Positions 1-27,474 of a stretch of DNA of 27,474 nucleotides are shown here, piece after piece (within the stretch, counting starts at the first letter, position 1; the number at the start of each line of letters is the position of its first letter). Where the stretch lies: positions 1 through 27,474 of the forward strand of contig JBBSZC010000007.1 in assembly GCA_038044925.1 (NCBI GenBank), in the 5' to 3' direction. The DNA is from Nanobdellota archaeon (GTDB taxonomy: Archaea > Nanobdellota > Nanobdellia > Pacearchaeales > GW2011-AR1). The position numbers and the translations under genes are program-made. Under the pieces are notes generated by a model that had not been told where the DNA came from, did no database searches, and was given only the letters and a program-made list of their open reading frames with translations.

Positions 1-2
1 CA

Positions 3-515
3 GGAAGAAGAGGAATTGAACAAGGAACAAAAGTTACTGAAAGAGTTTTGAATCAATTGCTCGCTGAAATGGATGGTTTGGAAGATTTGAAAGATGTAAT
101 TATTGTTGCTGCAACTAACAGGCCCGATATGTTGGATCCTGCATTGTTAAGACCAGGAAGATTTGATAGAATTTTATTAGTGAATGCTCCTGAAGAAGAA
201 GGAAGATTGAATATTCTTAAGATTCATACTATTAAAATGCCTCTTGCAAAAGATGTTAATTTGAATTCTTTAGCTAAAAAAACAATTGGTTATACTGGAG
301 CAGATATTGAGGCTCTTGTTAGGGAAGCAGGTTTGATTGCTTTGAGAGAATCTATTGAAGCCAAAGAAGTTAATAAAGAACATTTTGAAGAAGCTTTGAA
401 AAGAGTAAAACCAAGTGTTAGTGATAATACAATAAAAGTATATAAGAAAATTGAAGAACAATATTTGAAATCAGCAAAGGCAGCTATTCCTCAAGAGAGC
501 AGTTATTTAGGGTAA
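3..515 (+). CDS. cdc48: CDC48/VCP-type AAA+ ATPase, C-terminal part of the D2 domain (5-prime end outside window)
   Basis: The frame is open from base 3 (GRRGIEQGTKVTERVLNQLLAEMDG...), so the TTG at 48 in the ORF track is internal. Motifs ATNRPDMLDPALLRPGRFDR and YTGADIEALVREAGLIALRE match archaeal CDC48/VAT D2. TAA stop at 513-515. Confidence 0.85.
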   Translation, partial: GRRGIEQGTKVTERVLNQLLAEMDGLEDLKDVIIVAATNRPDMLDPALLRPGRFDRILLVNAPEEEGRLNILKIHTIKMPLAKDVNLNSLAKKTIGYTGADIEALVREAGLIALRESIEAKEVNKEHFEEALKRVKPSVSDNTIKVYKKIEEQYLKSAKAAIPQESSYLG

Positions 516-685
516 AAGTTGTTGATAATATTTTTCTAAGAGTAATAATCCTTAAAAATGTATTAACTTTTTCAATTTATGCTGTTGTTGAAGTTATTGA
601 TGAGGCTAATGCTTTACATAATTCTCATTTTGCAAAAGATATTATTGATTGGAAGAAAATGAGAGGAAAATAGATTCAGTTTAAT

Positions 686-1579
686 TTATTGTGTTGTTAT
701 TATTTTTTTATCTTTTGTAATTAGAACAGTGTGCTCTGCCTGACTTATTTTTTGTCCTGTTGATTCTATTAGTTGCGGGAATTGTTTTATTATTTCTTGT
801 TCTTCCAGCTGTTTCAAACCTATTAGTGCTTTTGTTCCTATTTGGTTTACGAGCCATCTAGAGCAAAATGGAAGAGTTTTATAATCTTTTTTTATAATTT
901 CTAAAACTTCTCTTGCTATTGAACTTCTTGTAGTTTTTTCATTAATTAGTTCGTAAATTCCTGATGGTTTTCCATCATAAACTTTTCCTGATGCAGAATT
1001 TAAAGTTACAAATGGCTCTATTGCATAAAGCCCTTCTTTTATTTTTGTATTTGTTTTATCATCAATATTTGGAATATTTATTCCTGAATGCAGTTTGTAT
1101 TCTTCCATTGAATGTCCTGATAGATTTGTTATTGGACTGAAGTCTTTAGATTCTATTGTTTTTTGTATAGATTCTCCTATTTTACTTGTTTGAGAATTTT
1201 TTTGAATGGTTTTTGTCCCTTCATTAACAGCGTGTTCGGCTGCTTTTATCAAATCTTTATTTTCTTGGCTGTTTTCTAAATCTAAAGAAAAAGCAGTGTC
1301 TGAGATATATCCCCCTATTTGAACACCAAGATCTACTTTTAATAACCCACTTGCTAGGTTTTCATCATTATAGGTAGGAGTATAGTGAGCAGCAATTTCA
1401 TTAATGCTTAAATTTACAGGGAAAGCGGGTTTTCCTTTGAGTTCTCTTATTTTATTTTCTATTATTTGTGCTATTTCTAATAGGGGCATTCCTGCTTTTA
1501 TTATTGTTTTTGCAAAGTTTCTTACATCTGAAGCTATTTTTCCCGCTTCAATTATCTTTTCAATTTCTTTTTCATTCAT
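686..1579 (-). CDS. map: Methionine aminopeptidase, type 2 (archaeal/eukaryotic type)
   Basis: 297 aa with pita-bread-fold metal-ligand blocks: AAHYTP, DLGVQIGGYISDTAFS, SGHSMEEYKLHSG, YAIEPFVT, AEHTVLIT. Length and the inserted helical subdomain are typical of archaeal MetAP2. Confidence 0.9.
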   Translation of the reverse strand: MNEKEIEKIIEAGKIASDVRNFAKTIIKAGMPLLEIAQIIENKIRELKGKPAFPVNLSINEIAAHYTPTYNDENLASGLLKVDLGVQIGGYISDTAFSLDLENSQENKDLIKAAEHAVNEGTKTIQKNSQTSKIGESIQKTIESKDFSPITNLSGHSMEEYKLHSGINIPNIDDKTNTKIKEGLYAIEPFVTLNSASGKVYDGKPSGIYELINEKTTRSSIAREVLEIIKKDYKTLPFCSRWLVNQIGTKALIGLKQLEEQEIIKQFPQLIESTGQKISQAEHTVLITKDKKIITTQ

Positions 1580-1711
1580 TTTTGTTTTATATTCTTTTAT
1601 TCAAAAATGGATGATTAGAAATTTTCTTAATTTCTTTTCCATTTATGTTTTTTTAAGAAATATTTAGTTATTAAGGTTTGTGATTTTAGAGAGGATATAA
1701 TTTTAATTGTT

Positions 1712-2233
1712 CTATTGTGTTTTTAATCTTCTTCCCTTTGGAATAAAGTTAGTTATCTTTTTCTCTGATGCTTTTCCACAACCTAAAAAATCTCCTTTGT
1801 AAGACATAACTACAAAGCCCTTAGGCTTTTGCTGATTAATCATCCCACCAACCCGACCACTTTCCCCCCCTTTCATTATTGAATTATCATCCTCATCCAA
1901 CAAAATTTCGCTTCCTCTCATCCATTCTTTTAACTGTTCCCTGTTAATTTCAAAGATGTTTTTGATTATTTGGTCTTTCAAAAGAATAGCCCCTTCAATT
2001 GTTAATCTTATATTCTCTTCTTGTTCTTTTGCAATGTATAATCCAATTCCTTCTAAATGTATCCTGTTTGATATTTCTAAAAGCTCTTTTTCACTCAAAG
2101 TTCCTGTATAGAGAAATATTTTTTCTTTTCCTGTTTTTATTAAATTTCCTTGAATTTCTTTTACACCAAACTGCTGATTTAGGTTTTTTATTACTTCTTG
2201 TTTTCGCCTTTGATTTAGGATTTGAATTGTCAT
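1712..2233 (-). CDS. Stand-alone RsmF-type C-terminal module (pre-PUA plus PUA-like RNA-binding domain)
   Basis: The C-terminus (INREQLKEWMRGSEILLDE...KGFVVMSYKGDFLGCGKASEKKITNFIPKGRRL) matches the PUA-like tail of RsmF/NSUN-type methyltransferases (pattern GwvlvxyxGxpLGxGKxxxxxxKNxxPKGxR). Its ATG overlaps the upstream methyltransferase stop (ATGA at 2230-2233). Confidence 0.6.
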   Translation of the reverse strand: MTIQILNQRRKQEVIKNLNQQFGVKEIQGNLIKTGKEKIFLYTGTLSEKELLEISNRIHLEGIGLYIAKEQEENIRLTIEGAILLKDQIIKNIFEINREQLKEWMRGSEILLDEDDNSIMKGGESGRVGGMINQQKPKGFVVMSYKGDFLGCGKASEKKITNFIPKGRRLKTQ

Positions 2234-3375
2234 TTTATCTTTTTAAATTTAGCAATGAAAAATCCTTCAGTATTATTATCTTGAGGATAAATTCTTACCG
2301 AATATTTAACTTTTTCAGAATAGATTTTATCTTTCCAGTTTGTTATACCTAACCTTGTTTTAAGTTCTTTTGGAAGATAGAGTTTTTGAATTTCCATTTC
2401 TGGAAAGTTTTTGATTATAAAATCTACAACTTCTTCATTTTCTTCAGGCGCATGAGTGCATGTTGAATAAATTAATTCCCCATTTTTTTTGAGAATAGAA
2501 ATTGCACTTTCAACGAGTCTTTTTTGCATTCTAGATAAAGTTGATATTGTCTTTATATTCCACATTTTATAAGTTTTAAAGCTTGAACGCAGAGTTCCTT
2601 CTCCTGAACAAGGAGCATCAACAAGAATTTTATCAAATTCCATTTTTTTTGATAGTTTTAAAAGTTCTTTACAGAGCATTGAGCCGTCTTTTTTTGTCAG
2701 TATTGCATTTGAAACTCCGCACCTCTGTAAGTTAGAAGCAAGAATAATTATTCTGTCTAGCTTTGCATCATTTGCTATTATTAGCCCTTGATTTTTCATT
2801 TTTGCTGCAGCTTGTGTTGTTTTGCTTCCTGGAGAGGCGCATAAATCTAAAAAAATTTCATTTGGTTTTGGATTTAGGGCGAGAATTGGAAGCATAGAAA
2901 CAATCTCCTGAACATAATAATATCCTAGCTGATGTTCAAGGGAGTTTCCGAGTTCTCCTGGCTCGAGAGATATAAATTTTTTATTAATTTTATCCCTGCC
3001 ACCATCCCCCAACCACCCACCCTCAGATGAGTTATTAATTATTGACTTATCATTTTTAGTTTTATTATTAATTATATTTAATCTATCTATTGATTGATTG
3101 CTATTTTTATTATTATATAAATTATCATTACTATTGTTAATAAATTTTCCTTCAATTATCATGATTTCTTCATGCTCTTTAAATGGCTGTGAAATTTTCC
3201 ATGATTTTTCTTCAAGTCTTTTTTTTAATTCTTCTGGAGAAATTTTTAAAGTGTTGCAACGGATATAGTTTTTAACAGGCTTTTTTAATATTTTAAGATA
3301 TCTTTCATATTCTTCTGTTTCAAGAAGTTTTTTCATGCGTTCTTCAAAAAGAGGCTTTAAATTAATTTTTTGCAT
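2230..3375 (-). CDS. NOL1/NOP2/Sun (RsmB/RsmF) family RNA cytosine-C5 methyltransferase catalytic domain, with an Asn-rich low-complexity insertion
   Basis: SAM-binding motif DLCASPGSKTTQ and the two catalytic-Cys motifs DAPCSGEGT and YSTCT. The terminal EGFFIAKFKK is typical of the family. An N-rich insert (NNSNDNLYNNKNSNQSIDRLNIINNKTKNDKSIINNSSEGGWLGDGG) lies in the N-terminal domain. Confidence 0.88.
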   Translation of the reverse strand: MQKINLKPLFEERMKKLLETEEYERYLKILKKPVKNYIRCNTLKISPEELKKRLEEKSWKISQPFKEHEEIMIIEGKFINNSNDNLYNNKNSNQSIDRLNIINNKTKNDKSIINNSSEGGWLGDGGRDKINKKFISLEPGELGNSLEHQLGYYYVQEIVSMLPILALNPKPNEIFLDLCASPGSKTTQAAAKMKNQGLIIANDAKLDRIIILASNLQRCGVSNAILTKKDGSMLCKELLKLSKKMEFDKILVDAPCSGEGTLRSSFKTYKMWNIKTISTLSRMQKRLVESAISILKKNGELIYSTCTHAPEENEEVVDFIIKNFPEMEIQKLYLPKELKTRLGITNWKDKIYSEKVKYSVRIYPQDNNTEGFFIAKFKKIK

Positions 3376-3567
3376 AACATTATTAAGAACTAATTGTTTA
3401 AGAAATTATAGTTTTTATCTTTTTAGAATTATTTTTTATATGAAAATGATAACATAAGATCCTTATAGATCCTATGGGGTTAATTAATAATTATAGTTAT
3501 TTGGTTATTATAAACTTTTTGATTAGTTTAATTTTATATTAATTATATATTCTAAAGTATAGTTTAG

Positions 3568-3575
3568 TTTATAAA
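3568..3575 (+). promoter_or_regulatory. TATA-box-like element (TTTATAAA) about 26 nt upstream of the ATG at 3597
   Basis: The position relative to the ATG fits an archaeal TATA/BRE promoter driving a leaderless or near-leaderless mRNA. No SD-like sequence lies before the ATG. Confidence 0.4.
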
Positions 3576-3596
3576 TCATATAACTTGGGTTTTATT

Positions 3597-3863
3597 ATGA
3601 AATATAAACCAGGAGATATTTTATTTTATAAAGATGAAGGCGGAGATCCGTGGCTTGTGAAAGTAGCTCATAGATTTATAGGATGGTATGAAGGAGATAT
3701 TAACCCAGATATTTTTCCACATAAATATTATGATGTTCAAGCAACTAAATTAGAAGAAGACCGGGGTTTTTTAGCTATAAACAGAAAAATAACTAAAGAG
3801 TTTGCATGGGTTAGAGAAAATTGTTTATCTAAGCTAAATACAAATTTAGCAAAATTGATTTAA
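3597..3863 (+). CDS. Hypothetical small protein (88 aa from ATG; the ORF track starts at TTG 3585)
   Basis: Open frame with non-low-complexity sequence (MKYKPGDILFYKDEGGDPWLVKVAHRFIGWYEG...) and a TATA-like box upstream. No family recognised. Confidence 0.5.
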   Translation: MKYKPGDILFYKDEGGDPWLVKVAHRFIGWYEGDINPDIFPHKYYDVQATKLEEDRGFLAINRKITKEFAWVRENCLSKLNTNLAKLI

Positions 3864-3883
3864 TTGAGATTTAATTAAAAACA

Positions 3884-5980
3884 TCAGCAATTTCTTCCCA
3901 TTATCATTGAATAAGGTGTTCTTAAAAGAGTAACTAAATCTTCTGGAAGCATGAACTTTTCGTGGAACTTTCTATGATAGTCTAAAGCACATTCTGTTTC
4001 ACTTGGGCATTTATCTGTTCCTCTATAAGCTTGAAACCTAGTAGTTACACCAGCTGTACCATCCATAAATATGTTCTGGAATTCAACAGGAAGCGCGTCA
4101 ATAGCTTTTTGATGTTGGGGTCTTTGGCCACCTACCATCCACATATCCCCTTTTAATACATTTATAATTTGAGTTAATTCATCTAAAGAGAATTTTCTAA
4201 TAATTTTTCCAACTCTTGTTATTCTTGGGTCATTTGGGTTTTTGTAATTTGCCCCTGGATTTACAAAACCTTGTTTACGAGTTTCTTCAAATTGTTTATG
4301 TGCATTCTGGTTCATTGATCTAAACTTGCGCATTGTTGTTTCTTTATGATTAACTATTACTTTTTGTTTATAAAATACAGGTGCTTTTAATCCGGATTTA
4401 AGCGCTTTTATTGGGCCTAAATGTAGATTATCATATACTTCTTCTGCTTTTATTGCAGTGCCAATTCCAAGAGTCAATAAAGCTAAACTAGGCACCCATA
4501 GTGGTGATGTAGCAGTTAAAACAGAAAGATCAAATGCACGTTTAGTATAACGGTTTATATCAACAATATGCCCTTTATACCAATCTCTTATTTCTTGAGT
4601 GAGAAGAGAATAGGCTTGATTATTATTTTTTTCTTTTTCTTGAATAATCTCGTCTAATTCATTTACTAAAGCATCTTGGGTTAATGATTCTGAGTTGTTT
4701 TTGTTTGCTCTTACTAATAATTCTCTAATCGCTTCAAGATGGGGATTTTGAATTTGAACAGAATTTTCATCTTCTTTCTCTTTGCGAATACTGGCTGCAA
4801 AATCCTGAATTTGAGATGTACTTATTACATAATCTTCTAATCTTAATCTTTTTGGTTTACTTTTTAATCTTCTGTAATTATTTTTTAAAGAACTTACAGT
4901 CCTTTTAAACCAACCAGGTGCGTTGATTTTTGATTTCTCCTGTGAGGGGGTTATAACAGATGCAGGTTGTTCATGAATATTAGACATTTCTTCTAAATCT
5001 TTGTAATTAGAAATAACCGTTCTTCTTTTTTCTAATTCTGACAGGAAAGGAGAATATTCAAATTGTAAGTTTGCAGGCAGTTCTTTTGCAACTTCCTCCT
5101 GCAATTTTGTATTATAATCTGTTTTATTTAAGTAATTAAGGAGATTTTTTATTTCAACAGGCTTAAGTCCGGTGTTTATTCTATTCCAGTGTTCAGTGAA
5201 AGCAGAGAAGTCAGATGCTTCCTCTAAATTTAAATATCTTCCATTTTTATTAAAAAATTCTTTTTCCCATCTTAATTCTTCAGCTACTAATGCAATTCCT
5301 TCGCTATAATCTAGTTTTTTTGATAAAAGTTCTATTGGTCTGTAATCTTGAGCTTGGTTTAATGAACTTTCTAAAGAAGAATCTATGTATTCTTCTGGTT
5401 TAGTATTAATTGTTTCTTTTGATTCAGTATTAATTGTTGTTGAATAAGGAACTGTGATATATGAATCTAAAATTTCTGTTGGTGTTTTTCTTGTTCTTGG
5501 CTGCCTTTTTTTAAGTTCAGGATCTATGTCAGAATCAATTAATCTATTAATCATCCTGTAAAAAGTTGAACTGCTTACGCCTTTATTCTCAATAATTTTT
5601 TTAACAGGTGTTTTTGTTGTTTTATAAAGATAAACCATTTCTCTTATGTCATCATAACTTAATTTGGTATATGACTCTTTTTTTTGTGTTGCATATCCTG
5701 TTTCATATTTAGACATGTTTCTAAGAGAGTTGTCAACAAGGATTCTATTAGGGTTATAAGAATGCCAAGGTTTAGCTGAATCTTGCGGGAAATCAATAAT
5801 TTGTGTTTCTAATCTTCTTGTTTCTAGGGGAATATTAGCGCTTTCACTTTCTGTATAAATCTCATTAAATTCAGATGAAAAAGGATCAACTATTTCTGCT
5901 AAACCTCTTGATGGATAAGCTAATTCTGTTCTGCTTGCAACAAGGCATCTTCTTGAATTTTTTTCTGTATTTTTTATCAT
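3884..5980 (-). CDS. Monotopic phosphoglycosyl transferase (bacterial sugar transferase, WbaP/PglC type) fused to a ~475-aa N-terminal extension with an HTH
   Basis: The C-terminal ~220 aa carry the family hallmarks. These are a re-entrant helix with Ser-Pro (FDLSVLTATSPLWVPSLALLTLGIG), KFRSM, DPRITRVGKIIRKFSLDELTQIINVLKGDMWMVGG (Asp-Glu dyad), and a distal LDYHRKF...LLRTPYSMI block. The N-terminal part has an HTH-like segment (LSYDDIREMVYLYKTTKTPVKKIIENKGVSSSTFYRMINRL, about nt 5540-5662). Confidence 0.8.
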   Translation of the reverse strand: MIKNTEKNSRRCLVASRTELAYPSRGLAEIVDPFSSEFNEIYTESESANIPLETRRLETQIIDFPQDSAKPWHSYNPNRILVDNSLRNMSKYETGYATQKKESYTKLSYDDIREMVYLYKTTKTPVKKIIENKGVSSSTFYRMINRLIDSDIDPELKKRQPRTRKTPTEILDSYITVPYSTTINTESKETINTKPEEYIDSSLESSLNQAQDYRPIELLSKKLDYSEGIALVAEELRWEKEFFNKNGRYLNLEEASDFSAFTEHWNRINTGLKPVEIKNLLNYLNKTDYNTKLQEEVAKELPANLQFEYSPFLSELEKRRTVISNYKDLEEMSNIHEQPASVITPSQEKSKINAPGWFKRTVSSLKNNYRRLKSKPKRLRLEDYVISTSQIQDFAASIRKEKEDENSVQIQNPHLEAIRELLVRANKNNSESLTQDALVNELDEIIQEKEKNNNQAYSLLTQEIRDWYKGHIVDINRYTKRAFDLSVLTATSPLWVPSLALLTLGIGTAIKAEEVYDNLHLGPIKALKSGLKAPVFYKQKVIVNHKETTMRKFRSMNQNAHKQFEETRKQGFVNPGANYKNPNDPRITRVGKIIRKFSLDELTQIINVLKGDMWMVGGQRPQHQKAIDALPVEFQNIFMDGTAGVTTRFQAYRGTDKCPSETECALDYHRKFHEKFMLPEDLVTLLRTPYSMIMGRNC

Positions 5981-6026
5981 TTTTCTTTATTTTTATTAGA
6001 TTATAGCTAATTTATAGTCACTTAAT

Positions 6027-6036
6027 AGTAGCTACT
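6027..6036. promoter_or_regulatory. Perfect 10-bp palindrome AGTAGCTACT between two TATA-like elements upstream of the PGT-fusion gene (candidate operator)
   Basis: The palindrome is read directly from the sequence. Half-site AGTAGC recurs at 6065-6070 and its complement GCTACT at 6197-6202. It sits between TTTATAGT (6011-6018) and TTTATAAA (6040-6047). Confidence 0.3.
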
Positions 6037-6069
6037 TAGTTTATAAATTTAATGTTTTTAAGATAGTAG

Positions 6070-6123
6070 CAGAATTAAGTTGTGGGACGATACATGCTTT
6101 TTTGGCAGTGTATGTCTTTTTTT
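6070..6123 (+). ncRNA. Candidate short RNA: TATA box (6040-6047), then an imperfect hairpin (6086-6116), then a T7 run (6117-6123)
   Basis: Stem GAC(G)ATACATGC / GCA(G)TGTATGTC has 11 bp with two single-nt bulges and a U-rich loop, and is followed immediately by TTTTTTT. No plus-strand CDS is nearby that it could terminate. Confidence 0.25.
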
Positions 6124-6319
6124 ACTTCATTTAATTAAATTTTGCTGATAAAACTGATAAGAAAGTAAGACTTTTAATTTAATTGAGAAGAACTCTGCTA
6201 CTCCTTCTACTAAATGGGTTTAATTTTGGCATTTATAAATTTTTCTGTATGACAGTTCTTTACCCGATTAATTTTTACTCTCACTTCTCTTGATTTTAAA
6301 TTTTTTATAAAACATTGTG

Positions 6320-8863
6320 TTAGAATTCACAGAGCTTCTTTTGGTTTTTGCAATTGGCAATTTCCTTTATGTCAATATTGAAAACTTGAAAGATATTTTC
6401 AACAGCAGGAAGAATTTGATGATTTAGATAATATTCAATGTCATACTCCCCCTTTTCATCAGGAAGTTTAACTTTTTCTCTGATTAATTGTTTTTTTCCT
6501 GGTTTTCCTGTCTTTGTCTCTGAGATGTAATATTCAATTAAAGCTCCAGGATCTATTGGCATTTCTTTTCCAAGCATTTTTTTTGCAGCAATTACATGCG
6601 GAGAAATTGCCTTGTATTCTGAAATGGGTTTTTTTAACTGAGTTTTTATTATTAGTTGTTTTATATCTATTTCCCTTTTTTTTATTTTTTTAATAACTTC
6701 TTTTATACTAACCATTGCTCTTTTTTCATTTCCATCTTCAAGAACTTCTTTTATAACTTTATTCTGCAGAGTTCTTGCAAGTTTACACCAATCTCTTCTA
6801 ACTGTTTCAAATCCACGGATTTTTAATTTTCCCTCTTCATTAATTAAAGCGTATTTTTTCTTTGCTCCTATATCTCCTGTTCTTTTTGTCACCCATATAC
6901 CTCTTTTAAAAAATCCCTCTAATTCCAGCTCCATTATTCCTGGGAGTTCTGAGTTTAGTTTTTTTAAAAAATCCTTAACTTGAGTTTTTGTTTTATTTTG
7001 TAAAAGAAAGGCTATTGAATCGGTATCTGAATAAATTGTTTTATATCCGGATTTGTCAATTTTTTCTATAGCTTCTTTTATGGATTTTTTAGCGAATGCT
7101 GCTGTTGCAGCAGCAGCTTCTAAGCAATAATATCTAGCTCCAAAAAATCCCTGGTAACCATAAGAGGCATTAGCAAGCAACTTAAAAGCATTACTCTTAG
7201 CCCTTTTCAATACATCTTCTTCTTTTTTTGACTCTAAATTAGAAGATTTTAACTCTTCTTTGTATTGTTTTCTTTTTTTTATTATTTCTTTCAGCATTTC
7301 TGGAAAAAATCCTGGTTTTTTTGAAAAGTGAACTTCTTTATTCAGAGCCTTTATTGAATAGCTGTCTTCTATTTTCTTTTTTTCTTTTTTTATTTCTTCT
7401 TGAGATATAAATGTAGATTTAGATAGATTATAAGTTACAATTACACTTCCATAACTTGAAGTGAAATCAAACAAAGAAATATTTTCATATAAACCGGGTG
7501 TTGGTTCTAGGACAAACGCCCCTTCATACTTTTCTATTTTTCTTCTGCTTCCTATTTCATCATAAGTTGGCCGTCTCTCAGGAATTTCATTGAATTTTTC
7601 CAAATTATGAATTATATAGTCTTCAACATTAGAGGACATGCCGTTTCTAGAGACATTAAAAATTGGCTCCTGCATTATTCTTGTAAATTCTATCAAATCA
7701 GGCCAGAATTTAAAAAATAAGCCATATGTAAGAACAGAATCATGAAGATTATATTCATAATATCTCTCAAGTTCATTCTCATCTAATTTTGAAGAATGTT
7801 TTATTTCAAATTGCTTTTTTCCCTCTCCAAGAAACTCATTTGCAACTTCATTTAATGAGAGAGTTTCTGACTGCATATACTGGGAATAAGCTGTTTTTAT
7901 GAATTTTAATAAATCTATATGAACTATACCTGATATTTTTCCAGTAAGAACAGCTCCCTTGAAGAATCTTGGCTGTGAATCATCTAATCCTAAAGAAAGT
8001 TTAATTTTGTTTTTTTCCGCACGAGTTTTTAGATATGGAAGATCAAAACCATCTGAAAAATATCCCACTAAAAAGTCAGGAGATATTTTTTTTACATATT
8101 CAACAAATTTTTCAAGAAGCTCTTTTTCACTTTCCGCATATTCCACATAATCTAATTTTTTTGTTTTTTCATGTTTTTTGCATGTGATTACTTTTTTGAA
8201 TTTATCTGAAACAAGGGATATCATTATTATTTCTCCTTCCCCTATTCTGAACTCATCTGCTTCTATATCATATGCAAGAACTTTGGGCGTGAAGATAGTC
8301 TTATCTATGTCATTTGAATCTTTTTCATCTTTAAGGGGTTTTGCTGATTCTAATTTAATGCAGAAGTCAATATCTAAAGACTTGTCAATTCCTCCAAATT
8401 CATTCGAATTGTTTAGCATTTCTCCTGAGATTTCATGCCAGTTTAAAGGAATAATATTTTTTTCCAATATATAATGAGTTATGAATCCTAAATCATAGCC
8501 GCGCCTTTTTTCTATGCCTTTTAAATCAAGCCTGTTTGCTATATCATGCAAATCTTTGTAGTTAGTTGCGAATATTTTTATGGCATTTACTTTTTTTCCA
8601 AGAAAATTTTTTTCATGGAGCTCGGTTTTTTCTACTTGAGTTTCACGGCCCTTTATATTTAATTTTATTTTTTGTATTTCTTCTCTAATCTCTTTTACTG
8701 CTTTTTCTGAGAGTTTTTCTTCTAAAATTGCCCATAAATAAATATGACACGTATCAATTACACAGATTCTTTTTCCTTCTTTGTTTCTTCCTATAATTTT
8801 TATATAGTTTCTGCCCTCAAAATCAAAGTAATCGTAGTCTATTGGAATAAATGTGGTTTTCAT
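6320..8863 (-). CDS. polB: Family B DNA polymerase
   Basis: 847 aa. Exo I is LAYDIEADE, Exo II is GYFSDGFDLPYL, and Exo III is YYEYNLHDSVLTY. Pol motif A is DFTSSYGSVI, motif B is KLLANASYGYQG, and motif C is IYSDTDS, followed by KKKYA. A PIP-like C-terminus NQKKLCEF is present. Confidence 0.93.
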   Translation of the reverse strand: MKTTFIPIDYDYFDFEGRNYIKIIGRNKEGKRICVIDTCHIYLWAILEEKLSEKAVKEIREEIQKIKLNIKGRETQVEKTELHEKNFLGKKVNAIKIFATNYKDLHDIANRLDLKGIEKRRGYDLGFITHYILEKNIIPLNWHEISGEMLNNSNEFGGIDKSLDIDFCIKLESAKPLKDEKDSNDIDKTIFTPKVLAYDIEADEFRIGEGEIIMISLVSDKFKKVITCKKHEKTKKLDYVEYAESEKELLEKFVEYVKKISPDFLVGYFSDGFDLPYLKTRAEKNKIKLSLGLDDSQPRFFKGAVLTGKISGIVHIDLLKFIKTAYSQYMQSETLSLNEVANEFLGEGKKQFEIKHSSKLDENELERYYEYNLHDSVLTYGLFFKFWPDLIEFTRIMQEPIFNVSRNGMSSNVEDYIIHNLEKFNEIPERRPTYDEIGSRRKIEKYEGAFVLEPTPGLYENISLFDFTSSYGSVIVTYNLSKSTFISQEEIKKEKKKIEDSYSIKALNKEVHFSKKPGFFPEMLKEIIKKRKQYKEELKSSNLESKKEEDVLKRAKSNAFKLLANASYGYQGFFGARYYCLEAAAATAAFAKKSIKEAIEKIDKSGYKTIYSDTDSIAFLLQNKTKTQVKDFLKKLNSELPGIMELELEGFFKRGIWVTKRTGDIGAKKKYALINEEGKLKIRGFETVRRDWCKLARTLQNKVIKEVLEDGNEKRAMVSIKEVIKKIKKREIDIKQLIIKTQLKKPISEYKAISPHVIAAKKMLGKEMPIDPGALIEYYISETKTGKPGKKQLIREKVKLPDEKGEYDIEYYLNHQILPAVENIFQVFNIDIKEIANCKNQKKLCEF

Positions 8864-8915
8864 TAAAATTAAAGATTTATAGAATATTTAAAGTTTGAGA
8901 CTAAGAATAATTAAT

Positions 8916-8923
8916 CTTATATA
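8916..8923 (+). promoter_or_regulatory. TATA-box-like element (CTTATATA) about 26 nt upstream of the ATG at 8945
   Basis: Spacing is consistent with leaderless archaeal transcription. It lies in the 81-bp divergent spacer shared with polB. Confidence 0.35.
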
Positions 8924-8944
8924 CACTCTTTTTTTAGCTACATT

Positions 8945-9397
8945 ATGAATGATAAGCGGGTATATCAAATTGGAGATAAATATTTTAGAGTAAATGTTTC
9001 TATGGCAGTTGATTGTCATTGTAATTTGAAATATCTTTATTCTGGAGGTAAAGTTCCAGGATGCAAAGGGCTTTTAAAAAAGGTAGATATTTTTATAGGA
9101 AAACAATATGAAAAAGGAAAAGGAATTATCTTTGATGATTCTTTTTGGGAGTCTTATCCTTCTATGTCTGTATTAATAAATGGAGATTCTGGTGAAACTA
9201 GTTGTTTTTATCTTGGAGATGACGAAAATATGCGTATAGCAAGATTAAAAGGATATGACTTATGCTTAATTAAAAAATTAAAAGAGCAGGGAGTAAAAGT
9301 TAAAGAAAAACTTTTATCAAAAGGAGAAAAACATGTTCCAAAAGAACATGTTAATTGGAATATAAATTATAATGATTCTTTAGAGCGAAAAGCTTAA
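8945..9397 (+). CDS. Hypothetical protein (150 aa, several Cys), divergent from polB
   Basis: Clean ATG-to-TAA ORF with complex sequence (…VDCHCNLKYLYSGGKVPGCKG…). No family recognised. Confidence 0.5.
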   Translation: MNDKRVYQIGDKYFRVNVSMAVDCHCNLKYLYSGGKVPGCKGLLKKVDIFIGKQYEKGKGIIFDDSFWESYPSMSVLINGDSGETSCFYLGDDENMRIARLKGYDLCLIKKLKEQGVKVKEKLLSKGEKHVPKEHVNWNINYNDSLERKA

Positions 9398-9421
9398 AAA
9401 CTACTACTAATAGGTTGTGGC

Positions 9422-9850
9422 ATGGTAGCAAGAACAATAACTCCATACGAAGTAAGAGAAGATTTAACTGATAGGCTTAGAGATATCCAGTCTAGACAAG
9501 ATGGAGCAGAGTACATTCAGTTTTGTCAGGAGAATGGATTTGATTTAGAAGATGGATATTTAGCAGACAGAGGAGAAATTGAATTGCTTGCTGAAAGAGA
9601 TTTAACTACATCTGAAAAGATAGGCAGGGATTTATATGAATGTATTGAGTTAGAAGGTTATTCTTCATTTGATTATCCTGATAAAATTAGAACTATTTTT
9701 AAAGAAAATGGAATTATTAAATTGCCTTTTATGGGCAGAGATACATCTATTATAGCTATTGGAAGATACGATCTTACAAAGTATGCAGTTAGTTTAATGG
9801 ATAATTATAAAAAATTGTTAAGAATTAATCCACGAGTTGCTTTTAGATAA
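9422..9850 (+). CDS. Hypothetical acidic protein (142 aa)
   Basis: ATG-to-TAA ORF starting 24 nt after the preceding gene, followed 30 nt later by fen. No family recognised. Confidence 0.5.
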   Translation: MVARTITPYEVREDLTDRLRDIQSRQDGAEYIQFCQENGFDLEDGYLADRGEIELLAERDLTTSEKIGRDLYECIELEGYSSFDYPDKIRTIFKENGIIKLPFMGRDTSIIAIGRYDLTKYAVSLMDNYKKLLRINPRVAFR

Positions 9851-9852
9851 CT

Positions 9853-9860
9853 ATTTATAT
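9853..9860 (+). promoter_or_regulatory. TATA-box-like element (ATTTATAT) about 25 nt upstream of the fen ATG
   Basis: The same 8-mer occurs at the same distance upstream of the Trm5-like gene (10951-10958). Confidence 0.4.
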
Positions 9861-9880
9861 TTATTTTGGGTTTATTTTAT

Positions 9881-10915
9881 ATGGGTTTAAATATAAGAGA
9901 TATAGTTCCAAAGAAACAGCTCGACATATCTACATTAAAAGGAAAAGTCATTTGTGTGGATGCTTTTAATACTCTTTATCAATTTTTATCCAATGTTAGG
10001 CAGCAGGATGGAACCCCTTTAATGGATAATCAAAAGAGAATTACAAGTCATTTGTCTGGAATTTTTTATAGGAATGTTAATTTAATTTCAGAAGGCATGA
10101 AACTTGTTTATGTTTTTGATGGAAAGCCCCCTGAATTGAAATATAAAATCCATTATAATAGAAGAGAAGCAAGAGAAAATGCTAAAGAGAAATATGAAGA
10201 AGCGAAAAGAGAAGAAGATATAGGGATGATGAAGAGATATAGTTCTCAATTAACAAGATTAGATGAAGAGATGATTCGTGAAAGCAAAGAGCTTTTAGAA
10301 GCTTTAGGGATTTGTGTTGTTCAGGCTCCAGGAGAAGGTGAATCAGAAGCAGCTCATCTCGCAAAGAAAAATGCATTTGCTTCTGCGAGCCAGGATTATG
10401 ATTCTTTATTATTTGGAGCTCCTAAATTAATTCAGAATTTAACTCTAGCAAGAAAAAGAAAAACAATTTCTGGCTGGGTGGAGATTAAACCTGAAATGAT
10501 AGAACTTGAAAAAGTTTTGAATTTCCTTGAAATAGATTTAGATCAGTTAATATGTTTAGGGATACTTATTGGAACTGATTATAATCCTAAAGGAATTCCT
10601 GGAATTGGACAGAAAAAAGCCTTAGGGATTGTAAAAAAATACAAAAAACCCGTTTTAATTTTTGAGTCTGTTAAAGAGCAAATAGGAGTCCTTAGCGAGG
10701 AAAATCAGTTTGATTGGAAGGAAATTTTTGAGTTATTTCACAAGCCAGATGTTAGGGATTTTGAAATAAAATTTCCTAAAATAAATGAAAGAAAAATCAA
10801 AGAAATTCTTGTTGAGAAGCATGATTTTTCTGAAGAGAGGGTTGAAAAACAGCTTGAGAAATTAAGAAATTCTACAGAGAAAAACAAACAAAAAAATCTT
10901 GAGAAATGGTTTTAA
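9881..10915 (+). CDS. fen: Flap endonuclease 1 (FEN-1)
   Basis: Canonical N-terminus MGLNIRDIV from the ATG at 9881 (the track starts at an upstream TTG). Active-site blocks are VDAFNTLYQF, GEGESEAAHL, SQDYDSLLFGAP and GTDYNP. The H3TH motif is GIPGIGQKKA, and a canonical PIP box QKNLEKWF ends the protein. Confidence 0.93.
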   Translation: MGLNIRDIVPKKQLDISTLKGKVICVDAFNTLYQFLSNVRQQDGTPLMDNQKRITSHLSGIFYRNVNLISEGMKLVYVFDGKPPELKYKIHYNRREARENAKEKYEEAKREEDIGMMKRYSSQLTRLDEEMIRESKELLEALGICVVQAPGEGESEAAHLAKKNAFASASQDYDSLLFGAPKLIQNLTLARKRKTISGWVEIKPEMIELEKVLNFLEIDLDQLICLGILIGTDYNPKGIPGIGQKKALGIVKKYKKPVLIFESVKEQIGVLSEENQFDWKEIFELFHKPDVRDFEIKFPKINERKIKEILVEKHDFSEERVEKQLEKLRNSTEKNKQKNLEKWF

Positions 10916-10950
10916 ATTTTTTGAACTTTAAAATTTAATCTAATCAATAC

Positions 10951-10958
10951 ATTTATAT
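10951..10958 (+). promoter_or_regulatory. TATA-box-like element (ATTTATAT) about 27 nt upstream of the ATG at 10981
   Basis: Position and sequence are identical to the putative fen promoter element. Confidence 0.4.
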
Positions 10959-10980
10959 TTCAAATTTTGTTTATTCTTTT

Positions 10981-11778
10981 ATGAAAAACATTAGGGGACA
11001 AAGAGCTTACGACTTAATTGGGAGCACAGTTATTGTGAATTTTCCAAGAGAATTTAAAACAACTGATAAGAAAAAATTTGCTTTAAATTTGATGAAAGAG
11101 CAAAAAGGAATAAAAACAGTTCTTGAGAAAATTGGGAAGATAAAAGGAAGATTGAGAAAACTGACAACAAAATATATTGCAGGAGAAAAGACAAAAGAAG
11201 TTCTTTACAGGGAAAATAGATGTGTTTTTAGATTTAATCTAGATTCAACTTATTTTTCTCCGAGATTAAGCAATGAAAGGAAAGAATTGGCAAATAAAAT
11301 AAAAAAGGGAGAAGAAGTTTTAGTTATGTTTGCAGGTGTTGCTCCGTTTTCTATTGTTATAGCTAAGAATTCTCAGGCAAAAATAGTTTATTCAAGCGAA
11401 ATAAATAAACTTGCAAATAAATATGCTAAATTAAATGTCGAATTGAATAAATTAAAAGAAAGAGTAATAATTATTCCAGGAGATTCAAGAAAAACTACGC
11501 TAGATTTTTATAAAAAAGGGAAGAAATTTGATGTAATTGTCATGCCAAGACCGAGATTAAAAGATAATTTTCTTGATGCTGCATTTTTAGTTTCTAAAAA
11601 AAATACTCAAATTTATTATTATGATTTTTGTTCTGCGAATGAGATTGACAAAATCAAGGAAAAGATTTTTACAGAAGCAAAAAAAGCAAAAAAGAAGATC
11701 AAGATTCTTAAAATTAAGAGAGCAGGAGAGATTGCCCCGTATAAGATTAGAGTTAGAGTGGATTTTAGAGTTTTATAA
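10981..11778 (+). CDS. Trm5/Taw2 (Met-10+) family tRNA methyltransferase, short form lacking the D1 domain
   Basis: AYDLIGSTVIVNFP, the block YRENRCVFRFNLDSTYFSPRLSNER, the SAM-binding VLVMFAGVAPFSI, and DVIVMPRP are all characteristic of Met-10+/Trm5-like enzymes. Confidence 0.75.
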   Translation: MKNIRGQRAYDLIGSTVIVNFPREFKTTDKKKFALNLMKEQKGIKTVLEKIGKIKGRLRKLTTKYIAGEKTKEVLYRENRCVFRFNLDSTYFSPRLSNERKELANKIKKGEEVLVMFAGVAPFSIVIAKNSQAKIVYSSEINKLANKYAKLNVELNKLKERVIIIPGDSRKTTLDFYKKGKKFDVIVMPRPRLKDNFLDAAFLVSKKNTQIYYYDFCSANEIDKIKEKIFTEAKKAKKKIKILKIKRAGEIAPYKIRVRVDFRVL

Positions 11779-11973
11779 TAAATAATGTTTATTATTAATA
11801 ATTGGTCAATAAAACAGTAAGGATAAAACCATAAATATTTTTATACTTAAATGTTGTTAGGTATATCATGATAAATAGTAGAGATATAGTGAAGATTTTT
11901 TATTAATAAGTGTTTATAAGGGTTATATGGTCTAAATTAAAGATAATTAGACCCCTCTAATTAATTATTGGTT

Positions 11974-12189
11974 TTATGCTTCTGCCCAAGCTCTTTCAAT
12001 TTCACTATGCACTATTGCTCTTTGCGGGTCTCCTGTTATCTGTGAAGACTCACATGATTGTATATCTTTTTCAGTAAATAACTTTCCTCCTGCATAAAGA
12101 ATTCTTTGTTCTATTGTTTTTAAGGTTTCAGAACTAAGTTGAGCTATTTCAGGTGTTTGTTTATAGTCTTCATTCTCATCCCCGATCAT
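11974..12189 (-). CDS. Hypothetical small protein (71 aa)
   Basis: ATG-to-TAA ORF with a TATA-like CTTTAAATA about 30 nt upstream on the minus strand. No family recognised. Confidence 0.4.
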   Translation of the reverse strand: MIGDENEDYKQTPEIAQLSSETLKTIEQRILYAGGKLFTEKDIQSCESSQITGDPQRAIVHSEIERAWAEA

Positions 12190-12454
12190 TATATAACTAC
12201 TTCTTGGTAGTATTTAAAGCTTTTTATTTTGTGAAATGGCATCTTAGATTAGATTAATTAACTAAAATTAATTATTAAATAACTTAAACTATAAAGTGAA
12301 ATTGAAGGGGGTAGTTAAAATTAAATGTTAGATTACCTGTTAAAGTTAAATTTGAATCAATTATTTATCAAACAAGCATCAATTAGGCAATAAAATGAAA
12401 TATTATCAAATTTATGGGTGCTGTTTTAGATTAATTGATTAGTCCTAAAGATTA

Positions 12455-14878
12455 TCATAATCTCTTCTCTATTTTTACTGCTGTTGGAGCTTCTCCTCCG
12501 TGCCATGTAAACCTAGGCCTTATACGCATCGGATATATTCTTTCTGAATTGTCATCAAGAATTATTGCAGAACCCTTAAGTTCAGGAAGATTATTTATTT
12601 GTTGTTTTATTCCTTCTAATACATAGCTCTGCATTATATAATTTAAGGCTTCTAAGTCTGGTTTTGCTGTAATTTTATGCGAAATAACAATATCTGCTTG
12701 AGTCATTACATCTTTATGAATTTGTCCTGGCTGCTGTGTGGCTAAGACAAGAGAAATTCCTGGCTGTCTTCCTTCTCTTAACAACTGAATTAAGGCATCA
12801 GTTGCTATTGTTTTTCCCCTTAATGGAAGAAATTCATGGGCTTCATCAATAAAAATCCAGACTAAGGGATATTCTTTTTTTTCTGCTCCAGACAAATACT
12901 CAAGCCCCTTTGCTATAGAATCAACTTCTTCTTTTTTTCTCATGAGCATTCTTTGATTAAAAATTTTTCTTGAAATTAAGCTTATCGCTAGAGCTCTTAT
13001 ATTAAAAGCTCCTACTGAATTATACACACTCAAATCTAAAACAGTGGTTAACCCAGGGGTTATTAAATCATTAATCTGTGTTTTATCAGATTCTTTTTCA
13101 GAGAAAATTCCCCAGGTTTTTGCTGCTTCAAATAGGCCTATTGCAGCATTTTTTATTTCTTGAGAAGTATTTTTATCTTGGATTATTGTTGCGATAATAT
13201 CCTCTATTCTAAAATTTTTCTTTTCTTTTAATCTGGACAAAACCCTTTCAATTAAAATTGCTACCGGATTTATCATATCTAATCCAAAAGTTAAAATCCA
13301 ATCTTCTGAAGTCATTTCATTTAAATCCAGGGAGAATTTATCATCTGCAAGGATTCCCCTTTCTCTGTAGTAATCATAATAACCGACTGGAACAAATATT
13401 TTTACAGGAAGATTTTTTGGTTTTAAACCCCATTGAGACAAAAGTTCTTTATCTTTTTGATTTTGATATTTCATAGTCCAATAAATTCCCATTGTATCAA
13501 AAATTAAAGAAGCAATATTCTGGCTTACTTTTTCATCAAGGTTTGAGAGTTCTTCTGCTATGACACCTAAAGTATAAGATTTTCCTGAATTGTGTGAAAT
13601 TATTCCGTTTGCAATAAACGAGTGATTTTTATTTACAGATAGGTCATAGACTTCATTAATTTCTTGGATTTCTTTTATACTCTTTATTCTTCTACATACT
13701 AAGTTATCTGATATATAGAATGTTTTTCTTTTTCTTGTCTTATTATCCTTATGTTTTTCTAATCTGTTTTGCTTAAATCTACTTATAAATCCAATCTTCT
13801 TGAAATTCTCCATTGAAGAATTATCTGTTATAAAGAGTCGATAATTTTTATATATCTTATTTGCGCATTTTGCATTTTTTTCTCTTATAGAGGATTCTAT
13901 CTCAAAATGTGATAAAATTAATTGCAAATCTTCTAAAAACTTTCTTGACTTGCTGGAATAATCTATATACTTGCCGTTGTTAGCAATATATCCATCACAC
14001 GAGAAGAGTGCCGATAAAAATTGTGCTTTGAATGTATTGGAACTCTCCAATACAATTTTAGGTATTCTAATTATTCCTGCTTTGTTCCCTAAAGGTACAC
14101 CTAATTCATGAATCTTATTAACAACTCTTGCATAAAGCGATTGAACAACAGAGCAGTCACAATCATTTCTTTTATATTGTTTTACATATAATCCAAATTC
14201 TTCTTCTAAATCTTTTTTTGCTATATTCAGTACATTTTCATCGTTGCAGAATATTCTTAATCTGCTTTTTGTCCCATTATACCAGCTACCTCTTCCATCT
14301 TTCCATCTTCCTTTTCTCTTGCTTATCGTTCCATCTGATAAAACAAATCCCAATATTCTTGCAAGTCTAAGGCTTTTTTCATTTTTTTTGATTTCTTGCA
14401 ATTTTGTAGATAAAATTATTTTATCTCTTGTTTTTAATTCTTGGGCCATTCTCCAAAAAAGATATTTTCCATAATTAACAAGCAAAGGATGTTCTTTAGT
14501 AAGTTGTAATTTTCTTCCATCATCTAATTCTATTTCTAATAATTTTTCTTTTGAAATATCATATTGTAAAAGTTCCGCATTTTCCCATTCAAACTCTTTT
14601 TTCTCTTTGTTAAATGAAAGAACTCTGTTTTCTTTTGAGTTGAATTCTTTTATAGGTTTATATCCTTCGTTTGTGAATATTAATGTTTCTCCTGTTAAAC
14701 ATCCTCTTTTTCCTGCAACTAGGACAACATGGGTTTTTGCAATGTCCATAAATAGGTTGTTGCTTAGAGAAGTGTATTGCCCCATTTTTACATAGCTCTT
14801 TCCAAGGTAAATTATGCCTTTTTTGCCTATTAATTTTTTATCAGATTCGTCTCTTCCAAGTATTATATCATAAGGCAT
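12455..14878 (-). CDS. HerA/DUF87-like P-loop ATPase interrupted by an intein (extein about 436 aa)
   Basis: Joining the exteins restores Walker A (VVLVAGKRG|SGKSYTLGV). Walker B is VWIFIDEAHEF, and the C-terminal LLREGRQPGISLVLATQQPGQI...ADIVISHKI is typical of HerA/FtsK-like DUF87 ATPases. Confidence 0.85.
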   Translation of the reverse strand: MPYDIILGRDESDKKLIGKKGIIYLGKSYVKMGQYTSLSNNLFMDIAKTHVVLVAGKRGCLTGETLIFTNEGYKPIKEFNSKENRVLSFNKEKKEFEWENAELLQYDISKEKLLEIELDDGRKLQLTKEHPLLVNYGKYLFWRMAQELKTRDKIILSTKLQEIKKNEKSLRLARILGFVLSDGTISKRKGRWKDGRGSWYNGTKSRLRIFCNDENVLNIAKKDLEEEFGLYVKQYKRNDCDCSVVQSLYARVVNKIHELGVPLGNKAGIIRIPKIVLESSNTFKAQFLSALFSCDGYIANNGKYIDYSSKSRKFLEDLQLILSHFEIESSIREKNAKCANKIYKNYRLFITDNSSMENFKKIGFISRFKQNRLEKHKDNKTRKRKTFYISDNLVCRRIKSIKEIQEINEVYDLSVNKNHSFIANGIISHNSGKSYTLGVIAEELSNLDEKVSQNIASLIFDTMGIYWTMKYQNQKDKELLSQWGLKPKNLPVKIFVPVGYYDYYRERGILADDKFSLDLNEMTSEDWILTFGLDMINPVAILIERVLSRLKEKKNFRIEDIIATIIQDKNTSQEIKNAAIGLFEAAKTWGIFSEKESDKTQINDLITPGLTTVLDLSVYNSVGAFNIRALAISLISRKIFNQRMLMRKKEEVDSIAKGLEYLSGAEKKEYPLVWIFIDEAHEFLPLRGKTIATDALIQLLREGRQPGISLVLATQQPGQIHKDVMTQADIVISHKITAKPDLEALNYIMQSYVLEGIKQQINNLPELKGSAIILDDNSERIYPMRIRPRFTWHGGEAPTAVKIEKRL
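13589..14701 (-). mobile_element. Intein (371 aa) with a LAGLIDADG homing-endonuclease domain, inserted in the Walker A P-loop
   Basis: It starts at Cys60 (CLTGETLIF, block A). Block B is LQLTKEHPLL, and the two LAGLIDADG motifs are LARILGFVLSDGTI and FLSALFSCDGYI. The C-terminal splicing blocks are VYDLSV...NHSFIANGIISHN, followed by +1 Ser (SGKS). Boundaries were verified at the nucleotide level (TGT at 14699-14701, AAT at 13589-13591). Confidence 0.9.
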
Positions 14879-14987
14879 TTTCTATATATCCCTCTTTTCA
14901 TTATAATATAGACATAAATAGATTTTTAATGTTTTGTGTTATATCTTCAAATATCAAAATTCAACTCGTCTATTGAATGAGTGATTT

Positions 14988-15075
14988 AACCACCCATGGA
15001 ATTTTGAATGTGCTCAAGAACTAAAATGATTGAGTGGCATCTTCATGCCATCAATCTTTGACTGGTGGTTCTTGA
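14988..15075. ncRNA. Candidate structured RNA or regulatory element between two divergent promoters
   Basis: An inner hairpin at 15028-15056 (GATTGA(G)TGGCAT-cttc-ATGCCATCAATC) has 12 bp and one bulge. It is enclosed by an 8-bp stem TCAAGAAC (15014-15021) / GTTCTTGA (15068-15075). An alternative 7-bp pairing AACCACC (14988-14994) / GGTGGTT (15064-15070) overlaps the outer stem. The element is locally more GC-rich than its flanks and lies upstream of both flanking TATA boxes. Confidence 0.3.
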
Positions 15076-15099
15076 CATATAACCAGGTTCACCAAAATG

Positions 15100-15107
15100 T
15101 TTAAAAA
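15100..15107 (+). promoter_or_regulatory. TATA-box-like element (TTTAAAAA) about 26 nt upstream of the ATG at 15129
   Basis: Spacing is consistent with the other putative promoters in this window. Confidence 0.35.
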
Positions 15108-15128
15108 AGGTGATTTCTATGTTCAGAG

Positions 15129-16160
15129 ATGGAAGAGGAAAATAATCCAATAACAGAAAAGGATAATAATTTAATAAAAGGCAATGAAAATAGAACCAGT
15201 CTTACTGATAAAATGAGAGGCAATCCTTGGATGGTTGCAACTATTATATTAGGATTATTCAGCTTGACTATGTTATTTGCTAGCATTTCAGGAAAATTAA
15301 CAGGAAATGTAATTTCTGGAAGTGATGCAGGAGATATATTATTAAATCTTTATGAATCAAGAGGTGCAGAAGGGCTTAATATTTCATCTGTAAAAGAAAT
15401 ATCAGGAGTGTATGAAGTTAATTTTCTTTATCAAGGAACAGAAATTCCAATTTATGTTACTAGAGATGGAAAGTATGCAGGAACCTTAAATTCTGTAACA
15501 GGTTCGGCTGATTCTGGGTCTGGAAATGCTGCAAGTCAAGAAATTCCTAAGACAGACAAACCAAGTGTAGAGTTATATGTTTTTACATATTGTCCTTATG
15601 GATTGCAGGCTGAGAAAGGAATAGTCCCTGTTGTTAAGCTTTTAGGGAATAAGATTAACTTCAAAATAAGACAAATCGGAGCAATGCACGGAGATTATGA
15701 AAAAGTAGAAGCTGAGAGACAATTATGCATAGAAAAAAATTATCCTGACAAATTTTATGATTATTTGAGTACTTTTGCATTAGATTCTACAATTGGAGCT
15801 TGCAGAGGAGAAGATGCTTGTGTGTTGCCTAAGATAAAGGCTATTTATACTAAATTAGGGATTGATAGTGCTAAAATAGATGCTTGTATGAAAACAGATG
15901 GAGTTAGTTTATATGCTGCTGAAGAAACTAATGCCCAAACAAATGGCGTAAGTGGTTCACCAACTTTAATAGTTAATGGAATAGTAACAAACAGTGGAAG
16001 AGATTCTGCTTCTTATCTTGATACTATATGCCAAGCTTTTACAGAGGGAAAGGTTCCTAGTGAGTGTTCACAGCAATTAAGCAGTGTATCCCCTTCTGCA
16101 GGATTTGGAGCTTCAACAGGTTCAGCATCAAGTTCTAGTGCTGTGCAGTGTGCAACTTAA
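15129..16160 (+). CDS. Membrane-anchored thioredoxin-fold (DsbA/glutaredoxin-like) protein with monothiol CPYG and a Ser-rich tail
   Basis: There is an N-terminal TM helix (WMVATIILGLFSLTMLFASI). The thioredoxin-fold signature is VELYVFTYCPYGLQAE...GVSGSPTLIVNG. Eight Cys are present in total, and the tail is GASTGSASSSSAVQCAT. Confidence 0.65.
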   Translation: MEEENNPITEKDNNLIKGNENRTSLTDKMRGNPWMVATIILGLFSLTMLFASISGKLTGNVISGSDAGDILLNLYESRGAEGLNISSVKEISGVYEVNFLYQGTEIPIYVTRDGKYAGTLNSVTGSADSGSGNAASQEIPKTDKPSVELYVFTYCPYGLQAEKGIVPVVKLLGNKINFKIRQIGAMHGDYEKVEAERQLCIEKNYPDKFYDYLSTFALDSTIGACRGEDACVLPKIKAIYTKLGIDSAKIDACMKTDGVSLYAAEETNAQTNGVSGSPTLIVNGIVTNSGRDSASYLDTICQAFTEGKVPSECSQQLSSVSPSAGFGASTGSASSSSAVQCAT

Positions 16161-16203
16161 AGGTTAATAAAATATTTATTAATTCTATATTCTTATCTAT
16201 TTA

Positions 16204-17073
16204 ATGAAAGAGTGCATTTTATATTCAAAAAAGAAATCAGGAAAAATTAGATGTTCTGCTTGTTCTCATAGATGCTTGATTTCTAATGGCAGAGTTGGGC
16301 TTTGTGGAGTTAGGAAAAATATAGATGGAAAATTGTATTTAATGGTTTATGGGAAAGTTATTTCTATGCATGTTGATCCTATAGAGAAAAAGCCATTATA
16401 TCATTTTTTACCTAATACAAAAAGTTTTTCAATAGGAACTATAGGATGTAATTTTTTTTGCGGGTTTTGCCAGAATTATGAAATTTCCCAGGAAAGAGAG
16501 ATAAGAGGATTTAATATAAATCCTAAGGAAATTGTTGAAGAAGCCATTAAAACAGGCTGCAAAAGCATTTCTTATACCTATAATGAGCCTACAATTTTTG
16601 CCGAGTTTGTAAAAGATACAGCCGAAATTGCAAAACAGAAAGGGTTAAAAAATGTTTTAGTAACTAATGGTTATATGACAAAAGAGTGTCTGGATTTTCT
16701 TTCCAAGCCAATAAAATTAATTGATGCTATGAATATAGATTTAAAATCTTTTAATGAAAAATTTTATATTAAAACTTGCAAGGCTTATTTAAAACCCGTA
16801 TTAGAAACAATAAAATATTCACATAAATTAGGAATACATATTGAAATAACGACTTTAATTATTCCGGGAATTAATGGAAATGATTCTATTAAAGAGTTAG
16901 AAAAAATCGCTAAATTTATTGCTTCTATTGATAAAAATATTCCCTGGCATATCTCAAGATTTTTTCCTACGTACAAGATGACTGATAGAAGAGCGACTGA
17001 TTTAGAAATTTTAAGGAAAGCAGAAGAAATTGGAAAAAGGCATTTGAAGAATGTTTATATAGGGAATGTTTGA
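16204..17073 (+). CDS. Radical SAM enzyme, AmmeMemoRadiSam (AmrS) / PFL-activase-like family
   Basis: N-terminal Cys cluster CSACSHRCLISNGRVGLCGVRKN and the radical SAM motif GCNFFCGFCQNYEISQ. Downstream YTYNEPTIF and VTNGY blocks are typical of the family. Confidence 0.8.
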   Translation: MKECILYSKKKSGKIRCSACSHRCLISNGRVGLCGVRKNIDGKLYLMVYGKVISMHVDPIEKKPLYHFLPNTKSFSIGTIGCNFFCGFCQNYEISQEREIRGFNINPKEIVEEAIKTGCKSISYTYNEPTIFAEFVKDTAEIAKQKGLKNVLVTNGYMTKECLDFLSKPIKLIDAMNIDLKSFNEKFYIKTCKAYLKPVLETIKYSHKLGIHIEITTLIIPGINGNDSIKELEKIAKFIASIDKNIPWHISRFFPTYKMTDRRATDLEILRKAEEIGKRHLKNVYIGNV

Positions 17074-17088
17074 AAAAATATTTTTAAT

Positions 17089-18297
17089 TTATTTAGCTGT
17101 TTGCTCCAAACCATCCAAATACCCTATTTCTTCCGGCGAGAGTTTTAATTCTTTTCTGGCTTCTTGGCTTTTTAATATGTTTTTGATTATTGGAAATTCG
17201 TTCATCGCTCTTCTAACTCCAACATGCACATATCTAGAATATTTTTCAGATATTGATTTTTTTAACAGGGTTTTTTGGTTGTGCATCCATATTTTTAATA
17301 TTCTTGTAGGCCTTTTATAGCTTGTAAATCCCTGCGAGGTTTTACTCATGTTTTTTGCAGAAGAAATTCCATAACTCAAGAAAATATTTTCATAGATTAA
17401 AAATCTCCAATACTGCTGTTTATAGATTCTTCCTTTAAAGACATCTGCTCTGCTTAGATAATCATAAGCCCTTTCCAATTCTTTTCCACTATATTCGCTT
17501 GGTATATTTTCTTCCACCCATAGAATTATTTCTTCTAGGGGCATATTTACAGAATCAAAAACCTTGAGAATTTCCTCGTCTGATTTATTCTTAAAAATCA
17601 ACCTTAGTGCATTGAAAATATCAATTTCCTTATTTCTTTCATCTATTATCTCAGGAAGAATTTTTTCTTTAGAATGAGCTAATGCTTGCAGGTCATTCAA
17701 AGCAGCTCTTATGTCTCCTTTTGCTTTTATAGATATACTAGTTAACAAATCATTATTTACAAATAAATTCTCTTTTCTTAAGGTGCATATTAAAATATCT
17801 TTTATTGTTTTATAATTTATTTCTTTTAATTTTACAACTTCACATTTTCTTCTAAGGAGGTTAAATTTTCTATCCCAGATATTATTTGCTGTCAATATTA
17901 TTGGGTATTTTGTTTTTTCAATCAACGCCAATAATTCAGCAAGCCCTCCCCTATCAACACCTGAAATTCCATCAACTTCATCAACTAAAATTATTTTACT
18001 TATTTTTTTTTGAGAAATTGGCCTTTGTTCTAATGCTGGTTTTAGGATTTTCTCTAGAGAGTCTTTATTTCTTAAATCAGAAGCATTTAATTCAAATATT
18101 TCTGAACTAGTTTCAATGGCTGTGACATAGGCTATAGTTGTTTTTCCTGTTCCAGGGGGCCCATAGAAAAGAATGGCTTTTTTTCCATTAGGAATTTTAT
18201 TAAAATTTTTAATAAATGCTTTTATAGATGCTATTGCTAAATCTTGTCCTTTTACATCTATAAAGCAACTTGGTCTATATTTTTCTGTCCAGGGCAT
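17089..18297 (-). CDS. rfcL: Replication factor C large subunit
   Basis: MPWTEKYRP (RFC box II), Walker A GPPGTGKTT, Walker B ILVDEVDGI, and a long helical C-terminal domain. It lies downstream of rfcS on the same strand. Confidence 0.88.
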   Translation of the reverse strand: MPWTEKYRPSCFIDVKGQDLAIASIKAFIKNFNKIPNGKKAILFYGPPGTGKTTIAYVTAIETSSEIFELNASDLRNKDSLEKILKPALEQRPISQKKISKIILVDEVDGISGVDRGGLAELLALIEKTKYPIILTANNIWDRKFNLLRRKCEVVKLKEINYKTIKDILICTLRKENLFVNNDLLTSISIKAKGDIRAALNDLQALAHSKEKILPEIIDERNKEIDIFNALRLIFKNKSDEEILKVFDSVNMPLEEIILWVEENIPSEYSGKELERAYDYLSRADVFKGRIYKQQYWRFLIYENIFLSYGISSAKNMSKTSQGFTSYKRPTRILKIWMHNQKTLLKKSISEKYSRYVHVGVRRAMNEFPIIKNILKSQEARKELKLSPEEIGYLDGLEQTAK

Positions 18298-18327
18298 TTT
18301 AAAATATTTTTTTTAATATATTGTCAT

Positions 18328-18525
18328 TTAACCTTGAATTAAATTGTCCTCTTTTTTATTGTTTAATCGAGTTAACCTGCTTTTTATTTTTATCATTTCA
18401 GCCATAACAAATTTGTTTTGTTCTTGGATGTATGCTAATAAATCCCTATTTAATAGTTCTCTATTTTTTGATTCAAAATCGATATATATCCTGTATCTTA
18501 TATTTTCTTCTTCTGAATAGTACAT
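18328..18525 (-). CDS. Hypothetical 65-aa protein wedged between rfcS and rfcL
   Basis: ATG-to-TAA ORF sitting 15 nt after the rfcS stop and 30 nt before the rfcL start on the same strand. It is predicted helical and charged. No family recognised. Confidence 0.4.
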   Translation of the reverse strand: MYYSEEENIRYRIYIDFESKNRELLNRDLLAYIQEQNKFVMAEMIKIKSRLTRLNNKKEDNLIQG

Positions 18526-18540
18526 AATCCTTTAGCCTCT

Positions 18541-19500
18541 TTATTTTCCAACGCCTGCTAGGACAAAACTTGCTAAAAGAGACTGAAGTTGTATGAAAGT
18601 ATCTGCGCCCTCAACAATTCTGAATTCTGTTTCACCTGTTTTTTCGATTAGTTTCATTTTAATTTCCGGCTCTACTTGGAGGTTCCAAATTTCTTTTTGA
18701 ATTGCTTTAATAACATCTTGCCCTGAAATTGATTCTTTTAGCATTACATCTAATAACTTTTCACGTGAATTTTGAAAGTCTCCTGAGAGGGCATAATCTA
18801 AAACAACTTTAATGTCTTTAGGCTTTGCATTTGAAATTATTGTAGAAACTAATTCAGGAGTTATGTCAGGAGAGATAGAAGCTGTTGATTGAAGTATGTT
18901 TACAGCTCGTCTGCAGTCACCCTCACTTCCTTCATAGATTATTTCAAAAGCTTGTTCAGATATTTTTAATTTTTCTGCTTCTGCTATTGTTTTCAGGTAT
19001 TTTTCTATGTCTTTTTTTTCTAATAGCTTGAATCTGAATATCGCACAACGGCTTTGTATAGGGTCTATAATTTTACTAGAATAGTTGCATGAAAGTATAA
19101 AACGGCAGGTTGCAGAGTAGTTTTCCATTGTTCTCCTAAGAGCCTGCTGCGCTTCTGGAGTCAGGGCATCTGCCTCATCCAAGAAAATTACTTTAAAAGG
19201 AACATTTCCGAGAGATTTTGTTCTGGCAAAGTTTTTCACTTTTTCTCTTACTATTTGTATTCCTCTCTCATCGCTTGCATTTAACTCTAAGTAATTATCT
19301 CTCCAGTTGTCTTTGTATAGTGTTTTTACAATTATTAAAGCAAGAGTTGATTTTCCTGTTCCTGCTGGGCCTGCGAACAATAGATGGGGAATATTCAAGG
19401 AGTTTGTTAAAGATTCAACTCTTTTTATTATATCATTTTGTCCAACAAGCTCGCCGAATACAGCCGGTCTATATTTTTCAGTCCATATAGAGCTTATCAT
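18541..19500 (-). CDS. rfcS: Replication factor C small subunit
   Basis: WTEKYRP, Walker A GPAGTGKST, Walker B FLDEADALT, SRC motif QSRCAIFRF, and RFC box VII/VIII-like regions. Confidence 0.93.
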   Translation of the reverse strand: MISSIWTEKYRPAVFGELVGQNDIIKRVESLTNSLNIPHLLFAGPAGTGKSTLALIIVKTLYKDNWRDNYLELNASDERGIQIVREKVKNFARTKSLGNVPFKVIFLDEADALTPEAQQALRRTMENYSATCRFILSCNYSSKIIDPIQSRCAIFRFKLLEKKDIEKYLKTIAEAEKLKISEQAFEIIYEGSEGDCRRAVNILQSTASISPDITPELVSTIISNAKPKDIKVVLDYALSGDFQNSREKLLDVMLKESISGQDVIKAIQKEIWNLQVEPEIKMKLIEKTGETEFRIVEGADTFIQLQSLLASFVLAGVGK

Positions 19501-19566
19501 TTTAAAGGAAAATTAGATAGACTTATAAAGATTATTATACAAGATTTAAAGTTTTACTCTTTAGAA

Positions 19567-19683
19567 TTATCTGCTTCTTGCTCTTCTCATTTTACGCCTA
19601 TGCTTTTCTTTTCTAAGTCTTTTTCTCTGCCATTTCCATCGCATCTGGCGTTTCTTTTTCCATCGTCTTGATGAGCGTTTCAT
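19567..19683 (-). CDS. rpl41e: Ribosomal protein L41e (38 aa; below the ORF-track length cutoff)
   Basis: Minus-strand translation from ATG (19681-19683) to TAA (19567-19569) gives MKRSSRRWKKKRQMRWKWQRKRLRKEKHRRKMRRARSR. This is the extremely basic RRWKKK-x-MRWKW signature of archaeal L41e. The overlapping plus-strand track ORF 19438..19671 is its antisense shadow. Confidence 0.8.
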   Translation of the reverse strand: MKRSSRRWKKKRQMRWKWQRKRLRKEKHRRKMRRARSR

Positions 19684-19749
19684 AAGAAAAAAAGAAGGAG
19701 GTGGTTTAAAAAGATTTGGGTTTACGTTTTATTTTATATTTTTAGTATC

Positions 19750-20295
19750 TTAAAAATAATTGCTTATTTTTAGCTTGAATTCCATCCAGAACAACCAGAA
19801 TAATAATAAAATTCCTTCTATTGTTGGAATTATTAAAGGAGAGATCTCTTTTGGAAGATAACTTATAATGTCTAAGCCTATTTTGTAGCTTGAGAAAGGA
19901 TAGAAAGGAGAAATACTCCCAATGATTGTAGAATCAAGGATTAAATGTAAAAAACTTCCAAAAGCAAGAATATAGAAAACTCTTGGAAGTTTCATATGTC
20001 TTTTTCCTATTTGTGAAATTTTAAAGTTAATTGTCCATGCAAATATTCCTGCAAAAAACAGGATTAGAGGAATAAAAATTGTGTGAAAAAATGTTCTATG
20101 AACCTGATTAAATGTAAAACCAAAGAAATACAAAATATAATATATAGCTATATCTAAATCAGGAATTACTGCTCCAATTGCTGCAATTAAAATATAATAT
20201 CTTGGAAATTTTTTATTATCTTTAATAAAAAAATCTCTAAATAATTCAATTAAAATTACTGCTGCTAGAATATGTGTTGTTGCTGTTGGAGACAT
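19750..20295 (-). CDS. Membrane-bound metal-dependent hydrolase, YdjM/DUF457 family
   Basis: Polytopic membrane protein with the family His/Asp pattern: N-terminal TTHILAAVIL, then IPDLDI, HRTFFHT and FLHLILDS. Confidence 0.7.
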   Translation of the reverse strand: MSPTATTHILAAVILIELFRDFFIKDNKKFPRYYILIAAIGAVIPDLDIAIYYILYFFGFTFNQVHRTFFHTIFIPLILFFAGIFAWTINFKISQIGKRHMKLPRVFYILAFGSFLHLILDSTIIGSISPFYPFSSYKIGLDIISYLPKEISPLIIPTIEGILLLFWLFWMEFKLKISNYF

Positions 20296-20334
20296 TTTTC
20301 CCTCTTTTTATTTTATTATTAATTTAAATAGTTT

Positions 20335-21021
20335 TTACCTGTTTCTTTGAACACCAATCTTTGGACAGTATTTGTTTATAGGACATTTTGAACACCATGG
20401 CGAAATTGGCTGGCAGATTTCTTTTCCAAACAAAACAAAAATTCCATTGAATTCTTGCCAATATTTTTTTGGAAGAATTAATTCAAGAGCTTTTTCTGTT
20501 TTTTCCGGCGTTTTTGTTTGAACCCATCCTAGTCTATTAGGTATTCTATGACAATGAGTGTCTATTGGCAAAACAAGCTCCCCAAAAGCAAATGAAAGAA
20601 CTATATTTGCTGTTTTAGGGCCTATGCCTTTTATTGATAATAATTCTTCTTTTGTTTCAGGAACTTTTCCATTGAATCTTTCAATTAATTCTTTTGAAAC
20701 GTGCTGAAGAGTTCTAGCCTTTTTTTTATAATGCCCTGAAGAATAAATTAAGGTTTCAAGTTTTTTTATTGGAAACTTCATAATTTTTTCAGGTGTGATT
20801 TTTTCATCTAAAGCTCCGAAGAGTTTTTTTGAAGCAATTTCTGTGTTTTTATCCTGAGTTCTTAAGGATAAGAGGCAAGAGATTAAAATCTTGAAGGCGT
20901 TTTCATTGTTTTTTCGCATTCTGTTTAGAGTGGTTTTTTCTTTATGATTGTAATATTCTGAGAGAGTTTCCATTATAGGAATAATATTTTTTATATATAA
21001 TTTTTCTTGATGATTTTCCAT
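20335..21021 (-). CDS. nth: Endonuclease III (HhH-GPD DNA glycosylase/AP lyase with a 4Fe-4S cluster)
   Basis: HhH motif LLSIKGIGPKTANIVL with the catalytic Lys, the Asp in PIDTHCHR, and the C-terminal cluster CQPISPWCSKCPINKYC. Confidence 0.9.
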   Translation of the reverse strand: MENHQEKLYIKNIIPIMETLSEYYNHKEKTTLNRMRKNNENAFKILISCLLSLRTQDKNTEIASKKLFGALDEKITPEKIMKFPIKKLETLIYSSGHYKKKARTLQHVSKELIERFNGKVPETKEELLSIKGIGPKTANIVLSFAFGELVLPIDTHCHRIPNRLGWVQTKTPEKTEKALELILPKKYWQEFNGIFVLFGKEICQPISPWCSKCPINKYCPKIGVQRNR

Positions 21022-21091
21022 TTGACAGACAAGATATTTGATGATTTAAACTTTCTTCTTTTCTTAATTTTTTTAGGTGTGCAGGTTCATA

Positions 21092-21248
21092 ACATATATC
21101 CTATGTAATTAATCTGATTTTATAGAGGAGAATATAGTTTTATTAATTAGCTTAAGAAAAGAGATAAGAAGAACTTTTTAATCAATTTAGAGTTTTATTG
21201 ACGATAAGGTTATATAATTTTAAGTAAAGTCAGGGGTAGGATATATGT
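21092..21248. repeat. 12-bp inverted repeat ACATATATCCTA / TAGGATATATGT (21092-21103 and 21237-21248) inside a 445-bp non-coding spacer
   Basis: Read directly from the sequence. Each arm is accompanied by a direct copy of TTAATTTTTT(T)AGG (21064-21078 and 21264-21276). GTGCAGG occurs at about 21078 and about 21363. Confidence 0.35.
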
Positions 21249-21466
21249 CCTGGTCTTATACACTTAATTTTTTAGGAAAGACTTATAAATGATTATTTTT
21301 CTAATTTATAATGGAAAATAAAAATTTCAAAAAACTTGAGGAAGTTTTAATTAACTATTAAGAGTGCAGGCTAAAATTAAAAATATTATTATTAATTTGA
21401 ATATGTATTAATCTAATCTATTAATTAAAATATGTAAATTTCTTGCTAAACAATTAAAATTCAAAA

Positions 21467-22726
21467 TTAGTCTTTGAGCCTTCCTGTTAAATCTTCTCGC
21501 GGGATTCCCCGGGCATTTATCAACAAAATTAGTTGAGACCTATTGTTTTCATAAGATTTTGAGCTTGTTAAATCCTTAATTAATGGGATTTTATTTAATC
21601 CAGGAACCCCTCTTGTAACATCTTTATACCTGGAAAATAAAGAATCTAATGCGAAATATGTTTCTCCTTCCTGAAGAACATAATTACTGCTTAAGTTTGC
21701 ATCTCTGAATATAGGAATTTGTTCTGTTGCTGTATATCCAGTTTGTTCTCCAGACTCCATTTCATTTATTTCAAGATTGATGTAACCATCATCATTTCTA
21801 TGGGCTTTGCCTATAAATTGTACTCCAGTTTTTTTGTATTCTACTGTTTTTATTAAATTGTCTTTTACAAACACAAATTGCGGGAATGGAATAGAAGACA
21901 TATTGCTCATCTTTACTTCTTGCCCATTTGATGCAAGCAGGTCTAAATCTGCAAGGATTTCAACATGCCCCCTGCTGTCTAAAAATTTTACGATGCTATT
22001 AAACTCATATCTTTGATTATCTAAACTGTATAATGGATTGCCATAAACACCCATTGTTAGACTTTTTCCATCTGAACTGCTTGGAAGATTTAAACCTAAA
22101 ATAGATTTTCCATCTCGTAATATATCTAAAATATTTTCTCTATCATATGTGTTGTCTCCAAAAAACTCCAAAAGCTTTATTTTTATTCTTATTTGTTCTG
22201 CAGGAATATCCATCTGATTTAATAAAGTTGAAAAATAACTAAAATCCCCGAATTTTTCCCTTGGTCCGGAAAAAACCACCATATTCCTCTGAGGAAATTC
22301 ATGCATTTCTATATCTGATAAATGTGGCTCGACTAATTCAATAAGCTCTTTAGGAGACACTCTGCATTTGTAAAGCAAGACCAATCCACCAGTAGCATTT
22401 TCTATATACTCTGCATTTATTAATGGAACTTTAAAAATTGTATTAGGTGTTGCATTAATTACTTCTTCAAGGGCAGTTGCTGGCCTTTGTTCTTCTTTTA
22501 AGTAAGTTCTGTCATTTACAACAACCCTTTGGTTTTGAGCATCATGTTTTTCATAATCAATTTCTATTTTTTGAAAATCTAGAGCGTCTTTGTTTTTTTG
22601 AGTGTCTGCCCTAAAAATTTCCTGATATGGGTCAAATTTTCTCTGTTTTTCTATTGAGCTACATCCAAGAATTGTAGAAAAAGATAAAATTCCTGCTAAG
22701 ACGTTTCTTAATAATCTTTTTTTCAT
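21467..22726 (-). CDS. Secretin-family protein with a lipoprotein signal peptide (Secretin_N/NolW-like domain plus secretin C-domain)
   Basis: The probable start is Met8 (22724-22726), giving MKKRLLRNVLAGILSFSTILG|C with lipobox Cys at 22661-22663. The N-domain ends in NMVVFSGPREKF...LLNQMDIPAEQIRIKIKLLEF. The secretin core reads FLDSRGHVEILADLDLLASNGQEVKMSNMSSIPF, VEYKKTGVQFIGKAHRNDDGYINLEINEMES, IPIFRDANLSSNYVLQEGETYFALDSLF, and RGVPGLNKIPLIKDLTSSKSYENNRSQLILLINARGI. Confidence 0.8.
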   Translation of the reverse strand: MKKRLLRNVLAGILSFSTILGCSSIEKQRKFDPYQEIFRADTQKNKDALDFQKIEIDYEKHDAQNQRVVVNDRTYLKEEQRPATALEEVINATPNTIFKVPLINAEYIENATGGLVLLYKCRVSPKELIELVEPHLSDIEMHEFPQRNMVVFSGPREKFGDFSYFSTLLNQMDIPAEQIRIKIKLLEFFGDNTYDRENILDILRDGKSILGLNLPSSSDGKSLTMGVYGNPLYSLDNQRYEFNSIVKFLDSRGHVEILADLDLLASNGQEVKMSNMSSIPFPQFVFVKDNLIKTVEYKKTGVQFIGKAHRNDDGYINLEINEMESGEQTGYTATEQIPIFRDANLSSNYVLQEGETYFALDSLFSRYKDVTRGVPGLNKIPLIKDLTSSKSYENNRSQLILLINARGIPREDLTGRLKD

Positions 22727-22812
22727 GCAAACCTTCTGATATAACACTTTAAAAGGATTTGTTTGCTGAAAAATGCAGAAAACTTTATATAGTTTGGAGT
22801 ATCTGTTTTATT

Positions 22813-23199
22813 ATGATTTGGAAAAGCTTAGAAAAAAGATTAAAGCAAGGTGCTTTGGTTACTGGATTGTTGGTTGGATTATCAAGTTCTGTTTCTGATG
22901 CAGATACAATTTATTATGGAAAATTAAAAGGCGCACAGAGAATTGCATATGTTGAGTTTGATGAAGTAAAGGTAGAGAGTAAATACCATAAACAACTTGA
23001 AAGATTAAGTGAAACAGATCCGAAATATACTGTTTTTGTTAATAAGAGATATAATAGCATAGTAGCAGCAATTACAGAAGTTGCTAAAGAAGAAAAATAT
23101 GATGTGGTTATTGAAAAAGGCGACCCAGATGTAAAAAATTCTACTGATATTGGAGAACTTGTCATGGCGAAATTAGAGGAAATTGAAAAAGATGCCTGA
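22813..23199 (+). CDS. Secreted OmpH/Skp-like protein, miniature form (short coiled-coil arm)
   Basis: From the ATG at 22813 there is a signal peptide MIWKSLEKRLKQGALVTGLLVGLSSSVSDA. The two ends then resemble the OmpH/Skp body: an N-terminal strand RIAYVEFDEVKVESKYHKQLE, and C-terminal IVAAITEVAKEEKYDVVIEKGDP...STDIGELVMAKLEE (compare the family pattern i..ai..vAkekgydlVld....DiT..V...L). It is divergent from the secretin with an ~86-bp spacer. Confidence 0.45.
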   Translation: MIWKSLEKRLKQGALVTGLLVGLSSSVSDADTIYYGKLKGAQRIAYVEFDEVKVESKYHKQLERLSETDPKYTVFVNKRYNSIVAAITEVAKEEKYDVVIEKGDPDVKNSTDIGELVMAKLEEIEKDA

Positions 23200-23250
23200 G
23201 CTGGTAGTTAGTGATAATTCTAAATCATGTGCGAGATAAATTTTTATCTA

Positions 23251-23291
23251 TAGTCAAGGACGATGAAATTTATTCGTTTGCGCCTTGACTA
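23251..23291. other. Strong hairpin: 9-bp stem TAGTCAAGG / CCTTGACTA with an inner 4-bp ACGA/TCGT helix
   Basis: Read directly from the sequence. It lies about 50 nt downstream of the Skp-like stop, is preceded by a T5 run, and abuts the TTG of track ORF 23292. Confidence 0.4.
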
Positions 23292-23312
23292 TTGAGGGAA
23301 AGTCATACAATT

Positions 23313-23492
23313 TTGGTCAATTATTTACGACTTTCATTATATCTATCCCCTAAATCTATTGGAGCAGGAACAATTGGAGCTTTAGGAACAAGTTTGTTAG
23401 TTCCTATGCTAGGAGTTTACTTTTTTCCAGGACTAGTCCTTTTTGGCTCTGCTTCTTCTTTGGTTAAGATTATTTCTAAAAAATTTAATTGA
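23313..23492 (+). CDS. Possible small hydrophobic Gly-rich membrane protein (only TTG starts available)
   Basis: The sequence ...SPKSIGAGTIGALGTSLLVPMLGVYFFPGLVLFGSASSLVKIISKKFN looks like one or two TM helices. There is no in-frame ATG before the hydrophobic region, and the ORF overlaps the pduL 3-prime end by 8 nt. Coding status is uncertain. Confidence 0.25.
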   Translation: MVNYLRLSLYLSPKSIGAGTIGALGTSLLVPMLGVYFFPGLVLFGSASSLVKIISKKFN

Positions 23493-24054
23493 TAATTAGT
23501 TCCCCATAAGATTTTTTATTTATTCCTGCTGCATTTGCTTCATCTGTATCGATTTGAAAAGCTAATTTATGTCTCTTTCCTGCTCTTATAATTACATTTT
23601 CAAATATCAATCCTCTTTTTCCTTTAACTCTTATCTTTACTTTTTGATTATTTTTTAGATTTAATTTTTTAGCTTCTTGTTCTGATAAATGAAGGTGCCT
23701 TTCTGCTATTATTAAACCAGTTGTTTTTATTTTTTCCTTAGAGCCCTTAATAATTATACCTTCAGAATTTTTTAAACCCCCTGAAAGATTTATTGGGGGA
23801 GTTTTTTTTAGTTTTAAATAATAAGAATCTGTTATTGAAATTTCAATCTGAGTTTTATTTCTTACAGGGCCAATAACCCTTGCTTTTAATTTCTTATTTT
23901 TATTTATTAATTCAACTTCTTCATTTGCTGCAAATTGCCCTGGTTGAGAAATAATCTTAATTGGCTTTAGTTTGTAGTTTTTCCCAAACAAGATTTCCAG
24001 ATGCCTTTTTGAAAGATGAACATGCCTTGCAGATATTTCAATTGGAATTTTCAT
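23485..24054 (-). CDS. pduL: PduL-type phosphate acyltransferase (phosphotransacetylase/propanoyltransferase analogue)
   Basis: Two PduL repeats are each introduced by the His motif: IEISARHVHLSKRHLEILFG and IIAERHLHLSEQEAKKLNL. The tail is AFQIDTDEANAAG. The gene overlaps the ackA stop (ATGA at 24051-24054). Confidence 0.85.
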   Translation of the reverse strand: MKIPIEISARHVHLSKRHLEILFGKNYKLKPIKIISQPGQFAANEEVELINKNKKLKARVIGPVRNKTQIEISITDSYYLKLKKTPPINLSGGLKNSEGIIIKGSKEKIKTTGLIIAERHLHLSEQEAKKLNLKNNQKVKIRVKGKRGLIFENVIIRAGKRHKLAFQIDTDEANAAGINKKSYGELIIN

Positions 24055-25103
24055 TTAATTATTTTTAATACCTCTCTTATTATTATTTCATCCTCATTTG
24101 CTGATTTGACATAGATTTTAACTTTAGAGGAGCTTGAAGATATTAGTCCTTTGTTTTTCTCGTTTTTATTTTTATCTAATTTTATTCCTAAAAAATCCAG
24201 ATGTTCACAGATATCTCTTCTTAGTCTTGGAGCATTTTCTCCTATTGCTCCTGTGAAGATTAGATTATTTAAGCCGTCTAAAACAGCGGTGTAAGCACCA
24301 ATGTATTTTATTATTCTGTAAACGAACATATCATAAGCAAGTTTTGCTTCTTTATTTTTTATGTTTTTTAAAATGTCTCTGAAATCCGAATATTTTTGGT
24401 TAGTTATACCTTTTATTCCTGATTTAATATTAAGAATTTTATCTGTATCATATCCTTTTTTTTCAAGGAATAGAACTATTCCTGGATCAAGGTCCCCACT
24501 CCTGGTACACATCATTAGTCCTTCTAATGGAGTTAAACCCATTGAAGTGTCTATTGGCTTATTATTTTTTATTGCAGTCATGCTCGCGCCTCTTCCTAGA
24601 TGGCAAGTTATTGTTTTTCCCTTTAATCCCCTTGAAACTGATTCATGAGAAAGTCCATGAAAGCCGTATTTTCTTATGTGATATTTTTTTGAAAGCTCTT
24701 TAGGAATTGGATAAAGTTTAGTTATTTCTGGAAGTTTTATAAAAAAACTAGTATCAAAAACAGCGAATTGAGGTTTTTTGAATTTCTCTGCAAGGTTTAT
24801 TATCATTAATTCTCTGGAATTATGCAAAGGAGCGAATTTAGAAAAATCTCTTATTTTTTCTTTTACCTTTTTATCTATTTTTACAGGGCTTTTCATATTT
24901 CCTCCATGAACAACCCTGTGCGCTATAATATCAAAACCAACTTTTTTACTCAATTCATTGCTTATTTTTTCAAAGGATTTTTCATAATCTTCTTTGCTTT
25001 TCAATTTTTCATATTTTCCTTCTAAAATTTTTTCCCTATTTTCAAAGAGGCTAAATTTTATTGTAGAGCTTCCAACATTAAAAACAAGTATTTTTTTCAC
25101 CAT
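24051..25103 (-). CDS. ackA: Acetate kinase (compact, 350 aa)
   Basis: ILVFNVGSSTIKFSLF, HRVVHGG, FDTSFF, YGFHGLSHE, CHLGRGASMTAIKNNKPIDTSMGLTPLEGLMMCTRSGDLDPG and FTGAIGENAPRLR are the canonical acetate/propionate kinase blocks. Confidence 0.9.
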   Translation of the reverse strand: MVKKILVFNVGSSTIKFSLFENREKILEGKYEKLKSKEDYEKSFEKISNELSKKVGFDIIAHRVVHGGNMKSPVKIDKKVKEKIRDFSKFAPLHNSRELMIINLAEKFKKPQFAVFDTSFFIKLPEITKLYPIPKELSKKYHIRKYGFHGLSHESVSRGLKGKTITCHLGRGASMTAIKNNKPIDTSMGLTPLEGLMMCTRSGDLDPGIVLFLEKKGYDTDKILNIKSGIKGITNQKYSDFRDILKNIKNKEAKLAYDMFVYRIIKYIGAYTAVLDGLNNLIFTGAIGENAPRLRRDICEHLDFLGIKLDKNKNEKNKGLISSSSSKVKIYVKSANEDEIIIREVLKIIK

Positions 25104-25211
25104 CTTTATGTTATTAGATTTTAGAAGTATAAAAATTTATGTAAAAAGGTTTAAAAATATAGATTGTTTATTTTTAGAATGAAAGAGGTTTTGTAATTCT
25201 AAAGAGTAAAT

Positions 25212-26363
25212 ATGAATTATGATTTTGTTGTTTTTGGGGCTACAGGAATGCAGGGAAAAATAGCTAGTAAGGATTTATTAGAAAATAAATATAGCGTTTT
25301 AATGTGCGGAAGAGATAAATCTAGAATAACACATCTACTAAAAAAATATAAAAAAAGTTCTTTTAAATTTGTTGATGTTAGGGATGAAACTTTGGTAGTT
25401 GAGACAATAAAAAAATCAGGAGCAGATATTGTTATTAATTGTGTTGAAGGTGATTGGAATTTAAAAGTTTTAAAAGAATGTATTAGGGCTGATGTTAATT
25501 GCATAGATCTAGGTTCTGAGATTTGGATGACTAAGAGACAGCTAGCTTTGAATCCGATATTAAAAAAGAAAAATTTGATAAGTATTACTGGGATAGGTTC
25601 TGTTCCTGGAATTGGAAATATCATGTTGAGGTATGCTGCAAGAAAGTTTGATAAGATTAGTGATATAGAAGTTGGGTTTAGCTGGGATTCCAACATAAAA
25701 AAATTTGTTGTTCCTTTTTCTATAGAAAGCATTATAGAAGAGTTTACAGACCCGGCTCCTATTGTATCTAATAAACATTTTATAAAAAAAATGCCTTTAG
25801 ATTCTATAATTGAAGATTATCATAGAAGCATAGGAAAACAAAAAGAATTTTTTGTAAGACATCCAGAACAATTTACTTTTTTTCATTATTTTAAGGATCA
25901 TGGGGTAAAAAATATTAAATTCTATGCAGGATTTCCAGAACATTCGTTTAGAACAATAACTACGCTAATTGATATAGGTATGGGAAGTAAAAAAGATATA
26001 CTCTTTAATAACATTAAAATTAAACCAGTAAAATTTTTAACAGAGATTCTTAAGAAAATAGAATATCCTAAAGGATATAAGGAAAAAGAAAATTTATGGG
26101 TAAAAATTACTGGCGTAAAAAATAATAAACCTAAAAAAATATTAATGGAGTGTATTGTGCCTACTCTTAAAGGATGGGAGGATGCAGGATGTAATATAGA
26201 TACAGGAATGCCTGCAAGTATTCTCGCTCAAATGATAAAAAAAGGAGTAATAACCGAGAAGGGGAGTTTTGCTCCAGAAGGAGTTGTTCCCCCTGAACCC
26301 TTTTTTAAAGAACTTAGAAAAAGAAAAATGATAGTTCTCGAAAATGGAAAAGTGATTAATTAG
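25212..26363 (+). CDS. Saccharopine dehydrogenase-like NAD(P)-binding oxidoreductase
   Basis: N-terminal Rossmann motif VVFGATGMQGKIASKDLL. Length and the C-terminal domain (…GSFAPEGVVPPEPFFKEL) are typical of the Sacchrp_dh family. The substrate cannot be assigned. Confidence 0.7.
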   Translation: MNYDFVVFGATGMQGKIASKDLLENKYSVLMCGRDKSRITHLLKKYKKSSFKFVDVRDETLVVETIKKSGADIVINCVEGDWNLKVLKECIRADVNCIDLGSEIWMTKRQLALNPILKKKNLISITGIGSVPGIGNIMLRYAARKFDKISDIEVGFSWDSNIKKFVVPFSIESIIEEFTDPAPIVSNKHFIKKMPLDSIIEDYHRSIGKQKEFFVRHPEQFTFFHYFKDHGVKNIKFYAGFPEHSFRTITTLIDIGMGSKKDILFNNIKIKPVKFLTEILKKIEYPKGYKEKENLWVKITGVKNNKPKKILMECIVPTLKGWEDAGCNIDTGMPASILAQMIKKGVITEKGSFAPEGVVPPEPFFKELRKRKMIVLENGKVIN

Positions 26364-26425
26364 GGCTTATAGGATAAATATTTTTTTGAGATTTATTTAA
26401 CTGTGCTTTTCTTTTAAGAGTATGA

Positions 26426-26782
26426 CTAGTTGTATACTAAAACCTCTTTCTTTAGTTCTTTATGCCCTAAACCAATCGTTAAAGGAATTGGAATATTAAC
26501 CTCTTTGCCTTCTTTCTTGAAAGTTATCATAAGTAAAACATAAACATGATTTGTTTTATATGTAACTGACATCTTCATATTTTGAATATTTCCAAGCACA
26601 TCTTTAGAAACACCTAAATTTTCACTAGCATCCATTATTTCAATTCCAGAGATTAAATTATCATGACTGACATCTAAAATAAAATCTCCGATATCTAATG
26701 AGGCTTTTACCTTCTCGCCATTTGATATATAAAAAATATCATTCTCTGTGTCATAATCTATTGTTTTAATTTGTTTTGCCAT
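26426..26782 (-). CDS. DUF2283-family protein (putative antitoxin-like partner) with a C-terminal extension
   Basis: YDTENDIFYISNGEKVKASLDIGDFILDVSHDNLISGIEIMDAS matches the DUF2283 pattern (YD.e.D.ly i......... ....d.....vD.d..G.ivGIEil.as). Confidence 0.7.
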   Translation of the reverse strand: MAKQIKTIDYDTENDIFYISNGEKVKASLDIGDFILDVSHDNLISGIEIMDASENLGVSKDVLGNIQNMKMSVTYKTNHVYVLLMITFKKEGKEVNIPIPLTIGLGHKELKKEVLVYN

Positions 26783-27066
26783 TTTCTATCAGTATTCCAA
26801 GAACTTACAATTTTTAAAACCTTTGTAGTATTGAAAATTTCGACTATCAAAACTAATGAATACTTTCTGCTCATCTTAAACCAAAGTTTGAATCTTCATC
26901 CTTTCCCTTCCTCGATTTTTTCCAGTTTATTAAGTTGAGACAAAAAGCTCCTTGCTATGCTCTCGCTTATTGGTCTTTCTCCAGTTCTTTTGTAAAAATG
27001 AGGATCAAATGTAATATTCTCTTGATTTAATTCTTCAAGAAACTTTCTTACATCTTTTAATTCCAT
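26758..27066 (-). pseudogene. DUF4258-like putative toxin interrupted by an in-frame TGA (26896-26898)
   Basis: The ATG at 27064-27066 opens MELKDVRKFLEELNQENITFDPHFYKRTGERPISESIARSFLSQLNKLEKIEEGKG, which ends at TGA. The same frame continues RFKLWFKMSRKYSLVLIVEIFNTTKVLKIVSSWNTDRKWQNKLKQ to TAG at 26758-26760 and overlaps the DUF2283 start by 25 nt. The H-x-x-x-R-x-x-eR-x-IS helix followed by a beta-rich tail resembles DUF4258. Confidence 0.45.
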
Positions 27067-27243
27067 TAATTAGAAAAGAGTTTGGACGTTAAAAATTCTT
27101 TGTTTCTGGAGGGGTTGTCATCTTCAAGGAAATTCTTGTTCTTTCCTCTTTTTGTGTCCGTTAATCAATTTAAGTTGTTAGAATTTAATTAATTTTCTAT
27201 TCGTCTCGGATAAATACTTAAAGCTAAAATATTTTATTTGCCT

Positions 27244-27474
27244 ATGAAAAAAGAGCGTGTCGCAATTTTTATTGATGGCAGTAATTTCTATCACAGTTCA
27301 AAAAAATTAGATGTTATTGACAAAATTAACTTTCAGAAGCTGATTAATGAATTAGTTGGAGATAGGGAACTTACCAAAGTGTTTTATTATAATTCTCCGT
27401 TAGATATCAGTGTTAATCCTAAAATATATTGGAAACAGCAAAAATTCTTTGATATGCTAAGAAAAATTCCTAAA
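27244..27474 (+). CDS. NYN-domain (LabA/DUF88-like) protein, N-terminal part (3-prime end outside window)
   Basis: MKKERVAIFIDGSNFYHSSKKL...KVFYYNSP is the typical NYN/LabA N-terminus with the catalytic Asp in FIDGSN. The frame is open to the window end. Confidence 0.75.
   Translation, partial: MKKERVAIFIDGSNFYHSSKKLDVIDKINFQKLINELVGDRELTKVFYYNSPLDISVNPKIYWKQQKFFDMLRKIPK

Follow-up and report, generated by a model that had tools for sequence, protein, structure and literature searches.

What is a secretin doing in an archaeon? Secretins count as a hallmark of the envelope of diderm bacteria, and to our knowledge they are otherwise found only in double-membraned bacteria and in the filamentous phages of these bacteria. 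Comparative studies of type IV filament systems have in fact reported secretins to be absent from monoderms and archaea (PMC6668835), and our literature searches returned no prior description of secretins in DPANN or other archaea. The question arose from a preliminary description of a 27,474-nucleotide stretch of DNA from a Nanobdellota archaeon (the whole of which we call the window), which claimed that it encodes a lipoprotein secretin, natively archaeal and long retained. Profile matches, fold, independent assemblies, composition, synteny and purifying selection all back this claim, and we are nearly certain of the identity itself, that of a native archaeal secretin with a Skp-like partner. 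Our best reading, drawn from sequences and structural models, is that the pair would give Pacearchaeota/Woesearchaeota a gated ring in the extracytoplasmic envelope, anchored by a lipid and assembled with the help of the Skp-like protein.

The secretin gene and its parts are arranged as follows.

21467..22726, minus strand: secretin-family gene, 419 aa from its ATG (ORF list, Pfam and Foldseek).
22661..22726, minus strand: signal peptide and lipobox, MKKRLLRNVLAGILSFSTILG followed by Cys; aa 1-22, with Cys22 as the predicted lipidation site.
22427..22660, minus strand: family-specific N-terminal region, aa 23-100, with the motifs HEIFR..N..KN, IEIDY and NxRAYLK.
22157..22426, minus strand: probable N3-type (ring-building) domain, aa ~101-190, ending in MDIPAEQIRIKIKLLEF.
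21509..21982, minus strand: C-terminal secretin domain (PF00263), aa 249-406, including the conserved RGVPGLNKIPLI motif.

The reading frame originally proposed, 21467-22747, is indeed present on the minus strand, where it gives 426 aa from a GTG at 22747, and its translation contains all three peptides that had been quoted from it. The ATG at 22726 (MKKRLL...) is the more likely start, because it is the start of the database gene call (P0001) and of the homologues and because a TATA-like TTTTAAA, ~30 nt upstream of this ATG, falls inside the GTG extension. The product of 21467..22726 is identical to the NCBI entry "hypothetical protein AABX30_02720 [Nanoarchaeota archaeon]".

Is it really a secretin? 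Pfam Secretin (PF00263) matches the protein at 63.4 bits (GA 27.5; E 2.6e-17), covering aa 249-406 of its 419 residues and positions 2-166 of the 169 in the profile. The same profile matches each of the 13 aligned family members (best E 3e-23). When the AF2 monomer model was compared with the PDB by Foldseek, ranks 1-40 were all secretins (E 1e-14 to 3e-9), InvG, GspD, PilQ, BfpB, pIV and RcpA among them, and E leapt to 0.12 at rank 41. The full secretin core described at the outset is there. TM-scores normalised to the query were low for these matches (0.23-0.42), as expected of a monomer model whose mean pLDDT is only 64.9, a moderate value. The C-terminal domain aligns to GspD residues 284-576 and conserves both the (G/V)P-L-x-x-IP motif and the gate-region glycines; only ~13 residues follow it, so that the S-domain is absent.

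Upstream of this core, two features of the preliminary description stood in part. The AF2 model and profile alignments with pIV and GspD support the "Secretin_N-like module" as a ring-building domain of the N3 type, but it lies below Pfam Secretin_N (PF03958), which left the window protein unmatched at E <= 1 and matched 2 of the 13 members, at E >= 0.035. The model places a beta-alpha-beta-beta-alpha domain at aa 100-180 with pLDDT 85-90, and the significant profile alignments to GspD, PilQ and pIV start at family positions 120-143 and extend across the "...DvPaeQiRvklkivEyF" motif. Before it, aa 23-100 are without an N0 domain and without a parallel in other secretins; model confidence is low across them, and non-family secretins align only from family profile position ~86-106 onward.

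The "bacterial-style lipoprotein signal" holds as a lipobox, with Cys22 invariant in 13/13 aligned members, but not as something specifically bacterial, for in DPANN archaea such proteins are predicted to be common, and AliA, the lipidation enzyme of archaea, is present as well (PMC12462473). The window lipobox reads TILG before the Cys and fits [LVI][ASTVI][GAS]C, a PROSITE-type lipobox regex matches 19/26 family representatives (most of the others being near misses), and the signal peptide is the sole hydrophobic segment of the protein. The secretin is probably lipid-modified at Cys22, and Tat-type RR motifs are present in some members of the family.

Among known systems, the BfpB-type liposecretins of the EPEC type IVb pilus are alike in having a signal peptide with a lipobox Cys, a length of ~400-550 aa, and an N3-type domain followed by a secretin domain with no C-terminal S-domain; BfpB itself is a significant fold match (9u5s_A, E 1.5e-11). 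The archaeal secretin differs in its family-specific N-terminal 80 residues and in lacking both a TIGR02520 match and pilus genes nearby. Moreover, no Lol pathway or outer membrane (OM) is known for the archaeon, so that its secretin would be anchored by the lipid in the cytoplasmic membrane instead of the OM. GspD of the T2SS and PilQ of type IV pili provide the best profile matches over the N3 and secretin domains: the family profile finds GspD at E 3.9e-14, PilQ at 8e-14 and pIV at 3.5e-12 in the PDB. The archaeal protein is without their N0, N1, N2 or AMIN domains, and no GspC/E/F/G or PilM-P genes lie near it, unlike a bacterial control (P0015). The family fits no named subtype (GspD, PilQ, SctC, MshL, PilN or pIV), as judged from its sequences. 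In fact, all NCBIfam subtype models scored below cut-off (GspD TIGR02517, 38.6 vs 351; PilQ TIGR02515, 36.7 vs 284; MshL TIGR02519, 28.5 vs 250; SctC TIGR02516, 25.4 vs 238; HofQ, 24.5 vs 554), and type IVb PilN (TIGR02520) gave no match at all. GspD, PilQ and pIV are equidistant from the family, its nearest non-family secretins are short, unclassified proteins from contigs that are archaeal (P0032), bacterial (P0034) or unresolved (P0033), and we dropped the assignment of a donor clade.

The likeness to phage pIV (f1/M13, PDB 7ofh) raises the question of whether an integrated virus or mobile element could carry the gene as cargo, with the secretin exporting the virions of an archaeal filamentous-type virus as pIV does, perhaps teamed with a Zot/HerA-like ATPase. 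The two proteins are of similar length (414 vs 419 aa) and share the N3 plus secretin architecture. The f1 pIV is the best match in a single-sequence PDB search (E 7e-5) and gives the best target-normalised TM-score (0.65), the M13 pIV family of PHROGs is matched at E 7e-16, and a HerA-like ATPase with a weak Zot match is encoded at a distance of 6.6 kb in the window and of 2 kb at another locus (L004). Matches to pIV, however, do not surpass those to GspD and PilQ, which score slightly better at the profile level, and the PHROGs pIV score does not exceed the generic Pfam score. The two ATPases, the window HerA (12455-14878) and the 689-aa ATPase of L004, resemble each other only at the level of the P-loop (28% identity over 100 aa), other loci have no such gene, and the window HerA is an ordinary intein-bearing archaeal HerA; we rejected a HerA/Zot-like ATPase as a conserved partner. 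Viral context is also missing, with no integrase, capsid or other virus genes found nearby and no relative among 2.9 million viral contigs (IMG/VR), and the gene keeps its position inside core operons across species at 32-53% identity. A viral origin of this kind is thus very improbable. As to pIV itself, it works without a pilotin, carries an N0 domain and is not known to be a lipoprotein.

A secretin gene in archaeal DNA could also be an artefact of assembly or binning, a bacterial gene misjoined to archaeal sequence. Secretins are otherwise bacterial or phage proteins, and the contig comes from a metagenome and has low coverage (cov about 5, from the ENA record name). And yet three assemblies (NCBI MAG, ENA and Logan) are 100% identical across both junctions, over 16.0, 10.9 and 2.6 kb of the window, and GC, GC3, codon usage and tetranucleotides of the secretin gene fall within the range of the window without any break. 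The genes around it are archaeal as first described, encoding both the small and the large subunit of RFC, the family-B DNA polymerase, FEN1 and Trm5/TYW2, and an intein-containing HerA can be added to them. At no fewer than 11 further distinct loci, homologues sit beside archaeal marker genes: in five species the gene is found inside the RpoB-RpoA-NusA / S12-S7-EF2 cluster, and elsewhere it is beside GatD/GatE or beside the thermosome and Kae1 genes. A true bacterial secretin, the control P0015, has a wholly different context, made up of GspE/F/G/K/M and PolA. With identical assemblies, matching composition and conserved archaeal synteny, we rejected chimerism and contamination, which have next to no chance of being the explanation.

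How widespread is the family? At E <= 1e-30 we retrieved 19 representatives among 1.84 billion, after which scores fall off a cliff to 120 bits, among the 17,060 secretins; the family is thus set sharply apart from about 17,000 others. Eight GTDB species representatives carry it, as far as the search patterns could detect, seven of them labelled Pacearchaeota/Woesearchaeota and the eighth a mislabelled archaeon. Thus, the family is confined, as sampled, to Pacearchaeota/Woesearchaeota, and it is not a general feature of DPANN. The carriers are a small group of tiny groundwater archaea of the DPANN with reduced genomes. For the most divergent member (P0028), gene context did not settle the domain of origin.

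Such patchiness, in eight GTDB species, might suit a functionless remnant of horizontal transfer. Against this stand intact ORFs in at least 16 lineages, 65 invariant columns in the family alignment, a dN/dS of 0.15-0.21 that indicates purifying selection, and the conservation of both the lipobox and a partner gene; it is scarcely conceivable that such a gene is without function. We are thus left with a secretin that is vertically inherited, selectively maintained and predicted to be lipid-anchored in archaea, wedged into an RNA-polymerase/ribosomal superoperon.

The partner gene is transcribed away from the secretin gene, across a short intergenic region.

22727..22812, no strand assigned: divergent intergenic region of 86 bp, with A/T-rich TATA-like boxes read from the sequence.
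22813..23199, plus strand: exported mini-Skp/OmpH-like chaperone gene (putative), 128 aa, NCBI AABX30_02725.

The mechanical ORF of this companion begins at a TTG at 22759, and we took the gene from 22813. The preliminary description had overlooked it, and it is the most informative neighbour that the secretin has. In fact, a Skp-like gene adjoins the secretin in 11 of the 14 distinct loci (it is missing from L004, L011 and L015), in convergent as well as divergent orientation, and no other neighbour recurs across the 14. The putative promoters of the pair are the TATA-like boxes, TTTATATA ~22 nt upstream of the companion ATG and, on the opposite strand, the TTTTAAA of the secretin. Scanning the locus for bacterial sigma-70 promoters and terminators gave chance-level results (12 sigma-70 sites vs 13.5 expected from shuffles).

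The companion unites an export signal with the Skp fold, a small beta core and a helical hairpin. Its AF2 model has a pLDDT of 82.9 overall and >90 for aa 30-128, and superposes on E. coli Skp (1u2m_A) with a TM-score of 0.74 and an rmsd of 2.7 A. Foldseek against the PDB returned Skp/OmpH at all of ranks 1-10 (E 4e-3 to 0.65), then unrelated noise; these E-values are modest, 4e-3 at best. The fold also superposes on SkpA of the type 9 secretion translocon and on Caulobacter CC_1914. At the sequence level, 16/22 members of the companion family match Pfam OmpH (PF03938) at E <= 0.01 (best 7.6e-8), through their C-terminal half; the window protein reaches 24.0 bits (GA 32.4) over the C-terminal 50 profile positions only. 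Searched against the PDB, the companion family profile finds OmpH/Skp as its top three matches and as 5/8 hits up to E 10, at E 0.006-0.25. Like Skp/OmpH, the companion is a small exported protein: all family members have an N-terminal hydrophobic signal, and some have Tat-type motifs. It differs in being archaeal and in adjoining a secretin gene, whereas in typical bacteria skp adjoins bamA, and its mature part spans ~95-100 residues, which makes its helical "tentacles" much shorter than those of Skp. The companion may chaperone the secretin.

No secretion machinery was found near the pair. The preliminary description had reported no pilus or T2SS ATPase, platform protein or pilin in the window, and none was found there. 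Within 10 kb of the gene, none of the 14 loci has a pilus or T2SS ATPase, a platform protein, a pilin or any other gene of a secretion machine, and the loci with precomputed Pfam annotation have no T2SSE, T2SSF, pilin, T3SS or phage genes over the same distance; the neighbourhood thus gives no clue to cargo or energy source. Two unannotated ORFs of the window, 8945-9397 and 9422-9850, were considered as pilin candidates and rejected; they have no signal peptide, class III signal, Pfam match or PHROG match.

How, then, could the pair work? The gene is native to the DPANN archaeon and was inherited vertically together with its Skp-like neighbour. The secretin precursor would be exported by Sec in this genome, and apparently by Tat in some relatives, and Cys22 would be lipidated by the archaeal lipoprotein pathway, tethering the N-terminus to the outer face of the cytoplasmic membrane. 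In the extracytoplasmic space, the Skp-like protein could hold the aggregation-prone, beta-rich C-domain until assembly, upon which the N3 and secretin domains would build a gated multimer, a double-walled ring facing away from the cell. Such a ring may serve as a large regulated conduit across the outermost barrier, through which proteins, DNA, a filament or other macromolecules could pass. That barrier may be the archaeon's outer layer or an attached host's membrane, the two sites proposed in the preliminary description, which our results do not contradict. Oligomerisation, location and cargo are inferred, and we judge this mechanism as a whole, a gated multimeric envelope channel assisted by the companion, to be more likely than not. 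It counts against it, among other things, that we know of no outer membrane described for these archaea and that the hydrophobic belt of a secretin normally needs a bilayer. Our searches found no literature on the envelope architecture of the carrier lineages.

An archaeal secretin with a Skp-type partner means that some DPANN archaea have an envelope component that nobody looked for, and implies an envelope structure, or a host-contact pore, not yet described in archaea. It also offers a concrete molecular candidate for the transport of large molecules by ultrasmall archaea, across their surface or into and out of their hosts. In evolutionary terms, the pair records how parts of OM biogenesis passed between domains long ago and were then kept and diversified. 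A bolder version holds that Pacearchaeota/Woesearchaeota build a bacterial-type trans-envelope channel, either an OM portal serviced by Skp or a ring driven into a host membrane; we propose it tentatively, with the odds against it. If true, secretins would cease to be an invention of bacteria and phages alone, and archaea would possess at least two independent lineages of lipoprotein secretins.

In the host-directed form, the barrel tip of the lipid-tethered ring would enter the membrane of an attached host and allow the uptake of metabolites, lipids or DNA; were this so, the ring would be the long-sought pore for macromolecule uptake by these episymbionts. The reduced genomes of the DPANN carriers are in keeping with it, as are an N-terminal anchor in the only membrane of the archaeon, which would point the barrel away from the cell, and the stand-alone nature of a two-gene module with no export machine nearby. 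Some bacterial secretins enter membranes independently of the BAM machinery, which also favours such insertion. Secretins are gated, however, and normally need a partner to open. Cryo-ET of a DPANN-host pair revealed a contact-site barrel, 21 nm wide and "reminiscent of" a secretin (PMC11329633), but in a Micrarchaeota-type organism, where we did not find the present family. All told, we consider a host-directed pore unlikely.

In the other form, the carriers would be bounded by a genuine second membrane, an outer one, with the secretin and Skp as parts of a bacterial-type OM protein system derived from an ancient transfer. Such an OM would have gone unrecognised until now, and secretins would be its large portals. 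Both proteins are hallmark components of diderm envelopes, and they are linked here; double membranes are also known in a few archaea, such as Ignicoccus, and our findings raise the possibility that OM-like compartments exist in more archaea than these few known cases. Because several bacterial secretins do without BAM, a secretin alone is no proof of an outer membrane, and we regard this form as decidedly unlikely. Two further observations speak in its favour. A second archaeal secretin lineage exists: a more distant lipoprotein secretin is located on another archaeal contig. In addition, one of the family-bearing genomes also encodes a 1200-aa GspD-type secretin with N0 and Secretin_N domains, together with clusters of lipobox proteins.

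The window carries what is almost certainly a native archaeal secretin plus a Skp-like partner, laid out as follows.

21467..22747, minus strand: secretin ORF, 426 aa counted from GTG
ATG at 22726, minus strand: preferred start of the secretin gene, 419 aa, MKKRLL...
22813..23199, plus strand, divergent from the secretin: companion ORF (NCBI AABX30_02725), 128 aa, 86 bp away

All peptide strings quoted for the secretin ORF in the preliminary description are present in its translation. Translation most probably begins at the ATG at 22726, because P0001, the identical database protein ('hypothetical protein AABX30_02720 [Nanoarchaeota archaeon]'), begins there, family homologues begin at the equivalent position, and a TATA-like TTTTAAA about 30 nt upstream would fall within the GTG extension.

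By profile and modelled fold, the window protein is a true secretin. Its match to the Pfam Secretin profile (PF00263) takes in nearly all profile positions and scores 63.4 bits (E 2.6e-17; gathering threshold 27.5); this profile also matches all 13 aligned homologues. Compared with solved structures, the family profile finds E. coli GspD (E 3.9e-14), Neisseria PilQ (8e-14), phage f1 pIV (3.5e-12) and RcpA (5e-6), in alignments that begin at family positions 120-143 and therefore cover an N3-type domain besides the C-domain. The AlphaFold2 model (mean pLDDT 64.9) reaches 85-90 for aa 100-180 and mostly 75-89 at aa 260-330 and 341-360, dipping to 62 at aa 331-340 and about 50 beyond aa 360; in the PDB, secretins fill ranks 1-40 (E 1e-14 to 3e-9) and the next match has E 0.12. 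The full secretin core claimed earlier is thus borne out, and the profile check proposed with it was significant for Pfam Secretin. The accompanying 'Secretin_N-like module' survives in part: the N3 ring-building domain is recovered by alignment, but the threshold of the Pfam Secretin_N profile is not reached, with matches in 2 of the 13 family members only, at E >= 0.035.

The protein falls far under the cut-offs of the NCBIfam subtype models for GspD (38.6 vs 351), PilQ (36.7 vs 284), SctC (25.4 vs 238) and MshL (28.5 vs 250), and does not match the type IVb PilN model. From N to C, the architecture comprises a signal peptide with lipobox, about 80 family-specific residues, N3 and the secretin domain; the family alignment and profile search place neither an N0 domain nor an S-domain in it. 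To judge from its sequence, the protein belongs to the secretin superfamily and should work like it, outside every named subtype. Its closest analogues are bacterial lipoprotein secretins (BfpB-like) and phage pIV, from which it differs in host domain, N-terminal region, type of partner (Skp-like instead of a pilotin or pilus genes) and the membrane available for the anchor. A full-text literature search over 8 million papers turned up no account of archaeal secretin genes, the only related item being a barrel seen by cryo-ET in a different DPANN lineage and called 'reminiscent of' a secretin (PMC11329633).

The signal had been called bacterial-style. The Cys after the hydrophobic segment is in fact invariant in the family alignment, and 19 of 26 secretin representatives fit a PROSITE-type lipobox regex, most of the others being near misses; but this signal is also compatible with native archaeal processing, since prediction finds lipobox proteins prevalent among DPANN, where the archaeal lipidation enzyme AliA occurs (PMC12462473). 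Twin-arginine motifs such as TRRDFL are found in four secretins and about six companions; motifs of this kind (TRRDFL or TRRNFL, for example) precede the hydrophobic segment in secretins P0009, P0013, P0016 and P0022 and in companions P0167, P0169, P0180, P0182 and P0184. Given this placement, certain lineages may export the secretin and its Skp-like partner folded, via Tat. Bacterial secretins are not known to be exported in this way.

The secretin gene is genuinely archaeal. As the preliminary description held, its flanking genes are archaeal and similar in composition. Encoded in the window are RFC small and large subunits, family-B DNA polymerase, FEN1, Trm5/TYW2, an intein-containing HerA and others; the secretin gene has GC 0.324 (window mean 0.302 +/- 0.021), GC3 0.226 (0.197 +/- 0.032), codon-usage cosine 0.948 (0.923 +/- 0.047) and tetranucleotide z-scores of -0.5 to -1.0. 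A chimeric contig is contradicted by this composition and by three assemblies that agree with the window at 100% identity for 16.0, 10.9 and 2.6 kb and all span the secretin gene junctions: an NCBI MAG, a Hainich groundwater assembly from ENA, and one from Logan for run ERR3858116.

The family is present in eight species of a GTDB scan with one genome per species; seven are labelled Pacearchaeota or Woesearchaeota and one 'Paceibacterota bacterium'. On the 389-kb contig of the latter, archaeal-type RpoB (Rpb2 domains 4 and 5), RpoA, KH-only NusA, S12, S7 and EF-2 surround the secretin, and this GTDB representative, whose title reads 'Candidatus Paceibacterota bacterium', seems to be a Pacearchaeota-type archaeon under the wrong label. 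Its loci L016 / L031 (DAOTCN010000001.1, 389 kb; Ga0116155_10000017, 304 kb) have Rpb1/Rpb2-type RNAP subunits flanking the secretin. In five species (L014, L016, L017, L019, L027), the secretin and its neighbour are flanked by RpoB-RpoA-NusA on one side and S12-S7-EF2 on the other; in two more (L006, L010) they come after IleRS-TrmB-ArgRS. Other contexts include GatD/GatE (L011) and thermosome plus Kae1 (L015). Gene order mostly tracks the neighbour-joining tree of secretins, except that the IleRS-TrmB-ArgRS context falls on two separate branches. The bacterial control P0015 lies in a classical GspE/F/G/K/M operon with PolA. RNAP subunit A is split into A' and A'' genes in most archaea; at L016:12260-15697, with homologues in L014, L017, L019 and L027, it is a single ORF of 1145-1158 aa with Rpb1 domains 1-5.

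Exhaustive profile search over 1.84 billion representative proteins gave 19 family representatives at E <= 1e-30, after which scores drop to 120 bits and about 17,000 ordinary secretins follow. Members are 32-53% identical to the window protein, with 65 invariant columns and dN/dS of 0.15 (L006/L021) and 0.21 (L017/L019); no relatives occur in 2.9 million viral contigs. The best match outside the family is P0032 (364 aa, E 6e-30 with the family profile; L032:5898-6992, contig JAIYQP010000050.1 of GCA_053531595.1), with a lipobox signal (...LPYLTG|C). Its contig, archaeal and 32% GC, has the secretin directly adjoining L21e-RpoF-DUF655-S13-S4-S11-RpoD-L18e-L13 and carries no Skp-like gene. Since P0032 stands outside the family, archaea have at least two secretin lineages.

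The companion does not figure in the preliminary description. Of 14 distinct loci having enough flank, 11 have a companion homologue adjoining the secretin, and this adjacency outlived rearrangement, as the orientation is convergent in most loci and divergent in the window. The companion family forms 23 clusters in a 5.8-billion-protein database. Pfam OmpH is matched individually by 16 of 22 members (best E 7.6e-8), the window companion scoring 24.0 bits, under the 32.4 cut-off; against PDB sequences, OmpH/Skp supplies the family profile's top three and five of the eight matches listed up to E 10. The AF2 model (pLDDT above 90 for aa 30-128) has Skp/OmpH proteins as its ten best PDB fold matches, including E. 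coli Skp 1u2m_A (TM 0.74, rmsd 2.7 A), type 9 secretion translocon SkpA and Caulobacter CC_1914, and thereafter noise. With an N-terminal export signal in all members, profile and model thus identify the companion as a miniature exported Skp-like protein. Both it and the secretin are hallmark proteins of diderm bacterial envelopes, and their genes are linked.

L004 and L011 both lack the companion; there the gene after the secretin encodes a membrane-anchored protein (380-396 aa) with a long coiled coil and DFNGDG as its C-terminal motif. This protein might replace the companion as partner or connect the membrane to the ring. The two copies (L004:11417-12607, L011:6372-7514) are 38% identical, with an N-terminal transmembrane segment and the DFNGDG motif FG-GAP-like. 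No other gene recurs with the secretin-Skp pair across loci. As already noted for the window, T2SS/T4P ATPases (GspE/PilB-like ones included), platform proteins and pilins are absent within 10 kb in any annotated context, as are T3SS and phage genes. The HerA-like ATPases that lie close to the secretin in L004 and in the window were considered as a shared partner and rejected, being unrelated outside the P-loop region. The one in the window (12455-14878, minus strand; 807 aa, HerA/DUF87-type) contains an intein with a LAGLIDADG homing-endonuclease domain, its Intein_splicing match spanning aa 67-430.

We consider it fairly probable that the secretin, with the companion's help, assembles into a multimeric gated channel in the envelope. 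We envision that the precursor would be exported and lipid-anchored via Cys22 to the outer face of the cytoplasmic membrane, and that the Skp-like protein would keep hold of the C-domain, rich in beta structure, until a gated ring has formed by oligomerisation of the N3 and secretin domains. The barrel would point outward because the anchor would sit in the only known membrane. The ring could then serve as a large gated conduit, crossing an outer layer of the archaeon or entering an attached host's membrane; it may lie in the archaeon's own outer layer or outer membrane, in a host membrane, or in something else.

Other genes on these contigs deserve mention. Directly past the Skp-like gene (window 23485-25103, minus strand), translational coupling links the genes for a PduL-type phosphotransacylase (PTAC, E 3.5e-61) and acetate kinase (E 5e-99), which gives this DPANN genome an acetate/ATP module of bacterial style. 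Two further window proteins are likely envelope-related: one of 698 aa (3884-5980, minus strand), whose C-terminal domain is a bacterial sugar transferase, and one of 343 aa (15129-16160, plus strand), which is membrane-anchored and combines a weak DsbA-like thioredoxin domain with Ser/Gly-rich linkers. The genome of L004 (L004:19974-21347 and beyond; 75-kb contig k141_73054 = Ga0315274_10000307), which carries family member P0012, has a second, GspD-type secretin of 1200 aa with N0, Secretin_N and Secretin domains, probably starting at an internal Met with a lipobox after it (...LLMIG|C). Also at this locus are two lipobox-bearing DUF4056 paralogues, a DUF87 ATPase of 689 aa and a CsrA-like gene; the syntenic L011 has three DUF4056 genes and archaeal GatD/GatE. 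On the contig of P0004, from a MAG labelled DPANN, NrfH-like (Cytochrom_NNT) and NrfA-like (Cytochrom_C552) cytochrome c nitrite reductase genes (L006:12446-14275) lie about 1 kb from the secretin-skp pair. At L034:8001-12814, the short bacterial secretin P0034 (441 aa) has directly downstream of it a trio of MacA/MacB-type periplasmic adaptor, ABC ATPase and FtsX-permease, an unusual pairing.

Follow-up and report, generated by a model that had tools for sequence, protein, structure and literature searches.

Analysis of a 27,474-nucleotide stretch of contig JBBSZC010000007.1 from a Nanobdellota archaeon, hereafter the window, identified a genuine secretin endowed with a Sec-type signal, a lipobox, one N3-like domain and a full secretin domain. 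We also report here for the first time a secreted partner with the Skp/OmpH fold that is conserved with this archaeal secretin. Secretins are a hallmark of the outer membrane of diderm bacteria and of filamentous phages, and full-text literature searches returned no paper describing an archaeal secretin. We consider it fairly probable that the two genes constitute a domesticated module, a liposecretin with a mini-Skp chaperone, that DPANN archaea of the Pacearchaeota/Woesearchaeota type took over from bacteria long ago and that purifying selection has kept functional. The locus comprises the following features:

21467..22726, minus strand: secretin gene, 419 aa (P0001), ATG at 22726 and stop codon at 21467-21469, from the ORF and its translation
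22661..22726, minus strand: signal peptide and lipobox, residues 1-22, ending in ILG-C22, read from the sequence
22436..22660, minus strand: family-specific N-terminal region, residues 23-97, with no known domain, from the alignment; pLDDT low to middling
22157..22435, minus strand: single N3-like ring-building domain, residues 98-190, from AlphaFold2 and the profile alignment with GspD N3
22007..22156, minus strand: family signature segment, residues 191-240, DNTYDRE ... LNLPSS, from the alignment; poorly modelled
21488..22006, minus strand: secretin beta-barrel/gate domain, residues 241-413, from PF00263 and AlphaFold2
22727..22812, no strand: divergent intergenic region of 86 bp with A/T-rich TATA-like boxes, as read in the DNA
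22813..23199, plus strand: mini-Skp/OmpH-like secreted protein, 128 aa (P0171), of which about 30 aa are signal peptide and about 98 aa mature protein

The intact minus-strand ORF spans 21467..22747, and the GTG start of the listed ORF adds 7 residues to the protein. The 419-aa form starting at ATG 22726 opens with a K/R-rich n-region, a hydrophobic core and the ILG-C22 lipobox, and its N-terminus aligns with those of the orthologues. A bacterial-style lipoprotein signal, as had been proposed in a sequence-only reading of this DNA, is thus present in the 419-aa form. At least 90% of 25 aligned family members share the lipobox Cys. The lipobox pattern was matched by 23 of the 26 members that are near full length, and in P0002 the aligned Cys is likewise retained.

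The Pfam Secretin profile PF00263 matched P0001 over positions 2-166 of 169 with an E-value of 2.6e-17 and 63.4 bits, the curated cut-off being 27.5 bits, and it was matched by all 25 aligned members of the family (best E-value 4e-26). This strong match, together with the conserved secretin motif RGVPGLNKIPLIKDL, confirmed the full secretin core with its C-terminal motif that the earlier reading had recognised. Searching the PDB with the family profile returned GspD (1.2e-18), PilQ (1.6e-17), pIV (6e-14), RcpA (1.3e-10) and InvG (3.4e-6). The AlphaFold2 monomer model was compared with the PDB by Foldseek, and all 40 matches at E <= 0.001 were secretins, the next match having an E-value of 0.09. 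Within residues 250-410 the model showed pLDDT values mostly between 64 and 92 and long beta-hairpins as in solved secretins.

The N-terminal region (residues 23-97) gave no match in the Pfam search and carries motifs conserved in the family alignment (HEIFR.NE.KN, DY..YD and V.N.RAY). It is followed by residues 98-190, for which AlphaFold2 returned a confident alpha/beta fold with a pLDDT of about 90. The Secretin_N-like module assigned in the sequence-only reading was sustained in part: PF03958 was not significant for P0001 and reached an E-value of 0.017 in just 2 of 25 members, whereas the predicted fold and the profile-to-structure alignment with the GspD N3 domain support the assignment. 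This alignment runs in a single stretch from family profile position 92 to 415 across the N3 and secretin domains of E. coli GspD (5wq7, E 1.2e-18) and takes in the '...IPAEQIRIKIKLLEF' junction. The signature segment at residues 191-240 has a pLDDT below 50 and contains the invariant or near-invariant residues D191, T193, Y194, L214, P215 and S216. The secretin domain was modelled as long beta-hairpins with a short helix at 381-387, and R372, G373, P375 and P381 vary little or not at all in the family alignment. The conserved RGVPGLNKIPLIKDL loop is encoded at 21557-21613, and we take it to be the amphipathic helical loop of solved secretins. The protein stops 6 residues past the secretin domain, the C-terminal S-domain being absent, and Pfam searches of P0001 and 25 family members gave no match to the N0, STN and AMIN families. 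For a lone secretin without N0, coupling to a motor in the cytoplasmic membrane is not evident, a point that counts against the explanation we favour.

The Skp/OmpH-like neighbour at 22813-23199 had not been mentioned in the earlier reading. The Pfam OmpH profile matched P0171 with an E-value of 4.9e-5 and 24 bits, under its cut-off of 32.4, and was matched at E <= 0.1 by 9/9 members of the partner family, the best at 2.5e-7; several relatives also carry a precomputed PF03938 match. The AlphaFold2 model of the partner showed an overall pLDDT of 80.6, with values of at least 87 in each 10-residue block of the mature part. VIA-align related it to the Skp fold, a small beta body with a helical hairpin, and returned Skp (1sg2, Z 8.2, rmsd 3.1, 82 aligned), SkpA (8gl8, Z 6.6) and an OmpH-like protein (4kqt, Z 6.5), and the next match had a Z of 4.6. 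The ten best Foldseek matches were likewise all Skp/OmpH, with weak E-values of 0.009 or above.

Co-occurrence of the two genes was observed at several levels. The partner adjoins the secretin in 9 of 11 loci even though the arrangement has changed, the pair being divergent in the window and convergent elsewhere, and it was present in all five secretin-bearing genomes tested. In one carrier genome the partner still lies beside nusA and the secretin is found elsewhere. The partner HMM gave nothing in the portions of L005 and L014 that were covered, and in the genome of L014 the partner resides on another contig. Among 151 genomes of the same taxonomic family, just two contain the partner and both carry the secretin. 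A complex prediction with secretin residues 23-419 and partner residues 31-128 returned a score of 0.00, which gives no verdict either way. In the intergenic region separating the two genes, TATA-like boxes occur at 22748-22754 (TTTAAAA, 22-28 nt upstream of the secretin ATG) and at 22785-22792 (TTTATATA, 21-28 nt upstream of the partner ATG), which constitute weak evidence since the DNA is 70% A+T.

The gene is located in a native archaeal context. Profile searches identified PolB, FEN1, Trm5/TYW2, the small and large RFC subunits and an intein-bearing HerA in the flanks, bearing out the archaeal surroundings (PolB, FEN1, Trm5/TYW2 and RFC) described in the sequence-only reading; a K/R-rich 38-aa ORF at 19567..19683 is L41e-like. 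The T2SSE and T2SSF families were not found among window ORFs of at least 90 aa, in agreement with the earlier statement that the window holds no pilus or T2SS ATPase or platform protein. No tRNA or Rfam features were detected in the window, a scan for sigma-70 promoters and terminators performed no better than on shuffled sequences, and the intergenic region 21022-21466 contains no ORF of note. The secretin gene has a GC content of 0.324, the mean over the genes of the genome being 0.302 +/- 0.028, and its codon-usage fit lies at the 16th percentile among 433 long ORFs of the genome; GC and codon usage are within the genome range, in agreement with the AT-rich composition that the gene had been said to share with its surroundings. 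Contigs from two groundwater samples span 20.7-23.3 kb with zero differences and with depths of about 11 and 5-8, equal to those of the flanks, and the contigs of both samples take in the endonuclease III gene, the secretin and the Skp-like partner. This even depth gave no sign of a chimeric join. Since both the search with secretin profiles and the check for a coverage break, which the sequence-only reading had itself named as possible refutations, came out in its favour, its core reading is supported.

The family search returned 19 representative clusters at E < 1e-28, followed by a gap to 1.8e-15. Orthologues of the secretin occur in at least 8 independent species-representative MAGs of Pacearchaeota/Woesearchaeota from several studies. 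A search for related loci, using an alignment of 8 closer rows as query, showed that in L013 and L015-L018 the secretin/partner pair is flanked by nusA and rpsL, within the archaeal rpoH-rpoB-rpoA-nusA / S12-S7-EF2 cluster, so that the orthologues sought in related MAGs were recovered in archaeal core-gene contexts. One orthologue-bearing genome is labelled 'Paceibacterota bacterium', a wrong label since the contig encodes RpoH/Rpb5 and Rpb1/Rpb2-type subunits. The profile match, the lack of a chimeric join and the orthologues in archaeal core contexts agree with the old, retained acquisition, native to the archaeal genome, that had been put forward. PF00263 was found in 0/60 relatives and the family profile in 0/400 high-quality genomes sampled across the phylum, indicating that the family is rare within the genomes sampled, which does not prove its absence from others; the secretin was found in 2 of the 151 genomes of the same taxonomic family. 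In a tree built with bacterial secretins, as the earlier reading had advised, the family is monophyletic (SH-aLRT 100), forming one clade on a long stem (length 1.24) separate from the bacterial sequences sampled. As to a possible donor, the ESM Atlas points to Planctomycetota clusters for both the secretin and the partner, which we record as a lead only. All 10 loci that were read have an intact reading frame, and the dN/dS of 0.21 between L016 and L018 indicates that the secretin is kept under purifying selection.

Within this two-gene module, both proteins would be exported over the single cytoplasmic membrane, the copies in the window bearing Sec-type signals, and the secretin would be lipid-anchored at Cys22 via an archaeal lipoprotein pathway. 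Lgt (PF01790) and LspA (PF01252) were not found in the archaeon's own genome (79% complete), an absence that to our knowledge is expected for archaea, and TatC was not found in this genome or in 4 other carrier genomes; the absences in the own genome are weak evidence, given its completeness. Lipoproteins and the candidate lipidation enzyme AliA have been reported in DPANN, and AliA/AliB represent a possible archaeal lipidation route (PMC12462473). A simple pattern scan of the own genome returned five more lipobox-like ORFs. By analogy with bacterial liposecretins, the lipid anchor may act as a built-in pilotin, while the mini-Skp would hold the secretin subunits extracytoplasmically and prevent their assembly in the producer's own membrane. 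The subunits would then assemble into a gated multimeric ring with a double-walled beta-barrel, one N3 ring and neither N0 nor S domain. Omp85/BamA was not found in five secretin-bearing genomes, with positive controls in 7 diderm bacteria. Given this result and the sporadic occurrence of the module in close relatives, the hydrophobic lip would most likely enter the membrane of another cell, a host or partner, or else form a portal through the surface layer of the archaeon itself. In both placements the ring would offer macromolecules or filaments a large gated passage. More specifically, we tentatively suggest that the liposecretin and mini-Skp of these DPANN may yield a gated channel that is lipid-anchored in the symbiont membrane and inserts its beta-lip into the host membrane, thus acting as a cell-to-cell conduit.

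Other readings were weighed against this module. The secretin might be the envelope portal of the archaeon's own type-IV-filament machinery, letting a pilus, DNA or protein pass the S-layer in the manner of PilQ or GspD. The search for GspE/PilB-like ATPases suggested by the earlier reading did reveal, on contig C11, a T2SSE-family ATPase accompanied by two T2SSF platform genes, and C15 encodes another ATPase; the best-scoring solved relatives of the secretin by sequence are GspD and PilQ. However, these genes are unlinked to the secretin, and neither the window nor any other locus examined links it to a pilus/T2SS (T4F) gene. Archaeal T4F systems occur widely and are not known to depend on secretins, whereas just 2 of the 151 genomes of the taxonomic family contain the secretin; N0, the coupler to inner-membrane parts, was not found, and an S-layer offers no lipid to a hydrophobic lip. 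Overall, we regard an own-pilus portal as unlikely.

We also judge it improbable that the secretin fold was kept for another use, with the transport pore lost, as an adhesin or a structural ring, or that the protein is a decaying relic. The retained gate and barrel motifs, the conserved C-terminal loop, the intact frames in the 10 loci with a dN/dS of about 0.2 and the retention of a chaperone-like partner all argue against such re-purposing, whereas the long stem branch, the unusual family-specific N-terminal and 191-240 segments and the fact that partner machinery is not evident would be compatible with it.

Both genes are typical of diderm envelopes, and a few archaea with two membranes are known (Ignicoccus, Altiarchaeum and Methanomassiliicoccus), so that the secretin and Skp could be parts or remnants of a diderm-like envelope biogenesis in carriers having a second, outer membrane. 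This appears quite improbable to us, as the module consists of two genes only, Omp85/BamA was not found in the five carrier genomes and an envelope architecture would be expected lineage-wide, against the sporadic occurrence recorded here (0/60, 0/400 and 2/151). Finally, a mis-assembled or mis-binned bacterial fragment, or a gene of a virus or mobile element (pIV-like), might be suspected in a metagenome bin because all other described secretins come from bacteria and phages and one orthologue genome bears a 'bacterium' label, but this is highly improbable, the artefact being largely refuted by PolB, RFC and FEN1 on the same contig, the even depth in two samples, the ameliorated composition, the orthologues within the archaeal RNAP/ribosomal cluster where that label proved wrong, the lack of any relative in an IMG/VR scan and a window free of tRNA genes, integrase or phage families among its Pfam matches.

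The liposecretin/mini-Skp module is thus a conserved, selected pair in archaea with genomes below 1 Mb in which Omp85 was not found. Either there is an unrecognised lipid target, which could be the membrane of the host, or an envelope that is not a membrane suffices for a secretin to function; both alternatives are relevant to the long-standing question of material exchange between DPANN symbionts and their hosts. If true, an archaeal host-membrane conduit would be the first secretin working outside the diderm bacterial envelope. The finding also indicates that the pairing of secretin and Skp can travel and persist as a self-sufficient unit, and the module is a concrete one of two genes and about 1.7 kb, open to expression and imaging.

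Among known systems, phage pIV is similarly compact (414-residue chain) and was matched by sequence (7ofh, E 6e-14) and by fold (TM 0.62 by target). pIV has an N0 domain and no lipobox; the archaeal secretin differs from it in residing in chromosomal core-gene contexts, with no phage genes nearby and no IMG/VR match. GspD and PilQ are the best sequence and structure matches of the archaeal secretin (5wq7, E 1.2e-18; PilQ 9sh1, 1.6e-17) and share with it the C-terminal motif and the barrel hairpins. In contrast to their approximately 650-760 residues, the archaeal protein has 419, lacks the N0, N1, N2, AMIN and S domains and occupies a separate long branch. The NCBIfam models matched only by their C-terminal parts, with 38.6 bits against a cut-off of 351 for TIGR02517, 36.6 against 284 for TIGR02515 and 25.3 against 238 for TIGR02516; with scores of 25-39 bits against cut-offs of 238-351, the protein is not an equivalog of GspD, PilQ or SctC.

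The partner shares with the Skp/OmpH chaperones, including SkpA of the type 9 secretion translocon, the fold (Z 8.2 and 6.6), the OmpH matches in 9/9 members and a signal peptide. It differs from them in being archaeal-encoded, below the Pfam cut-off and shorter, its mature part having about 98 aa where the chains of the matched structures have 141-173 residues; at this length its helical 'tentacles' are presumably much shorter than those of Skp.

In the tree, the clade nearest to the secretin family described here (SH-aLRT 84 for their sister grouping and 99 for the clade as such) consists of uncharacterised orphan lipoprotein secretins from uncultivated bacteria and other DPANN, with 17 members including P0032/P0163, P0036, P0034 and P0051, grouped with the secretins of L031-L033. 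Lipoboxes were seen in P0032, P0034, P0036, P0042, P0045 and the related L031-L033 secretins. These proteins of 360-620 aa stand alone, with T2SS/T4P neighbours absent, and at least 4 lie in archaeal contexts. Identity is just 23-29%, they lack the N-terminal motifs of the family described here, and the partner HMM detected no mini-Skp alongside them.

The closest architectural parallel is offered by the self-piloting lipoprotein secretins of bacteria, namely HxcQ of Pseudomonas aeruginosa and BfpB and TcpC of type IVb pili. Here, in contrast, no pilus or T2SS operon is linked, the host is an archaeon in which Omp85, Lgt and LspA were not found, and the secretin has one N3-like domain and no N0. 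BfpB and TcpC have small secreted partners, BfpG and TcpQ, encoded beside them, and a small secreted partner gene adjoins the archaeal secretin too; the archaeal partner differs in having the Skp/OmpH fold, and the TcpQ-type family is absent among its Pfam matches. The bacterial and archaeal liposecretins share the lipobox Cys, a linker, N-domain(s), putative in the archaeal protein, and the secretin barrel, both being devoid of the C-terminal S-domain for a separate pilotin, and the BfpB-BfpG structure (9u5s) gave the longest alignment (385 columns, E 6.3e-10) among the Foldseek matches of the archaeal secretin.

The lipoprotein secretin proposed for this archaeal contig by the sequence-only reading was borne out by profile and structure searches. 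The genes concerned are:

21467-22747, minus strand, intact secretin ORF with the GTG start given by the ORF finder
22813-23199, plus strand, divergent neighbour of the secretin, encoding a 128-aa Skp/OmpH-like protein with a signal peptide (the partner, or mini-Skp)
19567-19683, minus strand, L41e-like K/R-rich ORF of 38 aa, a candidate ribosomal protein L41e by its sequence

The GTG start adds 7 residues with respect to the ATG at 22726, from which the secretin (P0001) consists of 419 aa and has its N-terminus aligned with those of its orthologues in the family alignment. A positively charged n-region is followed by a hydrophobic core and a lipobox (...ILG|C22), confirming the predicted lipoprotein signal. 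The Pfam Secretin model (PF00263, cut-off 27.5 bits) matched residues 249-406 with 63.4 bits (E 2.6e-17) over nearly its full length (positions 2-166 of 169). Since the NCBIfam equivalog models GspD, PilQ, MshL and SctC were limited to the C-terminal part, at one tenth of their cut-offs, P0001 is, as judged by these profiles, a secretin, yet the orthologue of no named secretin.

An AlphaFold2 model based on 25 family members (mean pLDDT 69.6) showed a confident alpha/beta domain at residues 98-190 (pLDDT about 90) and confidently predicted long hairpins at about 250-410; residues 1-60 and 192-231 were poorly predicted, the latter segment containing the most conserved signature of the family, DNTYDRE ... 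LNLPSS. Searching the model against the PDB with Foldseek returned 40 significant matches, all of them secretins (GspD, InvG, PilQ, pIV, BfpB, RcpA), the first non-significant match being noise (E 0.09). The family profile aligned with E. coli GspD (5wq7, E 1.2e-18) in a single stretch spanning N3 and the secretin domain, and with PilQ (1.6e-17), phage pIV (6e-14), RcpA (1.3e-10) and InvG (3.4e-6). The suggested Secretin_N-like module was thus upheld in part, by the alignment through GspD N3 and the confident 98-190 domain, whereas Pfam Secretin_N itself was non-significant, just two of the 25 members reaching E 0.017. Pfam searches detected no N0, STN or AMIN domain in P0001 or its family, and the protein stops 6 residues after the secretin domain, thus lacking an S-domain. 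With a single N3-like domain, this indicates a minimal predicted architecture of a lipid anchor, a family-specific region of about 75 aa, one N3-like domain and the barrel.

The 27-kb contig also encodes a family B DNA polymerase, FEN1, Trm5/TYW2 and both RFC subunits, in agreement with the archaeal flanks previously described, together with an intein-containing HerA-like ATPase and an AAA+ ATPase fragment; the sequence of the 38-aa ORF is compatible with the L41e assignment. The genome (615 kb, 15 contigs, 79% complete) has a GC content of 0.29-0.31 on every contig. The secretin gene, with a GC of 0.324 (gene mean 0.302 +/- 0.028) and a codon-usage fit at the 16th percentile of 433 long ORFs, is unremarkable for its own genome, as the shared composition had suggested. 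The same stretch was found in public groundwater metagenome runs. In X1, possibly the source sample, a single contig spans 20717-23304 with zero differences at depth 11, overlapping its left neighbour by 30 bases and meeting its right neighbour at 23307; depth ranges from 8.6 to 12.6 among the pieces between 16 and 27 kb. Run X2, which comes from another sample, has difference-free pieces at 20722-22580 (depth 7.8) and 22587-23304 (depth 4.6), with flanking pieces at 6.4-9.2. The assembly pieces of X1 and X2 show no coverage break around 21.0-23.5 kb of the kind expected from a chimera, and the gene stands as native.

Other genes were observed on the contig. An intein that carries a LAGLIDADG homing-endonuclease domain splits the HerA/DUF87-type ATPase gene (12455-14878, minus). 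Immediately next to the secretin module, this DPANN genome has a bacterial-style acetate/ATP module of overlapping genes for a PduL-type phosphate acyltransferase and acetate kinase (23485-25103, minus). A 698-aa protein (3884-5980, minus), whose sole match is a C-terminal bacterial sugar transferase (Bac_transf) domain, represents a further bacterial-type envelope gene, and two adjacent ORFs of 150 and 142 aa without Pfam match (8945-9850, plus) lie between PolB and FEN1.

A word-indexed search with the secretin retrieved 12 clusters (35-53% identity), one named from a Pacearchaeota MAG, and an exhaustive search 19 representatives at E below 1e-28, separated by a gap from the next match at only 1.8e-15. 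Scanning one genome per prokaryote species yielded 8 secretin loci in MAGs of several studies (Rifle, Crystal Geyser, NC groundwater, JZ-2 and others), labelled Pacearchaeota or Woesearchaeota, with one 'Paceibacterota bacterium'. At locus L015, on the 389-kb contig DAOTCN010000001.1 publicly labelled 'Candidatus Paceibacterota bacterium', the secretin/partner pair sits within the canonical archaeal rpoH-rpoB-rpoA-nusA / S12-S7-EF2 cluster, between nusA and rpsL; the cluster was identified from matches to Rpb5, Rpb1, Rpb2, KH, S12, S7 and EF-2. These matches show that the contig is archaeal, and its label appears wrong. L013 and L016-L018 share the L015 neighbour families, and L012 does so in part. 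The L016 and L018 secretins are 87% identical (dN 0.074, dS 0.359, dN/dS 0.21), and the secretin reading frame is intact in 10 of 10 loci read. Chimera and contamination were therefore ruled out by independent archaeal loci in core-gene clusters, and a decaying relic by the dN/dS value and the intact frames.

The family is sparse. PF00263 had no match among 60 relatives, nor did the family profile match any of 400 high-quality genomes drawn from the phylum. Within the window's taxonomic family (151 genomes, that of P0001 included), the profile found orthologues in two, the P0001 genome and G521. In a maximum-likelihood tree of 117 sequences (N3-plus-barrel region), 26 family members formed one clade (SH-aLRT 100) on a long stem (1.24). 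Its weakly supported sister (SH-aLRT 84) is a clade of short 'orphan' secretins, itself well supported (SH-aLRT 99), several of which carry lipoboxes. Sister-clade and related secretins occur in bacterial contexts, with sigma-70, HflX, RNase D and BatD neighbours, and P0034, of the sister clade, in an archaeal one, adjoining L21e, Rpb4, S13, S4, S11, RpoD, L18e and L13. The following lipobox secretins of a second lineage, 364-451 aa long, have a DPANN archaeal context:

L021:5898-6992, secretin with L21e, Rpb4, S13, S4, S11 and RpoD as neighbours
L031:1150-2493, secretin
L032:1375-2496, secretin adjoining ORFs that resemble, by eye only, TFS/RpoM and CDC48
L033:913-2268, secretin

The last three, from genomes of the window's taxonomic family, are themselves outside the tree and have their nearest relatives in the sister clade; no mini-Skp was found beside any of the four. 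As sister-clade-type secretins occur in archaeal contexts besides the P0001 family, the sequences indicate at least two secretin lineages in DPANN archaea, the second one divergent; G521 carries both. In the ESM Atlas, the closest large clusters to secretin and partner alike belong to Planctomycetota, a lead as to the possible donor. In a bacterial locus (L020:8001-12814), the gene of the short secretin P0040 immediately precedes MacA-like and MacB-like (ABC plus FtsX) genes, a context that hints at a secretin acting as outer-membrane partner of an ABC exporter.

Partner homologues directly adjoin the secretin in 9 of 11 loci, divergently in the window and convergently in the others, so that the linkage outlasted rearrangement. 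The window's partner matched Pfam OmpH weakly (E 4.9e-5, below the Pfam cut-off), and all nine secretin-adjacent homologues gave OmpH matches (best E 2.5e-7). Its AlphaFold2 model, in which no block of the mature part falls below pLDDT 87, matched Skp (1sg2, Z 8.2), SkpA (8gl8, Z 6.6) and an OmpH-like protein (4kqt, Z 6.5), with Z dropping to 4.6 for the match after these, and the Foldseek top ten were all Skp/OmpH. Skp holds unfolded outer-membrane proteins soluble in the periplasm; in 8gl8, a Skp homologue forms a structural component of a translocon (type 9 secretion). The partner was present in all five secretin-bearing genomes tested and, among the 151 genomes of the family, only in the two with the orthologous secretin. 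In the L014 genome it kept its nusA place, beside nusA and rpoA'', while the secretin sits elsewhere, on another contig. The partner family comprises 18 clusters, and the two with names are both from Pacearchaeota.

In a Rifle MAG (L013:3254-3594, minus), the mini-Skp gene is split over two frames, signal part and mature part, by a frameshift or sequencing error. Twin-arginine (Tat-like) n-regions (RRDFL, RRGFL, RRNFI, RRDFF) precede the hydrophobic core in some orthologues, namely secretins P0009, P0013, P0018 and P0020 and partners L012:9541-9906 and L028:1498-1917. Searches of five carrier genomes, among them the one with the RRDFF partner, found no TatC; export of a secretin through Tat would be unusual.

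Omp85/BamA was not found in five carrier genomes, which are incomplete MAGs, diderm-bacterial control genomes being positive. Lgt and LspA were not found in the 79% complete genome of P0001, as expected, since archaea use AliA/AliB for lipoproteins, present in DPANN 'with some gaps' (PMC12462473). A simple pattern scan returned five other lipobox-like ORFs in this genome. The absence of pilus and T2SS genes noted in the window held at every locus examined, where no pilus, T2SS, T3SS or phage genes were linked to the secretin; type-IV-filament ATPase and platform genes occur elsewhere in the P0001 genome, unlinked to it.

These results demonstrate a conserved, selected module of two exported proteins, a minimal lipobox secretin and a miniature Skp, in archaea without detected bacterial-type outer-membrane assembly machinery. 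We infer that both proteins would cross the membrane via Sec and that Cys22 would be lipidated, serving as built-in pilotin and tether. Mislocalised secretins are harmful even in bacteria, where they trigger the Psp response, and the mini-Skp might block premature assembly in the producer's own membrane. The subunits would then form a gated multimeric barrel. As the lip of the barrel has to sit in a lipid bilayer, and carriers are scattered and do not make up whole lineages, we favour its insertion into the membrane of a partner or host cell as a lipid-tethered intercellular conduit; a portal in the archaeon's own envelope would be the next most likely role. A wider (21 nm) 'secretin-like' barrel docks an intercellular tube in cryo-ET of a different DPANN-host pair (PMC11329633), which is only an analogy, as nothing ties that structure to the P0001 family.

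The closest known systems in working are the bacterial liposecretins HxcQ, BfpB and TcpC, which bear their own lipid anchor, as P0001 is predicted to do; in the case of BfpB and TcpC, a small partner protein in the periplasm is known as well. Unlike the named subfamilies, P0001 has no N0 and no cognate operon and reaches one tenth of the equivalog cut-offs, and the Skp-like partner gave no Pfam match to a TcpQ-type family; P0001 therefore falls outside every named secretin subfamily. No account of archaeal secretin genes turned up in full-text literature searches. The secretin protein family is already known, while the host domain, the envelope context and the Skp-like partner are new.

Follow-up and report, generated by a model that had tools for sequence, protein, structure and literature searches.

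Secretins are regarded as a hallmark of diderm bacteria and of the phages that infect them. A secretin-like gene on an archaeal contig raises the question of whether it is what it seems, whether it belongs there and what its product could do. We analysed such a gene in a stretch of 27,474 nucleotides, here called the window, which comprises positions 1 to 27,474 of contig JBBSZC010000007.1 from a Nanobdellota archaeon (GCA_038044925.1). A preliminary description of this DNA, made from its letters, had reported a lipoprotein secretin on the minus strand. The corresponding ORF (21467-22747) comprises 426 aa when read from a GTG at 22747, while an ATG at 22726 (M8 of the ORF) lies further downstream. 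Since the database protein P0002 begins at this ATG, it is likely the true start. The coding sequence then spans 21467-22726 (minus strand; 419 aa; stop codon at 21467-21469), and a search of the genome located the secretin at the same place (C7:21470-22726).

We confirmed that the window protein is a genuine secretin. The ORF matched the Pfam family Secretin (PF00263) with E=2.6e-17 and 63.4 bits (cut-off 27.5) over residues 256-413 of its 426 aa. Pfam, HMM alignment, Foldseek, VIA and PHROG together delimit a secretin domain with beta-sheets, amphipathic helix and beta-lip region (residues ~176-419; 21467-22201, minus strand). The full secretin core proposed in the preliminary description was thus borne out, and its C-terminal GxPxLxxIPxxxxLF-type motif (the RGVPGLNKIPLIKDL region) aligned with the equivalent motif of GspD in the HMM alignment. 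Profile matches among PDB sequences comprised GspD, PilQ, pIV, RcpA and InvG. The AF2 monomer, predicted from an alignment of 8 homologues, reached a modest pLDDT of 64; with this model, Foldseek found InvG, GspD, PilQ, pIV, RcpA and BfpB at E~1e-12, and VIA-align gave Z scores of 12-14 against the same proteins. Among the NCBIfam models, those for GspD, PilQ, MshL, SctC and HofQ were matched, all far under their equivalog cut-offs (TIGR02517 for T2SS GspD, 38.6 bits versus 351; TIGR02515 for PilQ, 36.6 versus 284; HofQ, 24.4 versus 554). Because the Pfam domain is complete but the NCBIfam scores stay far below these cut-offs, we consider the protein a secretin that lies outside every named bacterial subfamily.

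The region in front of the secretin domain is short. Residues 1-22 (22661-22726, minus strand) read as a signal peptide with the lipobox-like end ILG|C22, in agreement with the lipoprotein-type signal MKKRLLRNVLAGILSFSTILG|C noted earlier, which fits the start at 22726. The Cys22 position is invariant in all 7 full-length relatives of the alignment. The residues preceding it vary (ILG, LTG, FTG, GTG, NIS and TNS), and a canonical lipobox occurs in some members only. A charged linker of low confidence follows (residues 23-95; 22442-22660, minus strand), in which, as in the signal peptide, AF2 pLDDT fell below 50 for most of residues 1-56 and 80-92. Residues ~96-175 (22202-22441, minus strand) are predicted to form a KH-like N-domain of the N1/N3-like kind, as judged from VIA, from the beta-alpha pattern of the AF2 model and from a weak Secretin_N match in the relative P0006. 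As to the NolW/Secretin_N module of the preliminary description, Pfam returned nothing on residues 20-255 at E<=10, Secretin_N included, and P0006 was the one relative with a match (E=0.048), whereas VIA aligned residues ~110-174 with the N-domain of XcpQ (Z 6.4). The motif DIPAEQIRIKIKLLEF, which had been taken as the end of this module, is instead the beta-strand at the start of the secretin domain and aligns with DIRRAQVLVEAIIVEV of GspD. Judged by its sequence and its model, the protein is a compact lipoprotein secretin that combines a lipid-anchor signal, one KH-like N-domain and the full secretin barrel domain.

We then asked whether the gene belongs to the archaeon. The host genome (615 kb, 79% complete, AT-rich with a GC content of ~29%) is archaeal and of the DPANN kind, that is, of the small, symbiotic archaea. 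Around the secretin, the window encodes the large and small RFC subunits, PolB, FEN1/XPG, Trm5/TYW2, a CDC48/PAN-like AAA protein and HerA. Of the archaeal flanking genes named previously, RFC, PolB, FEN1 and the Trm5-like gene were recovered, but no L41e ORF of at least 80 aa was found in the window. The base composition that the secretin was said to share with its flanks is indeed uniform (28-32% GC across the window). All words of the region are present in the source run, and one Logan contig of this run extends unbroken over 20717-23304 and covers the secretin, the partner gene described below and both junctions; Logan contigs of a second sample gave contiguous pieces of the region as well. 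The check for a chimeric contig that had been called for thus turned up none. That bacterial DNA was joined to an archaeal contig during assembly is extremely improbable: secretins are otherwise bacterial, which would speak for it, but the contig is continuous over the gene and both flanks, the composition is even, and relatives occur within archaeal gene clusters of independent MAGs. We rejected an assembly chimera on the continuity of the source-run contig together with this conserved synteny.

Relatives of the gene form a well-delimited family. A word-based search found 8 of them with 40-53% identity, and when 1.84 billion representative proteins were searched with an HMM, a tight group of ~25 clusters at 50% identity emerged, beyond which scores dropped sharply (from E 1e-53 and below to ~1e-28 for general secretins). 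The carriers are Woesearchaeota and Pacearchaeota MAGs only. In a tree of 92 secretins (FastTree, midpoint-rooted), the archaeal family came out as a single long-branched clade (support 100%). The phylogeny suggested earlier thus established a single clade but named no donor: profile, Foldseek and VIA scores were about equal for T2SS, T3SS, T4P and pIV secretins. The nearest clusters in the ESM Atlas were bacterial, mostly Planctomycetota GspD-like, which reflects only which clusters the Atlas contains. The orthologues that were to be sought in related MAGs were found, and none of them has GspE/PilB-like neighbours.

In five of the MAGs (L004, L011, L012, L013 and L014), the secretin gene lies between the EF2-rps7-rps12 cluster and the nusA-rpoA-rpoB cluster on the opposite strand. 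Because these five share the RNAP/str position, the gene was inherited within the DPANN clade and is no recent acquisition, in line with the old, retained acquisition that had been supposed. For the same reason, namely that several independent MAGs have the gene at one place, with archaeal nusA/rpoA on one side and rps12/EF2 on the other, we rejected recent contamination or an HGT artefact. Two copies have left this position: the one in the window now neighbours RFC, EndoIII-like and acetate kinase genes, and one from Hainich groundwater has TrmB, AsnC and multiheme cytochromes around it. The gene was absent from the 40 close relatives of the window genome that were sampled, and a PF00263 match of any kind occurred in only 2-3 of the 401 genomes sampled in the phylum. 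Given this very patchy distribution, we regard the secretin as accessory, tied to particular hosts or particular niches, and not as a general DPANN feature.

One of the five loci, L011 (GTDB contig DAOTCN010000001.1), carries the CPR bacterial name 'Candidatus Paceibacterota bacterium', yet its secretin locus is plainly archaeal, with EF-2, an archaeal NusA-KH protein, an unsplit Rpb1 of 1145 aa and Rpb2; this is probably a mislabelled Pacearchaeota MAG. We also came across a second, distinct archaeal secretin lineage. Its representative P0029 (364 aa, lipobox LTGC; locus L025, GCA_053531595.1, contig JAIYQP010000050.1) is encoded beside an archaeal L21e/RpoF/DUF655/S13/S4/S11/RpoD/L18e/L13 cluster, forms a separate clade in the secretin tree and belongs to a lineage that was not found in the phylum of the window archaeon.

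In addition to the secretin, we identified a gene for a small secreted protein on the opposite strand (22813-23199, plus strand; 128 aa from M19 of its ORF), which the preliminary description had missed. In 8 of 10 loci, the window included, the secretin gene has a neighbour of this kind on the opposite strand. The two genes face outwards from a shared intergenic region (22727-22812), in which TATA-like AT-rich motifs can be read from the sequence, among them TTTATATA at ~22789-22796. The product begins with a predicted Sec-type signal peptide (22813-22899, plus strand) that corresponds to an N-terminus of low pLDDT and ends in a conserved ..xADT (alignment A3). Pfam OmpH matched its C-terminal half with E=6.8e-5 at 23.5 bits, which is below the cut-off of 32.4. 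The AF2 model was confident (pLDDT 81), and its top Foldseek matches in the PDB were Skp (1sg2 and 1u2m; E 0.013-0.034, TMt up to 0.74) and SkpA (8gl8). Like Skp, the periplasmic holdase of diderms, and SkpA of the Bacteroidota T9SS translocon, the partner is small and secreted. However, Skp has long tentacles where the partner has a shorter, single helix of 24 residues, and the partner gene adjoins a secretin gene rather than BAM genes. These sub-threshold profile and model matches suggest, weakly, a Skp/OmpH assignment, and the protein is likely a chaperone. A predicted complex of secretin residues 22-419 (A2) and partner residues 28-128 (A3) scored 0.13 against a mark of 0.32, which argues neither for nor against binding.

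Comparison with characterised secretins places the window protein closest in build to the compact ones among them. With a family length of 419-478 aa, the archaeal proteins fall into the range of pIV and HofQ, unlike GspD and PilQ; pIV of f1/M13 and HofQ of E. coli are likewise ~420 aa long, with a full barrel behind a short N-region that comprises one or two N-domains. Lipoprotein secretins such as BfpB of the bundle-forming pilus share the lipobox-like signal and the conserved Cys ahead of the secretin domain, and BfpB (9u5s) was among the Foldseek matches. In contrast to BfpB and pilotin-dependent secretins, the archaeal protein comes without T4bP or T2SS partners, an S-domain or a pilotin gene; hosts of BfpB-type secretins are diderm, whereas neither outer membrane genes nor Lol, Lgt or Lsp were found in the archaeal genome. 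The secretin domains of GspD, PilQ and SctC (InvG) can be aligned to that of the window protein, which lacks their N0, N2 and N3 domains, S-domain and neighbouring secretion-system genes.

The likeness to pIV deserves separate mention, as it bears on a possible viral source. The pIV structure 7ofh gave a VIA Z of 13.1, and phrog_1012 (M13 protein IV) matched the window secretin with E=7.2e-16, about as strongly as the T2SS and T3SS secretin profiles did. If the protein were a pIV homologue that a filamentous virus or provirus had introduced as its own export pore, this match and the pIV-like length would be accounted for. We consider such a source very improbable, since the T2SS and T3SS matches are equally strong and the gene occupies the same chromosomal place beside the RNAP/str genes in several genomes. 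Moreover, no phage-like genes were found near the secretin in the window or the family loci, virus-like genes are largely absent from the loci of its members, and the neighbours in the window are housekeeping genes, where a filamentous phage genome would have pI, pII and pVIII. Whereas pIV is encoded by phages and has no lipoprotein-type signal peptide with Cys, the archaeal secretin has such a signal and is encoded on a chromosome, free of phage genes and next to the Skp-like partner gene.

If the secretin is the archaeon's own, which machinery could it serve? Neither the window secretin nor any family member examined has T2SS or pilus genes (GspC/E/F, pilins) beside it, unlike the bacterial GspD P0010, which sits within a gsp-type operon. 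The preliminary description had remarked on the absence of a pilus or T2SS ATPase from the window, and we found a type IV filament ATPase together with two platform-protein domains on another contig of the genome, away from the secretin (G000 contig C11; 8590-9675 and 11109-11756). With these genes present, and given that DPANN archaea contact their hosts with type IV pili, the secretin might be the outer gate of an archaeal type IV filament, the pilus passing through its ring as in the T4P of diderms. This is quite unlikely, however, because secretin and filament genes lie on different contigs, pilus genes adjoin no family member, secretins are known to be dispensable for the pili and archaella of archaea, and type IV filaments are widespread where the secretin family is patchy.

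Another reading concerns the archaeon's own membrane. Omp85/BamA, Lgt, Lsp and ComEC were not found in the 79%-complete window genome. The secretin could form a lipid-anchored, strictly gated channel in the archaeon's own cytoplasmic membrane, for uptake of macromolecules (DNA, in the manner of HofQ or PilQ) or for export of folded proteins. Lipoprotein secretins have anchor and barrel in one membrane, and the cytoplasmic membrane is the sole bilayer that the archaeon can call its own; the HofQ- and pIV-like size and the missing outer membrane genes fit as well. We nevertheless hold this reading to be doubtful, if worth keeping in view. Bacterial secretins leak and set off the Psp stress response when they end up in the inner membrane, a genome in which ComEC was not found offers no known onward route for DNA across the membrane, and a dedicated Skp-like holdase suggests that the secretin first traverses an aqueous space and inserts only then.

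To our knowledge, every secretin characterised so far is a membrane-inserted, centrally gated double-walled beta-barrel of 12-15 subunits. By analogy, the archaeal secretin would multimerise into a gated beta-barrel ring of 12-15 subunits, and this ring would act as a wide channel, closed unless opened by a large substrate. The Skp/OmpH-like protein would most likely hold the secretin, or guide it to its membrane, outside the cell. The pairing of a lipoprotein mini-secretin with a Skp-like holdase suggests that an unfolded precursor crosses an aqueous space and inserts afterwards; in a DPANN cell, this space could be the one between membrane and S-layer or the gap to the host. Because no outer membrane genes and no neighbouring T2SS or pilus genes were found, the ring most likely works alone at the cell surface. 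We therefore favour, with a probability of roughly 0.5, a gated surface pore, built from the lipid-anchored mini-secretin with the help of its chaperone and perhaps placed at the contact to the host. As to the target membrane, we lean towards a ring inserted at the host-cell contact, through which macromolecules or metabolites would pass between symbiont and host.

A more specific version of this proposal concerns the identity of the host. The archaeal secretin and its Skp-type holdase would both have come from diderm bacteria, and the episymbiotic archaeon might insert them into the outer membrane of a host that is Gram-negative, as an attack or feeding pore whose trans-envelope channel connects archaeon and bacterium. 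We rate this version as unlikely; if it were true, the secretin-carrying Woesearchaeota and Pacearchaeota would have bacterial instead of archaeal hosts.

Several consequences would follow from the surface pore that we favour and from the family as such. A vertically inherited, archaea-only secretin clade with a Skp-like partner, residing in the chromosomes of host-dependent DPANN archaea, would change the view of secretins as diderm markers; a review of the TFF superfamily, for example, regards monoderms as lacking them (PMC6668835). It would also mean that components of the bacterial outer-membrane machinery were borrowed by archaeal lineages and kept. In the literature searched, we found no description of archaeal secretins, and the family thus appears to be a newly recognised, archaea-specific secretin lineage with a partner gene of its own. 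The only related remark concerned ARM-1, a DPANN archaeon in which cryo-ET revealed a 21-nm envelope barrel at host-nanotube contact sites that the authors likened to a secretin (PMC11329633). ARM-1 represents a DPANN lineage other than that of the window archaeon, and its authors gave the barrel no gene (PMC11329633). We treat a connection between this barrel and the archaeal secretin family as a lead only; the secretin-like barrel at DPANN-host contacts can now be compared with a gene (PMC11329633). The archaeal secretin makes macromolecule exchange between DPANN archaea and their hosts a testable question, and it should be of interest to specialists of both secretion systems and DPANN biology.

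The window holds further features that deserve mention. Just downstream of the Skp-like gene, at 23171-23346, the Logan contigs showed a 7-fold spike in word depth and breaks in the graph, and a strong inverted repeat, ATAGTCAAGG...CCTTGACTAT, lies near 23240-23285; a further graph break was seen near 20717-20750. At 23485-25103 (minus strand), a PduL-type phosphotransacylase (PTAC) gene adjoins the acetate kinase gene, which gives this archaeon an acyl-phosphate pathway of bacterial type. The HerA-like helicase (DUF87/HerA_C; 12455-14878, minus strand) contains an intein (Intein_splicing, E=1.2e-22), which interrupts it and carries a LAGLIDADG homing endonuclease. Finally, a 698-aa protein encoded at 3884-5980 (minus strand) ends in a polyprenyl-phosphate sugar-1-phosphate transferase domain of the WbaP/EpsZ type (TIGR03025, E=9.6e-30) and possibly serves the synthesis of cell-surface glycans.
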